IMG/VR virus record: IMGVR_UViG_3300033145_001841
Coordinates: 240-64,239 of that record
From: a virus
Lineage: Duplodnaviria > Caudoviricetes
DNA: 64,000 bases
Direction: 5' to 3' (one strand)
Shown here: one piece after another, positions 1-64,000 of the stretch
How positions within the stretch are numbered: position 1 is the stretch's first letter
Layout: each line of letters begins with the position of its first letter
Made by a program: the position numbers and the translations under genes
Notes under the pieces: model-generated
What the model was told of the DNA's origin: nothing
Database searches by the model: none
Seen by the model: the letters and a program-made list of their open reading frames with translations, nothing else

Positions 1-192
1 GTCGATTCAACGGGCACGTCGCAATTCGGAAAAGATTATTTTTATCAGTATATTCGAAATGAATTATGTTTGCTCTCGTGCGGGTCTTGGGGCGACGGTT
101 CGGCTGCGGGGGTTTGGTATTCGCATTGGTACGACTGTCGGTCGGGTTCGAGCGACTCTGTGGGTTTACGGCTCTGCCTGTACCCGTGGTAG
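1..192 (+). CDS. 3' end of DGR target gene (CLec/FGE-type variable C-terminus, probable receptor-binding/tail protein); 5'-truncated by window
   Basis: Frame 1 is open to TAG at 190-192 (...LLSCGSWGDGSAAGVWYSHWYDCRSGSSDSVGLRLCLYPW*). It has GxW...GxR motifs typical of DGR CLec targets and contains the VR. Confidence 0.85.
   Translation, partial: VDSTGTSQFGKDYFYQYIRNELCLLSCGSWGDGSAAGVWYSHWYDCRSGSSDSVGLRLCLYPW
63..180 (+). repeat. DGR variable repeat (VR)
   Basis: Aligns without gaps to 641-758. I count 30 mismatches in 118 nt, all at TR adenines. Confidence 0.97.
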
Positions 193-208
193 TCGGGCGA
201 TAGCCCGA
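193..208 (+). promoter_or_regulatory. DGR target-recognition hairpin downstream of VR/IMH
   Basis: TCGGGC-GATA-GCCCGA, a perfect 6-bp stem with a 4-nt loop directly after the target stop codon. Confidence 0.8.
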
Positions 209-221
209 TCAAGGATTAGAA

Positions 222-623
222 ATGGGACTACACAGTGAAGCGACACTAAATAGTAAGTTCATGGAATTTGCAAAACTTATGAATATTTATTTAAACCATT
301 TTCCACATCATGAAAAATTTGCATTGGCTAACAAGATAAGGAATACGGCATACAATGTCTATGACCTTATCACAGAAAGCCAAAAGCGTTATTTCAAGAA
401 AACGACATTGGTGAATTTAGACATTGCTCATGAAAAACTGAGGATGCAACTATTGTTAGCGCACGAATTGGGATATTTTCATTTCAAAGACGGCAAGCAA
501 AGCGATAAAAGTCCTAAAAATTTAGAAAGACATCGTTTTTCGGCAATTAGTCGGCTGAATGACGAATTGGGGAAAATGATAGGAGGATGGATTAAAAAAG
601 TAAAGCAGGACAATAAATGGTAG
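222..623 (+). CDS. avd: DGR accessory variability determinant (Avd, four-helix bundle)
   Basis: FPHHEKFALANKIRN and ELGKMIGGWIK motifs; lies between VR and TR/RT. Confidence 0.92.
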   Translation: MGLHSEATLNSKFMEFAKLMNIYLNHFPHHEKFALANKIRNTAYNVYDLITESQKRYFKKTTLVNLDIAHEKLRMQLLLAHELGYFHFKDGKQSDKSPKNLERHRFSAISRLNDELGKMIGGWIKKVKQDNKW

Positions 624-640
624 TAAATGGGAAGGCTCTT

Positions 641-758
641 ATTATGTTTGCAATCGTGCAGGAATTGGAACAACAGTTCGAATGCAGGAGTTTGGAATTC
701 GAATTGGAACAACTATCAGTCGAATTCGAACAACAATGTGAATTTACAGCTCTGACTA
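641..758 (+). ncRNA. DGR template repeat (TR)
   Basis: AAC/AAT-rich copy of the VR located between avd and RT. Confidence 0.97.
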
Positions 759-884
759 CAGTTCTACCTCAAATTCTTAACAGAAATAGCGGAACTACAG
801 GGAGAGTTTTTCCAGCTTTAAGCGAAATCAATCAGAATCCTCTTTTTGGTAAACGAAAGTTGAAAACCAGAGGCTTTATTTAAA

Positions 885-1838
885 ATGAAACGATATGGCA
901 ATTTATTCAATTCTGTATTCAATGAAGAAAATCTATATAATGCCCATTTGGATGCTAGAAAAGGCAAACGAAAGAGATCTTCTTGCTTTAAATTTGAAAA
1001 GAATTTAAGCAAAAATTTGTTTGATTTACATAATGAAATTCATATCGGTAAATATTACCCACAACCATATTTTAAATTTATCGTTTATGAACCAAAGAAA
1101 AGGATTATTTATGCTCCGGCTTTCCGAGACACTGTGGTCCAACACGCCATTTATAGGGTGGTTTATGATATTTTCGATAAAACATTTATCAGTAAATCAT
1201 TTGCTTGTCGCCGAGGCTATGGAACTCACAAGGCAAGTGATTATACCCAATGGGCCTTAAGACAACATGAACCAGACGAGTATACGTTAAAGCTCGATAT
1301 CCGAAAATTCTTTTATTCGATCAACCGAGAGATCCTAAAAAGTCAGGTCGAGCGGAAGATAAAAGATGAAAGATTGGTAAATGTGATGATGATGTTCACC
1401 AAAATGGATGAACCGGACGGTATCCCAATCGGGAATCTTTTAAGCCAGATATATGCGCTGATCTATCTAAACCCAATGGACCATTTCATCAAGCGTGTAC
1501 TTAAAATTAAACACTATGTCCGATATGTGGATGATTTTATTTTGATCGGATTAACCCGCCCCCAATGCCTTGAATACCGGGCGATGATTATCCAATGGTT
1601 GCGTGACAATTTACATCTGCAGCTATCAAAATCAACCATTCAAAAGGTAAAAAAAGGTCTGAATTTCGTTGGTTATCGAACATGGCGGAGCAAGCGGTTT
1701 ATCCGAAAATATAGTCTTTATAAATTCCGGCGTGCCGTCAAGGCCGGGAAGCGGGATGTTGTTGTATCATTGTTCGGCCATGCTAAAAACACTCAGTCAG
1801 TGCCATATATGGCCGGAATTCTACGGGGGGAACACTGA
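885..1838 (+). CDS. DGR reverse transcriptase
   Basis: Motifs LKLDIRKFF, GIPIGNLLSQ and YVRYVDDF; short RT with no maturase or endonuclease domain; adjacent to TR and avd. Confidence 0.96.
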   Translation: MKRYGNLFNSVFNEENLYNAHLDARKGKRKRSSCFKFEKNLSKNLFDLHNEIHIGKYYPQPYFKFIVYEPKKRIIYAPAFRDTVVQHAIYRVVYDIFDKTFISKSFACRRGYGTHKASDYTQWALRQHEPDEYTLKLDIRKFFYSINREILKSQVERKIKDERLVNVMMMFTKMDEPDGIPIGNLLSQIYALIYLNPMDHFIKRVLKIKHYVRYVDDFILIGLTRPQCLEYRAMIIQWLRDNLHLQLSKSTIQKVKKGLNFVGYRTWRSKRFIRKYSLYKFRRAVKAGKRDVVVSLFGHAKNTQSVPYMAGILRGEH

Positions 1839-2191
1839 TGGCAAATCAAATTGAACTTTGCACCATCGACAAAAAAAGCTATGTGGCCCTTGAAGACAAA
1901 GACGGTAAAATGCAACTGGCGGAAATGATGGCCAAGGGCGCCGTCATCATTGAAGGCACAACTCACACGGCTAGGGAGCTTCGGGATCTCAAGATGCAAA
2001 TTGCGCTGGCGACACCAGCCGCCATGGCGATCAGAGGCCAGGTGGTCTCTAAAATCCGTGAGCAATACACGGTGGCGGATGAGATTAAAATGTTAAGAAT
2101 TTCTCCATCTCCCGAAACCGCGGCGTGGAATGATTACGTGGAAGATTGCCGGGCCTGGGGCCGGGAAGAAAAAGCGAAATTAGGGCTGTAG
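1838..2191 (+). CDS. hypothetical phage protein (possible tail-fibre-associated protein)
   Basis: Translationally coupled to RT. The C-terminal IREQYTVADEI...WNDYVEDCR segment resembles small tail-associated proteins (inference). Confidence 0.5.
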   Translation: MANQIELCTIDKKSYVALEDKDGKMQLAEMMAKGAVIIEGTTHTARELRDLKMQIALATPAAMAIRGQVVSKIREQYTVADEIKMLRISPSPETAAWNDYVEDCRAWGREEKAKLGL

Positions 2192-2207
2192 ACCAGAGGG
2201 CTAAAAA

Positions 2208-2486
2208 ATGCCGGTAAACGAAATGCCATCATGGGAAGAATGGAACGAACAGCTATCGGAAGAACAGCGAAAGTATTCCCTCTATAAAACTCTTGAGTCT
2301 ATCAACAGTCAGTTATCAGAGCGAGAGAAAAACTGTGTAGCGCGAGAAACCATTTGTATTGCCCACTTTCAGAAACTGGATCGGCGCAAAAAATGGAATT
2401 CGGCAGAATCAATGCTCGGTGGGATTATCGGTGGGATTTTGGCAGTGATCGGCGGGTGGGCATTTTGGAAGGGGGCAGGGCCATGA
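2208..2486 (+). CDS. putative holin-like membrane protein
   Basis: Coiled N-terminus, single C-terminal TM helix (GGIIGGILAVIGGWAFW), directly upstream of the endolysin. Confidence 0.5.
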   Translation: MPVNEMPSWEEWNEQLSEEQRKYSLYKTLESINSQLSEREKNCVARETICIAHFQKLDRRKKWNSAESMLGGIIGGILAVIGGWAFWKGAGP

Positions 2487-2785
2487 TTAAATTTAAGCAA
2501 AACGTTGTTGTGCATCCGTACGCTATTCGATCTCCGGAGGTGATGCGCATTCTCGATATTGCGGTGTCCGAGGCGCCGGATGGGTATCACGTAACCGTCA
2601 CCAGCGGATGCGAGGGGAAGCACTTGCCCGGATCCAGCCATTACCGGGGGAAGGCCTGGGATCTTCGGATCCGTGATTTTCCGGGAAACGTGGAAACCTG
2701 GGTGGACCGCATCCGCCGCGCCCTGGGAGACCGGTATTTTGTGCTCCTGGAATCGGATCATATTCATATTCAGTGGAACGGATAG
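2483..2785 (+). CDS. endolysin, peptidase M15 family (Zn D-Ala-D-Ala peptidase fold)
   Basis: VTVTSG...SSHYRGKAWDLR...DHIHIQ motifs; ATG at 2483 overlaps the upstream stop. Confidence 0.8.
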   Translation: MIKFKQNVVVHPYAIRSPEVMRILDIAVSEAPDGYHVTVTSGCEGKHLPGSSHYRGKAWDLRIRDFPGNVETWVDRIRRALGDRYFVLLESDHIHIQWNG

Positions 2786-2797
2786 CGGGGAATTAAA

Positions 2798-3166
2798 ATG
2801 AAAGCAATGATGATTGCATATCAAAAATGGATAATCCCGGCGCTGTTTCTGACGGTCACGGCGTGCGCCACGGCGTCGTTCTCCAAAAACACTTACGACA
2901 CCCTTGCTACTTCAGCAGATGCATACAGGGCGTCAATGCAAAGCGCCGGAGAGCTTTATAAAAAGGGGATGATAACCGAGGCGCAGAAAACCCGAATCAT
3001 CGTGTACGGGGAGGATTTCTGGTTGGCTTATCATACCGCGGTTGATGCCCTGGAGGCGTACCAAATCACCAAGGATCGAGCGGGAGTCTACACCGCGCTT
3101 GCAACTTTATCAGCGGCTTTGGGGTCGTTTCTTGAGTATGCCCAATCGTTGAATGGAGGGTCGTGA
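2798..3166 (+). CDS. lipoprotein in lysis cassette
   Basis: Hydrophobic signal ending in a VTAC lipobox. Confidence 0.6.
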   Translation: MKAMMIAYQKWIIPALFLTVTACATASFSKNTYDTLATSADAYRASMQSAGELYKKGMITEAQKTRIIVYGEDFWLAYHTAVDALEAYQITKDRAGVYTALATLSAALGSFLEYAQSLNGGS

Positions 3167-3529
3167 TGGAACTAGGCACTTGTTATAAACATGGTGGAAA
3201 TATACTGAGAATATCCTTTGCAACCATCATTGCCCCTTAACGGAGTCTTTGGGTGTATTAAGCACCACAATCCGAAGGGATCGCAAGCGTCACTGTTTTT
3301 GCAAAAATTCGTTACATTGCTCAAATCGCAATCTTGAACCTTTCCGGCTTTTACATCGTGTTCTATGGTTTGTTGTGGGCCCACCTCATCCCTCCATAAA
3401 TCGTTAACATTTAGTTACCACCCGCATTACCGCCTAATAATTTCAACCACTTCCGTCTTAACGTGCGGGTTCAAGTACCGCACTGGCCTATTATAAAGAT
3501 GCCTGCACCCTTTCTTCTCTCATGCACTC

Positions 3530-3794
3530 CGGGGTAGTGTTTGGGGTAGTGACGTTTGACAATCCGTGCAAAATATGACAAAATACCCCAAAAAATACCC
3601 CACTGTTTTTTGACTTTACGCTATCCATGCGGTTTTTAACGATATCCAGAGCGCCTTTTAGCCCTGTTACTTGCCTTTCACGCCTGCGACAGGGGTTCGA
3701 ATCCCCTTGGGGACGCCAAATGATTTTAGGGGGTTAGCCGTTTATTGGTTGGCCCCCTTTTCATTTCGGGGTAGTGTTTGGGGTAGTGACGTTT
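3530..3794. mobile_element. attP region with integrase arm-type direct repeats
   Basis: CGGGGTAGTGTTTGGGGTAGTGACGTTT (28 bp) is identical at 3530-3557 and 3767-3794, flanking the tRNA-derived core. Inverted TACCCCA copies lie near 3583-3602. Confidence 0.75.
3673..3718 (+). other. attP core: 3' half of tRNA-Glu(TTC)
   Basis: CTTTCAC anticodon loop, AGGGG-TTCGAAT-CCCCT T-arm and GGGGACGCCA end. No 5' half upstream. Confidence 0.88.
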
Positions 3795-4800
3795 CGAAAG
3801 ATAGATTTTCAACCGCATTTTTCACATCGTCCTGAACATTATAAATGTACCGATCCGTTGTGGTCGGAGCCGCATGGCCGAGCAGCTTCTGAATGGTCGG
3901 GATGGACTTTTTATATTTGTCGGCCAGCAGGGATGCAAACATTCTCCTGATTGCATGAAAGCCCACCCTACCCTTCTCGATCCCCGCCTTTTTACATAAT
4001 CCGTGAATGAACCTTCTCCTGGTCGTGTACCCTGCCCCGTAGTGGCTGTGATTTGGCTCCCGGTTCTGGAAAACGAAGTCTGACATGGGTAATTTGTTTT
4101 TCCACTGGTCCTGCAAGCAACTAAACGCCATGTCGTTCATGGGCGCATATCGGTATTTCATGGAACCATCCCTTGACTTTCTGCTCCCTAATCGGATTGT
4201 GCGCTTCTCAAAATTGATATCGTCCGTCCAGGTCAGCCGAAAGATTTCTGAGCGCCGGGCCCCTGTTGTCCCCAAAACCACCAAAAGGTTCCGACCGTGC
4301 CTAGTTGCAGCCAACATAATGCGAATGAACTCATCCTCAGTGAATACAGCCTGTGGTCCCCTGTTGGACGGGAGCTTATCAATGCCCACTACCGGGCTAA
4401 CAGGCAGCTTGTGAAATTTCATAGCGTAATTGAAAAATGCCAGTAGTTCTTTCCTGGCTCGGTTAAACCGCGACGCGGGCGTGATCATCTTGAGGTAGTC
4501 CCACACGTCTTTCGTGGTAATATTCAGGATCGGCGTATCTGGTGGGTATTTACAAAGCAATCTTTTCAAGTGCCTCCGCTTTGTTTTGTATGTGCTTTCG
4601 ATGTACTTGATTTCGGCAAATGACAAATAATCGTTAATGACTTCCAGCAAAGAGCCCGTGTGGGTCTGCTTGAGATAAGAGCTTTTGGTCTCCCTTTCCC
4701 ATGCGATTGCCTCTCTTTTTGTACGGAATGATTTTTGCGCGATGCGCTTCTGGCTGACTGTCACGACTCCGCGCCATCTTCCCCGATCCTTGTAAGGCAT
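3742..4800 (-). CDS. int: phage integrase (tyrosine recombinase)
   Basis: TGARRSEI, FHAIRR and LLGHAAPTTTDRY catalytic motifs; N-terminal arm-binding segment; next to attP. Confidence 0.95.
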   Translation of the reverse strand: MPYKDRGRWRGVVTVSQKRIAQKSFRTKREAIAWERETKSSYLKQTHTGSLLEVINDYLSFAEIKYIESTYKTKRRHLKRLLCKYPPDTPILNITTKDVWDYLKMITPASRFNRARKELLAFFNYAMKFHKLPVSPVVGIDKLPSNRGPQAVFTEDEFIRIMLAATRHGRNLLVVLGTTGARRSEIFRLTWTDDINFEKRTIRLGSRKSRDGSMKYRYAPMNDMAFSCLQDQWKNKLPMSDFVFQNREPNHSHYGAGYTTRRRFIHGLCKKAGIEKGRVGFHAIRRMFASLLADKYKKSIPTIQKLLGHAAPTTTDRYIYNVQDDVKNAVENLSFETSLPQTLPRNEKGANQ

Positions 4801-4957
4801 CTTCCAGCCCCTCCCGTGTGAATATCCACGATCCGCCTATGCTCACCGCACCCAATTCGGCAGCGTTCTTATACACCCACCTAATAGATTTACGCAAGTG
4901 GGCAGCAACCTCTTTGGGTTTTAGGACAGGATTCATTTTTTCGGCGGCGGTTGTCAA
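4634..4957 (-). CDS. excisionase-like HTH protein
   Basis: VLKPKEVAAHLRKSIRWVY...IGGSWIF winged HTH overlapping the int start. Confidence 0.7.
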   Translation of the reverse strand: MTTAAEKMNPVLKPKEVAAHLRKSIRWVYKNAAELGAVSIGGSWIFTREGLEDALQGSGKMARSRDSQPEAHRAKIIPYKKRGNRMGKGDQKLLSQADPHGLFAGSH

Positions 4958-5006
4958 CTATTTTTCCTCATTGACAATGGCGTTTATTTCGGTGTGAGTT
5001 GTCATT

Positions 5007-5318
5007 CTAAAATAGACTCTGCTGAATCGGCCTGTCCTGATCCATGATAATGATCCGGTCGTATCCCAATTTTGTTTTATGGCCACAAATAGTCTTATTC
5101 AGGCTCAAAAGCGTTTCTTCATCAAAATGACCCATCCAGAAGCGAGCGGTTCCGTCCGGACGTGTCAGTGTTAAATGAATGTGTGGCGGTTGCTCCTGAT
5201 CTATGCCCTTCATCCTGTCGCTATACAATTGGCAGATGCACCCGCGTTTAATCGACTTTATCCTGTACGGCCCGCTGTAATTCGTTTTTATCAACATCCC
5301 AGGTTCGAGTTTCATCAA
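5007..5318 (-). CDS. hypothetical protein
   Basis: ORF in the leftward early operon. Confidence 0.55.
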   Translation of the reverse strand: MMKLEPGMLIKTNYSGPYRIKSIKRGCICQLYSDRMKGIDQEQPPHIHLTLTRPDGTARFWMGHFDEETLLSLNKTICGHKTKLGYDRIIIMDQDRPIQQSLF

Positions 5319-5325
5319 GTTCCCC

Positions 5326-5670
5326 TTAAACTATCGGAAAGGCCTCGGCTTCACGGATTTTACGATCTCGCTCTAACTTTAGATATCCAGCAATAGAATG
5401 AGCGTGGCCATCTATAAATTCCATGATTTGGTTTGACCTATCATGCCAGCAATCACACGATGACACATATTCAACACCCTCGAATTTGACATAACAAACT
5501 GCATGATCGAGAGCGGTTGCCTTTGTATCCTTCTCAAGGCTTTTCAATTCACCTTCCTCAAAATCCCCATTTCCATTAAAATCGTAGAACTCACGTCCGC
5601 AGGCGCATGTCGCTGAGCATGATCCAATTCCTGGGGAAAAGGCCCTTTCGAAATTTTCATTTTTAGACAT
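5326..5670 (-). CDS. hypothetical Cys-rich protein
   Basis: ORF with CACG and CDC motifs; start chosen at MSKNE. Confidence 0.55.
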   Translation of the reverse strand: MSKNENFERAFSPGIGSCSATCACGREFYDFNGNGDFEEGELKSLEKDTKATALDHAVCYVKFEGVEYVSSCDCWHDRSNQIMEFIDGHAHSIAGYLKLERDRKIREAEAFPIV

Positions 5671-5674
5671 CCCT

Positions 5675-6430
5675 TCACCCCTGTAATAATTTTTGACCAC
5701 TATGTATCAGAGAAAGTAAAACATCCTTATCCTGGGTGAAATGCTGTATCTTTCGGCACATCTCGGCCATATTCAGCATGAGATTATGGAAGAACATTGC
5801 CGCCTCATCTGAATATGGGATTTCTTTTGGGTCTCGCCCTAACGTGAAGGAGCACCAACTATTTAAGAGGGACGCGGGACATTCGATGCTGAGATGGTCA
5901 CCTTTTCCGTAATACATTTCATATTTTACTTTTTCGAGTTCCCCGTATCGGTATGTCCGCTTGTGTTTAGCTATTGCGCCTACGGTTAAACTGTATCCAC
6001 CATTGGACGGCCTTGTCGCATGATGTCCGCCGTAGATGTCGTCCTTACCCATAGAGACCCATTCCGCGCCATCACTGGCGTTTGGGTAAATGGTTCCATC
6101 TGATTTTTCCGCGAAAGAAACGTGTGATTCGATGTTGTACAGAATAACAATTTCATCTATGATTTCTGGCTTAATATAAAGGGAAAGAGCATTATTTATG
6201 GCACTTATCAACCATTCGAATCCTTTGCTGCAATATTTTGTTTTGCCCCTGTAGTGATCCATCCATATTCGATTGTTTTTTTTAGTTTCTTGTCTCAAGA
6301 TGTCAGCAAGGTGATCTGGGACATAGCAATAGAAGTTCCCGTCAGCATCGACGCTTATGCTTTCCGTGAATTGTTCAGTTGCACCGGCCTCATTCCGAGC
6401 GGAAAAAGTATGTTTTTTAAACTGGGGCAT
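5675..6430 (-). CDS. hypothetical phage protein
   Basis: Long ORF; start at MPQFKK after a GGGAG RBS. Confidence 0.6.
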   Translation of the reverse strand: MPQFKKHTFSARNEAGATEQFTESISVDADGNFYCYVPDHLADILRQETKKNNRIWMDHYRGKTKYCSKGFEWLISAINNALSLYIKPEIIDEIVILYNIESHVSFAEKSDGTIYPNASDGAEWVSMGKDDIYGGHHATRPSNGGYSLTVGAIAKHKRTYRYGELEKVKYEMYYGKGDHLSIECPASLLNSWCSFTLGRDPKEIPYSDEAAMFFHNLMLNMAEMCRKIQHFTQDKDVLLSLIHSGQKLLQG

Positions 6431-6455
6431 TCTGATCTCTCCCTTAAAAATCCCT

Positions 6456-6650
6456 TTAAGTCTCGGTCCAGGGGAGCAACCTCGGCATTTCTCCATTTTC
6501 ATATGCGATTTCCAATTGTGGGCCCACAAACTCAGACACGGTGGACCCGTCCGGCAGCATGATATGGGCCAGGAATTCATCCTGAAATGTCGTGATCCCC
6601 GTTTCGACAGCCTCTAGCTTCGCTTTTATCACCAAGCCAGCGCCCGCCAT
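6456..6650 (-). pseudogene. C-terminal remnant of a phage protein (WRALA/LVIKAKLEAVE type)
   Basis: Minus strand reads TGG CGG GCG CTG GCT then TG GTG ATA AAA GCG, i.e. WRALA joined to VIKAKLEAVE by a 1-nt frameshift. The N-terminus is absent. Confidence 0.5.
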
Positions 6651-6692
6651 TAAGGTCCTTTGTCGGGTAATTGATGGTTATTGCCATGCGCT

Positions 6693-8000
6693 TTACAGGA
6701 TTCCGATCTGTTTCAATTCATAACCGTAATAACAACGGTTATGTGATAGATTTTTCTTCACTATTCTCTTCAAATAGCCGAGCGTATATTCACTATCTTT
6801 TTCAAGATCATTGGCATTACAAAAACCTCTTACACCTTCTTTGCAAAACCCGAGACGCCTACAAAGCTTCATATTGATTATTTTGCTATCTGTCTTCTTT
6901 GCTGCTTTTTTCTTTTCCCATCCAACAACACACTGATCTATCGACGCTGCATGATATGTTACGCCATCACGTAACACGCAGTAATCATAATGCGTTCCTG
7001 CGAGCAGGCGTTGAAAGGTTCGGAAGCCCGGAGTGTCTGGGCCCACTGTTTCGATTACTTCCATCTTAGGATTTAGCTGTACGGGTTTCAATTCCGCACA
7101 AACATTAATTCTCTTAAGTTTCAATCCGAAATATTCTTCTATTGCGTTCAAAACGAAGTGGCCAGCATAGACCTTTAAGGGCTTTAAAAACACAATTCCT
7201 TTTCCGTTCCTGATTGCAATTTCTCTATTTGTATGCGTTAGCTTACCGAGGCCGTGATGCACTTTGGAGTCATCGTAATGCAATACTGTGTCGGTGGTGA
7301 TGTAACGACCCTCGAATGTCGCATACGTGTGGTTTTTATGTTCGTCTTGCAATTCAATCAAAGGAACCTCGTTATAAAGATAGCGCGGCGGGAGCCCTGA
7401 AGCCTTTTTAAGCTTGTTGTAATCAACTTGAGCCTTCTCCATGGCGAGATCCAGTTTCCGTCGATTGTCCTGCGTAACTTTTGTAATTTTACGCCGGTTG
7501 CGGCTCGCCGGATATTGTCCCATGTCGCCGAAAATATGCTCCCATGCGAAATCGTTTGTTCTTTCCGTGGAAGCTCCCCAGCTCCGCCTCACTTTTTTTA
7601 TTTCTTCAAACTTTTTAAACGCCTCTGGGTATTTCCGATGTAGGTACTCCGCGAATCGTTGATGACTTCCGGCGTTTCTTACAATCTTCATCCCCCTTGG
7701 GCTTCTACCTATTTTCGCTGCCAAGTTATCATTTAGCGGCGCTCCCTTCACATGGTCAAAACATCTACGATCATCTGCCCACTCATTGAGATATGGCCTA
7801 ACGTATGCCGAATCAAAACGGGCCTGATGTTTGCCGGCGCATGTTTTGAAAAATTCCCGGATCAGAGCAGCGCCTTCATAGGATCCAGGACGATTATACG
7901 TTTTTATCAACACAAGCTTTTTGCACTTGATCCAGAAGTGCATCGCTGAATCATTTATAATCGCCTGAATTTCTCTGATTAGTTTTGGTGATTTCTTCAT
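6693..8000 (-). CDS. large basic hypothetical protein
   Basis: About 435-aa ORF from MKKSPKL, preceded by a G14 tract. Confidence 0.65.
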   Translation of the reverse strand: MKKSPKLIREIQAIINDSAMHFWIKCKKLVLIKTYNRPGSYEGAALIREFFKTCAGKHQARFDSAYVRPYLNEWADDRRCFDHVKGAPLNDNLAAKIGRSPRGMKIVRNAGSHQRFAEYLHRKYPEAFKKFEEIKKVRRSWGASTERTNDFAWEHIFGDMGQYPASRNRRKITKVTQDNRRKLDLAMEKAQVDYNKLKKASGLPPRYLYNEVPLIELQDEHKNHTYATFEGRYITTDTVLHYDDSKVHHGLGKLTHTNREIAIRNGKGIVFLKPLKVYAGHFVLNAIEEYFGLKLKRINVCAELKPVQLNPKMEVIETVGPDTPGFRTFQRLLAGTHYDYCVLRDGVTYHAASIDQCVVGWEKKKAAKKTDSKIINMKLCRRLGFCKEGVRGFCNANDLEKDSEYTLGYLKRIVKKNLSHNRCYYGYELKQIGIL

Positions 8001-8025
8001 TGCCCCCCCCCCCCCCGGTGCCGGG

Positions 8026-8397
8026 TTATGCTTCCTTATTCCAATCGACCTCAAAAAACCCCAATTTCCCCAGGCACGGAACAAAATCAACCGCCTCCGA
8101 ATTCTCAAAAACGAAACCCCAAGGTCCGAAGAAGAAAGGGCTTTCGTGGTGATCAACGCAATCCACGATTCGGGACTTTCCGACTATGCCGCCCATGAAG
8201 AAATCATCCCTGTGCGGGATTTCGGCGTCCAACAAATCACGGTGTTCCAAGAGCCATTGGTATCCAATATGATCGAATTTCTTCCCCGCATGGATCAGGA
8301 ACGGGCCTGTAATCCTGGTGGGCCAGGTCCGATTTTCAACCGGCTTCCCGTGCAGAATTGCCCAGGCCCAGGGTTGTCTTATTGATAGTGCTCTCAT
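8026..8397 (-). CDS. ASCH domain protein
   Basis: MRALSIRQPWAWAILHGKPVENRTW...IHAG...GKLGFF signature. Confidence 0.92.
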   Translation of the reverse strand: MRALSIRQPWAWAILHGKPVENRTWPTRITGPFLIHAGKKFDHIGYQWLLEHRDLLDAEIPHRDDFFMGGIVGKSRIVDCVDHHESPFFFGPWGFVFENSEAVDFVPCLGKLGFFEVDWNKEA

Positions 8398-8411
8398 TTT
8401 TTTACCTCGCA

Positions 8412-8473
8412 ATATAACAATTTAGCTGACTTGCGGCGGTTGTTTGCCGTCAGAGTCCAGCGGCTGGTTAGCT
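8412..8473 (-). mobile_element. attC site 1
   Basis: Plus strand ATATAAC...GTTAGCT, 62-bp imperfect palindrome. Confidence 0.75.
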
Positions 8474-8601
8474 ATTTTGGTAAGTTCATGTCCTTGCCAA
8501 CATTTTGTTCCGTAGCCCTTTTCCAGGTCTGTATATTTCGTTTGGCACGTTTTGCACTCCCACGTTTTAGGCTGAAGATGATCCGTGCGCCCATTCCACA
8601 T
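8422..8601 (-). CDS. 59-aa Cys-containing cassette ORF (not in ORF track)
   Basis: AAGGAG RBS then MWNGRTDHLQPKTWECKTCQ...; stop lies inside attC 1. Confidence 0.55.
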   Translation of the reverse strand: MWNGRTDHLQPKTWECKTCQTKYTDLEKGYGTKCWQGHELTKIANQPLDSDGKQPPQVS

Positions 8602-8617
8602 ATTTTTCTCCTTTAAT

Positions 8618-8705
8618 AGCTAACGATATAGTTCACCGGCCCCTGCGGGGGACTCCAAATTTACAGGGGGGACTTCCAGGGGGCCGGCGTGGCGGTTGGT
8701 TATGA
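8618..8705 (-). mobile_element. attC site 2
   Basis: AGCTAAC...GTTATGA, 88 bp; related to sites 4 and 5. Confidence 0.75.
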
Positions 8706-9419
8706 CCCGCAATGACACGGCGGGTACTCCATTTCTTCAAATAGAACTTTTTGATTTTCATTAACAATCACAGGCAATGTTTTTTTTGAACTGGATAGGG
8801 TAAATGGCTTTTTCCCTTTTTCAATTGAATATTCCATGTTCGATTGTTCGAGCGCAACCGCACGGGCAAACAAGCACGGGTGTTTCTGGCGCAATTCTTT
8901 CCATTGGCTTTTGCGCTGCATCGGGCAAATGTAACAGCCGGATCGGACAGGGACCGGCAACCCATGTTGCTTAATGATCTCCTTGCACCCGTCACGGTCA
9001 ATATCATGCTCGATCAACGGCCACCTGTTTTCAATGCCATTATTTACCCCTATTTTTGCTCTATGCGCTTCACCCGCGTCTATTCCCAAAAGTTGAAAGC
9101 ACGGTGCTTTGACATGCTTTTCAATGATCTTGATTTTGTATTCCACGGTACACCACCTTTGACGCATGGTCGGGACCATGCGGTATGCTTCACATTTATC
9201 TATCACTGAGCGGAATTTGCCGGACGGAAAAAGGATCGTAATCGGTCTATGCCCGTTGGCTTTTAGCCACCATTGGAACCCGGCGAGGTAATCATACGTT
9301 TCCGGCCAGTCCGTCCCGTGGTGGGCAAATACGGATTCAAAGTCTGTTCCCTGATCCAAAAGCAGCAAATGAAGCGCAACCGAATTGACACCCCCGCCGA
9401 ATGATAGGTAATTTTTCAT
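8700..9419 (-). CDS. PAPS-reductase-like (PP-loop) protein, cassette-borne
   Basis: YLSFGGGVNS PP-loop, RWCTVEYK and SGCYICP motifs. Confidence 0.85.
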   Translation of the reverse strand: MKNYLSFGGGVNSVALHLLLLDQGTDFESVFAHHGTDWPETYDYLAGFQWWLKANGHRPITILFPSGKFRSVIDKCEAYRMVPTMRQRWCTVEYKIKIIEKHVKAPCFQLLGIDAGEAHRAKIGVNNGIENRWPLIEHDIDRDGCKEIIKQHGLPVPVRSGCYICPMQRKSQWKELRQKHPCLFARAVALEQSNMEYSIEKGKKPFTLSSSKKTLPVIVNENQKVLFEEMEYPPCHCGS

Positions 9420-9436
9420 GTTTTTGCTCCAAAGGG

Positions 9437-9496
9437 TTATAACGCTTGAGTTAAGCCGCCGCGCTGTTTGCGGTCGGATTGAACGCCTGGTTGTAA
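9437..9496 (-). mobile_element. attC site 3 (aadA-like, 60 bp)
   Basis: Minus strand ends CGGCTTAACTCAAGCGTTA, matching the right half of the aadA1 attC as I recall it. Confidence 0.85.
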
Positions 9497-9747
9497 ACGT
9501 TTACGCCAAAACCATCCTCGCAAAGCTCAACAAGTTCGCTCTTGGACAAATCGCCCAAACTCGGAACCGCGCCCTCTGCAAGCTCGTTGAATTTAACACC
9601 ATCATCTGCGAGGAGCTCAATATCGCCTTCAAATATCCAACACCAGTTATCAACATAAGTGCAGTTGGCCTTTAGCAACTTTATCGCTTCAGGAGACTGC
9701 TCTTTTGCTACTACTATCAGAGTTGTCCAAAATTCCATGGTAACCAT
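9451..9747 (-). CDS. hypothetical cassette protein
   Basis: Single ORF between attC 4 and attC 3; stop lies inside attC 3. Confidence 0.55.
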   Translation of the reverse strand: MVTMEFWTTLIVVAKEQSPEAIKLLKANCTYVDNWCWIFEGDIELLADDGVKFNELAEGAVPSLGDLSKSELVELCEDGFGVNVYNQAFNPTANSAAA

Positions 9748-9766
9748 CCTTTTTTTATGTTTGTAC

Positions 9767-9853
9767 AGATAACGCTTTAGCTCACCGCCCCCCTGCGGCG
9801 AACTCAAAATTTACCGCGGGCTTCCAGGGGTCCGGTGGAGCAGTTGGTTATAC
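9767..9853 (-). mobile_element. attC site 4
   Basis: AGATAAC...GTTATAC, 87 bp, with CTCCACCG/CGGTGAG inner boxes. Confidence 0.8.
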
Positions 9854-10117
9854 CGTTTCTAGCAAAGCGTGTATTGCGTTGATTGCGACAATTTTATCTT
9901 GTTCGATCCCTGGTGATGCCCGCAAAGCGAGCTCCATTGCCTCAAGCTCTGCTTTTGTTTCTGCTCCAACGAGGGCCGCTAAGGCTTTTCGGAGTTTCCG
10001 CATTGGATGTTTTTCGCAAACCGTGATATGGTCTGTAAGGATTTTTGCTCCGTGTGGTGGTGTCCCTTCCGGGTACGCCATACCACAATAAATACAAGTC
10101 AATGTGTTGTTACTCAT
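9848..10117 (-). CDS. small zinc-finger cassette protein
   Basis: CIYC...HITVCEKHP; the stop codon coincides with the attC 4 inverse core. Confidence 0.65.
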   Translation of the reverse strand: MSNNTLTCIYCGMAYPEGTPPHGAKILTDHITVCEKHPMRKLRKALAALVGAETKAELEAMELALRASPGIEQDKIVAINAIHALLETV

Positions 10118-10141
10118 TTTAAATCTCCTTTCTGCATGCAG

Positions 10142-10229
10142 GTATAACGTCCTAATCACCGGCCCCTGCCCGGCGAACTCCAAGTTTACCGGTTAAGCAT
10201 CCAGGGTCCGGTGGAGTGATTGGTTATAT
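10142..10229 (-). mobile_element. attC site 5
   Basis: GTATAAC...GTTATAT, 88 bp, with AATCACCGG/CCGGTGGAGTGATT arms. Confidence 0.8.
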
Positions 10230-10423
10230 TGCCTTAATGCAAAACTTTCTATTGTATGTTCATTTCCAATGTGCACTATTTTGTCATCGTGCACTACGTA
10301 GTGTGTACCCATTGCTAACAAAGCGATTGGAGCAGACATACCCGTATAGTTGGAGTGATCTATTACGTGGACCTGCATTTTTGCAAATTCTAATTTTTCG
10401 AGTACTTTTTTTAGGTTTTCCAT
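10193..10423 (-). CDS. hypothetical cassette protein
   Basis: GGAG RBS; single ORF between attC 6 and attC 5. Confidence 0.6.
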   Translation of the reverse strand: MENLKKVLEKLEFAKMQVHVIDHSNYTGMSAPIALLAMGTHYVVHDDKIVHIGNEHTIESFALRQYNQSLHRTLDA

Positions 10424-10435
10424 AACTCCCTCCGG

Positions 10436-10493
10436 TTATAACGCCAAAATCAGCGGCACGGCTTTTTGTGTCCGCTGCATTTTTTTGTTATGC
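10436..10493 (-). mobile_element. attC site 6
   Basis: TTATAAC...GTTATGC, 58 bp, 2 nt past the stop of the R-M gene. Confidence 0.8.
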
Positions 10494-10495
10494 CA

Positions 10496-13351
10496 TCACT
10501 CATCTATCTGCCACAATGCTTTTAACCTGTCCTGTATTTTTTGTTCAAAATACATCGCAATTTCTTTTTGTCTGTTTATCATTTGTTGCTCGTATTCAAT
10601 CTTTTGTATAATTTGTTCCTGCTCGATTATAGATGGGACAGGTATTTTTAGACTTTTAATAACGTTTGCATTGAATTGTGGTTGGCCCGTCCCTGTTGCT
10701 AAAGAATTGGCCTGTGTCCAATATTCATCAGCTTGCGAAAAAATCCAAAAAAATTTAGGGAGAATTGTCTTGTTGAAATTTAAGCGGATTAAATAGGATG
10801 CAAAAACAGCCTTTATGTTAGTCTCTATCAATACGCTTTTCCCGTATGTAGCACCAGTTCTTGCTATAAAAATATCGCCATTTTTCACAAGATACTCATT
10901 GATCCTTTCTTGTGAATTGATATATTTACAATCAACATCAGAAAGCATGCATTCATGTGTAATATCTGTAATTCGGATAAAACGATAGTCCCCAATTTCT
11001 AAACCTGTTGATGTTAAACCATACTTAAGGGTTGCAATATCGGCAAGTTTTGCTGATTCCCATTTCGGATTAAAGGGTAAGTATGGCTTGTATCCATCAA
11101 TAACCAACTTAGCCCCGTCAATGATTTGCTGGTAATTTTCAAGTTCTTTTACGATATCATGTTGTTTCTTAAGGGATGGCAATGGTATCTCATAAGTAGA
11201 TATTTTACTTTTGGAAACTTCTTTAAAAGTTGTTCCAGTTGCTAATGTGCCGATGTTAAAAGCTTCATGCTTTAAAATATAATAGAGATATTCGGGGAGG
11301 ATTCTTTTTTCATTGCACACAAAGTTTTTAAAACCTTGATTTGTACACGTCTCTTTTTCAGTAATACATACTTCACCAATGGTAGCCCTGCTCGAAAAAA
11401 TTACGGCCTTCTTCGGCAATAATTTCGCATTACTATTATTCATTCCTGCCTGAGTTATTTTTCTTTCGGTTTCATAAAGATATTTTTGTTTTACATCTTT
11501 AATTGTCGCCCAATTTATATCCCCATCCCAATAATCTTTATTTTTTATGCTTGGCGTTCCACCATTCACAATTTCGGCCACTTCGCCCAATTCGACCAGC
11601 CTATATTCACTCTGAATATTATAGAAATTAGATCGAGTAACTAAATTGTAATCATCGTTGGAAATGTCAGAAATATGAACGCCTTGAAAACCAATGGTAT
11701 AAAGCAATTCTGAATCTTGTTTAGAGAGAGGTCTTTCGTTTAGAGCTGATGCATTGATTTTATCTATATCACTTTCTTCGTTAATTTTTCTCCGATTATT
11801 ATCCAATGTAAATCCGTCATTCTCAACCTTGAAACACCAATATGTCTGAGTTGATGTCTGTTCAATGTCAGTTAAATATAAAATATCTGTCTTAACTCCA
11901 GCATAAGGGAGGAAACATCCTTGGGGCAAAGATACGACACTATGAAGATTAGCATGTTCCAACAAAAATCGTCTCGCAGGCTTTAATTCTTTCCTAAACA
12001 AAAAGCCTTCAGGGACAATAACCGCCATTCTTCCACCTGCTTTTAAACTTTTAAAACAATGAAGAACACACACTGTGTCGCCACTGTTTTTTCCAAGCCC
12101 GTCATAATATTTGTCCGTAACATCATTGATGAGTTTTCCGTCTTTGCCTTTCTTGGTGATTCTTTGAGAAAAAGGGATATTTGTCAAAACAATATCATAT
12201 TGACCATCAACTGGATTTTCCAAGCTATCTATCTGCGAAACGCCTGAATGACCATCTCCATGCAAAATCATATTCATTTTAGCTATGCGTGAAGTTGTTG
12301 TAATCTCACGTCCCCAAATTGATTGTGATCTTAGGAACTCTACTGCCTCTTCATTATGTTCTAAAGATTCTCGGATATGGTTAAATACCCCCGTCAAAAA
12401 GCCTCCCGTCCCACAAAATGGATCGTATGTTTTTTCCCCGAATTGTGGGTTGACCAAGTTTACCATTGCTTTGATAATATGGCGGGGGGTAAAGTATTCC
12501 CCTAGATCGTTCTGTGTTGACGTGGTTTTTTCAAGGAAATATTCAAATGCCCCTCCTTTTATATCTTCGTCAACCGGCGTTAGGTGGAGAGGGTCAAGAC
12601 GTTCAATAATATCATCGAGGGTGGAAGGTTTTCTAATGAGCAGTGTGGAAAACACGTCCCCTCCATATTGCTTAGCGATACTTTTTAAGACGATTTTATT
12701 GATATAATCAATTCTCGTTTTGCTCTGTTGTTTTTTTATGTCATTCCATATCGAACTTTTATTGTGCTCGCTGAGTAATTTGAGAAACAGAATGTTGGCA
12801 AATTCGCTAAATCTCTCAATTCCAGCCCTCAGCCCTTCCCCTCTCAAGACATCATTCAAATCTCCGAACAAAGAAATCATGTCCTTTCGTGAACGAATCA
12901 CCTCTTTTGGGATGGTATAGAGATCGTTCGTTTTTTCTGTCAAATATCCGAGGGCCTCTTTAACTCGAAGAAGTTCCTTGACTTCTTGCCCATTCAGAAG
13001 AAGCGTTTTTGAGTTCTGAACATAACGAGTTTTGCAGAACGTTCCATTAATCGCAAAAACAAGAGGAGCCTTGAGTTTTTTTGCATATTTTGTTCCCTGA
13101 TCTAAGGCTTTGTCTAAATCTGCCCCTGGTTTTTTTGCTTCAATTACTCCAAGCGGGACATATGAATCATCAACATGGCCTTTATACAAAAGAGTATAGT
13201 CAGGACGTTTTCTCCCTAATTTCTTTGAATACCCTTGAGGCAGGGAAGACTCAAAATAAACATTCCGTAGCGGATCATCAGGGTTGAGAATCCATCCTTT
13301 GTTTTCTAATGTCCGATCTATTCTATATCTTACATCAGCTTCTAAGGCCAT
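10496..13351 (-). CDS. single-chain restriction-modification enzyme (HsdR_N-like nuclease + N6-adenine MTase + two HsdS TRDs; Type IIG-like)
   Basis: RPDY...IEAKK nuclease motif; GEYFTP, DPFCGTGGFL and NIPF (motif IV variant); two TRD regions ending IPLPSL/IPVPSI. Confidence 0.9.
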   Translation of the reverse strand: MALEADVRYRIDRTLENKGWILNPDDPLRNVYFESSLPQGYSKKLGRKRPDYTLLYKGHVDDSYVPLGVIEAKKPGADLDKALDQGTKYAKKLKAPLVFAINGTFCKTRYVQNSKTLLLNGQEVKELLRVKEALGYLTEKTNDLYTIPKEVIRSRKDMISLFGDLNDVLRGEGLRAGIERFSEFANILFLKLLSEHNKSSIWNDIKKQQSKTRIDYINKIVLKSIAKQYGGDVFSTLLIRKPSTLDDIIERLDPLHLTPVDEDIKGGAFEYFLEKTTSTQNDLGEYFTPRHIIKAMVNLVNPQFGEKTYDPFCGTGGFLTGVFNHIRESLEHNEEAVEFLRSQSIWGREITTTSRIAKMNMILHGDGHSGVSQIDSLENPVDGQYDIVLTNIPFSQRITKKGKDGKLINDVTDKYYDGLGKNSGDTVCVLHCFKSLKAGGRMAVIVPEGFLFRKELKPARRFLLEHANLHSVVSLPQGCFLPYAGVKTDILYLTDIEQTSTQTYWCFKVENDGFTLDNNRRKINEESDIDKINASALNERPLSKQDSELLYTIGFQGVHISDISNDDYNLVTRSNFYNIQSEYRLVELGEVAEIVNGGTPSIKNKDYWDGDINWATIKDVKQKYLYETERKITQAGMNNSNAKLLPKKAVIFSSRATIGEVCITEKETCTNQGFKNFVCNEKRILPEYLYYILKHEAFNIGTLATGTTFKEVSKSKISTYEIPLPSLKKQHDIVKELENYQQIIDGAKLVIDGYKPYLPFNPKWESAKLADIATLKYGLTSTGLEIGDYRFIRITDITHECMLSDVDCKYINSQERINEYLVKNGDIFIARTGATYGKSVLIETNIKAVFASYLIRLNFNKTILPKFFWIFSQADEYWTQANSLATGTGQPQFNANVIKSLKIPVPSIIEQEQIIQKIEYEQQMINRQKEIAMYFEQKIQDRLKALWQIDE

Positions 13352-13424
13352 AATCGTATCCTTTTTTAAATCTCAATCTTGTATGGTGCGGGTATAACCA
13401 GTGGTTGAACGATTTTTTTTGTCA

Positions 13425-13664
13425 TCAAATATCCATTTCCGTATATTGGCCGACAAATTCCAAGAACTCAAAAAGTGCCCGCCCCGCCTCAGTGCGCGTA
13501 AACACGTCCACCTGATGCCGAGGCGCGTCAAAGGGGTTGGGCTTGTCTTTCTCTGGGAAATGCGGCAGTGGCGCCACTGGGGAGCCCGTATACCCCGGCG
13601 GGTGTTCGGCCTGTAGTCTTTGCCACATTTCGGCTTCAGTTTCTTTTTTCAATTCAAACCCCAT
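13425..13664 (-). CDS. hypothetical protein
   Basis: Short ORF between the tRNA-like element and the cassette array. Confidence 0.4.
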   Translation of the reverse strand: MGFELKKETEAEMWQRLQAEHPPGYTGSPVAPLPHFPEKDKPNPFDAPRHQVDVFTRTEAGRALFEFLEFVGQYTEMDI

Positions 13665-13690
13665 TTATATGATCGACAACTTGTTTTTTG

Positions 13691-13888
13691 TGGGGAGGAT
13701 GAGGAATCGAACCCCAGACAGCCTCGCAGATTCAAATACCAAACTTTACAGCGTAACCGGTGTGCAATAAATTCGGTGGTTTATCTTCTTTTTTCGCTTA
13801 CTAATTAGGTTGCCATGCTTTGTGGCCACTCCACATGGTTTTCTAAGATTTGTGCGGCGAGACAACTCTACCACTGAGTTATCCTCCC
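13691..13888 (-). ncRNA. tRNA-like RNA with about 130-nt insert replacing the anticodon loop
   Basis: Acceptor GGGAGGA/TCCTCCC, D-arm ACTC-AGTGGTA-GAGT, stem GTCTC/GAGGC and T-arm TGGGG-TTCGATT-CCTCA. Confidence 0.7.
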
Positions 13889-13968
13889 AAAATAACCCAC
13901 GTAGGAACCGGGACGTGGGTTGGACCCTGAAAACTGGTTAAATTCAAAGGAGGTTTTGCATGAAAAAC

Positions 13969-15177
13969 TTATGCACATATTTTCTCCTGCAACATCGTTT
14001 TCCGAATACCAGAAACTTCAACCTTAATCGCTTGCTCAATCGCCCGGAATTGGCCGACTGTAATGCAAATCTCCCGAGCCCTGGAAATCGCTGTATAAAT
14101 CCATGGCCTATTCACTAAAAAAGAAAACGATTTATGAACCGGGATAATGATCACTGGCGCCTCGGATCCTTGGAACCGATGACAGGTTATCGAATAAGCG
14201 AGCAATAAATGGTTGACGGCCTTCGGGAATGAAACGATTCGATCTGGATCAAAGAATTTCGCTTTAATTTCCTTTTCTGTGACTTCCAGAATTTTACACA
14301 AATCACCGTTGACCACATATTCGTTTTCAATGGATTGATTCTTTGTTTGGATCGCCTTATCACCAGGCTTGAATTTACATCCTTTAACGGGTTTTTCAGG
14401 GTTTAAAGCTTTCTGCAGGGACTCGTTAATGCCATTGCATGACATGGCGGTTCTGGTATTTGTGGGGCTTAAAACCTGGATGTCCCAAATCGGATCATAT
14501 CCGCGGGCAGGCAATCGGGTTGAAACCAATTCGCGGATGATTTCCACGATTTTGATAGGGTTCGGCTGCTCGATATGCCGGATGTTAAGGCCGGATTCCG
14601 GATCTAATGAAGGGGAAGGGGCATATCGTTTGCCTGATTTGATTTGATGGCACGATTTAACGATATCGCCCGAGTTACGGAATACTTGATCAAGTTCAAT
14701 GGTTGGGATGGCCCCAGAATTGAGAAAGTCCCTCAATACACTCCCAGGAGAAATAGACGGCAATTGATCTTGATCACCGATAAAAAGAATCTTTGTTTTA
14801 CTCACATCAACGGCCCTTAAAAGATCCGCCATTAAATCGCATCCAACCATGCTTGTTTCGTCACAAACCACAAAGTCGCAATCAAGGGGGTTGCTTTCAT
14901 TCCTGGTAAAACAAAACTCACCCGCATCCATTTGGGCATCCAAAAGCTTATGTATCGTGGAAGCGGGTTCGCCGGTTGCCTCAGACATTCTGCGGGCGGC
15001 CTTTCCTGATGGAGCACAAAGCTTGATATTTTTGCCACTTGATTTCATTTTTAAAAGGACTTCATTTAAGGTGGTCGTTTTCCCTACGCCGGGGCCACCT
15101 ACAATTAGAGCGATCCGGTTGCTCTCCATTATACTTGTCGCTTCAAATTGCTTTTCAGTAAGGGTTAAACTGCCCAT
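13969..15177 (-). CDS. RecD2-like SF1B helicase, C-terminal motor part
   Basis: GGPGVGKTT, DETSMV, IGDQDQLPSI, YSITCHRFQGSE and YTAISRA motifs. Confidence 0.92.
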   Translation of the reverse strand: MGSLTLTEKQFEATSIMESNRIALIVGGPGVGKTTTLNEVLLKMKSSGKNIKLCAPSGKAARRMSEATGEPASTIHKLLDAQMDAGEFCFTRNESNPLDCDFVVCDETSMVGCDLMADLLRAVDVSKTKILFIGDQDQLPSISPGSVLRDFLNSGAIPTIELDQVFRNSGDIVKSCHQIKSGKRYAPSPSLDPESGLNIRHIEQPNPIKIVEIIRELVSTRLPARGYDPIWDIQVLSPTNTRTAMSCNGINESLQKALNPEKPVKGCKFKPGDKAIQTKNQSIENEYVVNGDLCKILEVTEKEIKAKFFDPDRIVSFPKAVNHLLLAYSITCHRFQGSEAPVIIIPVHKSFSFLVNRPWIYTAISRAREICITVGQFRAIEQAIKVEVSGIRKTMLQEKICA

Positions 15178-15755
15178 CGTTCATTATTCCTTATTTTATG
15201 AAGGTGCTTATAGCTAATCCCGTTTTCATGCGCCAGTTTGACGGGTGGATATCCGAGTTCTAATTTTCGTCTTATTTCTTTGACCTTTTCCCAATTCAAT
15301 TTAGTAGTTCTTTGGTTCCTACAATTTTCACCCTTTGTCACAAAACGACAATTCCCAGGTTTATAGTTCCCGTCATTATTGATTCTATCGATTGACAAAT
15401 TGTCTTTATATCCACTTTTTAACGCCCATTTTTTGAATATAGAGAAATCGTTAGACCATTTCTGGCATACAGATATACCTCTTCCTCCATAATTTTTATA
15501 GCAAGCTAAATTTGGATTCTTGCATCTACGTTTCATATTAACCCAAATATTATAAAGCCTTGTCCCAAAACCACCATGTTTCCTGTTTGCGTTTCCTATC
15601 AATTTTGGCATAGCGCATCCGCATGATTTTGCTTGATTCCCGCTACTCAACCTTTTTTTGACTTCCTTTTTGCAAAATTGGCAAAAGAATACTGCCCATG
15701 ATTCACATTTTCCGCTTTTAAGTTTTTTCGTAGGAAGCTTTCTTACAAATCTCAT
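15165..15755 (-). CDS. HNH-type homing endonuclease
   Basis: KSCGC, YGGRGISVC and SIDRINNDGNYKPGNCRF motifs. Confidence 0.85.
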   Translation of the reverse strand: MRFVRKLPTKKLKSGKCESWAVFFCQFCKKEVKKRLSSGNQAKSCGCAMPKLIGNANRKHGGFGTRLYNIWVNMKRRCKNPNLACYKNYGGRGISVCQKWSNDFSIFKKWALKSGYKDNLSIDRINNDGNYKPGNCRFVTKGENCRNQRTTKLNWEKVKEIRRKLELGYPPVKLAHENGISYKHLHKIRNNERWAV

Positions 15756-16636
15756 CTCAGCAACTCCTTTATCTTTTCAGCGATATACGCTTCATCCCTG
15801 GCCATGGCTTTTAAGGCCACACACTCATCCTCCCGAACAACCGCGCCTTTATCAATCGCCCTGGCCAATCCTTCACCCGGATCACACCGGATCATTGATT
15901 TGACTTCCTTCACCAATTCGGCAACCTCAATCCACACATGGCCCTCACCGTGCGTCTTTTCTCGTATCGCATAGATAACAGCGGCCTGCTGTCTAAATAC
16001 CGATTGTGGCTTAACCTTGAAACGGTCAACGGCCAACCGATCAGCGGAAGGAAAACCGACTTGTTTCATCTGGATCAACCGGTATGGATTTTCCTTCAGC
16101 ATGGCCACTGCGTCACCGCCCCATTTTTGTACCAAGTCCATGGGCAGGGATTGACGGAGCCCGGCGCCGCCTATGAGTTTTTCCAATTCGACCAAAGCGC
16201 CTTCTATTTCTTGATTTTTAACGATATGGGCCTGGATCTCTTTTGCCCGGGTAATGGTGATTCCTTTAATATCGCGTGCGACCTGGTTTGGCTTGTCTCG
16301 AAGGGCGTCCAGGGTTTCAGCTCCGTAGGTCTCAACTAGCGTCCTTCCGGTTTTAGGGCCCACAAAACGACATACCCTGACTATATATCTGAATATTCCG
16401 TCGACATCTTTTGGTATTACGATTTCATGGGTTGAAAATTTGAATTGCCGGCCATATTTTTGATCATTCACCCACTTTCCAAATAATTTTATTTCTAAGC
16501 CTATTTCCGGTCGAAGAATCTGACCCAAGGCAATAAAAGAAATACGATTATGTTGAAAAGATCCAATTAGAAAACCTGTTTCTATATTCTGAAATCGGAT
16601 ATTCGTTAGAATCCCCTGCTCTGTTTCAGCTCCCAT
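15752..16636 (-). CDS. RecD2-like helicase, N-terminal part (OB fold + HhH)
   Basis: GKWVNDQKYGRQF, VGPKTG and ENPYRL...VGFPSADRLA motifs. Confidence 0.85.
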   Translation of the reverse strand: MGAETEQGILTNIRFQNIETGFLIGSFQHNRISFIALGQILRPEIGLEIKLFGKWVNDQKYGRQFKFSTHEIVIPKDVDGIFRYIVRVCRFVGPKTGRTLVETYGAETLDALRDKPNQVARDIKGITITRAKEIQAHIVKNQEIEGALVELEKLIGGAGLRQSLPMDLVQKWGGDAVAMLKENPYRLIQMKQVGFPSADRLAVDRFKVKPQSVFRQQAAVIYAIREKTHGEGHVWIEVAELVKEVKSMIRCDPGEGLARAIDKGAVVREDECVALKAMARDEAYIAEKIKELLR

Positions 16637-17251
16637 TTATAAGACCCATATTTCATTATTTACGATTCTTCCGATAGTGGACATGTGGACACCGTACAAT
16701 TCGCCCAATTCCCTTAAGAAGTATTGCCCTCCCGCATATAGGCTCCGAATTGTTCTAACAGATTCAACGTCCAATTTATTGTTTCTACGATTTCTGTTAT
16801 TAATTGCGCTGCTTACGAACCTGCAATTCGAGGCACTATAACCTTTTAAATTATTTTTTCGATCTATCTGGAGCGGTCTCCTGTATCCGTTATCCATAGC
16901 CCATTTCTTAAAGGCCAAGAAATCATTTTTCCATTCATCGCAAACAGTAACCGGGTCGTTCTTCCTCCCGCCATAATATTTGAATTTTGAATTTTTAGGG
17001 TTTTGACACCGGTCTCTCATTCGATAAAATATTGTATAAATTCTTGAATCTTTAGCTTTCCGTGCGTCGCCATGTATTGTCTGTTTCGCACCTCTTATTG
17101 TCCCACCAGCGCAACCACATGACATTTGTTTCATCCCAGATTCCATTATTTTTTCAACGTTCTTGTTGCAATACGGACAGTAAAACATCCCGTAGCGTCT
17201 TCGCTTGTCCCTCTTATCCATCCTAATATTTAATTTCTTAATCATATCCAT
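16637..17251 (-). CDS. HNH-type homing endonuclease with C-terminal HTH
   Basis: MSCGC, YYGGR and QIDRKNNLKGYSASNCRF motifs; paralogous to 15165..15755. Confidence 0.85.
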   Translation of the reverse strand: MDMIKKLNIRMDKRDKRRRYGMFYCPYCNKNVEKIMESGMKQMSCGCAGGTIRGAKQTIHGDARKAKDSRIYTIFYRMRDRCQNPKNSKFKYYGGRKNDPVTVCDEWKNDFLAFKKWAMDNGYRRPLQIDRKNNLKGYSASNCRFVSSAINNRNRRNNKLDVESVRTIRSLYAGGQYFLRELGELYGVHMSTIGRIVNNEIWVL

Positions 17252-17955
17252 GACAACATCGCCTCGACCTCCTTCTGATAATCTCCGATCCTGAACCACT
17301 TCGGCCCTTCCTCAGTTAAATGGCACAACCCTTTCCGGTAGACCGTCCCCGGTGGAAAATACCCTTCTTCAACCATGATCCGTTCGTAAATATTCAACTG
17401 GATACAATATTCATTCAGGTTGCAATCATCCAGGTGATCAATAGGCGGAAAGGCCTTTCGCCATGGATTATCCTGTTCAATGGCTTTATCCGTTTTCCAA
17501 TCCCAAATGAGAACGTCTTCCCCATCCTGCATCAACAAATCAATCTGGCCGGCCAGGCCAAGCGATGTGCTAAATACAATTTTCTCAGCGTTCAAAAACT
17601 CATATCGCTCGGTTAACCTGGCAACGGCAATATCAATGGATCGTTTCTGGCCAGCCCAACATTCAAGCACGTCAACCGGATCCGCGAAGGGAACCATCAA
17701 CGATTCCGCATAAGCATGCAGCGCATGCCCTTTCTCTCGGCCCACGCGCCCCTTCTCTTCCCAATCCGCCAACACCTCCCCAACGTGAACGCCATGTTTT
17801 TCAGCGTATTTCGCAGCAACCTTTTCCTTTTCGAATTCAGGGAAAAAACCGCCCTTGAATTGAGTCGCGCTTAAAAGCGTTTGGTTGCCCACGAAATAGC
17901 GGTGGTCTTTCTCGCTGAAGTAACAGGTCTGGCCGTCGTGTTGGGCGGTCTTCAT
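17242..17955 (-). CDS. PD-(D/E)XK exonuclease
   Basis: GHALH, LAGQIDLL, IWDWKT and QLNIY motifs. Confidence 0.85.
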   Translation of the reverse strand: MKTAQHDGQTCYFSEKDHRYFVGNQTLLSATQFKGGFFPEFEKEKVAAKYAEKHGVHVGEVLADWEEKGRVGREKGHALHAYAESLMVPFADPVDVLECWAGQKRSIDIAVARLTERYEFLNAEKIVFSTSLGLAGQIDLLMQDGEDVLIWDWKTDKAIEQDNPWRKAFPPIDHLDDCNLNEYCIQLNIYERIMVEEGYFPPGTVYRKGLCHLTEEGPKWFRIGDYQKEVEAMLSWI

Positions 17956-18335
17956 TTTTTATTCCAAGGTCTGAATCTGAAAATGGTTGAAATGCTCGGG
18001 AACGTGCCGTCGAATGTAATAGCCCGATCATCGATTGTTACAATGGCGGCGGGTTTATGCTCAGGGAAAACTATGTCAATCGGCTTTCCATCGTCATAAC
18101 AGGGCCACCCATGTTTAAAGAACCACGCCTTCATGGCGCCTATCCCACCGGTTTGATGGGACCGTGACGAAAAAATATTCACACTGAATTTCTGGCAGTA
18201 CTCTTGGATCGTTTCGAATGCCCCTTCAACAGGCGGGTCCGGTATCACATCAGCGCCCTTCCATCCGCTCGTGTAGGAGTGGATAACTCCGTCAAAATCA
18301 AGACACAGAGTTGGTTTGTATTTACGTTTGGCCAC
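17952..18335 (-). CDS. HAD-superfamily phosphatase-like protein
   Basis: LDFDGVIH...IFSSR...KP...IDDRA motifs. Confidence 0.8.
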   Translation of the reverse strand: MAKRKYKPTLCLDFDGVIHSYTSGWKGADVIPDPPVEGAFETIQEYCQKFSVNIFSSRSHQTGGIGAMKAWFFKHGWPCYDDGKPIDIVFPEHKPAAIVTIDDRAITFDGTFPSISTIFRFRPWNKK

Positions 18336-18347
18336 CCTTCGCCTCCT

Positions 18348-18884
18348 TTAGATATCGTCAAAGGAATCAGTGTTTGTGGACTCATCAACGGATTCATATC
18401 CATCAAAGGCCACGTTGACATACATTTTCCCCGGGTCTTTTTTCGACTCTTTTTCTTCAGTGGTGATAATCGCCTGGGCACCAATGATCAGATCAGACCA
18501 AGCGTTCTTGGGAATTTTTTCATTCCCGCTGATCATACCGCACCGTTTGGCAACCAGAATGCGCCGGTTTTTCGCCCAATCTTCCTCCTTAGGATGACCA
18601 AGCAAAATGTTGTCGAATTGAAATCGGCCTTCGAACTGATCCTTTATTTCATCAGTGGCCTTTGTCCCAACAGGACATTCGAGCACTTCATCAACAATCC
18701 ATTTCAAACCGGCTTGATAGCCCGTGTAGTCCGACATCTTCGCTTCACTTGGCACGCTGGATTCACACGTCCCAAGAAATCTCATAGGTGGAAGTCTCCC
18801 GCCACTTTCAGCGTTTTTAATATCGTCTGCGGTAATTTCCTCATCATCCATCCCTAACTCATCCCACAACAATGCATCTCCCAT
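18348..18884 (-). CDS. putative ssDNA-binding protein (DUF669-like)
   Basis: Acidic tail ending DSFDDI; downstream of the AAA recombination gene. Confidence 0.5.
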   Translation of the reverse strand: MGDALLWDELGMDDEEITADDIKNAESGGRLPPMRFLGTCESSVPSEAKMSDYTGYQAGLKWIVDEVLECPVGTKATDEIKDQFEGRFQFDNILLGHPKEEDWAKNRRILVAKRCGMISGNEKIPKNAWSDLIIGAQAIITTEEKESKKDPGKMYVNVAFDGYESVDESTNTDSFDDI

Positions 18885-19020
18885 GGTTATTCTCCTTGTT
18901 CCAAAAAAGTTTCAATTATGCGGCACTCCTTGTTCGTTGTGGCCCAAAGGCCGGGAAATTCAAGCGCCGCAGCTCCTGCTTTATTTATACGTTTAGCCCC
19001 ATACCGGATAACCAGTGGCA

Positions 19021-20112
19021 TTAAGCGGGTTGGGTTTCGGTAGGGCGGAGGGCTTCAAGTTCAGCGATAAATTTTACCCTCTGGCCTGCATCCATTTCCT
19101 TCGCAGTGGCCACCTTGTACGGTTTGAGAAGGTTTTTCCACGATTCCGGCGCCACAATTCGCAATTCTTTCTTTAACTTCACGATTTTCATGAGGTCGTC
19201 TTTTTGATCGGCTGGGGTATCAGCCTTATCGGTTTTTGTTTCAGCGGCCGGAGGCGGAGCCTTGGATGGTTCGGATTTCTTTTTTTCATCGGCTTTTCTG
19301 TCGGCAGCCTTTTTTTCTTCCGGTGTGATGGTTGCCGGTTCGAGTTTGGTAGTGGTAGTTTTCTCAGTGGCGCCATTGCCGCCCTGGATCAGATCCCGGA
19401 AGGGTGCGAAAAGAGCAAAAGCGTCATCTTGGTTCCGCCATGGGTACGTTTTCTTTTCAGGAAGCATCCCCGTTCGGTCTTTCTCAACTTTGGCGATAAA
19501 GACCCCGTTAGATTTCTCGAAAATGTGAACCACGGTATCGAACCAATGCTCAAGGCCTTTGACGCCATCCGGTTTTTCCCCGACCACCTTCATGCCACTC
19601 CATTTACTCGTACTGTGACACGTCCATATGAAATGGAAGGGTGACTTAATGAAATCTCTCAAGAGGTCGTAAATTTCTTTTCGGTAGGGCTCGTGATCAT
19701 TCGGCTGGAAAATGTAAAATTCTTTCTTGTGGCCTGAAGAGGTTGGCATTCGTGTCAAGTATAGCTCGGCGTATTTCGATTTGACGGCGTTGAAATAGTT
19801 GGTGTGGCTGTCAAGGGAAAGGACTTGAAGCCCTTTCGGTATTTTTATTTTCGATGCAACGTAGGCCATTATTTCATCCGGATCAGAGGTTCGGCAATGA
19901 CGGAAACGAAATTGATTACCATAATAATCAGTGCCGTTTTCCGTATCAATAACGGATAAAATGGGCGCTTGATCTGCAGGAACATCGCACATCTGGAGGA
20001 TTGCCCGAGTTTTGTATTGCCCCCGAGGGCCAGTGATTAAAATTTTTAACTGCTTTTCCGTTGAATCCCCGGCAATTTCATCCGGCGGGGCTTTCATTTG
20101 CGTTTTTGCCAT
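19021..20112 (-). CDS. AAA_24/Sak4-like recombination ATPase
   Basis: KILITGPRGQYKT, VIDTENG, LSLDS and KDRTG motifs. Confidence 0.75.
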   Translation of the reverse strand: MAKTQMKAPPDEIAGDSTEKQLKILITGPRGQYKTRAILQMCDVPADQAPILSVIDTENGTDYYGNQFRFRHCRTSDPDEIMAYVASKIKIPKGLQVLSLDSHTNYFNAVKSKYAELYLTRMPTSSGHKKEFYIFQPNDHEPYRKEIYDLLRDFIKSPFHFIWTCHSTSKWSGMKVVGEKPDGVKGLEHWFDTVVHIFEKSNGVFIAKVEKDRTGMLPEKKTYPWRNQDDAFALFAPFRDLIQGGNGATEKTTTTKLEPATITPEEKKAADRKADEKKKSEPSKAPPPAAETKTDKADTPADQKDDLMKIVKLKKELRIVAPESWKNLLKPYKVATAKEMDAGQRVKFIAELEALRPTETQPA

Positions 20113-20222
20113 TGACTCTTTCTCCTTATAAATAGGACATCGTTTTCGTTTTGGACAATTGACGCATGTGGATTGCCACTGTCCGCGGATCTCGCACCAG
20201 AATTTTCCGTTTACGACTGACA

Positions 20223-20864
20223 TTAGAAGTAAAACCCCAACATCTTCTGGTAAATTGCCTTGAGCGACCGGCATTCAGCCTGGTTGTATTCTTTGATTTC
20301 GGCGTAGACGCCAACGTCCCAAAGGCTTTGTATAAATGAACCATCCATGTCATCAGCCTTTGATTCGCCCAAGATAATCTTTGAATAATAATCAAGCGTG
20401 CCCTTTGCGTGCGTGTCCCAATCACCCAGTAAGGCCCGAATGTCCACATGGTTTCCTATCTGGTAGCGCTTGGTTGATATCTTTACGGACGGTTGGACGC
20501 CATTGACCATTGAACGGAAGGTGAGAACGGGGATGTCAAATCCGTTTCCGTTAAATGTTATGAAACGAGAATATGGATGGGCGATTTCCCAAAAGTCTTC
20601 CAGGAGAGCCTTTTCGTCCAGTGTTTCAGTATCCAGCTCGACCGATTGAATTTCATCCGTTTCGACATCCAATGTTGTAATGCAGCAGATTAAACAAGTG
20701 GTTTTATCGAGCCCCATTTTTTCGATTTGTTCTATTCCTTTTTCGACCTTCGCCGCTTCGATTTTCACAGGATCTTTCAACCGGCTATCGATTTTTATCG
20801 GTGGAAGCCGATCTTTCATGGCCGGATTTGCGATACTTTCGATGTCAAAAATTAATTGGCGCAT
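20223..20864 (-). CDS. DEDD 3'-5' exonuclease (PolB-exo-like)
   Basis: FDIES, ITFNGNGFDIP and HVDI motifs. Confidence 0.8.
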   Translation of the reverse strand: MRQLIFDIESIANPAMKDRLPPIKIDSRLKDPVKIEAAKVEKGIEQIEKMGLDKTTCLICCITTLDVETDEIQSVELDTETLDEKALLEDFWEIAHPYSRFITFNGNGFDIPVLTFRSMVNGVQPSVKISTKRYQIGNHVDIRALLGDWDTHAKGTLDYYSKIILGESKADDMDGSFIQSLWDVGVYAEIKEYNQAECRSLKAIYQKMLGFYF

Positions 20865-21425
20865 GCCTTCCTCCTTCTATAGTTTATCTGGTATTCATTT
20901 CTGCATTCGTTATGATATGCGACGTAATTATTTGGTTTCTTGAACATTTTTTTTGGATCGTCATATTTTTTACAAAAATGGCATTTCATCCAGTTGGCAT
21001 GCCCAGACTCGGTAAGTGCTCGTTTCCTTGCGTGCAAAAGCAAGTGATAACCCTGGTCTTCGCATATTACCAGGTTGCAATTATCGTTTTCTTTTTTGTT
21101 GGAATTTGCATGGTGAACGACAGCCTTCCTGGGAAGATTTTTGCCTAGGGCTTTTTCAGCAATAAATATGTGTTCAAGGATGTAGCCATTATGGCTACGG
21201 GGGTGGCTTGTTTAGTATGCAAACATACCCTGCGATATGGTTTGTTCTTCCGTTTTTATAGTTTGCACGATTGTGGCCATGGATAAATCTTAAAGGGTAT
21301 CCTTTTTTAGAACCTGTTCTATGGTTTGTTTCAGAAGCAGGCTTCGTGTTGCTTCCACATCCGCATTGACAATATCCAAATGGAATTTTTACCAACCCTT
21401 CTATTGTATTGCCGTTGCCTCTCAT
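20852..21425 (-). pseudogene. frameshifted HNH endonuclease
   Basis: The YCQCGCG...GYVCILNK frame stops at 21195. HPRSHNGYILEH...VVHH...NLVIC continues in another frame. Confidence 0.7.
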
Positions 21426-21607
21426 TATGCGGCTTTCCTCCACTTCGCGTGATCCATTGTCGCGGCAATCTTGACAGGGCTACACATCAACCATGTCGAA
21501 AGGCTCACGGGGTGCGTGTCGGCACAACGCGGGCAATCTTTGTTTTCTTCAACGGAGAATATCGTTTGGCAATTCTCGCAATACATCGCATCGTAAATAT
21601 CGATCAT
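21425..21607 (-). CDS. small zinc-ribbon protein
   Basis: CENC...CPRC. Confidence 0.5.
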   Translation of the reverse strand: MIDIYDAMYCENCQTIFSVEENKDCPRCADTHPVSLSTWLMCSPVKIAATMDHAKWRKAA

Positions 21608-21623
21608 GACGTTATGCCCCCTT

Positions 21624-21947
21624 TCACCCACCCAATGGTTTGAACCTGGGAGAATTCCCCACACGCGGCGGTGGGCGATACGTTCTCCCTTTCGGCTTTG
21701 AAAACATGCCCAGCTGGTCCTCGTTAATAATCCCTGACGTTTTGTCTTTAATGCGCCCTGTGATAAAATTGATTGCAACTTCGATTTTCGTGCCGCCCTG
21801 AGCCGGCGTGGCCTTAATCGTGACACCGATTGATAAAGGATCATCACCCATTTCGAGATAGGCCTTATTCAGTGCTCGTCGATAATCGCGCAATAATGCT
21901 TTCACCTGATCAGTCATATAATTGATTGTTTCCGTCCCAATGGTCAT
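21624..21947 (-). CDS. hypothetical protein
   Basis: GGAGG RBS upstream of MTIGTE. Confidence 0.5.
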   Translation of the reverse strand: MTIGTETINYMTDQVKALLRDYRRALNKAYLEMGDDPLSIGVTIKATPAQGGTKIEVAINFITGRIKDKTSGIINEDQLGMFSKPKGRTYRPPPRVGNSPRFKPLGG

Positions 21948-22116
21948 TGGCGTGTTTCCCTCCTGTTCCCCCCGGATCCCCGAGGGGGGTCTCTGGTTTT
22001 CAGTTATTTCCAAACTTTTCAATCCTTTCTCATGGGCATGCCCTCCGAAGGTAAATATATTATTGCTTGGGGTTAGTGGTTAATGGGTGGTCTGGCCGGT
22101 TGTGCTGTTAAGAGGT

Positions 22117-22150
22117 TGGTGAGCCGGTAGCAGGCATCGAACCTGCGACA
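22117..22150 (-). other. tRNA-like 3' fragment (T-arm + CCA)
   Basis: Minus strand GCAGG-TTCGATG-CCTGC-TACCGGCTCACCA. Confidence 0.4.
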
Positions 22151-22164
22151 CTGTGCCACCGCGT

Positions 22165-22239
22165 CTTTTGTTGATTCTTGTCTTGTCTGGTCTTGTCATG
22201 TCCTGTCATGTCGGGTCATGTCTCGTCATGTCACGTCGC
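22165..22239 (-). repeat. pentamer array C, (GAC-NN)x12 + conserved tail; candidate guide RNA
   Basis: Plus-strand GTC every 5 nt from 22180 to 22237; tail CTTTTGTTGATTCTTGTC. Confidence 0.9.
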
Positions 22240-22246
22240 ATTAAAA

Positions 22247-22741
22247 TTATCCCCCTGAAAAAGCCTCAAGGGTTTTCCCAATTGGCAATTCTTTTTGAAC
22301 CTGCTGAACCCTGTTTTCAATCCGTTTGATGCTGCCAGGCTTCGTGAAAGCGTACATGGCCCCTAAAACGCTCATCGCGGTGTTGTGTTTGACCCTCGCT
22401 TCGTTTGGCATGGCGTCAAAATCGCTGATACTCGAAACTTGCCGGATGCCATTTCTTGCAGTCCTTCTGATGCGCTTAATGAAGTGTTCTGATGTAGAGA
22501 CGGTTTCTTCTTGGGATAACCGCTTAAGCCCGACTCCCCGCACAGTGCCAAATGTGATTTGATTATCCTTTTGGGCCATTCTTCGCGCCGTATGCAGATT
22601 CCCATACGCCACTGATTGAACGTCACGGTTGATGGTCTGGGAAAGATCCGGGTAGGTGATGGTTTCCCCTTCAGGAACTTCGATCAGTTTTTCATAAAGG
22701 GTGCGGCTGTCGATGCTGAGTTCTTCGATGCCTTTGGCCAT
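22247..22741 (-). CDS. partner protein of the Cas7-like gene (possible winged-helix N-terminus)
   Basis: 164 aa between arrays B and C; AAGGAG RBS continuous with the array tail; GETITYPDLS...VRGVGL pattern. Confidence 0.6.
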   Translation of the reverse strand: MAKGIEELSIDSRTLYEKLIEVPEGETITYPDLSQTINRDVQSVAYGNLHTARRMAQKDNQITFGTVRGVGLKRLSQEETVSTSEHFIKRIRRTARNGIRQVSSISDFDAMPNEARVKHNTAMSVLGAMYAFTKPGSIKRIENRVQQVQKELPIGKTLEAFSGG

Positions 22742-22750
22742 TTGTTGCTC

Positions 22751-22885
22751 CTTTTGTTGATTCTTGTCGCGTCTTGTCCCGTCTTGTCGAGTCACGTCGA
22801 GTCAAGTCAAGTCGTGACTTGTCGAGTCGTGTCATGGCTTGTCGCTTCTAACCTCGTCGTGTCATGCCTGGTCAAGTCTGGTCTG
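22751..22885 (-). repeat. pentamer array B, about 24 units (GAC-NN) + conserved tail
   Basis: GTC (5 degenerate units) in unbroken 5-nt register from 22766 to 22883. Confidence 0.9.
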
Positions 22886-22886
22886 G

Positions 22887-23453
22887 CTAAGACCACTTAA
22901 TATCTTTCACAACAAACCGGCCGTTGTACCCACCGTTTTCAGGTCGAAAAACACCAACCCCGATGAAATTACCGCTTTCCGTCACGTGCTGTTCAAGCAC
23001 TTCCCGGGTAATGGTTTCGTCAAGGATGAAGTAGGTGACATCCCCGCCCCATTCGTGGATAGTGGGGAAGCATTTGGCAACCCTGGGGCCAGCAGACCCA
23101 CGCTTTCCTTGGCTGTTCCCAAAAATCCACACACCATCGACATCATCCTTTTTAACTGATAATTTCAAGCCATCTGTAACCAATATCCCGGCCAGGAAAT
23201 GCTTTGTGAATGTGGCCTTGCCCCCACCTTTCCCCGGAACCTTCATGCTGAGAAAGCTCGCCGCGCGTTCAAGGGCTTTCTTAAAAGCCATAGGCGGAAT
23301 GAAAATGTACCCGTCATTGTCGGCATGGCATTTCTCGCGCCAGGTTCTTTTTTCAAAATCGTCTTTGCTCTCTTTTTCAAGGGGCTCAGTTTGGTGGTAT
23401 CGCCCCTGCTGATATGGAGCGATGCCTTCAATTGTTACGATTGCCGTTTTCAT
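22887..23453 (-). CDS. stand-alone RAMP / Cas7-like protein 1
   Basis: N-terminal strand VTIEGIAPY, IFIPPMAFKKAL (RAMP IP-x-x-x-x-K helix) and C-terminal Gly-rich loop GNFIGVGVFRPENGGYNGRF. Confidence 0.75.
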   Translation of the reverse strand: MKTAIVTIEGIAPYQQGRYHQTEPLEKESKDDFEKRTWREKCHADNDGYIFIPPMAFKKALERAASFLSMKVPGKGGGKATFTKHFLAGILVTDGLKLSVKKDDVDGVWIFGNSQGKRGSAGPRVAKCFPTIHEWGGDVTYFILDETITREVLEQHVTESGNFIGVGVFRPENGGYNGRFVVKDIKWS

Positions 23454-23462
23454 TTGATCCTC

Positions 23463-23572
23463 CTTTTGTTGATTCTTGTCTTGTCTGGTCTTGTCAGGTC
23501 TGGTCGCGTCGCGTCTCGTCTCGTCAAGTCAAGTCAAGTCGGGTCAGGTCATGTCAAGTCATGTTTAGTCAT
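23463..23572 (-). repeat. pentamer array A, 19 units (GAC-NN) + conserved tail
   Basis: GTC every 5 nt from 23478 to 23570 (one GTT). Confidence 0.92.
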
Positions 23573-23758
23573 ATTTAAAGTTATTTGGTTAACTCATTAA
23601 CTGGGCTTCTTGCCGTGCCAAACCGCCCGTCCGAGATGCTTCGTAGACGCCTGCTCTATCCGCTGCCAAGCTGCCCACCGGGCGGGATGCGCTCAATCCA
23701 CATGGGATATTGGCGACTTTTTCCCGGTTGTCGGTGGGGTGCTTGACTGTTGGGTGTG

Positions 23759-23787
23759 ATAATTGCATAAGTGGAATCTTATGTCAA
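23759..23787 (-). promoter_or_regulatory. candidate sigma70 promoter for the leftward operon
   Basis: TTGACA-17 nt-AATTAT with an extended TG. Confidence 0.35.
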
Positions 23788-24060
23788 GGAAATAAATTTC
23801 ATATGTGCAATTTTTATTGCACAAAAAACCCGGCCTGATATACTCAGTGCCGGGTTGTGGGATCTTTATTAAGATTGGAGGGAAAAGGATGGACAGCGGA
23901 AACGCTTCTGAGAAACTGTCACAAAGAGAGCGATTGAAACTCGTAAAGAAATATTTGGATGTGGGCGTGGTCGAAGCGAAGGACGCTATTGCATTGGGTA
24001 TTGACCCGTTGAAACACCCAGATTATAGCACATTGTGTGTGATGCGGATGTCGGAAATTT

Positions 24061-24384
24061 GAATCCGTCATTATTTCAGCCAAAGCGGGGAAGACGGGGG
24101 TTAATCATGTGCGGGATCTGCGGGGTGTGTTGGACAGAGAGAAGGCGGCAATTGGAGTATTTATCTCCATGCAGAAACCAACAGCCCCAATGATACAGGA
24201 AGCAATTTCATGTGGATTCTATGAATCCGAAATGTGGGGCAAACGACATCCCAAACTCCAGCTCTTGACTATAGAAGACCTTCTAGGCGGGAAACAGATA
24301 GATATGCCGCCCATCAAACAGACATTCAAAAAAGCCAAGAAAGAGCTTTTACGCGAAGAAAAGCAGGGGAAATTGTTTGGTTAG
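24061..24384 (+). pseudogene. C-terminal restriction-endonuclease-like fragment of a methylase-nuclease fusion
   Basis: VIISAKAGKTGVNHVRDLRGVLDREKAAIGVFI...LQLLTIEDLL; in-frame stop at 24040 and no N-terminal domain. Confidence 0.55.
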
Positions 24385-24466
24385 GATAGCGTTTCAGTCA
24401 CACAAAAAAAAACCGCCCGGAGACGGGTGGTGGATTCCGATAAGGATGTATTGAAGTTTTATATGA

Positions 24467-25027
24467 TCAACTGCTCCCACAACATTTTTTATATTTCTTG
24501 CCGCTACCACAAGGGCATGCCGCGTTTCTGCTAATCTTCTCAGATTTTGTGGACTGTCCTTTCTTATACTCCTTTACAAAGTCGATACGCTCTTTAGGTG
24601 GGGTCCGAAATGAAAAGGCCGTTTTCTTTTGATAGTTGGTTATCGCAAAATCACCCAATAAAATAATATCCATGCCGATAAGGGCATCAATACCATCTGT
24701 AATAATCCCTTCCGTGACGCGAACGCGGATAACCCCAAGGTCGTTTGACAACTTAATATTTACTAAATACACGGGGCAATCTTTAATAGCCCCACCTACG
24801 CCATGAACTTGGGTCATGCCAATTGGTTTTAGACCGCATTCTTGGACAGCCCGCTTGGTTATCACAGTATTTGTCGCACCGGTATCCCATATGGCCTGAA
24901 ATTTTCTTCCAGGAGGGATAGGATTTGTTTTCTGAGGATTAAAGGCAGGATGAATTATCACCCAAGTTATAAGCGTGTTGGCCAGACCGTCAAATTGAAC
25001 TGTAAAACTTTGGGATTTAGAGGGCAT
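24467..25027 (-). CDS. retropepsin-like aspartyl protease with SEC-C motif
   Basis: AIWDTGAT, LIGMDII and C-terminal RNAACPCGSGKKYKKCCG. Confidence 0.9.
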   Translation of the reverse strand: MPSKSQSFTVQFDGLANTLITWVIIHPAFNPQKTNPIPPGRKFQAIWDTGATNTVITKRAVQECGLKPIGMTQVHGVGGAIKDCPVYLVNIKLSNDLGVIRVRVTEGIITDGIDALIGMDIILLGDFAITNYQKKTAFSFRTPPKERIDFVKEYKKGQSTKSEKISRNAACPCGSGKKYKKCCGSS

Positions 25028-25029
25028 TT

Positions 25030-25275
25030 TTAGGCGAAAGCCACTCTGGAATGGAAGGTTTGGGTGTAACTATTAGTTCCCGGCTCACATTTTTGAACAA
25101 GAAAAGTCCCAAGTTCATGTTCTTCGCTTGTTTTTTTAATGGCTTCAAGTTCGTCATGGTATGCTCCAATAATATTTTGATCTTTGATGACGACAAACTT
25201 GCCATTGTACTTTTTGACAAGGTCTTCTTGGTTCTCAATATAAAATCGGAACTCTTTTTGGAGCGGCTTTGCCAT
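25030..25275 (-). CDS. DUF5678-like small protein
   Basis: LVKKYNGKFVVIKDQNIIG motif; directly upstream of the aspartyl protease. Confidence 0.6.
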   Translation of the reverse strand: MAKPLQKEFRFYIENQEDLVKKYNGKFVVIKDQNIIGAYHDELEAIKKTSEEHELGTFLVQKCEPGTNSYTQTFHSRVAFA

Positions 25276-25491
25276 TTTAGCGCCTCATTTTAATCTAGAG
25301 CGTAAAATTATCCCACAGGCTGTTTTCAGCGTCAAGAAAATTCGTGTAATGTTTCACCTTTTACCTCACCATTCTCAATATCGTGTAAACGCCTGATACG
25401 CCACAGAGGGCAAAAATCCTCACCATCCCGAAATGCCGGAATTTCCGGAATACGCTGTTTTTAAATACCACCGGTGGTCGGTCGGTCTTGA

Positions 25492-26010
25492 TCACTTTGT
25501 AGATTGTGCACCTCCGTTGGCTTCTATTCCAGGGCCCGTTGTAATATCGGTCAGACGCTTCACCTCTTCCTTTAGTTTATCAACGTCTTTTCTCAATTTT
25601 GTTTCATTTTCAACCGAATTTTTAAACGCCGCTAAATTCGCCAATAAGGCAGGGACAATGCTCGGATGTTCCGACTCCATGATTTCTTTTACATCGGCTA
25701 TGGCTTGCCGGGTCGCTTTGTTTTCAACCTCGCCTTCAATTTTGGCTACAAGGGAAAATTTTTCGGATACAACAGCTTCTTTCAACAAGTTTAACGCTTT
25801 CAGGATGCCGTAGATGTTGGCAATCCCGACATTCACAGACCCTTTCAAAAACCTGGAAATTACAGCCTCCGGGACGTCAGACATCTCGTACAGACGCTTA
25901 TTTCTCCCATGGCCAATAAGCCCAATGGTGTTCATTCTATTATCTATTAATTCCACAAGCGGATTTTTCTCTTGACTTAAATCTTCCATTTGTGATATTT
26001 TATCCCCCAT
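25492..26010 (-). CDS. CI-like XRE/HTH repressor (start uncertain)
   Basis: LYEMSDVPEAVISRFLKG HTH; divergent from the Cro-like gene. Confidence 0.6.
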   Translation of the reverse strand: MGDKISQMEDLSQEKNPLVELIDNRMNTIGLIGHGRNKRLYEMSDVPEAVISRFLKGSVNVGIANIYGILKALNLLKEAVVSEKFSLVAKIEGEVENKATRQAIADVKEIMESEHPSIVPALLANLAAFKNSVENETKLRKDVDKLKEEVKRLTDITTGPGIEANGGAQSTK

Positions 26011-26245
26011 GGAACTTACAATTTTCTTTCAAGTCAATATCACGAAGCCGACAGTGTGGGCCATTGAAAATAAAATTTCCCCGTCAGTGGTAAGCCGCTA
26101 CCTGAACGGCTGCGGTATTTCCACTAAAAACGCCCTACGCATCGAGCAAGCCACGGGTGGCGCGGTAACCCGGGATGAACTACTGTTCCCGGAATTGTAT
26201 AAACCCAAACAAGGAGACCAAAATGTCAATACTCCCACGTCGTAA
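26009..26245 (+). CDS. Cro/YdaS-like HTH regulator
   Basis: ISPSVVSRYLNG...ALRIEQATGGAVTRDEL. Confidence 0.8.
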   Translation: MELTIFFQVNITKPTVWAIENKISPSVVSRYLNGCGISTKNALRIEQATGGAVTRDELLFPELYKPKQGDQNVNTPTS

Positions 26246-27485
26246 TGGAAAACAGTTCAGGGAAGCCCGAACCGCGCTCGTTGTTGAACTCCTTGAGCTC
26301 CTGGCAACAAAAGAGCTTCCGGTTTACGTTATCGAAAACGCTTTTGAAAAAGTACATCACATAATACAAGAAGCCGTTTTTACAGGACATCATCCAGGCG
26401 AGTGACGAACTCTCTGCATACATCAAAAACTTCGTCTTTTATTTCAGCTTCGTTCACCGCCTGTTCGTCGTTTTTCGAGTGCAGCAGTTTGTTGATGTAG
26501 AAAGCTGACGTAAGATTTGCGGCAAGCAGTATATTTTTTTGCTCTCTATTTGTATCCGTTTTTTCCATTTTTGTACCTCGATTTCAGGTCCTGGAGTTGC
26601 GCTTCCAGGTAAAGTGAGGAAACCAATGCCAAGTAAAACTCTTGACGACATCCACGGTGTGCTGGTGGATATCAATGCCGTCCTGGTCGCAATACTCACC
26701 ATGGAAAACGAAAAACGTAATGCGATGATAGAAGGGATGCAGTTGACTAATCCCTCTCGGCAAGCCCTTGAACAATCTGATCGCCCAGAAGGATAAGGCT
26801 TGCCATGCAGACGCTGGGCGGCGGACCCTCAATCGCGGGAGATCCAGCCAAGCAACTCTTTCTTCTGTTGCCTAAGCGCTTGCATACATCAACTGCTGGG
26901 CAATCTTCAATCCGCTTTGGCATGGTAGGTTTTTCAACTCTAATAGAATCAAGTGGGTTGTTTTCCATGTTCTTTATGCCTTCAGTTTCGGGTTTACGCA
27001 GATAGTGGTTGGCAAGCACCGTAACGCCCGCCCACCACTATTTTTATAGCAGTAGGGCCAAGGTGAATGAAGCAATGACCCAGAGGATCTTCGCAACATC
27101 AACCGAGACACTTACTGCTATCTGGAGTTTGTCCATGGTGTTTCTCCCATGTCAAAACCCAGAGCCGGCCCTGAGTTATTTACAGGGCATTTGTATCGCG
27201 CCTTGACCGGGCGCTATCCCCTATCCTTGATCAGGGATTCGGGGAGTCGGACCAAAGTGTTGAAGTTTGTCCCCGTTTGCGATTGTGGTCTTTTGGTTAC
27301 CGGGGAAACCAACCCCCGGGGGTTTCGCAATCGGGGCTTCATTAATTTTTGGCCCTTGAGCCGGTTCTCTTAATCCGACCCCGGAGGCAAGAGACCCCCG
27401 ATCCAGCAGGAGCCCAGCCTCGGGCCGGGCAGCCTGTTTGGATTCTCAGAAAAACCCGTTTCATAATATCACACAGGTTAACAAC

Positions 27486-27722
27486 ATGACAACAATAAAA
27501 GCAAAAGATTTCAACCAGCTTATAGTGAGCGGCTACGCGTTCAACAACGTAGTCGCTTTTTTCATGCGTGACGCTGGAACCACCATGGCCGATATTGGCC
27601 GGTCTGTCCGTGTGGATAGGGCTATGGTCACTATGGTGATTTCTGGTAAACGCGAATCCAAGCCTGTTAAGCAAGCCGTTTCTAAGGCCCTCGGGTTCGA
27701 CCCTTGGGATGTTAAAATCTAA
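27486..27722 (+). CDS. Ner-like HTH protein
   Basis: TMADIGRSVRVDRAMVTMVISGKRES...VSKALG. Confidence 0.65.
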   Translation: MTTIKAKDFNQLIVSGYAFNNVVAFFMRDAGTTMADIGRSVRVDRAMVTMVISGKRESKPVKQAVSKALGFDPWDVKI

Positions 27723-27743
27723 GATCAAATGGAGGTCTCCTAA

Positions 27744-28019
27744 ATGCCACAGCAACAAAATATCTTCCAGAACAACGCACCTATTCATGTCACAAATAAT
27801 TTTTCCAATCCTGCTGGCGAATCCGCGACAGCGCCCATAACGGTTAAATTTAAGGAGGGCATGAAACGAGACCTCGAAAAATTTTGTTTTGAAAATGATA
27901 TTTCCCGGTCGGAATTCCTGCGAGATGCTGCTCAATTCTACCGTCATGTTTTTCCCCAAAAGGACAAATTCTTAAAATACCAAAACGCTGTTTCAGCGCT
28001 GTTGAAGAGTCTACCATGA
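27744..28019 (+). CDS. ribbon-helix-helix (CopG-like) protein
   Basis: PITVKF...LEKFC...ISRSEFLRDA. Confidence 0.6.
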   Translation: MPQQQNIFQNNAPIHVTNNFSNPAGESATAPITVKFKEGMKRDLEKFCFENDISRSEFLRDAAQFYRHVFPQKDKFLKYQNAVSALLKSLP

Positions 28020-28039
28020 TTTTTTTTGACTTGTCAGTA

Positions 28040-28131
28040 ATACCGAGGGCATATTCAGGGCATACCGAGGGCATATTCAGGGCATACCGAGGGCATATTC
28101 AGGGCATACCGAGGGCATATTCAGGGCATAC
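28040..28131. repeat. perfect 22-bp tandem repeat x4 (eight 11-bp subunits)
   Basis: ATACCGAGGGCATATTCAGGGC repeated four times. Confidence 0.95.
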
Positions 28132-28185
28132 TTAGGTGTACCTGAATAATTACAACCATTTATTCACATCTTTGGCGAGGGTCTG

Positions 28186-28629
28186 ATGCAAATTATAGCC
28201 GACACACGCGAGCAAACCCCTTACCAGTTCGCTACCATTACCCCCCGCCCGGATGTTGTACGCCAAACACTCCAAACGGGCGATTATTCGTTGATCGGAT
28301 TTGAAGACCGGATCACCATTGAAAGAAAAAGTAAAAGCGATCTTTTTAGCAGCTTAGGAAAAGGACGCAAGCGTTTTATCCGAGAGCTTGAGCGCATGCA
28401 AAATTTCAACTTCGCTGCAATTCTCATAGAAGCCAACTGGCATTCAGTTTTAAGACAACCCCCAACGCGATCAAAGATGAATCCAGTGTCCGTCTATGTG
28501 TCATTGATTGCCTTTGCCATACGGTACGGGATCCACTGTTGGCCGTGTGAGAATAGGGCCATGGCTGAGAGAACATGTTATCGGATGCTCGAACGCTATT
28601 GGAAAGATCATCATAAGGGAATTAGATGA
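28186..28629 (+). CDS. ERCC4/XPF-domain nuclease
   Basis: IIADTREQ...LQTGDYS...IERKS motifs. Confidence 0.9.
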   Translation: MQIIADTREQTPYQFATITPRPDVVRQTLQTGDYSLIGFEDRITIERKSKSDLFSSLGKGRKRFIRELERMQNFNFAAILIEANWHSVLRQPPTRSKMNPVSVYVSLIAFAIRYGIHCWPCENRAMAERTCYRMLERYWKDHHKGIR

Positions 28630-29513
28630 AAGCCCAACAATATAAAATTGATAATGGTGTTGAATTCCAGAAATGTAATGTGTGTGAAAAATGGAAATTT
28701 ATTAGTGACTTTCATAGAGATAAATCAAAGAAACGAGGGTTTAGATATAAATGCAAAGTTTGTACTAAAAAATATGATGTTGATTACTTAAAAAGAAATC
28801 GTGAAAAGCGATCCAAGCAACATAGAGAATGGAGAATAAATAATAGAGATCGGCATAACGAATTGAATTCCAGATGGCGCAATAATAATCTTGAAAAAGC
28901 AAGAGCAAGTGGTCGAAAGTGCTATCATAAACATAAAGATGAACGACGATTGTGGTCAATCGAATATTACATAAAAAACAAAAATAATATTAGACCAAAA
29001 AAGAAAAAATGGAAAATTGAAAATTTTGGAAAAGTAAAAAAAACGAGTGCCATTTATTATCAAAAAAACAAGGAAAGACATAAAAAATGGATGAAGGAGT
29101 ATTATAAAAACAATAAAGACAAATACAGGGAAAGTGCTCGAAAATATTATAATACACCAAAAGGGAGAACATCCTTAAACATTTCTCGTAGAATAGCATT
29201 TACCCTAAAAGGCAAAAAGGGTGGAAGACACTGGGAAGACATTGTTGGATATTCAGTAGAACAACTCATTTTCAGGCTGAAGAAAACAATGCCAAAGGGA
29301 TATACATGGGATGATTATTTAAATGGAGAACTACATATTGATCATAAGATTCCTATTGCGGTTTTTAACTATGAAACGCCAGACGATTTAGATTTTAAAA
29401 AATGTTGGGCTCTTAAAAATTTACAACTTCTTCCTGCGGGTAAAAATTTGTCTAAAGGGGCTAAAATTGATAGGCCTTTCCAGCCATCATTGTTATTGAG
29501 GGCTCAATTTTGA
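28626..29513 (+). CDS. HNH endonuclease, Lys/Arg-rich
   Basis: CNVC...CKVC and LHIDHKIP...NLQLL...NLSKG; AT-rich. Confidence 0.8.
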   Translation: MKAQQYKIDNGVEFQKCNVCEKWKFISDFHRDKSKKRGFRYKCKVCTKKYDVDYLKRNREKRSKQHREWRINNRDRHNELNSRWRNNNLEKARASGRKCYHKHKDERRLWSIEYYIKNKNNIRPKKKKWKIENFGKVKKTSAIYYQKNKERHKKWMKEYYKNNKDKYRESARKYYNTPKGRTSLNISRRIAFTLKGKKGGRHWEDIVGYSVEQLIFRLKKTMPKGYTWDDYLNGELHIDHKIPIAVFNYETPDDLDFKKCWALKNLQLLPAGKNLSKGAKIDRPFQPSLLLRAQF

Positions 29514-32488
29514 AAAAAGATTTAGATCAAATAAAAACAGAAATATTGTCGCGTTTAAATATTCAGAGCGAAATGGAACTGTTAGGTATTAAATTTGTAG
29601 GCAATCCCAATTCATCGGGTTGGATAGTTTGCCGCTCACCATACGCACCTGACAAACACCCCTCCTGTGGGGTTAATATTTCATCCGGATCATATCGTGG
29701 ATATCTTTGCGCGTTCAATGCCAGCGGCTCACGCGGAAAACCCTATGCTGCTTTTTCTTTCTGGGACATCGCTGCGAATTTCCTCCCGGGCGCCGGCGGG
29801 GACTTCGGGCACGTTCTCAAGCATTATGCAAAAAAGACCGGGGTACGATTGAAATCTTACTCACCTCCCAAGGCTAAATATATTGAATTTTCTCAAAAAA
29901 ATGTCGTGAAAGAGGTCAAAAAATACCTGAATGAAAAACGTGGCCTTACAGATGAATCAATCAAGAAATACCACATTGGATGGGACCCAAAACGAGAAAG
30001 AAACACATTCCCTGTTTATGATGAGAATGGTCAGCTTGTCAATATCCGATACCACAATTCCAAAAAAAAACCGAAAACATTTAACCACTCCGGATACGGC
30101 GGCGCCAGGATATGGGGGTTAGATCGGCTGGTAAAGGCTTCCCCGGGCTTGACCATCGCAATAACTGAAGGTGAATGGGATTCAATGATGGTTGAGCAGG
30201 AAACCGGGTTAATTTCTGTTTCCCCTACCAATGGAAAAGAAGCCTTTAAACCGGAGTGGGCAGCGTTATTCAAGGGTTATCATGTGGTGCTTGTATGGGA
30301 TTGCGACAAAGAAGGACGCGAATCAGTGAAACGAACGGTGCTCCCGGTTTTCAAGAAGCATGTTCAAGACGGAAGCGTATTGTCGATAAAGGTAATTTGG
30401 CTGTTCAATGATCCAAAAGATAAAACTCAAAAGGATTTTACAGATTTCATTGTGCGTGCTGGCGGTACTGGGGAAAGCCTCTTAAAGATAATCGAAGATA
30501 CGTCTCCATATGAATATATCACGCCAAAGCATGTCCTACCCGATCCAATTTCCCTGTCATCATTTGCAGAGATAGACAACGATGAATATGTGGGTCGTCG
30601 CGTGACCGTTCCCCTTTATATATATGGCGAGAATTCCGAAGCGTATCATGCGCCCACTGAAGTCAAAGTGACGCATTGCCTGAAAATGGAAAAGAGCCAG
30701 TGTTACCAGAGGGACGATTGGGAATATCAATGCACTGATCCTGTACCTATCTCTACGGGGAACCGAATTTTATTATCAGCGGTTTCCAGCACAGACGCAC
30801 AGCTCAAAGGCGCATTGCGTGATTTCGTTTGCGATAAAGGAACAAGGCCGAACGTTGAAGTTGAAGATAAAAATCGGGTTACGATTCGGGAGAATTTTGC
30901 GCATCAGGTTTTAAGTGAAAGCATTGCAACGGACGCCACGGAATTGGTGGAAAAGCCGGTTTATACCATTGGTGGTGACCTGCTACCCATTGGCCAGTAC
31001 CAGGCCACAGGGTTTATCCATTCACACCCGCGAAACCAGCGGCCCACCATGCTAATTGATAGTTTTGAAAAGCAAGCTGAAGATTGGCAAGCGTTTGATT
31101 TAGATAAATCCAGGCACATGTTGGAACATCTACAAGAACTGAGCCCTGTAAAAATTATTGAAAGTTTGGTGTCAAATGTGACCCGGATTTATGAACGGGA
31201 GGAAATCCACCTGGGAGTGTTGCTTACAATTCTTTCTCCGTTATGGTTGAACATCCCGGGTGAAGGGAAAAAAAGAGGTTGGATTTCTTCGATTGTCATC
31301 GGTGATACGGGCACTGGAAAAACCACTATCTCAGAAAACATTTTTCGTTATGCCGGAATCGGTGCCCGGTTATCCGGCATGACCAGCACGCGGACAGGGA
31401 TCACATATGCCCTTGAATTTAACGAACGGCGTGGATGGCGGATCAAAGCCGGAATGCTACTCAAGATGAGCAAGCAGGCTCTAATTATTGACGAAGGGCA
31501 GGATATTGCCGAGTTCGACCTGAAGACCATGGCAGAGGCGCTGGACACTGGTCAGCTTCAAATTGCCCGGGTGGAATCACGTAAGTTCGAATCAATGACC
31601 CGTTGTTTTTTCAGTTGCAATCCGGTTTCAAATATACCTGGGCGCCAAGCCAATCAACGGACAATGGATTCCTTCCTGTACCCGGCAAGATCCCTAAACG
31701 ATATTTTTCCACAAATGATGTTGAGGCGAATTGATTTTTGCATGTTTGCGGCCAGTGACGACATCAAAGGGATGAAAAAAATATATTCAAAGTTCGATAA
31801 TAAATCTCCAAAGCCTACGCCTGCATTCACCTCTGCAGAATTCAAAGCGCTTGTGTATTATGCGTGGACGCTCTCCTCGGACCGAATACGGATATCCGAC
31901 GATATTGCCAGAAAAATCAGAGCGGAGTCATTGCGCATGACGGATAAATTTGGTCAATGTGCAGACCTGCCGATTGTTTATCCTCAAGATTTTAGGCACA
32001 CGCTTGCCAGGCTTGTTGTGGCTTATGCTGTTTTGGATTTAGCATCAGACGACGACTTTCAAACCATTACACCAAATGAGACACATATTGCAACTATATG
32101 CCGCCTGTTGGATGCCATTTATTCTGCTGATAATTGCCGCTTGGATGCATACTCAAATCAGTATGCAAAGACCCATCAATTTTTAAATCCGGAAGAGGAT
32201 ATTCAGAAATTAAAAGATCATCTTCTTGGGTCTGAATCTCGCACATACCGCGTGAAGAAAATCCTTGAAGAATTGGTTGAACTGGATCCGAATGGAAGAC
32301 AAAAATTACAGCAAAGATACCTTGCGGATCTGTTCGATGTTCACCGTGAGACCATCCTTGAGGACCTGAAACCTTTCGTAACCATGAATTTAATCAAATC
32401 TGTCAGGGGATATGTACCGACAACTCGTTTAATTCGGTTGTGGTCGTATTTATTGAAAAACAAGAAAAATTTTTGGGAAGAGGTGTAA
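29510..32488 (+). CDS. primase-helicase: TOPRIM domain fused to MCM-like AAA+ helicase
   Basis: ITEGEWD and WDCDKEG (TOPRIM); IGDTGTGKT, LIIDEG, SCNP and LRRID (MCM-type AAA+ motifs). Confidence 0.8.
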   Translation: MKKDLDQIKTEILSRLNIQSEMELLGIKFVGNPNSSGWIVCRSPYAPDKHPSCGVNISSGSYRGYLCAFNASGSRGKPYAAFSFWDIAANFLPGAGGDFGHVLKHYAKKTGVRLKSYSPPKAKYIEFSQKNVVKEVKKYLNEKRGLTDESIKKYHIGWDPKRERNTFPVYDENGQLVNIRYHNSKKKPKTFNHSGYGGARIWGLDRLVKASPGLTIAITEGEWDSMMVEQETGLISVSPTNGKEAFKPEWAALFKGYHVVLVWDCDKEGRESVKRTVLPVFKKHVQDGSVLSIKVIWLFNDPKDKTQKDFTDFIVRAGGTGESLLKIIEDTSPYEYITPKHVLPDPISLSSFAEIDNDEYVGRRVTVPLYIYGENSEAYHAPTEVKVTHCLKMEKSQCYQRDDWEYQCTDPVPISTGNRILLSAVSSTDAQLKGALRDFVCDKGTRPNVEVEDKNRVTIRENFAHQVLSESIATDATELVEKPVYTIGGDLLPIGQYQATGFIHSHPRNQRPTMLIDSFEKQAEDWQAFDLDKSRHMLEHLQELSPVKIIESLVSNVTRIYEREEIHLGVLLTILSPLWLNIPGEGKKRGWISSIVIGDTGTGKTTISENIFRYAGIGARLSGMTSTRTGITYALEFNERRGWRIKAGMLLKMSKQALIIDEGQDIAEFDLKTMAEALDTGQLQIARVESRKFESMTRCFFSCNPVSNIPGRQANQRTMDSFLYPARSLNDIFPQMMLRRIDFCMFAASDDIKGMKKIYSKFDNKSPKPTPAFTSAEFKALVYYAWTLSSDRIRISDDIARKIRAESLRMTDKFGQCADLPIVYPQDFRHTLARLVVAYAVLDLASDDDFQTITPNETHIATICRLLDAIYSADNCRLDAYSNQYAKTHQFLNPEEDIQKLKDHLLGSESRTYRVKKILEELVELDPNGRQKLQQRYLADLFDVHRETILEDLKPFVTMNLIKSVRGYVPTTRLIRLWSYLLKNKKNFWEEV

Positions 32489-32505
32489 ATGTGCAAAAAC
32501 CGTTC

Positions 32506-32960
32506 GCTATGTCGGGTCACTCTATCACCTTAGATGTTAATAGGTTATGTAAGAAATGGGGGGGTACGACCCGACATAGTGGAGAAAGACCCCTAATACC
32601 CACCCCTATTATTAATTTTGAAAAAAATCTATCTCAAAAACGCTCTCTAGGCGGTTGTCGATTTTTAGAACTTTTTTTAGGGGTATACCACCCCTTCGGC
32701 CACTATGTCGGAAATTTCAGTCAAAAACAGGCGTTTTTACCTTCTTTCTTTAATAAATATATTGGTTTACGTCAAACCCGACATAGTGGCCTATGCCGGG
32801 TCTAAAGATTTTTTAAATAAAAATATTTCTCGGTATCCCCTAAATGGATTCACTATGCCGGGTTAAAATAAAAATATTTCTCGGTATCAAGGAATTCCAC
32901 ACGTTATGCCGGGTTTAAGAAAAAATTCAGTATCCCTAAATCACCGAGGCTATGCCGGAT
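32506..32960. repeat. iteron-like repeat cluster / candidate replication origin
   Basis: About eight copies of (C)TATGYCGG in both orientations, plus AATAAAAATATTTCTCGGTATC x2, in an AT-rich gap after the helicase. Confidence 0.6.
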
Positions 32961-33444
32961 GAAAATCGGAAATATCATTGAAAACGTGGAAGAAATTGTT
33001 CCAGAAAATATGGGCGAAAAGGCCTTGGACCATCCGCCCATATTTTCAAAATCAATGTATGAAAACGCCATTGTTTCGTCGATAAGAAAATTGGATACAG
33101 CAAACATTTTATTTGGCAATATTTCGAGTAAGCAACGAAAGAAACTTGAGACACTTGAAGGCAATATTCATAGGGCTATTGAGAATGGTGATGAACGTGA
33201 ATTCCGTGGTTCAATTAAGCAATGGCAAGAAATTTATTTATCTACATCAAAGAATGAATCGCAAGAACGAGTTGGCGATGAGCCATCCATCAGGTGCCCA
33301 TACAGAGGCAAGCCCAGGCCGGTCCATCCGAGTGTTTGTGAATACCACAGAACAGAAGAGGATGAGGTGTGTAGTGGATTGAAATGCCCACGAATCAAGT
33401 TGGGGCGGGGGATGAATAAGAACGGAGATTCAAACAATGCCTAA
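32959..33444 (+). CDS. hypothetical protein
   Basis: ORF with a Cys-rich C-terminus. Confidence 0.5.
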   Translation: MKIGNIIENVEEIVPENMGEKALDHPPIFSKSMYENAIVSSIRKLDTANILFGNISSKQRKKLETLEGNIHRAIENGDEREFRGSIKQWQEIYLSTSKNESQERVGDEPSIRCPYRGKPRPVHPSVCEYHRTEEDEVCSGLKCPRIKLGRGMNKNGDSNNA

Positions 33445-34036
33445 ATGCAGATATTGCCAAACAGCGCTATCCGGACAGGGGAAACAAGTCTGTTCATCCG
33501 TCGAATGCCAGGAACGGATGAAGCGAGAACGAATGATGAAAGGCCGGGAAAATGCCAAGGCGCGAAACGATAAAAAAAGAGAAAAACGCCTGCGAGAGAA
33601 TCCGGTCCACTGCGTTCGCTGTGGGTTGCTCTTCACTCTGGAAGACAGTCTGAAATCTCCCGCGTGCCATCACCCAGATTGTCAAAATTGGTGGGCGAGC
33701 GAGGTGATCCGCCGGAGAGAAGTGCGACAAGCGGCAAATGCGAAAAAGAAACCAAAGAAGCGTAGGGTGGTCCAGGCCCCACATGATTCCAGGGAGATCC
33801 CACCGGAGGAGTTCTTTTCTCAAGCGATTTACGACCGTGAACAAGCGGCAAATGCGAAAAAGAACAAACGAACGTGCATGGGCGACAACTGCAACAAGTC
33901 GACCTTCGGGCCAAACCATTTTTGCGACACCTGCCGGGCAAGGAATTTCAGGATTGCAGACGGGTCGCTGACGGACGGGCATTGGGGTGGCGGAGATGGG
34001 GATAAACGGCGGGCTTTTCAGGGGGTGTTGGGATGA
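33437..34036 (+). CDS. multi-zinc-finger protein
   Basis: CRYC, CSSVEC, CVRC and CDTC motifs. Confidence 0.6.
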   Translation: MPKCRYCQTALSGQGKQVCSSVECQERMKRERMMKGRENAKARNDKKREKRLRENPVHCVRCGLLFTLEDSLKSPACHHPDCQNWWASEVIRRREVRQAANAKKKPKKRRVVQAPHDSREIPPEEFFSQAIYDREQAANAKKNKRTCMGDNCNKSTFGPNHFCDTCRARNFRIADGSLTDGHWGGGDGDKRRAFQGVLG

Positions 34037-34064
34037 AATCGTTTTACATCAAGGAGGCAAGGGC

Positions 34065-34385
34065 ATGAACAGGAATGATTTTGATAGGCTGGTGGTTCGG
34101 CGATGTGAAAAATCTAAAAAAGTTTTGGCGGGTAAAGCATCAGAATATGCGTCAACGGATGATCGGTTTCACAATTTCCATGTTGCGGCAGCGGCAAAAG
34201 GGGAAACCCCGGAAGAAGCCCTCTGGGGAATGTATATGAAACATTTCGTGAGCGTGCAGGATATGGTTCAAAGCGACGCGACCCCAACACAGGCATGGAT
34301 TGATGAAAAGATTGGGGATTCCATCAATTACCACATACTGCTTGAGGGGTTATTTACAACGGAGGTGAAAAACATGGATCCTTAA
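34065..34385 (+). CDS. phage all-alpha protein (nucleotide-modification-associated / DUF1599-like)
   Basis: KASEYA...DRFHNF...KH...EKIGDSINY. Confidence 0.6.
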   Translation: MNRNDFDRLVVRRCEKSKKVLAGKASEYASTDDRFHNFHVAAAAKGETPEEALWGMYMKHFVSVQDMVQSDATPTQAWIDEKIGDSINYHILLEGLFTTEVKNMDP

Positions 34386-34448
34386 AATTATATCTCGTCT
34401 AATATTTAATAATGCCAAAACGCTAAACCAAAAGAGGAGATAAGCAAA

Positions 34449-35171
34449 ATGGCGAAAACAATAAAAAGTTACACGATAAAAGTGGTGGGGGAAGCTGAAA
34501 GCCCCTTCCGTGGTGCTGTCCCGGAATCAATTGAATCTCTCATTAAGAAGCCGTCAAAAGACGTGGCAAGCCTGATCTACCAGGCGGTCAAAGCTCAAGT
34601 TGAAATGTGTACCCAGGCGGGGGATGTTGCGGGTGCATGGGAAGCGATTAAGAAATATCAGTCAGAGCAATTTCAGTATTCATGTCCGTTAAATACATTC
34701 AAACGAGATCATCAAAATGGTGAGCGTCCATATCAAGGAGCACATACGGTTTTCGGTGCTTTTCGTGATGGTGCTCGGTTTATCTTCCCTGAATTTTTCT
34801 ATGAAAAAGGCATTACAGGTGGAACAAAACGGCCCTCAAAGACACACCTGCGAAAGTTCGTCATTGTCCGGCCCAATCATATCTTTTTTTACAGGCCGGA
34901 TTTAGCAGGTGAAATTATTACGGAGCCGGATTCTGTTGAAGGCCAACAGCCGGTTGCTGATGTCAAGGGGTTCGCCCGGTATGAAGTAATCAACAGCCCT
35001 TTTCAGTTCCAGTTCCAAATATCAGTCAACCCCAGGGGCATGTACGAGAAGTTTTTGAGCAACCAGGATAAGGCGCTTGACGCCTTACACCAGGGGGTTA
35101 ATCATGGCTTGGGGGCTGGCAGGAGCGCTGGATATGGCATGTGGAAGATCGTTAGCGCGGAAATATTATAG
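34449..35171 (+). CDS. stand-alone RAMP / Cas7(Csm3)-like protein 2
   Basis: N-terminal strand IKVVGEAESPFRG, PYQGAHTVFGAFRD, ARYEVI and the classic RAMP G-loop GLGAGRSAGYG at the C-terminus. Confidence 0.75.
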   Translation: MAKTIKSYTIKVVGEAESPFRGAVPESIESLIKKPSKDVASLIYQAVKAQVEMCTQAGDVAGAWEAIKKYQSEQFQYSCPLNTFKRDHQNGERPYQGAHTVFGAFRDGARFIFPEFFYEKGITGGTKRPSKTHLRKFVIVRPNHIFFYRPDLAGEIITEPDSVEGQQPVADVKGFARYEVINSPFQFQFQISVNPRGMYEKFLSNQDKALDALHQGVNHGLGAGRSAGYGMWKIVSAEIL

Positions 35172-35175
35172 GTTT

Positions 35176-35895
35176 TTCGTTGTGTGCCATATTATTTGAC
35201 TTAATTGGATACCGTGCAATAGAATAAGGTCATATATGTCTTAAAGGTATAATGAAATAGGGTGGTGTAGAATAATTAGCTTGCTGTTTTTTTCCATTGT
35301 GTCCATTGGGGTTTCATTAGGTTCTTAATATAGCATCTTGTTTTGTCCGTTGAGTTCCCGTGCCGTGTAGTGGCGTGCGATTTAATAATCATCACTTCAC
35401 ATACGATAACATAAAGTGCGATGCAGTGGCGTTACATGGTTTCATATCATACCATCGCGTTCCATAGGTAATGCGTTGTTGTATGGTCCTATGCAATACC
35501 GTCATTTCGGTTCATATCCGGTTCTGTAAACATGCGGTTATATGCTATGATGATGCAAGGTCAACGATGGAATTTTTTGCTGTTTGGCCTCGTACGGTTG
35601 GGTTGCGCGAAATAACATAGGATCTGATGCTGTATATAGTGTTCTTTCAGTTGCAATTTGATTAGGTGCCATCCCATGCGATATGATAAAATTTCATTGC
35701 CTTTGCAAAATGGTGTTTTATTGGTTCCAATCTTGTGGTATACAGTGCGATGCAATACTTATTTAGTTCGATGTTCTTCAACTCGATTCGATATGGTAAA
35801 TATTTCAATGCGAAAACATATGATTCCATGTGGTCGCCTCATGTTCGGTACGATGCAGTGCTTACACAAAATAAAATAGAGCTGTTCCGATGTAA
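35176..35895 (+). repeat. cryptic 5-nt-period array (NNN-RT)n; candidate guide-RNA locus
   Basis: In-register runs of pentamers ending GT/AT: 35176-35235 (11 of 12), 35398-35437 (8 of 8) and 35653-35697 (9 of 9), with occasional register slips. Confidence 0.8.
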
Positions 35896-35932
35896 GCGAA
35901 TTCTAAAACTTTCACGGAAAGGGGGTGAGAAT

Positions 35933-36160
35933 ATGAGTGAAGTCAGAGAAATCATGATCGAAACCATGAAAGGCGTTCGTGACGGTAGTTGCCCACTGGA
36001 TACCGCAAAGGAAATCCATCTGGCTGGCCACAGGGCCGTCATGGATGTTTACGCAGGTTGTAAACAAAAACGTATGGGGATTCAAGCAAAAGTCACATTT
36101 AAAGCACTGGAAGCCATGAGGCAGGTAAAATCCAATAAAGATGAGATGCAAAAAATATAG
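35933..36160 (+). CDS. small partner protein between NNN-RT arrays
   Basis: GGGGGTG RBS then MSEVREIMIETMKGVRDG..., 75 aa. Confidence 0.6.
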   Translation: MSEVREIMIETMKGVRDGSCPLDTAKEIHLAGHRAVMDVYAGCKQKRMGIQAKVTFKALEAMRQVKSNKDEMQKI

Positions 36161-36168
36161 CATCATTT

Positions 36169-36246
36169 TTGATTTTGTTTCGTGTTGTGGGATAACATAT
36201 GATCGGATATCATGACATGATTCGAGGATGGGGTGGTGCCATGGGT
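36169..36246 (+). repeat. second (NNN-RT)n array
   Basis: TTGAT TTTGT TTCGT GTTGT GGGAT AACAT ATGAT CGGAT ATCAT GACAT: 10 consecutive units at 36169-36218. Confidence 0.8.
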
Positions 36247-36315
36247 AAAATTGACCCATCAGCTAACAAGATGTTGGTGTTGTTCCCACGGGGGTGGGGA
36301 TGAGTCGATGGCCCT

Positions 36316-36552
36316 CTACAGGAGCTTGACAAGAGCGGCAACGATGGCGATTGACGCGGCGGAAATCGCGCCCATACGCATTGTGAGACGCGCCTCAAGC
36401 TCTTTCAGATCTATTTTGGTTGCAAGGTCTGCAATGGTAGTTTCATGGGATTCCTTGAATGCCTCAGAGATGGCTTCCGCCTGTTCTTCCGCAAAGCCGG
36501 ACGCTTTTAACCTTTTAACAAATTTATGTGTGTCGAACGTGATGGTAGTCAT
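36316..36552 (-). CDS. DUF1640/CCDC90-like coiled-coil membrane protein
   Basis: FDTHKFVKRLKASGFAEEQAEAI...LATKIDL and a C-terminal TM helix. Confidence 0.85.
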   Translation of the reverse strand: MTTITFDTHKFVKRLKASGFAEEQAEAISEAFKESHETTIADLATKIDLKELEARLTMRMGAISAASIAIVAALVKLL

Positions 36553-36610
36553 AATATGAACCTCCTGAAACAAAAATATAGCGGATCACTCAAAACGTCA
36601 ACATTTTTTG

Positions 36611-36639
36611 TTGACAACCGCCTAATCCACGAGTATTCT
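36611..36639 (+). promoter_or_regulatory. sigma70 promoter of the antirepressor unit
   Basis: TTGACA-17 nt-TATTCT, followed by a structured leader. Confidence 0.6.
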
Positions 36640-36884
36640 TGCGTTGCCGTGGCATAATCCACGGCCCGGATTAGAAAGCCGGAATACTCGTAAGGTGCGC
36701 AAGCGCCTAAACCATAGAGCGCTTTTTTTATGCTCTGTGAACCCTTGGCGGGTTGTGCGCGGGAGCCTTCGGGCTCGCCGGTTTCCTTACGGGCCGGTCT
36801 TTCTAACCGTGTGCATCCCGCCTTTTTTTATTAGAAAGAAGAAAAGGCGGATCTCTTCCAACTCTTCACGTAAGGAGGTTCGTC

Positions 36885-37721
36885 ATGAACAAACCCACCA
36901 GCCCGTCCACCGATCTTATCCCCATCAACTCGAATATGGGAGGCAAGCGCACGGTCAATGCGCGAGATTTGCATGAATTCCTGGAATCCAAGCAAGACTT
37001 TTCCACATGGATCAAGAAGCGAGTCAAACAATACGGCTTTCTCGAAAATCTTGACTTTCTCATTATCCCAAGTGCTCCACAAAAAAATGGAGCGCTAAAA
37101 TCAACAACTTACGGACAGTCCCGAATCGATTACCACCTAACCATGGACATGGCCAAAGAGCTGTCCATGGTCGAGCGAACAGAGAAAGGACGTCAGGCCA
37201 GACGGTATTTCATCCAATGTGAGAAAATCGCCCGTGGTCAGGCCCAGCCCCTTGCCGCTCCAACCCCGGCACAGATCCCCGCCAAAATCGAAACCCTCAC
37301 CCCGGTCCAGTGGACCGAAGTCAAAAAACTGGTCTTAGGAAAAGCTCAGCGAAATGTAGGCGATAAAAAACCGACCAAAAACGATTACATCAAAATCTAC
37401 CGGTCCATCAAGGAAGAATTTCAGGTTGCCAAAAGCTCAGACGTGCCACAGACACGGTTCAACGAGCTGCGGGCCTTTCTCGGAGACGCATGGAGCGTAG
37501 TGCCCCTTGAGGATGAGGACATCTCAAACGCCTACCTGTACGTGCTGAAACAGGACGCCGAGCATGCTGTCGGATATATAATGGAGCGTATGAACAGCAT
37601 CATGACCGAAATGCTGAATATTTCAAATGCGGTTGGCGTGGTGTTCCCGGAAGAGCTGAAGGCGCAAGGCAACCGTGGCTTCGTGCCCGAACGCGTGATG
37701 ACGGAAGGGGGTGTGTTATGA
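36885..37721 (+). CDS. AntA/AntB-family antirepressor
   Basis: VNARDLHEFLESKQDFSTWIK...DYHLTMDMAKELSMVER...GRQARRYFIQCE. Confidence 0.92.
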   Translation: MNKPTSPSTDLIPINSNMGGKRTVNARDLHEFLESKQDFSTWIKKRVKQYGFLENLDFLIIPSAPQKNGALKSTTYGQSRIDYHLTMDMAKELSMVERTEKGRQARRYFIQCEKIARGQAQPLAAPTPAQIPAKIETLTPVQWTEVKKLVLGKAQRNVGDKKPTKNDYIKIYRSIKEEFQVAKSSDVPQTRFNELRAFLGDAWSVVPLEDEDISNAYLYVLKQDAEHAVGYIMERMNSIMTEMLNISNAVGVVFPEELKAQGNRGFVPERVMTEGGVL

Positions 37722-38242
37722 CAAATTACATCCCAGGAATGATAGTAAGGCAAAGGGCTATTGATTGGTGGCCGTACCTCGGAACGATTATTAACCGGGT
37801 CAATAAGGCAGCTGAAGAAAAGAATATCGAAGTTCTGCATGAGATCTTCCTTGATACCGCCGTTGCTGTGCAAAAAACCCGGAAGGTAACCACCGTAGCT
37901 GGGCTTGAGCAAGACCTTAAAGAAAAGCTACATCGGCATAAAAAGGCCGTTAGGGAGCTTGCAGCAAGAAAGAGAGTCATCAAGACCGGGATCGGTATTC
38001 GTGGAAAGCCACTAAAAGAGATCACCTTGAAAACGTATCGCAATGAAATAGCATGGTATGTAACTCGAAAAAACAAGGCGAAGGCAGAAGTCCGCCAGCT
38101 GGCAAAAACCATCAAGAAGTTTTCTTGTGCCCGGGGCAAGCTCGTTGTTCGTGGCGATGTTCCCTTTCGGGTGATTTTTGGGGGGAAACATCCTGCAAAG
38201 CTGGATGTTAAATTTCAACAAGGATGGAGCAAAATCAGGTGA
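37718..38242 (+). CDS. hypothetical basic protein
   Basis: ATGA overlap with the antirepressor. Confidence 0.55.
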   Translation: MTNYIPGMIVRQRAIDWWPYLGTIINRVNKAAEEKNIEVLHEIFLDTAVAVQKTRKVTTVAGLEQDLKEKLHRHKKAVRELAARKRVIKTGIGIRGKPLKEITLKTYRNEIAWYVTRKNKAKAEVRQLAKTIKKFSCARGKLVVRGDVPFRVIFGGKHPAKLDVKFQQGWSKIR

Positions 38243-38391
38243 ACATGGCTAACTCAGCGCCACGAGGTGAACCGTTCTCATGGTGGGGGATGATAACATG
38301 CCCGGGGATAGCCTGACCAGTAAACCCCAGGGGCCCGGACCCTTCCGGGTCCTTGGGGAAGGGGGCGGTGCCGGCGGGTAAACGAACTGTT

Positions 38392-38907
38392 CTAATCAAA
38401 GGTGATGTTGGTGATTTCCCACTTATTGACTTGCCTGTAAAGTTTATATCTCCAATAGTTTGTACCTGATAAAGCTCCCCGGCTACCAGGCCCGATTTTT
38501 CCTTGCGCTGTTGCCGTAGCCAACTCAAACCCCTTCCGGTCTAACGCTCGAACCCAGGCCTTCACGTCTCCCCTGAACTTTGGATCCGTGCATCGAACAT
38601 CGAGCCTTAAAGAAAAATCAACAAATTTTCCATACCTTCGAAGATATTTTATTTTGATACCAAGGATTTTCAAGTCAAGTTCGTATTGTGGATGCGCTTC
38701 TTCTGGCTGTTTTGCTATATCTTTGCCGTATTCGTTCAGCTGATACACTTGCCCCGTTGGTTTTTTGTCTGAAACGTGAACTTGGCCATTTTGATCAACC
38801 CATTTATACATCTTTGCAAAAGTATGAGTCAAACATAAGGCTAAGGTAGACGCTAAAGCGAGCGCTATGATGAGTAGATTTAATGGCCTCCACGCTATTG
38901 TTTTCAT
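38392..38907 (-). CDS. DUF4124-domain secreted protein
   Basis: Signal peptide then MYKWVDQNGQVHVSDKKP. Confidence 0.75.
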   Translation of the reverse strand: MKTIAWRPLNLLIIALALASTLALCLTHTFAKMYKWVDQNGQVHVSDKKPTGQVYQLNEYGKDIAKQPEEAHPQYELDLKILGIKIKYLRRYGKFVDFSLRLDVRCTDPKFRGDVKAWVRALDRKGFELATATAQGKIGPGSRGALSGTNYWRYKLYRQVNKWEITNITFD

Positions 38908-38951
38908 CTTACATTCCTCCGAAATTATTCATGGAATTATTCATGGGGTGG

Positions 38952-39818
38952 TCATTTCCACCCCATCCCAACTCTAATTCTTTTACGCAAAACATCAACA
39001 GGACAATGCAAATATACATTCCGGATGGTATCTGCTGAATCCCCAAGCAGGACCGCCACGTCTTCTATTTTTACCCCTCCTATAAAGAATAAATAAGAAG
39101 CCGTATAATGTCTGAAAGTGTGCGCGCCTCTTCCGTCCCTCCCGTTCTTAAACCCAAGGTCTTTCAGCATCCCGTTGACAATTTCCTGGACACGGCCGAC
39201 GTCCGGGAATGTTTTACTCAGCCATGCTTTTTTCCCGACCTCGGATTGTCGTGCCACCATCAGCTTGTGGGTCTCCTTCGAAAAGAACGCCGGTCGCGGC
39301 TCAGTTTTCGAGTCAGAAAGAAACAGCGTGCCGGCCGCCATGTCAATATCCGTCCCCCGCAAAACAGCCAGCTCCCTTGCCCGGCAACCGGTTTCGATGA
39401 GAAGCGCGGTTATCAACCTGTCCCGCGTTGGGTTTGCGCTCCTGGGGAAGAAATAGGCCCGGCACTGCGCGATCTCGTCTTGAGACAGCCAACGCCTTGC
39501 ATGTTTCAACTTGAAGGCCTTCTTGCCCTTGTTGCTGATCGAGAAGGTGTATTGCGATGGACGCCCCGCCCACTTTAGGAATATTTTAATGCCGGTGAAT
39601 TTCTGGTAAATGGTTTGGTCGGAAATTTTCCGCGCCTTGAGCGCCTTGGCCAGGGCGGGCATATGCGATTCGATGTGTCTGACTTCCGTGATGCCGCTGG
39701 ACGCTTCACAGAATTTGCGAAGGTCATTCAGGCTGATGGTGTATCCTTCGCGGGTGGTGGGGGCAAGGCTCTGCACCTTTTGGCTGTTCAGGTATTCATT
39801 GATCTTCTCCTTTATCAT
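38952..39818 (-). CDS. second tyrosine recombinase (XerC/D-like)
   Basis: SLAPTTREGY SAM domain, ETGCRAREL, AHTFRH and LLGD...NVYLH. Confidence 0.88.
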   Translation of the reverse strand: MIKEKINEYLNSQKVQSLAPTTREGYTISLNDLRKFCEASSGITEVRHIESHMPALAKALKARKISDQTIYQKFTGIKIFLKWAGRPSQYTFSISNKGKKAFKLKHARRWLSQDEIAQCRAYFFPRSANPTRDRLITALLIETGCRARELAVLRGTDIDMAAGTLFLSDSKTEPRPAFFSKETHKLMVARQSEVGKKAWLSKTFPDVGRVQEIVNGMLKDLGFKNGRDGRGAHTFRHYTASYLFFIGGVKIEDVAVLLGDSADTIRNVYLHCPVDVLRKRIRVGMGWK

Positions 39819-40546
39819 TTGATCCTCCTTCAGGCGTTCACGACAGCCTTTTATCTTTCCCCCTGTCGCTCCAATCGCCTTCCCTGATGAACCTGGCAAT
39901 GTTTTTCACCTTCGCTTGGCATGTCAGGCACAGGTGCGTATCTTCGTTGAACCCGAATTCATTCCCGTCGCATTTGGAACAGAAGTAACATTTACTCTGG
40001 TTCGCTTGTTTGTAAAGGCTGTCAATCGGCTCGAAAAAACCTCCATGGTCCCTTCCCGCAAGGCCGTCTTCAACGTCAGACGCGACCAGATTTAGTATGA
40101 AATGCAGGATTACTTTCTGCTGTTCCGGTTGTAGTGAGTCCATTACCCGCTTTCCTGCTCTCATTACTGTTTCGGTTGCTTTTTTCATTTTTCTCCTTTC
40201 CCGCCTGGCGGGGATTAAGCTAACTCCAACACCGGCATTTTGCTTGATCCGGAGACAAGCTGTGGTCTCCCACAACTATGTGTTTCAATTTCGCAATAGG
40301 TATCCCCATGAAAAATAGCTGTTTTTCCGTGAATGGTTTTCGCCACGTCGTAACCATCCGGCAGGATATAATCCCTTCCGCCGTCGTCGTAACCCTCATA
40401 TTCTCGGGTGTTGCCGCCCCACGGGACGAGATCAAAACCGCTGCCTAACTCCATGCTTGCCATGTACGCTTTCGTTACTGTCCCTTTGTAGAGTTTCACT
40501 GTTTTCATCTTCATTCTCCTTTCCCGGCATAGCCGGGGGTTTGGGG

Positions 40547-41122
40547 TTAATCCCATTTGTGGGCGTCGCAATGGTCAGCCCACGTTTTTTCCATTTCTGC
40601 GATTACCACTTCGCAGTCTTCACCGTTACCAATCTTCTTTTTTGCTTTATCACCAGCTGAGGACTTCCGGTAGTGGCTGGCTAACTCCCAATTTTCAGCC
40701 TTGATATACGCTGACGCAACCGGGTATTTTTTTGCAATGTCGGCAACTTCTTTAGCGGGTCTCGCCGGGGGATTCACTCCATCATTCATTTCGTTTTCCA
40801 TCATGCGAGTGAAGCCCTCATGATAATCGTTCCAATCGCTGATTATGGCCCTCAACTCGGTTAATCCCGGGACATTATTATTTATTGCTGCTACTTTCGC
40901 GGACCATCGTTCGGCGGATAAATCAGCGGACTCACTCACAACCGATTTGATTTCCGGCATCGGCTTTGAGCTGAGAGCCCGGCGGAGGGTTTCGGCATTG
41001 CACTTTGTGCAGACAAATTTGTGCATGTTTCCCATCCCGGGCACGATTTCAACGATATGGGTAATCTCGTTTTTGCCTTCGGCGTATTCCCTTGCCGCTT
41101 TCACGGTTTTAAAAGTTTTCAT
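40547..41122 (-). CDS. hypothetical phage protein
   Basis: ORF with GGAGG RBS in a leftward cluster of small genes. Confidence 0.55.
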   Translation of the reverse strand: MKTFKTVKAAREYAEGKNEITHIVEIVPGMGNMHKFVCTKCNAETLRRALSSKPMPEIKSVVSESADLSAERWSAKVAAINNNVPGLTELRAIISDWNDYHEGFTRMMENEMNDGVNPPARPAKEVADIAKKYPVASAYIKAENWELASHYRKSSAGDKAKKKIGNGEDCEVVIAEMEKTWADHCDAHKWD

Positions 41123-41294
41123 GATCCCCTCCCTAATCGTGTTTTGCGCTATCCCCCGCACTGTTAATGTTTTTTTTCAAACCAATTTTTTATAACACAT
41201 TATCGCTTTTGCATCATCATCTTCCTACATCCCCAATTGCAGGCCCGGATGTTGGGTAGAACGTTGCGTTAAACATATTTGTTTTCACCTCCCC

Positions 41295-42212
41295 TTATGC
41301 CGCCTTCTTAAACTTAATTTTTCGCTTCAGTGTCCCGTCCGAAGAGTACCCGGACAGATCATCAATATCGTCTGCCAATCTCTTCAGGTTGTCACCCAGC
41401 GCCTTGGCCGTTCCCCAATCACCCCTGATGACTTTGGCGTCAGAGGCCTCCAGGGTAGCTTTCAACTCCGCAACCTTTACCTTGATGTCTTCCAGGTCAA
41501 ACAATTCTGCAACCTGGGAATATTTCTCGATGATGTTCATGGGCTTCTTAATCGTGGCCTTTGTGATTTTGTCGCCGGTTTCAAATATCTTTGCGGCAAT
41601 CACGTCACAGGCTTCAATAATCCCGGCGTGAGCTTCCTGCAGGATCTCTTTTTTGAGGCTATCGTAGCCTTCCTTCAGCTCCTTTCTGAATTCATCCTTC
41701 GCGTTGATCAGGTCTTGAGGGTCAGCTTCCATTGCCCCAACCTCTGACACCTCGAAAACAATCCACCTGACGTGGAATTTACTGATGATCTGCTCCGATG
41801 TGGGCCAGTTGGCGGTCGCCAGTACCGGGTAATTCTGGATCATTTCTTTCTTCAACTTAGGGAGCTGTTCGGCCAGTTGGATCCCGGTTTCAAGATGATC
41901 CGCCTTGATTTTCTCAAGCCCTTCTTTGGTGAGCAACGTATTCTTGAACGGAACAAACGTGGCGGCCGGCAGAAAAAATGGCGTACCCGCTCTATTCATG
42001 AGGGCGTTTACTTTCCCCGGGACCCCGGATATCTTAACCCGGATGTCGCTTGGAAGCAGGTATTTCCTGCCCAGCTTGAAAATATCCAGGATATCCTCTG
42101 GGTCTTTATCCAGGTCCCCGGCGTTCAGCCGGTCCGTCCCCGTGTAAGTCGAAGTTTTCACGACCCACACACTACCATTCTGGTACAGCGTTTTTGAAAC
42201 ATTTGACTCCAT
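41295..42212 (-). CDS. DUF3150-like protein
   Basis: 305-aa helical protein (KLGRKYLLP...TPFF...FVP) downstream of DUF1257/DUF2997-like genes. Confidence 0.5.
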   Translation of the reverse strand: MESNVSKTLYQNGSVWVVKTSTYTGTDRLNAGDLDKDPEDILDIFKLGRKYLLPSDIRVKISGVPGKVNALMNRAGTPFFLPAATFVPFKNTLLTKEGLEKIKADHLETGIQLAEQLPKLKKEMIQNYPVLATANWPTSEQIISKFHVRWIVFEVSEVGAMEADPQDLINAKDEFRKELKEGYDSLKKEILQEAHAGIIEACDVIAAKIFETGDKITKATIKKPMNIIEKYSQVAELFDLEDIKVKVAELKATLEASDAKVIRGDWGTAKALGDNLKRLADDIDDLSGYSSDGTLKRKIKFKKAA

Positions 42213-42282
42213 GGTATTTCTCCTTTCGTATGATTTTACGATTTGGTTTTCTGGGAATTTCGTGTTGTTTCAAATGCCCAAT

Positions 42283-42316
42283 AAAAAACCCCGACGGATC
42301 CACATCCGTCGGGGTT
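42283..42316 (-). terminator. intrinsic terminator
   Basis: AACCCCGACGGAT-CCAC-ATCCGTCGGGGTT stem followed by a T-run on the minus strand. Confidence 0.7.
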
Positions 42317-42345
42317 CTTGATGGAAATTCGAGGGTGTTCTTCAC

Positions 42346-42786
42346 CTACCAACCCCCCATGTTCACCGTTAATTCCTGCCAACCCTCCCGGCCCTTAACG
42401 GCCCCCTGCGTCCAACCCCGTGCATGGGCTCGGCAAGTTACCTGTGTTTTGGCAATATTGTACGTCTGCTTCAGCAGCCCAGCGTTTTCTCCGAGTCTCG
42501 TTTTCAGGCCACCGGGCGAATAGAAGTCATATAGCAACACCCATTTGTCGTTTTTCCTGACAACTCCAACCTCATATCGGCACCCTGGGATGTTAATGGC
42601 ATGGCTACACCGGCCCATATCCTTGGCCTCGAAGCCTTCCGGAATAGGGAAGTCACCAACATGTCTTCCGAACCATGCGAAGGTCTCTTTGCCCTCGATG
42701 AACTCCCACCCCTGGTTCTCGCACATGCGTTTCAGGGACAGGATATCGTAGAATTCCTTTGCGTCAATCGTTGTTACGTGGGACAT
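42346..42786 (-). CDS. DUF1257/Ycf35-like protein
   Basis: MSHVTTI...YEVGV...LLYDFY...LKQTY. Confidence 0.7.
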   Translation of the reverse strand: MSHVTTIDAKEFYDILSLKRMCENQGWEFIEGKETFAWFGRHVGDFPIPEGFEAKDMGRCSHAINIPGCRYEVGVVRKNDKWVLLYDFYSPGGLKTRLGENAGLLKQTYNIAKTQVTCRAHARGWTQGAVKGREGWQELTVNMGGW

Positions 42787-43135
42787 GGTTCACCTCCTCT
42801 TTGAGGCATATAAAGCACGGTATCGCTTTACCTTCCTTCAATAGCATATTGAAGTCTTTTACGACTTCGTGCATAGGAGTTTCTGTTTCGCGGCCGTATA
42901 TCTCCATGCGCGTGCAAAGCATGCTGAAGTCAAGCCTCAGCTCCAATAATGTCGTGTCTACCATTAGATTCTCCTTTCAGGCATCCACAAGGGGCACTCT
43001 TTGCCGTTTTTCATGCCTTTCTTCAGGTTCCACCTGTATTTCAAGCGTGCATTTTTTCTTATACAGTGCTTGTCGCATTCTGAATCGCAACCGGCCAATG
43101 ATGTAACGATGTTACCGATATGCGCCTGCCCAGAA

Positions 43136-43354
43136 TCATCCACATAGGCTTGCTGGATTGTATCCATAACTTTTCTCCTTCTGAATCGCCTGAGCGTTTT
43201 GCAGAAACCACTCGGTCTTCATCTTGGTATCTTTCTCGGTTCCCAGGGCCTCCTCAAGGAATTTCGTGGCCTCCTTGCACCCCTTGCCTTTGTATCCCAC
43301 GGCCTCAACCTCTATTTCACCGTTCGGGCCGTACAGGATTTTGATTTGTTTCAT
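43136..43354 (-). CDS. DUF2997-like protein
   Basis: GEIEVEAVGYKGKGCKEATKFLEEALG. Confidence 0.8.
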   Translation of the reverse strand: MKQIKILYGPNGEIEVEAVGYKGKGCKEATKFLEEALGTEKDTKMKTEWFLQNAQAIQKEKSYGYNPASLCG

Positions 43355-44253
43355 GGCTTCCCCTTTCAACGGACCTCCGTTCAATGATGTATTCCCATTT
43401 CCCGTGCGGCGTTTCGACACTTTTTGATCTTTCTCGTTTTAGGTTTTGCATAATAGCTTCCAGCGCCCACTCCATACCGTTAATGCTCTCGTCCTTGATT
43501 GTTATTTTCAGTTCCACTTTTCACACTCACCTCCTCATCGATCTAACCGCGTTAATCTTCAACTCAGCCGATAATCCGGCGAAGTCATGCTCAACCCCGT
43601 TTCGGTACGCCCTGGCCGCAATGCAGCACCCATCCCCAAACGGCACAGATTCGAGCGTGCAGGTCGCAACGTCGCCAGTGAATACCAGCGCAGGGCATGG
43701 GTCGTGCTCCCCGATCCTGAATGAAATACGGGCCAGGGCGCATGTCTCGGCTAAACAGCAGAGTCCGCATCTTGTGCATGGGTTTGGGTATTTCATGGCT
43801 TATCCGGATAGAATTCATCCTTATCATAAGTCTCGAAGCCACATTCCGGGCATCGAATATCCATCGTTCTCACCTCCTCTATTTTAGTTTTTCCATCCAG
43901 AAAGCCCCAAAGCGAACTTTGAGGCTCGAGCATGGAACAACGGTTTAATCCTCCATCAATCAATCCTGACGACCCTGCCTCGTCGGATGCTCAACACACC
44001 GTCATCTTTAAATTTTCCGGTGACAGTCCAGTATTGCGTAGCGGACCCCACAACCCTTTCTTTGTCTATAACATGGCATTTCCGCTTAACGGTCTTCATT
44101 GTGTCTCCAAGTTTTATGACCCCATTCCCACACGCATAGAATGTTCGTGCGTTAGCTGGGGCTTCCATTATCATAATTGATGCAACCAAAATAAATGCAA
44201 ACACCCCGACCTTAAATTTCATTCTCATGGCTCCCTCCTTGATCATTACCCTC

Positions 44254-44535
44254 TCAATGCTCGGGCAGTTTGATTTTTCTCTTCGCTCCCACTTTCACCG
44301 GATCCCCGGCCGAAGCAGGGATACAGACGCTTTCAGCCTTTTTCTTGATCTCCCCCAACCGTGGACCCAATGCCTTGGCAGTTGGGATCACGAACTTAGC
44401 CGCTTTCTCAGCGCACACTTTCATCATGCTCATAGTGTTTGCCAGCTTCTTGATATCTCTGCCGGTCCACCCATTAAAGTCAAAGTTGCCGGGGATGTCC
44501 ACATCTAATTTCTCGGACCAGATCCGTGCGATGCC
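44254..44535 (-). pseudogene. C-terminal remnant of an AAA ATPase
   Basis: IARIWSEKL...GWTGRDIKKLA resembles an AAA lid; no Walker motifs upstream. Confidence 0.45.
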
Positions 44536-45771
44536 TCACCTAAAAATCCAGAACGTGGCCCTGCTTCAAGGCGACCTTCAAGATTTTCACGCAAAAAAAA
44601 TGGGCGAAACAGCAAGGGGGTGCTGTTTCGCCCGAGAGCCCGGCTCAAGGCCGGAATTTGATAAAACTCTTAATCCAGTTTGATAGAAATACTGAATGCA
44701 ACGCCCCGCACACCGGGCATTCAGGACCTTCAAATATTTCCTCGCAGTCAATGCAGAATTTCGCCGATGTGAGTCGCATCATTTCCTCCTTTCCTTGAAG
44801 CTCTTTTCAAAATTTTCCGTAAATAACATGCACGTTTGCCCGTTTCGCTTGAATCCAAACACGCCGGGCTCCACCTCGTAAGCGCTCAGGATACCGTGGT
44901 ATCTCATAGCGGCCTTTATTTTCTCGTTCGTTTCAAGGCAATTAACACCCTCCACCGGAGGTGATTGCATTGCCAGAGGGGAAAACAAGAGCCAGATGAT
45001 GAAAATAGGTACCATCCTACGACCACCTCCTTTCTCAGTCGTTTCTCGGTCGTTCCGCAGGATGTCTCAGTAGGCACCCTGAGCAAAGACCAAAAAAAGT
45101 AGGGAACCGAAGTCCCCCATTTGATTATTTTCCGAGCTTCCTGCTCTCTCGCTTTTTGATGGCGCGAATGACCTCAAACGTGGACTTGAGCTTCTTTGTT
45201 TTAACCGTCCAATATTTCTTGCTTTTGTGCTGCTTCCAGGTTGTCGTTGACGCCGCGTAAGATGGTACCGCGAACGCCATTATGACCGCAAATATGATGG
45301 CTTTTTTCATGATGTTTCCCCTTTCAGCATTCCCTTGATCAGCTTATGCAATTTCGGTCCGCGGTCGTAACCGCAGTGGACTACGAAGGTTCTTCTGGTT
45401 CCCCCATAAAATAACGTATGTGTTGACTCGCCATCGTCCCCATAATGAGAGTCCATGACAAGGCGAGTTGTCTTTGAAGGGTTTTTGTACCACCTAAGGT
45501 CACCTGATTTTAGCAATCTGTAGTAGGTCTTCATGACGTTTTCCTCGGCGCACAATACAACGCCTTCCCGATCATGCGAAACGAATACCACTTCCGCATT
45601 CCATTCGTCAGATGGTCGCAACGAAACCACGTCGCGCCATCAATTACGCGTTCTTTTGGCATGATATTTTCCTCCAATGAGTTTACCCATAAAAAAAGCC
45701 GTCCCGAAAGACAGCCTCTTTTATGAGGGGGTCAACGATTTCTCGCTGGCCCCTATATGGACGTGCCTGCT

Positions 45772-46716
45772 CTATCCGTTGGCAGCAGACAGTTTGTAAT
45801 TCTCAAGCTCTCCGGTTAATTTCTTGGCAACGGCGGTCAAAGACTTCGCAAGCTGTTCAATGATGCGCTCCTGGCCTTTCTTTGCGATCAAGATCGCGCT
45901 GCTGTGCCCGTTCCCGAGCGGGGACCCGGCGTATTTATTCACGACCTTTTCGAGTGAGTCGAATAATTTCCCGGCCCGGTCGAACGTGAACGGCTTCTCG
46001 TTCCACATGCACACCAGGTTCTTCTCTTTCCTGGAAACCGTCTTATTCGCATCTTCGTCCTTTGAAAACAGGCTCTTTGTTCTTGCGGCCCTGGACGTTT
46101 GTACCTCAATCACATACTTCTCAATGCCCTTGACCATCAGGCTGCTTTTGTTCCCCGCAGCGACAGCCTTTTTCATGGCCTTGACAGGATCAATATCGTC
46201 CTGCGCGACCTCAGCGATTTTCCTGGCGACCTGCTTGCCAATTTCACCAGCGTTAAGCGCCTTTTTCACTTCGCCCGGCAAGGATGCGATACACCTATCA
46301 TCCTGAAGGGCCTTTACGGATTTTCCAAGCGTTGAGGCCACATTATAGATATTGGCGCCCGCTTCGAGCGCCCGCTCCACAGTGTTGATGATTTCCATGG
46401 GCGCATGAGCCAAGCTCATGTTATCCATCAACTGCTCCAGACGTAATTCTGATTCATCCTCAGTGTCATCGACATCAAAGATAAATGCAGGAATTTCCTG
46501 CAACCCAGCCTTGACGGCCGCCGATGCCCGATGGGCGCCGTTCTTGACAATCAGGTCGCCATTTTCCATGCGGCGAACCGTGATGGCCTTGTCCGGGCGG
46601 AAGCCCTTGTGTTTCATGCTGACGACCAGAGTGTCGATATGGTTGTCGTTCAGGCTTTCTCGCGGCTGATCTTCGTCCAGGTGCAGCTTTCCAGGTTCTA
46701 CCATTTCCGTGTTCAT
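45772..46716 (-). CDS. ParB/Srx N-terminal domain protein
   Basis: DEDQPRE...AITVR...KNGAHRASAAVKAGLQEIPA...QLMDN. Confidence 0.8.
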   Translation of the reverse strand: MNTEMVEPGKLHLDEDQPRESLNDNHIDTLVVSMKHKGFRPDKAITVRRMENGDLIVKNGAHRASAAVKAGLQEIPAFIFDVDDTEDESELRLEQLMDNMSLAHAPMEIINTVERALEAGANIYNVASTLGKSVKALQDDRCIASLPGEVKKALNAGEIGKQVARKIAEVAQDDIDPVKAMKKAVAAGNKSSLMVKGIEKYVIEVQTSRAARTKSLFSKDEDANKTVSRKEKNLVCMWNEKPFTFDRAGKLFDSLEKVVNKYAGSPLGNGHSSAILIAKKGQERIIEQLAKSLTAVAKKLTGELENYKLSAANG

Positions 46717-48280
46717 AACATCCCCCTTGTAATTTTCCCGGCATCAGCAATATTGCCCATGCCAACCATCAGCGGGCGCAAGCATGGCCCGGTCATGGTA
46801 CAAAGGTTTTCATGGTCAAAACCCATATCCGCTGTCAAGGGATCGCGCCCCGGAAACGTCAAGGATTTTCTCAGCCGAAGCCGATAATTTCCAGCAGCTA
46901 CGTTTACCCGAAGGGTTCACCTGGCTGGAAAATTTCTTGTGATTTCAAAAGATGCTTCCCCTTGAAAGCAGTATGGATCTCTGTGCAAAAAAAAAGCACG
47001 GTGTAAATCAAGCCGCCTAATGGAGCAAGCCAGTGCAATCCAAACGATGTAAGCACAAGCCCAATCAGTTAAAGACGCCAAGCAGTAAACAGTTCGTCCA
47101 GCGTTCAATCAGCGACAACCACCAACCGACCCGAAGGTCAGCCCCGGCGGTCCTCACGCTGTAAGAACCATGCTCAGCAACCGAAAGACAAACGGCAGCG
47201 CCCACGGTGTTCTTCTCACCATGGCAAGCCACATTTCGGCGGCAAAAGTGCGCTTTTGGTGTCCAGAGTGCGAAACTGGAACCGTGGCCTTGATCTTAAT
47301 GTCGGTTGGCCCTTCGGGTTAATTCACCGACACGCAGTATTATTCTCAAAAAAGCATGGGCTGGAGTTACGGGAATACCCACCTGCCAGTCCGGAAGCCA
47401 TACCGGGAGCCACCTTGCCATGGCCGTTTTACGCCGAAACCATCATGAGGCGGAACGGAATTCAGCAATCCAAGCAATCCGGGCCGATCAAAAACCGGAA
47501 TGCTTTTTGAGAACGTTCCCCTACCTGGAACCCACAGTTATCTCACTCCCGTGGGAAGCAGGACGGCTTTTTAACGCTGTACACGTTGCAGCGGTCAGGC
47601 GTCACACCTGGCTGTCAATCGCGGAGCCCGGATTGATACGGGGAAAGGAACCGTTGCCGATAAATACGGAGCATCGACACCATGGCGGTCAGGCCGGAAG
47701 CATCGATGCTCCAAAGGCGCAAGCCCTTTACTCAGAGCGTGGGGTCTATTACGCCACGCCCTGAATAAAAAGCATCGGGGTTTTGATGCGGGGAACCCCG
47801 GTAGAACCGTGAAGCGGGTAATGGGTTAACACCCAAAAAGCATGACGATGGTCATAAAACACATTGCCACACCGGTAATCGCCGAAAATGCAAGGACCTC
47901 TTTTGTCGCTCTCATAATATCGTCCCCCTTATCTATTAACGGATTCAAATCCCCAAAAAGCGTCAAAAACTTTTTAGGGTCCAAAAAAAAAGAAATAGGA
48001 AGAATCAGGCAACCAAAGCCATCGTCAACCCCCTCATACTCTCTAACGGGTTCAAAATATGGGAAAGCGCCATTTATTTTTGGATCCGTTCATTTTTTTG
48101 TTGCAATCGCTGGGGAGAGGCGTATAATCATGTTGTCGATAATACAGAGAGGTTGTTATGCAGTCAAAAAAATCTATGCTCGTGGGTTGTAACGGTAGCA
48201 ATGCCGTCACCGTGGTCTCTGTACCACGCGACAGACCCACGGGCATTTTTTTTTCATAAGGAGGGGGGGGGGGGAGCACC

Positions 48281-48997
48281 ATGGGAAACAGTAACATTTT
48301 TTGGGGCAGCAATAACGGTAGGTCGGGGAGCCACAATGGGTCCACAGTGGATTTCAACATCAATAAAAATTTATCATCGGATAGCGTACAGATCGTTTTG
48401 ACGCGGATGCTCGACAAAGGGCACCCTGCGTTATTTGGGCCTCAGGATGCTTTTGAGGCCTACGTCCGGGTTTCGGCCAGGTACACCGCCCGGGACGGGT
48501 CGGCCTGGGAGGATCGCAAGGCGGATTTGGAGCTGTGGGAAATCCAGGATATCACGCCATCAAATAAGGTCGCAAAAATGGACCTGAGCGACGCCCCCCT
48601 GAAAAAACGGGATCAGGAATATCTGAGGCGGTACCTGGCCGGGGAAATAAATGATGCTATTTGCTCCGATCTCGGCATTTCCCCCCGCACCGGGGACCGT
48701 ATCCGGCTAGGTACTGTCAAAACTCTCAAGGCGTGGACAAAATACGACGGGGCCAAAGCCCTCCACCAGGCCGATATGACCTGCCTACACGGGTCCGATA
48801 TCTCAGATTTACGGTATCGCAAAGTTTACTCACGGGACCATGCGGAAAATCAGCGCATCAAGGCCAACGCAGACGAGCCCACGTTTTGCAGCCTCTACCC
48901 TACATGCCCGCTCGTCCCACCTCTGCCGGATTGTCAACTCCCTGATTATCCACTCCGCGCTACTGATGCAGAGCGGATGCGCGTCAACGCCCGTTAA
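48281..48997 (+). CDS. hypothetical protein with HTH (possible late regulator)
   Basis: NDAICSDLGISPRT HTH-like segment; upstream of the packaging module. Confidence 0.45.
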   Translation: MGNSNIFWGSNNGRSGSHNGSTVDFNINKNLSSDSVQIVLTRMLDKGHPALFGPQDAFEAYVRVSARYTARDGSAWEDRKADLELWEIQDITPSNKVAKMDLSDAPLKKRDQEYLRRYLAGEINDAICSDLGISPRTGDRIRLGTVKTLKAWTKYDGAKALHQADMTCLHGSDISDLRYRKVYSRDHAENQRIKANADEPTFCSLYPTCPLVPPLPDCQLPDYPLRATDAERMRVNAR

Positions 48998-49259
48998 TTC
49001 CAAATTTTTACAACTCGACCAGCCCACGGCTACCACAGAGCGTGGGCTTTCTTTTGCCCAACCCAGTGACCGCCCGGTCATTGTGTCTCAGGTGTCATCC
49101 TTACTTGATACACTTCCGTCTCGCATTATCGTGATACGCTGTGATGCTCTGTAATCCTGCTCGTGGTGGACGTGAGTACGATTGTACGTCGTATGCCGTG
49201 TGACGTGGATTATGTGCAGTGTTGGGCATATGTGCGCTCCGATCATTGGTATCACAATG

Positions 49260-49530
49260 TGGTACTGTAAACAAATGTTACGGTTGTAAACTTATGTTAC
49301 GGTTTCGGTTACTCATAACGTGGGGTTATGGGTTGGCTCATTCATAAGCTTAGGTTATGAGTTGCGTGACTCATAACCTAAAGTTATGGGTTGTAATTGG
49401 CGACGGCCTATAAGATGAGAGTGTGTAGAAAGGTAACACTGTGTAGAAAGGTAACACTTGTGTCTCAAGATAGTGTCTCATGTTAATAATGATGCAATGA
49501 TGCACCATTGTGTCTCAATGTGTCTCATAT
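49260..49530. repeat. cluster of short tandem/palindromic repeats upstream of terminase
   Basis: GTAAAC..ATGTTACGGTT x2; 29-bp-period CATAA...GTTATG x3 (49311-49393); GTGTAGAAAGGTAACACT x2 (49423-49458); several GTGTCTCA. Confidence 0.8.
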
Positions 49531-49972
49531 TAACATCCCCTGACCTTTATGGGCTATAAAGGTTGGTGGTATAACACAATAATATCAATAAGATAGGCTG
49601 GTCGTCATGTGTGATACTCGGTATGACCATGACGTACACCCCCCCCTCGGATTATCTCAGACACCCCCCGCCCCCCTGGGGCACACGGGGTAGTCGTCAT
49701 AATATTTCTCCTAAAAAAACGGTCCCCTTAAAGCCCCGTTTTACTACATAGATTTGCGAACTTTTTTCTTACCATTGACAATTGGCATATATTCGTATTA
49801 TTAAAAGATAATTGGTGGCATATGTAAGTTGAATCTATTTTTATAAATATATGTCTATATGCTATATATTAACGTATATCTATATATATATATCGCATAT
49901 GATCAAGATTAATATATTGTTATATATATATAGGGTATTTTAAACGGTCGTTTTTAGGAATAGGGCAGATAA

Positions 49973-50539
49973 ATGGCGATTGATAAACAGAAGGCGTGGA
50001 AGCTATATCCGACTGTTGGTGTAATTGACGGCAGACAGGTTATGCGTTGGGGTCCTGCCTCTAAATGTGACGAAAACTGTCCTTTATTTAAATTGTGTTC
50101 ATACTCGAAAAAGGGAAGTTGTTCTATTGAGAAGCATTATATGAACGCCATTTTTGACATGCTGATAACTTCTGATTCTAAGCGGGGAATTTTCGACAAG
50201 CTTGATGATATTGAGCTATGGCGTGTTGGATTTCATCTTATTCCTTTGTATCACCAGCTGATTCGAATGAAAAAAGTAGCATATGCAGTTGAGCAGATTG
50301 CCAAAACCGACAAAAAAGGGGTGCTCAAAATCCACCCGGTGTTCTCTGAGATAAGGGCCATTATCAAGGATGTCGCAAAAGAGATCCGGGATTTAAGGTT
50401 GAACGAAAAATGGGCCGAGAAATTCGGGGGGGAAGGGGGCGGACCGAGACCGGGTCCGAGCATGGAAGAAATGATGGAAAATGGGGACCCGAACTATTAC
50501 GATGAAATGGCTGGAACGAAAACACCAAAAGGAGAATAA
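49973..50539 (+). CDS. putative terminase small subunit
   Basis: First gene of the late cluster; KKGVLKIHPVFSEIR resembles P27-type TerS. Confidence 0.5.
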   Translation: MAIDKQKAWKLYPTVGVIDGRQVMRWGPASKCDENCPLFKLCSYSKKGSCSIEKHYMNAIFDMLITSDSKRGIFDKLDDIELWRVGFHLIPLYHQLIRMKKVAYAVEQIAKTDKKGVLKIHPVFSEIRAIIKDVAKEIRDLRLNEKWAEKFGGEGGGPRPGPSMEEMMENGDPNYYDEMAGTKTPKGE

Positions 50540-50541
50540 CC

Positions 50542-51000
50542 ATGGCAGGAGAAAACAGTATCCCGGATGTACCCTATATAATGCCGGGCGAAGCGATGCT
50601 ATCTGTAACGAGCGACAACGTGATGGCAGAGAAAGTCAAAGCATACGTGGGCGCGGTAGACCTATTCTATGGCTACATGGATCCAGAGTTTGCAAGACGA
50701 GTCAAGAAGCATGGTCTCAACCAGAAGGAAGTGAAAACCCTCGGCAAAAAGGTTGGAGAAGTGGGACTGCACATTTCGCTGTTCGGGAGCACAGAGGTCG
50801 TCAAGAAATATAGCACACACCGGCTGCTTTCCCAAGGAGGCGGTGATCCGATCCCCGTCGTGGACTCTTTCATAGAGACTATCATTGCCATGAGGCGGGA
50901 TTTGTTGGGGGATGGTGCCGGAGACATTTCAACGGATGAGATTTTAAGCACGTTTCTGGTGCTTGAGGAGATGGCGGATGAGCAAAATTCCGTCACATAG
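50542..51000 (+). CDS. hypothetical protein
   Basis: AGGAG RBS; in the late operon. Confidence 0.55.
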   Translation: MAGENSIPDVPYIMPGEAMLSVTSDNVMAEKVKAYVGAVDLFYGYMDPEFARRVKKHGLNQKEVKTLGKKVGEVGLHISLFGSTEVVKKYSTHRLLSQGGGDPIPVVDSFIETIIAMRRDLLGDGAGDISTDEILSTFLVLEEMADEQNSVT

Positions 51001-51419
51001 CGAAAGCAAACTACGGTGTGGGAATGCGTCGCGTGAGAAGGAGGCCAACATTGTCTTTGATGAGGCTAAAGAACGGTTCATCCACTGGATGGCATCCAAG
51101 CCCACCGGAAAATTCGGCATTACAATTCCCGTCCATCAGGGCGGAATCAGGAAGCACAGGTTCTTTGTGGAGGAAGATGGAAGATAAGGCAAAGATTATT
51201 ACAGCGATGGCACGGGGTGCGCAAGCCGTGAGATCAGCAACCGAAGCATTCGAAAGGCTGCAAAAGGCATTCTCGGATACTTCAGATAGATTCACTGAAT
51301 ATTTTAAGAACATAAACATCCGGATACAGTAAAGCCCCTGGGGTTCCAGGGATACACTTCAGCCCGGGTTCTGCAATGCGTCTTACGGCGTGTTCGCAGG
51401 CCCGGGCTTTTTTATGACA

Positions 51420-53270
51420 ATGGCTGATTTTAAAAAATACAGAAACGGTGGCGAAGGCTTCATCTCGTGGGTCGAAGAGAATGTCAATTTCTTGGTCGCG
51501 CCCGATGGCAGCGATGTCAAGGTATGGATGTCAGTTGAAGAGCTCCCGGTCGGCTTCAAAGAGCAGTGGAAGCGGCAGCAGGAGGCCCTCATCATCCCCG
51601 CCTTGGAGATGACGAACGGGGAATTTCTGTATCGCCTTATCATTATGATGTGGCCCAGAGGTGAAGGGAAGTCCGTTTTAGCGAAGCTCATTACCTTATG
51701 GCGGTTTTTCAACTTCACGAACGTGGCGCTTATCCTTGGCGCCAACAGCCTTGGGCAGGTCCGGTTTCATCATTTTGAAGAGATGATAAACACCATTGCA
51801 CGTAGCCCGAACTTGTTGGCCCAGATAGGCAAGAAGAATCTGAAGCAAAAACAAATTGAAATCCGCGACGGCATGGGGAACGTGGTGTCTTTTATCAGGC
51901 CCGTATCGTCATTTAGCGGGATCTATAGCGGGTGTTCCGGGTACGTTTTTAACGAATTCCATCAGGCCATCAACTTTAAATTCTTCACTGAAATCGACAG
52001 TTCGATGCGTGGGGTGAAGAATGGGCTTGGCGTGATCGATACGACGGTTTCGACCAAGAGCCATATCCTCTACCGGCTTTATAAAACATGGAAAAAGAAA
52101 ACCGACCCATTCCTTTTTTATTCGTATAGAAGCACGGAAGGAAAGTCTTCAGAGTTTTGGAATCCGTCCATCACCCAGCCATACTTGGATTCTCAAAAAG
52201 AAAGGCTCCCGTTTGGGGAATTCGGTCGATTCTTTGAGAACAAATGGTCTGCCGGCGCCGAGCGGATATTCACGGACGAAATGATTGAGGCGACCAATTA
52301 CCTGGGGGTCGACAATCAGTTGAACGTCCACCCCGCTCTAATGGAGATCCTGACCAAAAAGAATAAACTCATCGAGAGTGAAGAGAAGATGATCCGCAGG
52401 GCCGGGGACCCGGAGCTGGACGAATACAAAGCCCCCTCAATCTTGGCGCAACTGGAAGTCAAGCACGCGCACCAATTCGAGGAAATCGACAGCAGACTGT
52501 GGCCGGTGTCCGATATTTACGAACTTCGGGATGAAGCGACGGGTCAACCCGACATGGCCACCATTCAAGACCTTGAAAGGCTCTCCGATCTGTATGACAC
52601 CAATTGGGCTATCCTGGCCGGGATGGATCGCGCTGACCCGATGAAGACCACCACCGCGGCCCGCACCATCGTTTCATGCGTTGCGAAAGGGTTGGCCGGC
52701 AGCCGAAGCAACCCCTTCCCTGTGGACGAGAAAGACGCTCCCCGATACCTGTACGTCCTGCTCCACCTGGCTGATGTAGAGGACCACTCCATTGAAGTTG
52801 TCCAGGACATCCTGATCCGCATCAAGCAGGAGTTCGACAGTATCGATGCTTTCGGCACGGAGCGGTGGGGGGCCGTTGACTTGGTGAACTGGTGCAACGC
52901 GGAGGATATCCTCCCGGTCATCTACTATCCGACTTATTCGCGGCAGCGGACCATGTTCACGGAATTATTCCTTGCCTTCAAGAATGGCCGGTTTAAAACA
53001 CCACCGGTGTTGGTCAGGGGAAATAAAGAGGACGATATTCTGCAAGAGGAAGCGAAGGTGTTTGATCACAACCCGGCCGCCACAAAGGGTAAATTCGGAA
53101 GCCCGGAGAAGGGTGAAAAGTATGGCCGGCAGGACGATGCCATGTTCTCTATTGGAAGCGCCGTTTATGGCGGACTGACCCTTGGCGTCGAGTCATTCCG
53201 GGAGAGGCAGAGCGCCGCGCAATTCGGGTTTGTTTTTCAGGGAAAAGGGCTTTTTGGGGATTATCGTTAA
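51420..53270 (+). CDS. terL: terminase large subunit
   Basis: PRGEGKS Walker A, VFNEFH Walker B variant, and nuclease acidic motifs AGMDRA and QDDAMFS. Confidence 0.85.
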   Translation: MADFKKYRNGGEGFISWVEENVNFLVAPDGSDVKVWMSVEELPVGFKEQWKRQQEALIIPALEMTNGEFLYRLIIMMWPRGEGKSVLAKLITLWRFFNFTNVALILGANSLGQVRFHHFEEMINTIARSPNLLAQIGKKNLKQKQIEIRDGMGNVVSFIRPVSSFSGIYSGCSGYVFNEFHQAINFKFFTEIDSSMRGVKNGLGVIDTTVSTKSHILYRLYKTWKKKTDPFLFYSYRSTEGKSSEFWNPSITQPYLDSQKERLPFGEFGRFFENKWSAGAERIFTDEMIEATNYLGVDNQLNVHPALMEILTKKNKLIESEEKMIRRAGDPELDEYKAPSILAQLEVKHAHQFEEIDSRLWPVSDIYELRDEATGQPDMATIQDLERLSDLYDTNWAILAGMDRADPMKTTTAARTIVSCVAKGLAGSRSNPFPVDEKDAPRYLYVLLHLADVEDHSIEVVQDILIRIKQEFDSIDAFGTERWGAVDLVNWCNAEDILPVIYYPTYSRQRTMFTELFLAFKNGRFKTPPVLVRGNKEDDILQEEAKVFDHNPAATKGKFGSPEKGEKYGRQDDAMFSIGSAVYGGLTLGVESFRERQSAAQFGFVFQGKGLFGDYR

Positions 53271-53315
53271 AAAAAGCTTGACAATGTTAATTAACAGGTG
53301 TTAAGGGTGTTTAAC

Positions 53316-53489
53316 ATGGTAGCAAAAGTGCAACCCTATGAAGACGGCATTAAGTATTTCGATGGAAAAAACAAGATATGCTGCATCCGGTGTAGAGGAG
53401 TTCTTTTCTACGCGGTGGCGTCATTTGTCGGTAAAAATCACGGGATAACCATAAAATGTAAGAAATGCGGATGTAAAAATAGTTTTTAA
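53316..53489 (+). CDS. Com-like zinc-ribbon regulator
   Basis: CIRC..LF...IKCKKCGCKN followed by AGAGCGC...AGCGCC. Confidence 0.6.
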   Translation: MVAKVQPYEDGIKYFDGKNKICCIRCRGVLFYAVASFVGKNHGITIKCKKCGCKNSF

Positions 53490-53614
53490 GAGCGCTTCAA
53501 GCGCCACATAAAGCCTTCCACTAAGAGAGCTTTTCAAAAGCCTGGATGGGATTCAGCTTCACCACTGAAATCCTGTTCGGGCTTTTTTCGTTTTAAACCG
53601 GGGTTTTCGAACGC

Positions 53615-55252
53615 ATGGCCGAACCTGAACACAAATTGTCCATCGATGACATTCCGGAAGAGCACCTGGAGGTGTTTCTGCGGGAGTTCCCCCAGCTCTC
53701 CATGAGCACCCCGTGGCAATACGACCAAGGCGGGTACCTGGGCTCCGGGTCCAATAGAACCGATGCGGACGGGTTTTCGCCGGACGGCGGTTCAGATAGG
53801 AGCGACCCCGGGACGACCAGGAATACCCTCCAGCTAGAGTGTTGGAAGAAATACCACCGCACCCCGCAGGTCAACACGGCGCTTCGAGGTCAGACCGGAC
53901 GGTTGGCCGGATTCGGGTTCGAAACAACCTCTGATATTCCCGAAATCCATGATGCCGTCGAGGAGATTGAACTCGACCCGAGGAACCGCCTTTACAACTT
54001 CTGGCCGAAGTACGTCGCCCGGTCGTTTATCGAAGGAGAGTTAAGGATCTGCTGCACGGTCCATGGGGACGGGTTCATTGAAGTGGATTTTGTGGATCCT
54101 TCCGTTGTTCAGTCCCCATCGGTTGACAGCGGAATTATCTACCACCCACGAAAAACGACCATGCCGCTGATCTACTGTATCAAGCAGGACGGAGACGAAG
54201 AGGAGGAGCATATCCCCTCTATCTTCATTGCCCGGTACCCGGAATTGATGAGCATCGCCAAGGGGCAACCCGGCTATTCGGCAGACAAGCTCAAGAACAG
54301 CCGGCGCCAGAGCTTCAAAAACCTGGGCGGTTTTTTTCGTTTCATTATCGAGTGGGACAAATCGACCATCACTCAGCGGAATGTCGGGCATGTCCGCACC
54401 ATCCTTGAGTGGCTCAACCTATGGGAGAACCTCAAAAAATACGAAATCGATCACAAGAAATCAGCCGGCGCATATGTCTGGGAACATCAGTTCACGACCT
54501 TTAAAGGGTGGATTACCTGGTTGAAGATGTCAGAGGAGGAGCGGGCAAAGACGGGGATTGCCGGACCCAAAACGCCCGGAACCTCCCTCGTCACCGGCCC
54601 GGATTTAAAAACGCATGTCCATAACCCCAACCTGCCGAACATTTCGGGTTCCGATACCGACATCATGGCCCAGGTTACCAGTGGCCTGAATGAATCCGAG
54701 GACGTGACGACCGGGAGCCTGAACTCCACATTCGCATCGGCAAACGCCAGCCGGGGTCCCATGAGCGACCGAACGAGCGATGAGGTCGCCTATTTCGAGC
54801 GGTTCCTTCGGCACGACTTTTGGTCTGGGATCTTCTTCCTCAAAAGCCAGGTAAGCGACTTCCCGGAGACCTTCACGGTCAAGGAAGCGGTCGGATTTAA
54901 AGACCAGAAGACGATATTCGAAAAGAGGGATAAGCGCCCTGAGCACAAAAAGCTTTTAGAAATCAACTTCCCCATGAGCGAAACGACCGATGCCGAGTCC
55001 AGGGCCCGGGCGTTTTTTGGATCCAAACACGCATCTCTTCACGATACGGCCGGTATACCGATGTCCAAGCTCACAGAGAAGATGGGTTTCGGAAATTATC
55101 GGAAACTGAGGCTTAAATACGAGGAGGAAAAGGAACAATACCCGGATCTGCCCCTGACGCTTGATGCTGAGTCAATGCAGGAGAAGAAGCAGGCGGAGCC
55201 GTCGAAGAACGAATTAAAGGAGAAGAATAGTGGAAAAGATCGTGCTGCATAG
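53615..55252 (+). CDS. portal protein
   Basis: 545 aa between TerL and the head protease; RSFIEGE and STFASA motifs. Confidence 0.75.
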   Translation: MAEPEHKLSIDDIPEEHLEVFLREFPQLSMSTPWQYDQGGYLGSGSNRTDADGFSPDGGSDRSDPGTTRNTLQLECWKKYHRTPQVNTALRGQTGRLAGFGFETTSDIPEIHDAVEEIELDPRNRLYNFWPKYVARSFIEGELRICCTVHGDGFIEVDFVDPSVVQSPSVDSGIIYHPRKTTMPLIYCIKQDGDEEEEHIPSIFIARYPELMSIAKGQPGYSADKLKNSRRQSFKNLGGFFRFIIEWDKSTITQRNVGHVRTILEWLNLWENLKKYEIDHKKSAGAYVWEHQFTTFKGWITWLKMSEEERAKTGIAGPKTPGTSLVTGPDLKTHVHNPNLPNISGSDTDIMAQVTSGLNESEDVTTGSLNSTFASANASRGPMSDRTSDEVAYFERFLRHDFWSGIFFLKSQVSDFPETFTVKEAVGFKDQKTIFEKRDKRPEHKKLLEINFPMSETTDAESRARAFFGSKHASLHDTAGIPMSKLTEKMGFGNYRKLRLKYEEEKEQYPDLPLTLDAESMQEKKQAEPSKNELKEKNSGKDRAA

Positions 55253-56672
55253 GCTGGCAAGAGACGTTTTCAACACACCGCTGATGATCCTGCCGGAAAA
55301 GCTGGATGTAATCCTGAGCGTTATTGGCGACCGAATCGGCTTCGACCACATGATCGACCCCGACACCGGCACTGATCTGATGTCAAGGTCTTCAAAGAAC
55401 CGTGGGGTTGTAGAAAGTTCATCCCGGATATCGGTCATCCCGATTCAAGGGTCTCTCGTCAACCGGACCTACGGGTTAAGCCCTGATTCCATGCTGCAAA
55501 CCTATGACGATATCAGAAATGACTTTAACGCGGCATTGGATTCGGATTCCGAAGCGATCCTTTTCGACATCAACAGCCCGGGCGGAACGGCTTCAGGCGT
55601 GTTTGACCTGGTAGACGAGATTTACGAAGCCAGGGGTGAAAAACCAATCTACGCCATGGCAAACGAGGCTGCATACTCTGCCGCTTTCGCCATCGGATCC
55701 GCCGCTGACAAAATCTTCCTGTCTCGAACTGCGCATGTCGGTTCAATCGGCGTGATCGGAAAACATAAAGACGAAAGCGCTGCGAACGAAAAAGCCGGCA
55801 TTAAATACACCACCGTTTTCAAGGGCGCGAGAAAGGCTGATTTCAGCGCTGACGCACCGTTATCCGATGAAGCGAAGGCCGTACTGGACGAGGAATGCGG
55901 TGACGTTTTCGACATATTCACGAAAACCGTTGCGCGAAACCTGGATATGCCGAGAGCCCAGGTCATTGCAACGGAAGCAGGGATTTTTATGGGCGACAAG
56001 GCGGTCCTCAAAGGGCTCGCACACGAAGTAATCGCGGCCAAGGACGTCCAAGCAAAAATCTTGGCCGAGTTGGATGCAAACCCGAACAAGGAGGAGGGCA
56101 CCGAAATGGCTGAAAAGAAGCAAGACCCGAAATTGGAAATAAAGGAGGTGAAGATCATGAACGCACAGGAGTTGAGAGAGAAACACCCTGAACTCGTTGC
56201 TGAAATCGAAAGTTCGCTTGAGCAGAAGCTTGCTACGAAGTTTGACGGTGAGAAAACGGCAATGGCCACGGAAAACAGCACCCTTAAAGATTCCGTGTTG
56301 AAGCTAGAGAAGTTCGAAGCGATCCGGCAGGTGAGGGAGGTCAAAACCGATGCCGATGGTATTTGGACCAGTGCGCTGGCCGGGAGCGACATCCCCGATA
56401 GGCTGCACAACAAGGTCAAGGTCCAGGTGTCCCACGAGAAGTTCGTCGAGGACGGCATTCTGGACCGGGACGGTTTTTCAGCAGCGGTTAAGACAGAGGT
56501 AGAAGACTGGGAAACCCGTGGCGCCACGTCGCAGGTCATGGGAACCGGTTTCTCTTCAAAAGGTGTTGAAGATGAAGAGGCCACGAAACTTCAAAAGGAA
56601 GAGGCGGATGATGATGCTCTGGCAGAAGAGATATTTGCCGCTTCAGGTGGAACAAGAGAGGAGGTGAAATAA
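55230..56672 (+). CDS. S49 head maturation protease with scaffold C-terminus
   Basis: DINSPGG, AYSAAFAIGSAAD and VGSIGV motifs; acidic coiled C-terminus. Confidence 0.92.
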   Translation: MEKIVLHRLARDVFNTPLMILPEKLDVILSVIGDRIGFDHMIDPDTGTDLMSRSSKNRGVVESSSRISVIPIQGSLVNRTYGLSPDSMLQTYDDIRNDFNAALDSDSEAILFDINSPGGTASGVFDLVDEIYEARGEKPIYAMANEAAYSAAFAIGSAADKIFLSRTAHVGSIGVIGKHKDESAANEKAGIKYTTVFKGARKADFSADAPLSDEAKAVLDEECGDVFDIFTKTVARNLDMPRAQVIATEAGIFMGDKAVLKGLAHEVIAAKDVQAKILAELDANPNKEEGTEMAEKKQDPKLEIKEVKIMNAQELREKHPELVAEIESSLEQKLATKFDGEKTAMATENSTLKDSVLKLEKFEAIRQVREVKTDADGIWTSALAGSDIPDRLHNKVKVQVSHEKFVEDGILDRDGFSAAVKTEVEDWETRGATSQVMGTGFSSKGVEDEEATKLQKEEADDDALAEEIFAASGGTREEVK

Positions 56673-56673
56673 C

Positions 56674-57360
56674 ATGCCGTTAGGACAAACTCCATACGTT
56701 TACAAGGGCGGACAGGAGGACCTGAAAAGGCTTTTCTATTCCGACCCTGACAAAGCATTTACAAGGGCGATTACCATCCCCGCAGGTTACGGCGTCGTGA
56801 AAGCCGGGGCGGTTATGGGAATCATCACGGAGAGCACCAACAGGGTGGGGCAGCACGTGCCTTACACCGGGCTTGACGCGGCTGGAAACGTCGCGGCCGG
56901 CATCGAAAACCTGTTCGGGGCCGCTTTTTTAACCGACGACCCGGCAACCGGCAATGATGGTTATGTCACCATGGAGGACAGCTACAAGTTTGCCGTGGGG
57001 GATCATTTGGTAGCGGGCGACAGCGACCTTTCCAATACCGACCTTGGCGCGATTACCGCCATTGACCGGACCACGTACACCCATATTGCGAAGATTACGG
57101 TCACGAACTCATTTGGTTCCGAAACCGTTGCAAAGGGTGCGGTCATTACCATTCAGAGCGCTGCCGCGAGCCCGTATGTGGCCGCGAATGGCATCCTGAA
57201 GACCGCGGTGGACACGGGCGTAGGGGAGAACGCGAAGGGCGGGCAAGGGGTGATCGTCATCAGCAACGCCATGCTCTATTCCTCAGCCCTATACAACTGG
57301 AATTCGGATGTTGTTACCGACCTTGGCGGGTCTGACAGCACCCCGTATTACATCTTTTAA
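56674..57360 (+). CDS. head decoration protein
   Basis: ITIPAGYGVVKAGAVMG...ANGIL; lies between protease and capsid. Confidence 0.7.
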   Translation: MPLGQTPYVYKGGQEDLKRLFYSDPDKAFTRAITIPAGYGVVKAGAVMGIITESTNRVGQHVPYTGLDAAGNVAAGIENLFGAAFLTDDPATGNDGYVTMEDSYKFAVGDHLVAGDSDLSNTDLGAITAIDRTTYTHIAKITVTNSFGSETVAKGAVITIQSAAASPYVAANGILKTAVDTGVGENAKGGQGVIVISNAMLYSSALYNWNSDVVTDLGGSDSTPYYIF

Positions 57361-57384
57361 AAAACTGAAAGGAGGTGAAACGAT

Positions 57385-58611
57385 ATGCCTATAGGAATCA
57401 ATGAAATTCCGGCACTTAGACTCAAAGTGCTGAATAAACTGGTTACGAAATACATGTCTCCGCCCAATCTGATTCTCAAGAAGATGTTCAAGGCTGTGGA
57501 ATACGAGTCCGACATCATCGAATGGGAATCTCAGATCGGAAGCAGGGGATTGACCCCGTTCGCCGCAGAAGATGCGGAGAGCCCGTCCGCCGCCATACCC
57601 GGGGTCGGCGAGAACTCAGCGCACGCTGCGTTCTGGAAAGAACGGACCTTTTTTGGAGCGTCCTTTTTGAACAACATCCGTAAGTCCGGTACCGACCGAA
57701 TGTACCAGAAGGCGAAAAGGACCCTCGGGAACCAGGCCCGGAATCTCAGCAACAGGAGTTTCCGGAGAGAGGAATGGATGCTTGCACAAATGTTGTGCAA
57801 CGACGGGTTCACGTATAAAGACAAAAACGGGGTTTACATTACCCTGGACTACGGAACCCCTGATGCCAACAAGGTATCCCTGGAAGTTGATTACAAGTGG
57901 GATGCTGGAACCAAGCGGAACATCGTTGAGAATATCTTCGATGGGAAGCTTTTGGTCAGCAACGCGAACGCCGGTGTTTTGACGGATTCAATTTGCACCA
58001 CTGAAGTCCTCAAGCTCATGATATTTGACGACACGATCCAGACGCTTTTGCAGAAGTCGGCTTACGGGCAGGGTGACTTGTTCGCCAACCCGACCAATGT
58101 CATCGGCAGCCTGATCGGGATCACAAATATGCACCTGTACGATGAAGCATACCAGATCCGCGCATGGTTGACTTCCGCATTGTCGGCCGGTGCCGGCCCC
58201 CACACCGTATCCATTGATACGACGGTGGACTTTGAGGTGGACGGGACCCTGACCCTCCTGGATACATCCGCCAAAACAACCGAAACCTTAACCATCACGG
58301 CTGTGAACACTAATGCCGGGACCCTTACGGCGACCGGGGCCCTATCGTCTTCTTACAAGGCGACCGAGGACTATGCCTACATGACCAGGAAGTTCATCCC
58401 AACGGATAAGTTCACTATGTGGGCGGGAACTGTTGACGGTGAACCCATTGCGGAATTCATGAAGGCGCCGCACGAACTGGCAAGGAAATGGGGCCAGCAG
58501 ATTGACCGCTGGGAGAAGAAAGACCCCGACGGGATCTTTTTGCGCGTTGAAGATAAGGGCCTTCCGGTTCTTTATCATGAGGACGCTGTTTATCAACTTA
58601 CAGTAAAATGA
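57385..58611 (+). CDS. major capsid protein (lambda gpE-like)
   Basis: LTPF...RREEWMLAQML...LDYG...WEKKDPDG...LPV pattern. Confidence 0.88.
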   Translation: MPIGINEIPALRLKVLNKLVTKYMSPPNLILKKMFKAVEYESDIIEWESQIGSRGLTPFAAEDAESPSAAIPGVGENSAHAAFWKERTFFGASFLNNIRKSGTDRMYQKAKRTLGNQARNLSNRSFRREEWMLAQMLCNDGFTYKDKNGVYITLDYGTPDANKVSLEVDYKWDAGTKRNIVENIFDGKLLVSNANAGVLTDSICTTEVLKLMIFDDTIQTLLQKSAYGQGDLFANPTNVIGSLIGITNMHLYDEAYQIRAWLTSALSAGAGPHTVSIDTTVDFEVDGTLTLLDTSAKTTETLTITAVNTNAGTLTATGALSSSYKATEDYAYMTRKFIPTDKFTMWAGTVDGEPIAEFMKAPHELARKWGQQIDRWEKKDPDGIFLRVEDKGLPVLYHEDAVYQLTVK

Positions 58612-58630
58612 GAAATTTAAGGTAGTTACG

Positions 58631-59443
58631 TTGGATAATCCTGCGGCAGTGATAAAACTTTGTGAATGTGGATGTGGTAGCCCGGCTCCCATAGCAAAAC
58701 GTACCGTCTCAAAGATGGGGTGGAGAAAAGGAGAGCCGAAAAGATTCATCAAAGGGCACGCAATCCATGTTAAACGACTGCCTCCTTTATTTGGGAAAGA
58801 CAACCCAAAATGGAATGGAGGGAAAATAAAGGTGCGTTGCGCACAATGCGGGAAAGAATTTGAAAAAAAGCCCTCGCAAGTAAAAAGGGCTAAGCGCCAC
58901 CTCTGTAGTCCAGAGTGCAATGGTTTATGGAAGTCCGCCAACCTTTCTGGAAGGAACAGCCACTCGTGGAGGGGTGGGGCGGATAAGGTTGTTTGTTGCC
59001 AGTGTGGGAAGGAATTTGAGAAAACGCATGCTTCAATAAGGCAGAGTGAAAAGCATTTTTGTGGTCGAAACTGCCAGTATATTTGGCAGGCCATCAACCA
59101 GAGTGGCGCGAATAACCCAATGTGGAATGGTGGGATATCTCTTGGCATTTATTGCCCAATTTGGACATCTAAAGAGTTCAAGGAATACATTTTTGAACGC
59201 GATGAACATAAATGTCACAACCCGGATTGTTGGGGTACTGGGACATTCTTAACCAGACACCATATTGACTATGACAAGAAAAATTGCGCCCCCACTAACA
59301 TTATTACAGTATGCAATTCCTGCAACGCAAGGGCCAACTCCAACAGGGATTGGCATGAAAACAATTATAAAGCGATTATGGCTGAAATGCTTGAAGGAGA
59401 ACAACCAATGGCTAATTCATTAAATTCAAAAAAAAGGGGGTGA
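58631..59443 (+). CDS. HNH homing endonuclease
   Basis: CECGCG, repeated CAQCGKEF zinc fingers and RHHIDYDKKN...VCNSCN. Confidence 0.85.
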   Translation: MDNPAAVIKLCECGCGSPAPIAKRTVSKMGWRKGEPKRFIKGHAIHVKRLPPLFGKDNPKWNGGKIKVRCAQCGKEFEKKPSQVKRAKRHLCSPECNGLWKSANLSGRNSHSWRGGADKVVCCQCGKEFEKTHASIRQSEKHFCGRNCQYIWQAINQSGANNPMWNGGISLGIYCPIWTSKEFKEYIFERDEHKCHNPDCWGTGTFLTRHHIDYDKKNCAPTNIITVCNSCNARANSNRDWHENNYKAIMAEMLEGEQPMANSLNSKKRG

Positions 59444-59448
59444 TCTGA

Positions 59449-59919
59449 ATGGAGCAAGGAAGAGGACCATTCCCAAGCCCTGCTTTTAAAAAGCAGATTG
59501 CGGCCAATGACCCGTCGCCGATGATCGGGATTTTCTCCGGTGAGATAACCGCCAGCGCTCCCGGCAGGATGCTCGGGGCGGCCAATATCGGCGGTGTGGT
59601 GTCGGACGTGTGGTTGTCGGTTGGCGCCAGCGGGAAGGACGACAGCAACGCGTTGTCTTTGACCGTGGACGTCAAGATCAATGGGACCTCGTGCCTGAGC
59701 ACAAAACCTGTCATTGCTCATGTGAGCGGTGAGGCAAGCACGAATAAGACCACAAAGGTTTCCGGCGACACCGGTATCATACAGCGTGTTTTAGATGCCG
59801 ACAACAACTCCGTGTCCCCGGGGGATGTCATCACGTATGACATAACCCAGGCGCGCACTCCGTCGCCTACAACCGAAATGAGTGCAGTCGCGGTTGTAGT
59901 GGAATTTGAACCCGCTTAA
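59449..59919 (+). CDS. putative virion structural protein
   Basis: Beta-rich, Gly/Ser/Thr-rich; follows the capsid gene. Confidence 0.5.
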   Translation: MEQGRGPFPSPAFKKQIAANDPSPMIGIFSGEITASAPGRMLGAANIGGVVSDVWLSVGASGKDDSNALSLTVDVKINGTSCLSTKPVIAHVSGEASTNKTTKVSGDTGIIQRVLDADNNSVSPGDVITYDITQARTPSPTTEMSAVAVVVEFEPA

Positions 59920-59934
59920 CCATAGGAGCAATCG

Positions 59935-60408
59935 ATGAAAATCGAAATTATTAAGACGCTTAAAGGCGCTACTGTCTGGAAGAAGGGCACAGTGTTTGAC
60001 GATGCTGTCGCCCCGATTCCAGGCAATATTTTAAATGAAGTCCGACACGGCTCAAAGGCTGTTCGGGTGATCTCAGCCGAGAAACCCATTGCTGAGATCG
60101 AAACTGAAATCGAGAACGAAGATACTGTGGCCGAACCCACATCCCCCGCACCTGAAACGGATCGGGCCAGTGAAGTGCCGCAAGAGAATACACCGAAATT
60201 CACCTTTCCGGAGTTGGAAGGGCTGATCGAAAAAAACACATCTGTCAAAGAAGTGGCCGTCCTGTTGGGCGTGTCATACCCGACGGTTCTCAAGTGGCGG
60301 TCGGGGAAAAGCAAGCCGAAAGCAAAAACGCTGAGAAAGATAAGGCGGGAATTCAAGAAGGTGAACGCCGATGACCAGAACAGAACTGATCGCCAAGGTC
60401 CAATCTGA
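59935..60408 (+). CDS. protein with C-terminal HTH
   Basis: VKEVAVLLGVSYPTVLKWRSG. Confidence 0.6.
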   Translation: MKIEIIKTLKGATVWKKGTVFDDAVAPIPGNILNEVRHGSKAVRVISAEKPIAEIETEIENEDTVAEPTSPAPETDRASEVPQENTPKFTFPELEGLIEKNTSVKEVAVLLGVSYPTVLKWRSGKSKPKAKTLRKIRREFKKVNADDQNRTDRQGPI

Positions 60409-60826
60409 AATTAAAGGTCTTTCCGCAAGTCTTTCCACCGATGATTACGGGAACGCCGTGGACGCCGCTGAACGGGATACAGGTTGGTCTTTGCCTCAGA
60501 CTACGGCCTTCAATATAAAATGGCTGATAGAACGATCGAAACGTCATCTGTTTTTCTTTTTGCTTTCCGAATCTGCATCAAAGTTCCGGTTTAAGGCCAT
60601 ATACCTACAGCATAAATTTGAGCATTACCGCAGGCTGGTAGATGACATGGATGAGCGATTTGAAAAAGCGCAGGAAGAGTTCGCTTTGGAATTCGCAGGC
60701 GTTTCAAATTACGAGATTGCCGGGACAAGAATTGACGCCGGGTTTAGCTACGATCCGCTGACCGGAAGAGACACGACTTACGACGAGACCAACAAGGTTT
60801 TAATTCATCCGAATGAGAATTCGTAA
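60371..60826 (+). CDS. putative head-tail adaptor
   Basis: Position and size; MTRTELIAKV start. Confidence 0.45.
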   Translation: MTRTELIAKVQSEIKGLSASLSTDDYGNAVDAAERDTGWSLPQTTAFNIKWLIERSKRHLFFFLLSESASKFRFKAIYLQHKFEHYRRLVDDMDERFEKAQEEFALEFAGVSNYEIAGTRIDAGFSYDPLTGRDTTYDETNKVLIHPNENS

Positions 60827-61453
60827 ATGGGTGTTGGCGCAGACATAAAAGAAGCTCTCGAAGAAGTGGGCGTCTCCTATACCATTGTCCGGGATGCCGG
60901 TAATGTTTCTGGAGAATATGGTCTACTGGAGTTCTCTTCGCAGGTCACAAAACCGCTGACAATCGAGGCTTTCAGGCGCGGAATGACGCCTTATGACACA
61001 GCGCTTATCGCCGGGGATGTGGTTCGTTTTGACGTAGTTGACGAAATGTATCTCGCAACGAATATGCTCCCTGAATTGTTTGTGAACGATATCGTCCATT
61101 ACGACACTGTTTTTTATAAGTGCAACGTGGCCAGCGGTGAGTTGTCCAGGCCCAGCGGTGAAACGTGGGATGATCCTTTGGACCAGTACCATAAAGAAAC
61201 CGGGTGGGAAGTGATTAACGACAACTGCAATGCCATGCAGGTGGCCGCGCTTTACGGAAACGACCTTGAGACGGATAAAGAACTCGCGTTGTTAGGGCTG
61301 CAAGAGAACGAAGTCTTAATCCCACATTCTATTGGAGCGCAGGTATTGGACCGTTGGCAGCCCGCAAGCGGAGAATATTACCAGATAAGCGTAATCGAAC
61401 CCAGGCGTTATCCGAACATAGATGTGCTGATCATCGAAGAAGACAGAAGATAA
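60827..61453 (+). CDS. putative head closure protein
   Basis: Position; acidic beta-rich sequence. Confidence 0.4.
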   Translation: MGVGADIKEALEEVGVSYTIVRDAGNVSGEYGLLEFSSQVTKPLTIEAFRRGMTPYDTALIAGDVVRFDVVDEMYLATNMLPELFVNDIVHYDTVFYKCNVASGELSRPSGETWDDPLDQYHKETGWEVINDNCNAMQVAALYGNDLETDKELALLGLQENEVLIPHSIGAQVLDRWQPASGEYYQISVIEPRRYPNIDVLIIEEDRR

Positions 61454-61476
61454 AACAATCTTCCTGGAGGAAGAAA

Positions 61477-63471
61477 ATGAAACGAGTGCTTTTTGTGGGT
61501 GAAAACCCCCTCATGACAACCGGAAATGCAAACATGCTGGCCGCGATACTCAAGCGGCTGGATACGGACAAGTACGCCCCATCATGCCTGGTATCGGGGA
61601 ATGTAGACCCGAGCCCGATCCTTTTCGATCCTACGCCTTACACCATCGCAAACGCTTCAACGCCTGAAGACCATTGGGGGAACAAACGACTTGTCTCTCT
61701 CATCCAAGGTACTGACTTCGACTACCTGTGCATGGTTGGGGTTGACTTCTGGCGGTACCTGCCTGCGTGGGGTGCGATTAAGCAGCTCCGGGACGCGAAG
61801 AAATTCAAGTGGATATCCATTTTTCCGTATGACCTGTGGAAAATGCAGCCATCGTGGGTGAAATACCTGAACGCACTGGATTACCCCTGCGTTTATTCTC
61901 AGTACGGATACGACGCCCTGAAACCATACGTCCCGAATATCAGATATTACCGACCTGAATTGAACGGATGGGAGATGTTTACGCCGGCACAAGATAAAAT
62001 AGCTGCCCGGAAAGAGGTGTTCCCAAACGTGCCGGACGATAAGACCATTTTCGGCTTTATTGGTGTCAACCAGATCCGCAAATCACCTGAGATCCTGATA
62101 AAAGCGTTTTTCGAGGCCAAAAAAGAGAACCCGGATATTGTCCTGTACCTGCATTGTGAAATGGGCCATCTGTACAACTTGAAGCAGATTGCCCAGGACT
62201 GCGGCGCCAAAGACGGCGACGTGATCTCAAAGCAGCAAGGCATGTTGTATTCGAGAGACAAGATGCCGACTATCTACAACGCTTTGGACTGCGTAATCAA
62301 TTGCAGCATGCAGGAGGGCCTTTCGTGGACGCCTCTTGAGGCCATGGCGTGTGGGGTCCCCGTGATTGCATCCGACACCACGGCGCAAACTGAGCTTGTC
62401 AAAGGTGTGGGCGGTCTGGTCCCCTGCAATAATCTTTCTTTCGTGCCGATGTCCGGTGAAAACGGGCCGGTCACGATTGAATCACGAGCTTGCCACGTAT
62501 CTGATATCACCCGGGCTATCTTAGATGTGGCCGTGAACGATAATCTTCGAGAAGCCATGTCAATAAAAGGGTTGAAACGGGCGAAGGAGTGGTTCGCCGG
62601 CACGAACGACATCAACGCATTATTGGCAGAAGCCGGTAAAAGAGTTAAGCCGCCAAAGCAAATCCCTGCGGTGTTGTTCGCTCAGCACTCTTCCGCGGGC
62701 GATGTGCTTATGACGACCCAGTGCTTCAAGGGAATCAAGGAGCGTCACCCGGGCATGCCGTTGGTCTATATGACGCAGAAGGTCTTTTCCGGCATTGTTT
62801 TCGGGAACCCGTACATTGACGAAATCATAGAGTGGGATGAGCGCCATCTGAAATCATACGATGTGGTCTACAACCCGCACGGGGAACACATCCTTCACGG
62901 TGGTTTCAACAACCTGGATGTGACGCTTCACAGTATGTACCCGTATTTCACGAACGTTGTACCGGACGAGATGTTCATTGATCCGGTGAAACCAAAGATT
63001 GAGTTGTCAAACGAATACATCGTCGCCCACACAACGGGTGGCAGTAAAAAATATCGATCCTACCCGCACATGGATATGGTCTTAAAGGACATCGGCCTGC
63101 CTGTGGTCCAACTCGGAGGCCCCGGCGATTTGAGGTGCAAATCTGACCTGGATCTATGCGGCAAGCTCACATGGCAAGAATCTGCTTGGGTGATGAAGAA
63201 CGCCAAAGCCGCCGTTGTGGTTGACAGCTTCTTGTCTCACCTTGCTGGTGCTGTTGGAACTGATGCCGTGGTCTTGTACGGGCCAGCTCCGCCGCGCGTT
63301 GTTCAACCAAAAGCTCAAGGGTGTAAAATCGTGAATTTGAAACCGGACATGCTAAAAGTGTGTAAAAATATGACCCATTGTTGGGGGCAGCAACAACAGT
63401 GTAATTCGCCTTGCATCAACTCAATAAATCCTCTTGACGTCCGGAAGGCTTTGGAGGAACTGTTATGCTAA
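61477..63471 (+). CDS. bifunctional glycosyltransferase (GT4 + GT9-like)
   Basis: GVNQIRKS and EGLSWTPLEAMACGVPVI (GT4); SAGDVLMTT and DSFLSHLAGAVG...LYGP (GT9). Confidence 0.9.
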   Translation: MKRVLFVGENPLMTTGNANMLAAILKRLDTDKYAPSCLVSGNVDPSPILFDPTPYTIANASTPEDHWGNKRLVSLIQGTDFDYLCMVGVDFWRYLPAWGAIKQLRDAKKFKWISIFPYDLWKMQPSWVKYLNALDYPCVYSQYGYDALKPYVPNIRYYRPELNGWEMFTPAQDKIAARKEVFPNVPDDKTIFGFIGVNQIRKSPEILIKAFFEAKKENPDIVLYLHCEMGHLYNLKQIAQDCGAKDGDVISKQQGMLYSRDKMPTIYNALDCVINCSMQEGLSWTPLEAMACGVPVIASDTTAQTELVKGVGGLVPCNNLSFVPMSGENGPVTIESRACHVSDITRAILDVAVNDNLREAMSIKGLKRAKEWFAGTNDINALLAEAGKRVKPPKQIPAVLFAQHSSAGDVLMTTQCFKGIKERHPGMPLVYMTQKVFSGIVFGNPYIDEIIEWDERHLKSYDVVYNPHGEHILHGGFNNLDVTLHSMYPYFTNVVPDEMFIDPVKPKIELSNEYIVAHTTGGSKKYRSYPHMDMVLKDIGLPVVQLGGPGDLRCKSDLDLCGKLTWQESAWVMKNAKAAVVVDSFLSHLAGAVGTDAVVLYGPAPPRVVQPKAQGCKIVNLKPDMLKVCKNMTHCWGQQQQCNSPCINSINPLDVRKALEELLC

Positions 63472-63839
63472 ATGTAAAACGAATGATTTTGTCTGCCGAT
63501 GATGAAGAAGTCCAGTTAAGGGCAAAAATGTTGTTGATCCAGACTATCCTTAACGGGGATATCTTGGAATTTGAGAATGAAATTGAACTCATTGATGCGT
63601 GGGATGATAACGAAGGTTGCATGGGGAAGGCTTTTTCAGGGGTGAGAGATTTGATAATCCGCATAAGGGATAAGGCTGTTGGAGAAGATATCGAGATTAT
63701 CCAATGCCCTGTCATCAAAGGGTGCTCTTGCTTCGGCACATTAAAGCTCGCTGCCGGATGTAGTCACAACTCTAACCTAGAATCAAGATGTGCTGTGGAG
63801 CTTTGTCCTCGGCTATCGAAGCAGGAGAAAAAGTTATGA
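63465..63839 (+). CDS. hypothetical protein
   Basis: ORF overlapping both flanking GT genes. Confidence 0.5.
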   Translation: MLNVKRMILSADDEEVQLRAKMLLIQTILNGDILEFENEIELIDAWDDNEGCMGKAFSGVRDLIIRIRDKAVGEDIEIIQCPVIKGCSCFGTLKLAAGCSHNSNLESRCAVELCPRLSKQEKKL

Positions 63840-64000
63840 TAATCGGAATGAAGGGATTAAATGAGCGGAATTCAGTCAAACCCGTAATAGGCGACATCCA
63901 CGAAGAACCGTGGGTGGACCGGATCATTGTTATAGACGGCGGTTCAACGGACGAGACTGTGTTTGAACTAAAGCAGTTTTCAAAAGTCGAAGTCTACCAG
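63836..64000 (+). CDS. GT2-family glycosyltransferase, 3'-truncated by window
   Basis: MIIGMKGLNE...IIVIDGGSTDET; open to the window end. Confidence 0.8.
   Translation, partial: MIIGMKGLNERNSVKPVIGDIHEEPWVDRIIVIDGGSTDETVFELKQFSKVEVYQ

What the first reader, a model, noticed from the sequence alone, without database searches (positions are those of the whole stretch)
22165..23572. Cas7-like gene plus partner interleaved with three (GAC-NN)n arrays sharing an 18-nt tail
Seen: on the minus strand the order is array A (19 units), 188-aa RAMP-like gene, array B (about 24 units), 164-aa gene, array C (12 units). GAC recurs every 5 nt while the dinucleotide varies (array A, plus strand: tt tt tg tt ag tg gc gc tc tc aa aa aa gg ag at aa at ta). 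All three arrays end in GACAAGAATCAACAAAAG. The register holds even through degenerate units in array B, which suggests selection on spacing rather than slippage. No cas1/2/3/6 or CRISPR array is present. Inference: three small RNAs with a constant 3' handle, whose NN pairs encode a non-contiguous target, probably acting as a repressor or anti-competitor complex because no nuclease is linked. The GAC anchor differs from the GGY motif I recall for VIPR systems.
Basis: partly seen in the sequence, partly recalled or inferred. Interest (0 to 1): 0.92.

Follow-up and report, generated by a model that had tools for sequence, protein, structure and literature searches.

The report
Phage VIPR system with GAC guides
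A temperate phage carries a VIPR system, a CRISPR-like RNA-guided DNA silencer first described in 2026, whose guide RNAs use a GAC scaffold instead of the first-described GGY; this is a clean new example of a known kind, not a new kind.

Summary
Three period-5 (GAC-NN)n arrays (19, 24 and 12 units) interleave with a 188-aa and a 164-aa gene on the minus strand. Each array ends in the same 18 nt.

The 188-aa protein is a Vipr:
- A family profile hits the solved SUSP1 Vipr (E 1.2e-7; hhalign 96.7%, 167 columns).

The 164-aa protein has an N-terminal winged helix and follows vipr in 64 of 90 related loci.

Two relatives with 99% identical vipr genes share only 4/26 and 4/13 guide units.

So this is a VIPR system. 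GAC/NN repeats are already named in a preprint of October 2026, and this scan met them before on other DNA.

New here and suggestive only: anchor type switches repeatedly among close Viprs. A G-loop arginine (position 168) is kept in 39/39 GGC, CGC and GGT proteins but lost in 30/32 GAC proteins.

No convincing natural target was found. One borderline candidate lies in a group II intron reverse transcriptase.

The parts
23759..23787 (-). Best sigma-70-like promoter match (TTGACA, 17 nt, AATTAT, with TG before the second hexamer), about 190 nt upstream of array 1. Candidate operon promoter.
   Evidence: 10 of 12 hexamer matches, the best of 7 sites found. Shuffles gave a mean of 2.8 sites. This is a consensus match only.
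23571..23758 (-). Leader between the promoter and array 1, with no assigned function.
   Evidence: folding z-score -1.32, not exceptional; no Rfam match.
23476..23570 (-). vrRNA array 1: 19 GAC-NN units (18 exact). Units 16-19 (AA CA AA AA) are shared with array 3.
23463..23480 (-). Constant 18-nt tail of array 1, running into the GGAGG ribosome-binding site of vipr.
   Evidence: exact triple occurrence; no predicted structure (MFE 0).
22887..23453 (-). vipr: 188-aa Cas7-like RAMP. G-loop GNFIGVGVFRP, with Val at position 168.
22764..22883 (-). vrRNA array 2: 24 units (19 exact GAC), starting 3 nt after the vipr stop codon.
22751..22768 (-). Constant 18-nt tail of array 2, running into the GGAG ribosome-binding site of vap.
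22247..22741 (-). vap: 164-aa accessory protein with an N-terminal winged helix (residues 1-75) and a C-terminal helical part.
22178..22237 (-). vrRNA array 3: 12 of 12 exact GAC-NN units. Every second unit is AT.
22165..22182 (-). Constant 18-nt tail of array 3, followed by no gene.

Best explanation
This is a phage-borne VIPR (Viral Interference Programmable Repeat) system: vipr, a winged-helix vap, and three vrRNA arrays in one minus-strand operon.

The proposed mechanism rests on homology to the SUSP1 system; none of the steps below is shown for this locus.
1. The operon is transcribed from one promoter.
2. Vipr protomers bind one per 5-nt unit. They bury each GAC trinucleotide and expose the two variable bases.
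3. The filament reads double-stranded DNA with the gapped NNx code, covering 36-57 bp per guide.
4. Binding silences transcription of a competing mobile element, helped by the DNA-binding Vap. No nuclease is encoded in the two genes.

Differences from SUSP1:
- The anchor is GAC.
- In this clade the GAC anchor goes with loss of a G-loop arginine (Val168 here) and changes at positions 15, 17, 166, 174 and 177.
- The tail is short and unstructured, and it overlaps the ribosome-binding sites of vipr and vap. Filament assembly on the transcript could therefore also throttle translation of both genes. This is my inference and is untested.
For: Shown here:
- Arrays and shared tail.
- Vipr homology: phmmer best PDB hit is SUSP1 Vipr, E 0.033. 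A 41-sequence profile gives E 1.2e-7, with the next hit at 0.058. hhalign gives 96.7%, E 3.9e-10, 167 columns.
- The G-loop aligns without gaps to SUSP1 GVGDWRP.
- Same gene-strand orientation of arrays as in SUSP1 and in relatives.
- The family is large: 882 proteins and 1058 cluster representatives.
- 218 viral stretches encode a relative.
- Anchors are fixed and NN near-random in 133 GAC, 60 GGC and 38 CGC arrays.
- L028 and L030: vipr 550/555 identical and flank 57/57 identical, but guide units 4/26 and 4/13 identical.
- Vap is a winged helix and is syntenic in 64 of 90 loci.
- No self-target in the contig above shuffled controls, as published for VIPR.

From papers:
- RNP formation, the NNx rule, silencing and GGY read-out residues (Results and named sections).
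- GAC/NN clusters beside Vipr-like folds (passages).
Against: - No RNA evidence for this locus.
- No natural target reaches 80% identity over a whole guide.
- Five exact 10-unit seeds gave 0 hits in viral contigs.
- A skip-rule test with 110 of 158 guides from relatives showed no advantage of skip 1 over skips 0, 2 or 3, or over shuffled guides, in 1.7 Mb.
- The tails are unstructured, whereas SUSP1 has a pseudoknot tail of about 55 nt.
- Vap is not demonstrably homologous to Vap1 (hhalign 1%).
- The guides carry internal 10- and 15-nt duplications, so some units may be slippage products and not selected guide content.
- A terminator-like hairpin overlaps the end of vap, before array 3.
Confidence: 0.85

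Rival explanations
1. The arrays act mainly in cis as 5' leaders. Vipr binding to the array in front of each ribosome-binding site autoregulates vipr and vap, and the NN content has no trans target.
For: Tails 1 and 2 run straight into GGAGG/GGAG and an ATG. An SD-like motif lies within 45 nt of the array end in 74/133 GAC, 44/60 GGC and 17/38 CGC arrays. No target was found.
Against: Array 3 is followed by no gene. NN is near-random and turns over between near-identical systems, which autoregulation alone would not require. The homologous SUSP1 RNAs act in trans.
Confidence: 0.07
2. The repeats are slippage-generated simple sequence with no RNA function.
For: Internal 10- and 15-nt duplications. 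Every second unit of array 3 is AT.
Against: The phase holds through degenerate units. The same arrays sit beside vipr in many phages: 35 and more than 120 viral stretches. Anchor entropy is 0.3 bits against NN at about 1.95 bits. An identical 18-nt tail closes all three arrays.
Confidence: 0.03
3. The arrays are DNA-level binding sites (iteron-like) for Vap or Vipr.
For: Vap has a winged helix, and the arrays flank both genes.
Against: Vipr has an RNA-binding RAMP fold and is homologous to a protein solved on vrRNA. Hypervariable NN is not expected of operator sites.
Confidence: 0.03
4. The functional RNA is read from the plus strand as GTC-NN.
For: No strand-specific data exist for this locus.
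Against: In relatives the gene-strand reading gives GGC, the published GGY, and the arrays lie on the vipr strand. The same holds in SUSP1. The best promoter match is on the minus strand.
Confidence: 0.02

Closest known systems
VIPR type II system of Escherichia phage SUSP1 (NC_028808.2). Papers: bioRxiv 10.64898/2026.04.26.720920 and 10.64898/2026.04.26.720927. Solved Vipr chain: PDB 36pp.
   Same: A small Cas7-like Vipr that is homologous over its full length. A second small gene follows on the same strand. Arrays of 5-nt units with a fixed trinucleotide and variable NN, plus a constant 3' tail, lie on the gene strand in a phage. No cas genes are present.
   Different: - Anchor: GAC here, GGT/GGC in SUSP1.
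- Tail: 18 nt, A-rich and unstructured here; about 55 nt with a pseudoknot in SUSP1.
- Layout: one array before each gene and one after here; one upstream and three downstream in SUSP1.
- Accessory protein: Vap is not demonstrably related to Vap1.
- G-loop: V168/F169 here, D177/W178 in SUSP1.
Non-canonical VIPR arrays (GAC/NN, CAC/NN and others) in bioRxiv 10.64898/2026.10.21.760802
   Same: A fixed GAC trinucleotide with variable NN at period 5, next to a Vipr-like fold. The preprint reports 21 clusters and 6,318 sequences and reads them as divergent VIPR systems (passages seen).
   Different: I saw passages and figure legends only, so I cannot tell whether this Vipr clade is among those clusters. 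The passages I saw give no protein determinant of the anchor, no anchor switching among close relatives, and no targets.
Cas7 backbone subunits of class 1 CRISPR effectors (type III Csm3, type VII Cas7)
   Different: - No CRISPR array and no Cas1.
- Guide period is 5 nt with 2 paired bases, not 6 nt with 5 paired bases (my recollection of class 1 effectors).
- Sequence identity is only 8-18%.

Membership tests
VIPR system | vrRNA array: at least 4 tandem 5-nt units with a conserved trinucleotide and hypervariable NN. | tested here: met
   19, 24 and 12 units. Among relatives the anchor carries 0.28-0.33 bits and NN 1.93-1.99 bits. NN turns over between 99% identical systems.
VIPR system | Canonical anchor GGY (YNNGG). 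| tested here: not met
   The anchor is GAC. The literature admits related consensus forms and names GAC/NN, so GGY defines the canonical subset and not the family.
VIPR system | Invariant 3' tail after the repeat tract. | tested here: met
   An identical 18 nt closes all three arrays. No conserved structure is predicted, unlike the SUSP1 pseudoknot.
VIPR system | Minimal locus: vipr plus one vap, no CRISPR array and no other cas genes, mostly in viruses. | tested here: met
   Two genes. No Cas1. No CRISPR-like repeats. The record is a virus with two integrases. Cas2, Cas3 and Cas6 were not searched.
VIPR system | vrRNAs are expressed and bound by Vipr. | not testable with these tools
   No sequencing run could be listed for this locus.
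VIPR system | Targets follow the 1-nt-skip (NNx) rule in competing mobile elements, and no self-target exists. | tested here: inconclusive
   No self-target. One 24/24-base partial match lies in a group II intron RT, but the skip falls on codon position 1. No enrichment of skip 1 in 1.7 Mb.
VIPR type II (vipr + vap1, SUSP1 / P. fulva clade) | Vap1 homologue, and arrays with a structured tail. | tested here: inconclusive
   Vap against Vap1: hhalign 1%, E 0.052. The tails are unstructured. The type definitions rest on a tree and figures that I could not see, because supplements are closed.

The most novel reading that the evidence does not exclude
Anchor identity in this Vipr clade is set by a small pocket made of positions 15 and 17 in strand 1 and positions 166, 168, 174 and 177 around the G-loop. 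This pocket has been remodelled repeatedly among Viprs that are at least 50% identical, giving GGC, CGC and GAC scaffolds. If each Vipr loads only its own scaffold, anchor switching would be an arms-race move: it would insulate a phage's Vipr from rival or decoy vrRNAs, such as the solo vrRNAs that satellites use to redirect SUSP1 VIPR. It would also supply ready-made orthogonal VIPR pairs for engineering.
Probability: 0.25. Interest if true: 0.6.

Novelty: new member of a known kind. Interest (0 to 1): 0.33.

Why it matters
In itself this is one more VIPR locus, of a scaffold type already named in print.

The comparison it prompted is the useful part. Within one clade of closely related Viprs the scaffold triplet changes many times, and the change to GAC tracks loss of one arginine and its neighbours in the RNA-binding loop. 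If confirmed, that names the residues that set scaffold specificity. It would also suggest that scaffolds diversify to avoid cross-loading by rival guide RNAs.

The compact layout, with each array ending at a ribosome-binding site, raises a testable link between guide loading and expression of the system's own proteins.

Tried and rejected
Targets
- The phage's own contig at skips 0-3: best scores equal shuffled-order controls. The perfect skip-3 hits are the arrays themselves.
- 116 held loci, 0.79 Mb: no score above shuffles.
- Exact 10-unit seeds in viral contigs, for guide 1 (two seeds), guide 2 (two seeds) and guide 3 (one seed): 0 hits each.
- Metagenome scan with a guide-1 seed: 9 loci.
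  - Seven carry one site matching units 4-15, 24/24 bases (26/38 over the whole guide), inside a group II intron RT/maturase.
  - All seven share a 554-nt invariant run, so they count as one independent hit.
  - The skip falls on codon position 1, and guides 2 and 3 score at chance on those contigs.
  - The other two loci do not extend beyond the seed.
  - My rough post-hoc estimate is p of about 0.02-0.05. I keep this as a lead only.
- Genome scan with a 9-unit guide-3 seed: 56 loci.
  - 24 Bacillaceae loci share a site in a transmembrane segment of a sensor histidine kinase, with the skip at the wobble position.
  - About 17 chance hits are expected for 18 bases (my estimate).
  - The phage GC is 46.7% against about 37% for those genomes.
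  - Only 1 of 269 genomes of that family has even a distant Vipr match.
  - I rejected it as probable chance.
- Skip-rule replication with 110 of 158 guides from relatives: no difference between skips or against shuffles.

Covariation
- The independent-contrast test has only 4 and 2 well-supported pairs. None goes the opposite way, but the test cannot reach significance.

Other attempts
- No match to deposited phages by protein or by 25 kb of DNA.
- Pfam gives nothing for Vipr.
- Rfam gives nothing credible in 20000-26000.
- Neither the leader nor the post-array-3 stretch folds better than shuffles.
- Foldseek of Vap against the PDB: no hit at E 0.001 or better.
- Protein atlas for Vap: unnamed, mostly viral clusters.
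- Sequencing runs: none was listed and no RNA holder was listed.
- Vipr-Vap complex prediction: no verdict.
- Supplements were closed. Fig. S17 and data S4 of the first VIPR paper may show a GAC logo and the type of this clade.
- In the main texts of the three VIPR preprints 'GAC' occurs 0 times.

Full report
WHAT IS THERE

On the minus strand the locus reads, in order:
- a sigma-70-like promoter match (23787-23759);
- a leader of about 190 nt;
- array 1 (23476-23570; 19 units, 18 with exact GAC);
- a 188-aa gene (22887-23453);
- array 2 (22764-22883; 24 units, 19 exact), starting 3 nt after the stop codon;
- a 164-aa gene (22247-22741);
- array 3 (22178-22237; 12 of 12 exact).

Each array closes with the same 18 nt, which occur nowhere else in the window. 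Tails 1 and 2 run directly into GGAGG or GGAG and an ATG. Tail 3 is followed by no gene.

No other period-5 array of 7 or more units exists on either strand of the 64 kb.

THE PROTEINS

The 188-aa protein has no Pfam family. It belongs to a large unannotated family:
- 882 proteins at E 0.001 or better in the word-indexed search;
- 1058 cluster representatives;
- phrog_4652, of unknown function.

Its best hit among all solved chains is 'SUSP1 Vipr protein':
- E 0.033 for the single sequence;
- E 1.2e-7 for a 41-sequence profile, with the next hit at 0.058;
- hhalign against the SUSP1 gene product gives 96.7% probability over 167 columns.

The 164-aa protein models well (pLDDT 88).
- The rest is helical.
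- It is not demonstrably related to SUSP1 Vap1.
- Its family follows vipr on the same strand in 64 of 90 related loci, whatever the anchor.

THE ARRAYS IN RELATIVES

The layout recurs: array, short tail, ribosome-binding site, vipr, array, vap, often another array.

The anchor differs by locus. Among 90 distinct Viprs:

| Anchor | Viprs |
|---|---|
| GAC | 32 |
| GGC | 27 |
| CGC | 11 |
| no array called | 13 |
| other or mixed | 7 |

The GAC loci were partly collected by array pattern, so these proportions are not frequencies.

Entropy is 0.28-0.33 bits at GAC positions and 1.93-1.99 bits at NN positions, over 133 arrays.

L028 and L030 have vipr genes identical at 550 of 555 bases and a flank identical at 57 of 57. 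Their guides share only 4 of 26 and 4 of 13 units, and these are mainly the terminal units.

The last unit is AA in 52/133 GAC, 42/60 GGC and 29/38 CGC arrays. So a terminal AA block is common but not universal.

COMPARISON WITH WHAT IS KNOWN

VIPR systems were described in 2026.
- Vipr plus vrRNAs of GGY/NN units form a filament. It reads double-stranded DNA with every third base skipped and silences transcription.
- Natural targets are satellites, prophages and rival VIPR loci.
- Seven types are defined. Repeats are listed as YNNGG, NNNGG, YNNNG and NNNNG.

For bioRxiv 10.64898/2026.04.26.720920 I read the Results and Methods sections 18, 20 and 27. For the structural paper I read sections 5 and 6. 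For the satellite paper I read sections 8 and 17.

'GAC' does not occur in the main text of these three.

A fourth preprint, 10.64898/2026.10.21.760802, states that 21 period-5 clusters (6,318 sequences) carry non-canonical motifs 'e.g. GAC/NN or CAC/NN' beside Vipr-like folds. I saw passages only.

Earlier notes of this scan also record GAC- and CGC-type arrays in other genomes.

Hence both the system and the GAC scaffold are known. This locus is a new member.

Against SUSP1 itself (fetched as L118), the differences are the anchor, the tail, the interleaved layout and the accessory protein. The SUSP1 tail is about 55 nt with a pseudoknot. Here it is 18 nt with no predicted structure.

A POSSIBLE DETERMINANT OF THE ANCHOR

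The structural paper names the SUSP1 residues that hold each anchor base:

| Anchor base | SUSP1 residues |
|---|---|
| G1 | H17, D177 |
| G2 | R138, W178 |
| Y3 | E71, M72, R179, C173, T175 |

D177, W178 and R179 align without gaps to our positions 168, 169 and 170. H17 aligns at or next to position 17.

In this clade:

| Position | GGC | CGC | GGT | GAC |
|---|---|---|---|---|
| 168 | R 27/27 | R 11/11 | R 1/1 | R 2/32 (S11 V7 F6 A2 Y2 M1 C1) |
| 17 | S 26/27 | S 11/11 | S 1/1 | S 13/32 |
| 15 | S 27/27 | S 11/11 | S 1/1 | S 6/32 |
| 177 | Y 27/27 | Y 10/11 | Y 1/1 | Y 8/32 |

The window's protein reads Q15, G17, V166, V168, G174 and N177.

On trees built without these columns:
- GAC needs 10-11 changes.
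- Loss of R168 needs 8 changes.
- Only 2-4 contrasts lie on well-supported branches. None goes the opposite way, but the sign test cannot reach significance.

Two GAC loci keep the full canonical signature.

So the association is strong in raw counts and is not yet shown to be independent of descent.

It is also cross-wise to the SUSP1 assignment. The homologues of the G1 readers track the middle base. The homologue of the G2 reader R138 (our F129) shifts to Y in 7 of 11 CGC loci, where the first base changes. I cannot resolve this.

TARGETS

I applied the published NNx rule and shuffled-guide controls.
- No self-target was found.
- Nothing was found in the held loci.
- No exact 10-unit seed hit was found in viral contigs for five seeds.

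Two leads came from the large collections.

1. Guide 1, units 4-15, matches 24 of 24 informative bases in one group II intron reverse transcriptase/maturase. The mismatches fall in the three 5' units and in the four 3' units that guides 1 and 3 share. However:
   - it is one independent hit;
   - the skipped base lies on codon position 1 and not on the wobble position;
   - the other guides do not converge;
   - the number of seed hits is what chance predicts by my estimate.

2. Guide 3, units 1-9, matches a conserved transmembrane segment of a sensor kinase in 24 Bacillaceae loci, with the skip at the wobble position. Eighteen bases in 596 Gb is within chance. Neither GC content nor Vipr distribution (1 of 269 genomes) supports that host.

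A skip-rule replication with 110 of 158 guides from relatives showed nothing in 1.7 Mb.

The targets remain unknown.

VERDICT

- Novelty is low, because VIPR and its GAC scaffold are in print.
- The residual interest lies in the anchor-switching pattern, its candidate protein determinant, and the array-to-ribosome-site layout.

Noticed in passing
window 63-179, 641-757 and about 1095-1679: A diversity-generating retroelement. Two 117-nt copies are 75% identical, and all 29 mismatches are adenines in the copy at 641-757 (the template repeat). A 324-aa reverse transcriptase (RVT_1, E 3.1e-19) lies just downstream.
   Followed up: partly
window about 22100-22150, minus strand: Directly after the tail of array 3 lies a stretch resembling the 3' half of a tRNA: a T-arm (GCAGG-TTCGATG-CCTGC), then an acceptor-like and CCA-like end. 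ARAGORN finds no tRNA in the window, and the stretch does not fold better than shuffles. It could be an attachment-site remnant or a processing signal. It is not next to either integrase.
   Followed up: partly
window about 3844-4344 (-) and 39006-39491 (-): Two tyrosine recombinase genes (PF00589, E 7.9e-24 and 1.2e-12). The record is a linear virus contig with estimated completeness of 78%, so the phage is probably temperate.
   Followed up: no
window 28040-28131 and 49266-49527: A perfect 22-nt tandem repeat of 4.2 copies. Separately, a cluster of 19-, 29- and 18-nt tandem repeats that may be iterons or an origin.
   Followed up: no
related loci, alignment positions 113 and 129 of the window's Vipr: In CGC-anchored relatives the thumb residue 129 is Y in 7 of 11 (F in 26/27 GGC and 30/32 GAC). 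Position 113 is N in 7 of 11 (P in 27/27 GGC). This may be a second anchor-linked signature.
   Followed up: partly
L014:5052-5521: A 470-nt tandem array of 15-nt period (GCGAA CCTTC GGGAC and variants) about 1.5 kb downstream of a GGC-type VIPR locus in a related viral contig. Its nature is unknown.
   Followed up: no
L128-L183 (24 Bacillaceae loci): A sensor histidine kinase gene whose transmembrane segment (LILIGISIT) varies among species almost only at wobble positions. A gapped NNx pattern therefore matches it across many species. This illustrates how conserved peptides inflate hit counts for VIPR-style searches.
   Followed up: yes

What the first reader, a model, noticed from the sequence alone, without database searches (positions are those of the whole stretch)
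34449..36246. Cas7/RAMP-like gene followed by about 800 nt of hidden 5-nt-period DNA (NNN-RT)n: candidate new RNA-guided system
Seen: the 240-aa protein ends in the RAMP glycine loop GLGAGRSAGYG. The DNA after it looks random but is built of pentamers whose last two bases are GT or AT while the first three vary: 11 of 12 units at 35176-35235, 8 of 8 at 35398-35437 and 9 of 9 at 35653-35697. After a 75-aa gene there are 10 of 10 at 36169-36218. Ten in a row has a rough chance of (1/8)^10 per position at even base composition. No long repeat exists, so repeat and CRISPR finders would miss it. Established: Cas7-family RAMPs polymerise on RNA with a fixed nucleotide step. Inference: one subunit binds each pentamer through the RT anchor and displays the variable bases as a gapped guide, and register slips may mark borders between individual guides. 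I recall a recently reported phage family (VIPR) of Cas7-like proteins with GGY/NN RNAs but cannot verify it here. An anchor reduced to RT would be a different code.
Basis: partly seen in the sequence, partly recalled or inferred. Interest (0 to 1): 0.95.

Follow-up and report, generated by a model that had tools for sequence, protein, structure and literature searches.

The report
Phage VIPR-like guide array, A/G-U anchor
A phage gene for a CRISPR-type RNA-binding protein is followed by about 800 bases built from five-letter units with only the last two letters fixed, most likely an unusual version of the recently described VIPR guide-RNA systems that phages use to silence rival DNA.

Summary
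The DNA after the 240-aa gene is built of NNN-R-T pentamers. The lag-5 autocorrelation of R-T is 0.41, against 0.00 +/- 0.04 in 1000 shuffles (z 10.6).

The protein has a Cas7-type RAMP fold (Z 12.0 to Csm3). In 9 of 10 distinct homologous loci the same period-5 array lies downstream of the gene, while the array sequences themselves are unrelated. All 10 also carry a conserved ~75-aa partner gene.

It is therefore not a new kind of system.

It differs from published VIPR in three ways:
- The anchor is (A>G>U)-U rather than GGY.
- Three positions vary, not two.
- The protein shows no detectable sequence relation to SUSP1 Vipr, and 6 of 25 family members touch the Pfam CRISPR RAMP model.

RNA strand, processing, RNA binding and targets are untested. 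Local target tests found nothing above controls.

A true Vipr homologue with (GAC-NN)n arrays lies 11 kb away in the same phage.

This scan has noted many VIPR-like loci on other DNA, including an "A-T type" array. None of them shares this protein's sequence.

The parts
34449..35171 (+). Gene for a 240-aa stand-alone Cas7-fold RAMP protein, here called Vipr-like B, with a C-terminal glycine loop
   Evidence: ORF with RBS. AlphaFold2 model with pLDDT 82.4 and pTM 0.70. VIA-align Z 12.0 to Csm3 9g9a_D and 11.7 to Cmr4 6s6b_I; rows 1-36 are all CRISPR RAMPs. Foldseek against PDB gives 107 hits at E<=0.001, the top ones Cmr4, type VII Cas7 and Csm3. Pfam RAMPs scores E 0.037, below the cut-off. 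6 of 25 family members match it at E<=0.1, best 1.3e-5.
35172..35880 (+). Array 1: about 13 tracts of 4-21 pentamers of the form N-N-N-(A>G>T)-T, separated by register slips. These are candidate guide RNAs (vrRNA-like).
   Evidence: No ORF of 75 aa or more lies wholly within the array. The sequence does not align with the arrays of relatives, even at 88% protein identity. RNA folding is not significant on either strand, with z from -1.1 to +1.6.
35196..35225 (+). Promoter-like site TTGACT-18-TAGAAT inside the first tract
   Evidence: 10 of 12 matches. The number of such sites in the region (7) is not above shuffles (6.3 +/- 3.0), so this is only a lead.
35859..35898 (+). Hairpin (7-bp stem GCTTACA/TGTAAGC, 24-nt loop) between the end of array 1 and the partner gene's RBS
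   Evidence: The stem is present in the window, L001, L007 (one G-U pair) and L009. It is not evident in the other 7 of 11 aligned loci. RNAfold gives -12.7 kcal/mol for 35851-35932. Function unknown.
35933..36160 (+). Gene for a conserved 75-aa helical partner protein, a candidate accessory (vap-like) gene
   Evidence: A strong RBS lies before the ATG. Homologues follow the RAMP gene in all 10 distinct relative loci; the L007 copy is cut by the contig end. AlphaFold2 gives pLDDT 88: one short helix plus one helix of about 50 residues. No Pfam, PHROG or PADLOC family matches.
36159..36238 (+). Array 2: 10 of 10 perfect units at 36169-36218, with a few more units on either side
   Evidence: Relatives also carry arrays after the partner gene.

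Best explanation
This is a phage-encoded VIPR-class RNA-guided module built on a RAMP family different from the published Vipr.

Proposed mechanism:
- The operon of RAMP gene, array 1, partner gene and array 2 is transcribed on the + strand.
- The long transcript is cut, or starts internally, at or near the register slips. This yields guides of roughly 6-20 pentamers.
- One RAMP protomer binds each pentamer. The G-loop and thumb hold the nearly invariant U and the preceding A/G.
- The two or three variable bases of each unit are left exposed. Together they read a gapped sequence in the DNA of a rival phage or other mobile element, or of a host gene, and silence it.
- The 75-aa helical protein is the accessory factor.

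Shown here: the fold, the periodic array and its statistics, the hypervariability of the array, the conserved linkage of gene, array and partner with a fixed orientation, and the viral, CRISPR-free context.

Inferred by analogy with SUSP1 VIPR: transcription, processing at the slips, one protomer per unit, DNA targeting and silencing. The number of bases read per unit and the skip rule are unknown.
For: - Fold. Cas7-type RAMP with a C-terminal G-loop.
- Periodicity. z is 10.6 against shuffles. T stands at position 5 in 122 of 133 units, R at position 4 in 115 of 133, and positions 1-3 are near-uniform.
- Conservation of the feature. Downstream lag-5 is 0.19-0.37 in 15 of 16 fetched loci, which is 9 of 10 distinct loci. 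Upstream flanks, scored where 150 nt or more were held (15 loci), give -0.12 to 0.07 in 14; L007 has 0.19 upstream. The exception downstream is L018 at 0.04, with only 578 nt held.
- Tracts. There are 76 tracts in 10 loci with a median of about 10 units. This compares with 9-16 repeats in published vrRNAs.
- Hypervariability. The arrays do not align between loci, apart from one 36-nt match to L001, whereas the partner gene does.
- Fixed orientation. With the phase set by the palindromic AT alone, in-phase GT:AC is 127:18 and TT:AA is 82:12. GT exceeds AC in 9 of 9 loci that gave units.
- Partner gene. Conserved in all distinct loci.
- Independence from the other system. None of the 18 fetched loci (86 kb) holds the phage's other Vipr or GAC-NN arrays, so the arrays go with this protein.
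- Context. Primase-MCM helicase, ERCC4 nuclease, antirepressor and integrase. The record is an IMG/VR virus record with no Cas1 and no CRISPR-like repeats.
- Family range. The family is small and viral: 33 clusters at 90% identity, 48 representatives among 1.84 billion proteins, and Atlas clusters that are 88-100% Viruses.
- Precedent. VIPR biology and structure, staggered arrays and non-GGY motifs with Vipr-like folds.
Against: - There is no RNA evidence of any kind. No sequencing run was listed.
- The strand of the RNA is not settled. On the opposite strand the units read A-(U>C>A)-N-N-N, which also resembles x-A-Y/NN and the GAC-NN of the phage's other system.
- No target was found. Under 7 reading rules, 58 tracts searched against 115 kb (the phage plus relatives' loci) did no better than unit-shuffled controls.
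- No conserved 3' tail like that of type II vrRNAs was found. No ribozyme was found.
- The family profile does not match SUSP1 Vipr among PDB sequences at E<=10. hhalign against the phage's true Vipr family gives a probability of 0.1%. Membership of the Vipr protein family is therefore not shown.
- Promoter-like and terminator-like sites are not above shuffles.
Confidence: 0.72

Rival explanations
1. The system is the same, but the guides are transcribed from the - strand, antisense to the two genes. The units then read x-A-Y/N-N: an invariant A followed by a pyrimidine. This is like the G-A-C/NN of the phage's canonical VIPR and the purine-excluding Y pocket of SUSP1 Vipr.
For: On the - strand the anchor is A (89-99%) followed by U>C>A. 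SUSP1 Vipr holds Y3 in a pocket that excludes purines. System A in the same phage uses G-A-C. Neither strand shows significant folding.
Against: Both arrays flank + strand genes with no room for a - strand promoter between array 1 and the partner gene. The only promoter-like sites in the array are on +. In the phage's canonical system the fixed triplet reads on the gene strand. Position 3 on the + strand has a weak G excess (0.33-0.46). That gives g-R-U, the purine-purine-pyrimidine order of GGY and GAC.
Confidence: 0.18
2. The RAMP coats a periodic RNA, but the complex is not a sequence-specific guide. It could be a scaffold, a decoy or sponge (for example against a rival's or the host's RAMP-based system), or an autoregulatory leader.
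For: No target was found. Satellites are reported to use stand-alone vrRNAs as decoys (abstract of 10.64898/2026.10.15.759431). The phage carries a second, different pentamer system.
Against: Positions 1-3 are near-uniform and turn over completely between phages whose proteins are 88% identical. That is expected of specificity-bearing guides and not of a scaffold. The local database was tiny, so the absence of targets says little.
Confidence: 0.07
3. The period-5 pattern is a feature of the DNA itself, such as phased A-T steps at half a helical turn, iterons, an origin or a packaging signal. It is only coincidentally next to the RAMP gene.
For: Five bases is about half a helical turn, and AT is palindromic. 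No RNA evidence exists.
Against: Register slips every 30-100 nt destroy any long-range helical phasing. The non-palindromic part of the signal has a fixed orientation relative to the gene, with GT exceeding AC in 9 of 9 loci. The feature travels with this gene through otherwise different neighbourhoods. The only other such DNA in the window lies beside a true Vipr homologue.
Confidence: 0.03

Closest known systems
Type II VIPR of Escherichia phage SUSP1 and the Pseudomonas fulva prophage (Vipr + vap1 + YNNGG vrRNAs; bioRxiv 10.64898/2026.04.26.720920 and .720927; PDB 36pp)
   Same: A lone RAMP gene with a small partner gene and long intergenic tracts of 5-nt units, in which fixed letters alternate with hypervariable ones. 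The context is a phage without cas genes or CRISPR repeats. Tract length is similar (about 10 units against 9-16).
   Different: The anchor is (A>G>U)-U with at most a weak G before it, not G-G-Y. Three positions are near-free rather than two. No invariant 3' tail was found. The protein is 240 aa with a two-helix insertion (residues 37-73 of the model). It shows no detectable sequence relation to SUSP1 Vipr. The partner is a 75-aa helical hairpin of no known family.
Published non-canonical VIPR arrays: NNNGG, YNNNG and NNNNG repeats and 'staggered' arrays (first VIPR paper, Methods and fig. S18 legend); GAC/NN, CAC/NN, WGT/NN and TGH/NN clusters (bioRxiv 10.64898/2026.10.21.760802)
   Same: The anchors are reduced or altered, yet the 5-nt step is kept. 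Guides follow one another with register shifts and without spacers or tails. A RAMP-fold protein lies nearby.
   Different: No motif with A as the preferred purine followed by an invariant U is named in the text I read. The figures and tables listing all motifs (fig. S17, data S4, fig. S10A) could not be seen. Slips here are mixed (-1, +1, +2, +3), not only the 1-nt overlap described.
Cas7 backbone subunits of class 1 CRISPR effectors (Csm3, Cmr4, type VII Cas7, Csf2)
   Same: This is the best structural match: Z 10-12 over 142-179 aligned residues. It has the RRM core, thumb-like hairpin and C-terminal glycine loop. 6 of 25 family members touch Pfam PF03787.
   Different: There is no CRISPR array, no other cas gene and no Cas1. 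The RNA period implied by the array is 5 nt, not 6. The gene sits in a phage.
The canonical VIPR locus of the same phage (window 22165-23572, - strand)
   Same: Same phage and same plan: RAMP gene, partner gene and pentamer arrays read on the gene strand, with a purine-pyrimidine pair at the end of the anchor.
   Different: That protein is a true Vipr homologue (family profile against SUSP1 Vipr, E 2.5e-8). It belongs to a large family of at least 243 clusters. Its units are strict G-A-C/N-N, and its arrays end in a shared tail that runs into the next gene's RBS.

Membership tests
VIPR system (as a class) | Stand-alone RAMP-fold protein (RRM core, thumb, G-loop) outside any CRISPR-Cas locus | tested here: met
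   Fold searches. G-loop GLGAGRSAGYG, with G222, R225 and G230 invariant in 25 sequences. No Cas1 and no CRISPR-like repeats in the 64,239-base record. The record is only 78% complete by CheckV's estimate.
VIPR system (as a class) | Flanking intergenic tracts of tandem 5-nt units with fixed and hypervariable positions | tested here: met
   Conserved in 9 of 10 distinct relative loci. The sequence is hypervariable between loci.
VIPR system (as a class) | Repeat consensus GGY/NN (YNNGG) or a published related consensus | tested here: not met
   Position 4 is A 0.62-0.67 and G 0.18-0.30. Position 5 is T 0.89-0.99. G-G is rare. The published alternatives named in text all keep a G or differ otherwise. 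The full motif lists are in figures and supplements that I could not see.
VIPR system (as a class) | vrRNAs are expressed as roughly 100-nt RNAs and co-purify with the protein | not testable with these tools
   No sequencing run was listed.
VIPR system (as a class) | Guides read DNA non-contiguously (1-nt skip rule) and match rival mobile elements | tested here: inconclusive
   Seven reading rules were tried on 115 kb of local sequence with shuffled-unit controls, and nothing exceeded the controls. No public collection was searched with the gapped patterns.
VIPR system (as a class) | Accessory (vap) gene next to vipr | tested here: inconclusive
   A conserved 75-aa partner is present in all distinct loci. 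Homology to vap1-6 could not be tested because no vap sequences were at hand.
VIPR system (as a class) | Mostly viral or proviral location | tested here: met
   Phage replication, antirepressor and integrase genes. IMG/VR virus record. Relatives lie on IMG/VR contigs. Atlas clusters are 88-100% Viruses.
Vipr protein family (PSI-BLAST family seeded on X1U2U4; includes SUSP1 Vipr) | Detectable sequence homology to known Vipr proteins | tested here: not met
   The profile of 25 family members finds no Vipr chain among PDB sequences at E<=10. The same test on the phage's other RAMP family gives E 2.5e-8. hhalign between the two families gives a probability of 0.1%. An 8-round PSI-BLAST, as in the paper, was not reproduced.
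CRISPR-Cas Cas7 (Csm3/Cmr4 group) | Cas7 fold | tested here: met
   Z 12.0 (rmsd 3.8, 162 aligned) to Csm3 9g9a_D and Z 11.7 to Cmr4 6s6b_I.
CRISPR-Cas Cas7 (Csm3/Cmr4 group) | Encoded in a cas operon next to a CRISPR array, with a 6-nt crRNA register | tested here: not met
   No CRISPR-like repeats and no Cas1. The only other RAMP is the phage's Vipr homologue. The array period is 5 nt.

The most novel reading that the evidence does not exclude
This small viral family is a RAMP lineage separate from the published Vipr clade and nearer to the Csm3/Cmr4 backbone proteins. It either reached a 5-nt non-contiguous guide code independently or kept it from an intermediate stage. In this reading it grips only two letters (R-U) and displays three. 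Its target geometry (three read per five) would then differ from the published 'two read, one skipped' rule. That would place a second, orthogonal pentamer code in one phage alongside a canonical VIPR. It would also give a living test case for the proposed path from VIPR to class 1 CRISPR.
Probability: 0.2. Interest if true: 0.8.

Novelty: new variant of a known kind. Interest (0 to 1): 0.55.

Why it matters
VIPR was described only in 2026, and its rules (GGY grip, two letters read, one target base skipped) rest on one clade.

This locus is a natural version with three differences. Only two letters are gripped, and these are mainly A-U. Three letters are free. The protein is not recognisably a Vipr by sequence and looks more like a type III backbone subunit.

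If it works as proposed, several things follow:
- The protein-RNA grip and perhaps the reading frame of these guides can be rewritten.
- It offers a second orthogonal scaffold for programmable DNA binding.
- It bears on whether CRISPR RAMPs descend from Vipr-like viral proteins or whether phages have also recruited Cas7-like proteins.

The same phage carries a canonical VIPR, so the two systems can be compared in one genetic background.

Tried and rejected
- Chance or composition artefact. Rejected by dinucleotide shuffles and by conservation in relatives.
- Coding region. No ORF of 75 aa or more lies wholly within the array.
- Known RNA families. An Rfam scan of 33900-36700 at E<=1 found nothing in the array and no hammerhead.
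- Conserved tail or handle. Repeat and k-mer searches found only words of the form RT-NNN-RT shared between loci. 3'-end logos of 76 tracts showed no extra conserved position.
- Window-specific word. GTGCGATGCART and close variants occur 4 times, each 12-21 nt before a slip. This remains unexplained.
- Folding. z scores of -1.1 to +1.6 on both strands did not settle the strand.
- RT versus AY orientation test. It was confounded because AT is palindromic. I replaced it with the GT:AC and TT:AA counts under an AT-only phase.
- Targets. Window tracts and then 58 tracts from 10 loci were tested under 7 rules (NNN with 0, 1 or 2 skipped; NN of positions 1-2 with 0, 1 or 2 skipped; NN of positions 2-3 with 1 skipped). 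The database was the phage plus loci. Observed means equalled shuffled controls. The only perfect hits were arrays matching their own duplicate contigs. The best single hits were 17 of 20 (an L015 tract on window 29009-29037) and 14 of 16 (a window tract on the L010 RAMP gene). By my own binomial estimate, not from a call, both are within chance.
- Relatives of the phage as target sources. The primase-helicase gave no IMG/VR match.
- Homologues elsewhere. None in 50,697 GenBank phage records by tblastn at E<=10. None in GTDB species genomes by the peptide-pattern scan.
- RNA evidence. No sequencing run was listed as a holder of the locus, RNA or DNA.
I used the search for related loci instead.
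- Accessions. Cluster look-up gave no accession numbers or useful names.
- Unused tools. Complex prediction was not used because I do not claim that the two proteins bind. The small helical protein was not sent to a fold search, since a two-helix model gives meaningless matches.
- Supplements. The supplements of both VIPR papers and of the language-model paper were not seen. Fig. S17, data S4 and tables S2-S3 of the first, and fig. S10A of the last, may already list this family or motif.
Full report
THE OBSERVATION. The ORF at 34449-35171 encodes 240 aa and ends in GLGAGRSAGYG.

Over 35172-35932 the autocorrelation of R-T dinucleotides is 0.41 at lag 5, 0.35 at lag 10 and 0.23 at lag 15. It is negative at the lags in between. 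One thousand dinucleotide-preserving shuffles give -0.001 +/- 0.039 with a maximum of 0.133, so z is 10.6. The longest exact chain is 9 units, against a shuffle maximum of 7.

A phase-tracking pass divides 35172-35880 into about 13 tracts of 4-21 units with register slips between them. Of 133 in-phase units, 106 end in R-T (64 AT, 42 GT), 14 end in TT, and T is at position 5 in 122. Positions 1-3 are close to uniform.

Across the whole window, chains of 7 or more occur only on the + strand and only at this locus and at 22177-23574.

THE PROTEIN. Pfam gives only a sub-threshold RAMPs match (E 0.037, 14.9 bits against a cut-off of 22.1). An AlphaFold2 model built on 25 homologues has pLDDT 82.4 and pTM 0.70.

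Foldseek against the PDB returns 107 hits at E<=0.001. The top hits are Cmr4, type VII Cas7 and Csm3. An exhaustive alignment against 48,161 chains gives Z 12.0 (rmsd 3.8, 162 residues) to Csm3 9g9a_D, 11.7 to Cmr4 6s6b_I and 11.4 to Csm3 6ae2_B. Rows 1-36 are all CRISPR RAMPs, and RNase P Pop5-type RRM proteins follow at Z about 7. In the viral structure library, three hits reach E<=0.001. One of them is annotated as a Cas-associated RAMP of a siphovirus.

The family is small and metagenomic:
- 33 clusters at 90% identity.
- 48 representatives at 50% identity among 1.84 billion proteins.
- No match in 50,697 GenBank phage records.
- No match in the species-representative genomes.
- The nearest Atlas clusters are 88-100% viral.

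IS THE ARRAY LINKED TO THE GENE? I fetched 18 loci that encode relatives at 38-88% identity. Several are the same contig held twice or near-identical contigs, which leaves 10 distinct loci.

In 15 of the 16 loci analysed (L004 and L005 were left out as duplicates of L002 and L003), lag-5 R-T autocorrelation in the 800 nt downstream is 0.19-0.37. Upstream flanks were scored in the 15 loci that hold at least 150 nt upstream (L008 does not). They give -0.12 to 0.07 in 14 of them. L007 has 0.19 upstream, so arrays can also lie on that side. The exception downstream is L018 (38% identity, 0.04), where only 578 nt are held and much of that is the partner gene.

Phase tracking finds 76 tracts in 10 loci (the window plus nine of the ten distinct relatives; L018 was left out), with a median of about 10 units.

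The arrays themselves are not alignable between loci, even where the proteins are 88% identical. Only the partner gene aligns, plus one 36-nt stretch. So the 5-nt frame is conserved and the content turns over. That is the signature of guide arrays.

None of the 18 loci contains the phage's other RAMP or any GAC-NN array. The arrays therefore belong with this protein.

THE PARTNER. A 75-aa gene (35933-36160) with a strong ribosome-binding site follows array 1. Homologues (MSEIR...VRxGxxP...TA...HR.V) follow the RAMP gene in every distinct locus, either directly or after an array. The model is one short helix plus one helix of about 50 residues, with pLDDT 88. No Pfam, PHROG or PADLOC family matches it.

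A hairpin at 35859-35898 precedes the gene. Its stem is kept in four of eleven aligned loci.

WHAT IT IS. I read the Results and several Methods sections of bioRxiv 10.64898/2026.04.26.720920 and section 5 of 10.64898/2026.04.26.720927. These papers report the following:
- VIPR loci are phage-borne and consist of a lone RAMP (Vipr), an accessory vap gene and intergenic vrRNAs of 9-16 YNNGG units.
- One protomer binds each unit, GGY is sequestered, and NN pairs with DNA while every third target base is skipped.
- Seven types exist.
- Alternative repeats NNNGG, YNNNG and NNNNG exist.
- 'Staggered' arrays exist in which one guide ends where the next begins.

A later preprint, 10.64898/2026.10.21.760802 (passages and section 4.22 read), reports 99 period-5 clusters. 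Of these, 21 are non-canonical, including GAC/NN, CAC/NN, WGT/NN and TGH/NN.

The present locus has the same anatomy and context. It sits in a virus record estimated 78% complete, with primase-MCM helicase, ERCC4 nuclease, antirepressor and integrase genes. There is no Cas1 and no CRISPR-like repeat.

HOW IT DIFFERS.
(a) The anchor. U is nearly invariant (0.89-0.99). The base before it is A>G>U (0.62-0.67, 0.18-0.30, about 0.1). The base before that shows at most a weak G excess (0.33-0.46). So the units read (g)-R-U/N-N, or N-N-N/R-U. I found no such motif in the text of the three papers.
(b) The protein. A profile of the family finds no Vipr among PDB sequences at E<=10. hhalign against the phage's own true Vipr family gives a probability of 0.1%. 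Yet 6 of 25 members match Pfam RAMPs (best 1.3e-5), against 0 of 25 for the true Vipr family. It may thus stand nearer to CRISPR Cas7 proteins than to published Viprs. This rests on weak sequence scores, and I had no structure of a Vipr to compare.
(c) Other features. No invariant 3' tail and no ribozyme were found. Slips are of mixed size: -1 in 15 cases, +1 in 12, +2 in 9, and +3 or -2 in 8, among the 50 junctions with gaps of 14 nt or less; two +4 gaps make up the rest.

STRAND. AT is palindromic, so my first RT-versus-AY test was confounded. With the phase fixed by AT alone, in-phase GT outnumbers AC 127 to 18 and TT outnumbers AA 82 to 12. GT exceeds AC in 9 of 9 loci that gave units. The feature therefore has a fixed polarity relative to the gene.

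The polarity alone does not say which strand is the RNA. I favour the gene strand for four reasons:
- The arrays lie between co-directional genes.
- The only promoter-like sites in the array are on the + strand.
- The phage's canonical system reads its fixed triplet on the gene strand.
- g-R-U has the purine-purine-pyrimidine order of GGY.

The opposite reading (x-A-Y/NN) is a live rival at about 0.18.

TARGETS. I tested the window's tracts, and then 58 tracts of 8 or more units from 10 loci, under seven reading rules. The database was the phage and all loci (115 kb, both strands), with shuffled-unit controls. Observed and control means were equal for six of the seven rules (for example 0.691 against 0.694 for 'positions 1-2, skip 1'). 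The seventh, NNN with two skipped, was higher (0.644 against 0.599) only because arrays matched their own duplicate contigs. No other hit stood out.

This agrees with the published absence of self-targeting, but it says nothing about real targets. It is the first computational next step. No sequencing run was listed for the locus.

THE SECOND SYSTEM. On the - strand at 22165-23572 the window holds a 188-aa protein. Its family profile matches the SUSP1 Vipr chain 36pp_D at E 2.5e-8. It is flanked by strict (GAC-NN)n arrays that end in a shared tail running into the next gene's RBS. GAC/NN is a published non-canonical motif. I mention it because it shows that one phage carries two different pentamer systems.

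EARLIER NOTES OF THIS SCAN. Many VIPR-type loci have been noted on other DNA; 665 notes hold the search words. These include an 'A-T type' array beside a lone RAMP in a giant phage (e1-5860241, unchecked by me). None shares sequence with this protein or locus.

VERDICT. It is best filed as a new variant of the VIPR class with an R-U anchor and a distinct, Cas7-like protein family. Confidence is 0.72, and function is inferred, not shown.

Noticed in passing
window 22165-23572 (- strand): A second pentamer system in the same phage. The family profile of a 188-aa protein (22887-23453) matches the SUSP1 Vipr chain 36pp_D at E 2.5e-8. It is flanked by strict (GAC-NN)n arrays at about 23570-23475, 22890-22750 and 22241-22177. 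The arrays share a tail that runs into the RBS of the next gene. A 166-aa partner gene lies at 22247-22747.
   Followed up: partly
window 36633-36685 (+), upstream of 36885-37721: A sub-threshold Rfam match to c4-a1b1, the targets of the P1/P7 c4 antisense RNA (28.3 bits against a gathering score of 46.7, E 1.9e-4). It lies just upstream of an AntA/AntB-type antirepressor gene and may be a P1-like c4/ant immunity module.
   Followed up: no
window 35375-35392, 35416-35432, 35745-35762, 35848-35865: A window-specific word, GTGCGATGCART and close variants, recurs four times in register with the pentamers. Each copy lies 12-21 nt before a register slip. It could be a processing or 3'-end signal. 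It is not shared with other loci.
   Followed up: partly
window 35858-35932 and the equivalent stretch in L001-L018: The 75 nt before the partner gene's ATG translate in frame to a loosely conserved W/H-x-L-K-x-x-L-K-x-G-G in most loci. Several loci have an upstream ATG, and the window has a GTG at 35858. This may be a longer N-terminus, or it may reflect conservation of the hairpin plus the RBS.
   Followed up: partly
L007:1-583: In this relative the 583 nt upstream of the RAMP gene also show the period-5 R-T signal (lag-5 0.19). Arrays of this family can therefore lie on both sides of the gene.
   Followed up: no
window 29009-29037 (- strand match), inside gene 28626-29513: A 10-unit tract of relative L015 matches this site in the window's endonuclease VII-like gene at 17 of 20 letters under 'read two, skip one'. 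It matches at 21 of 30 if the third letters are counted. By my estimate this is within chance for the number of tests, so it is only a lead.
   Followed up: partly
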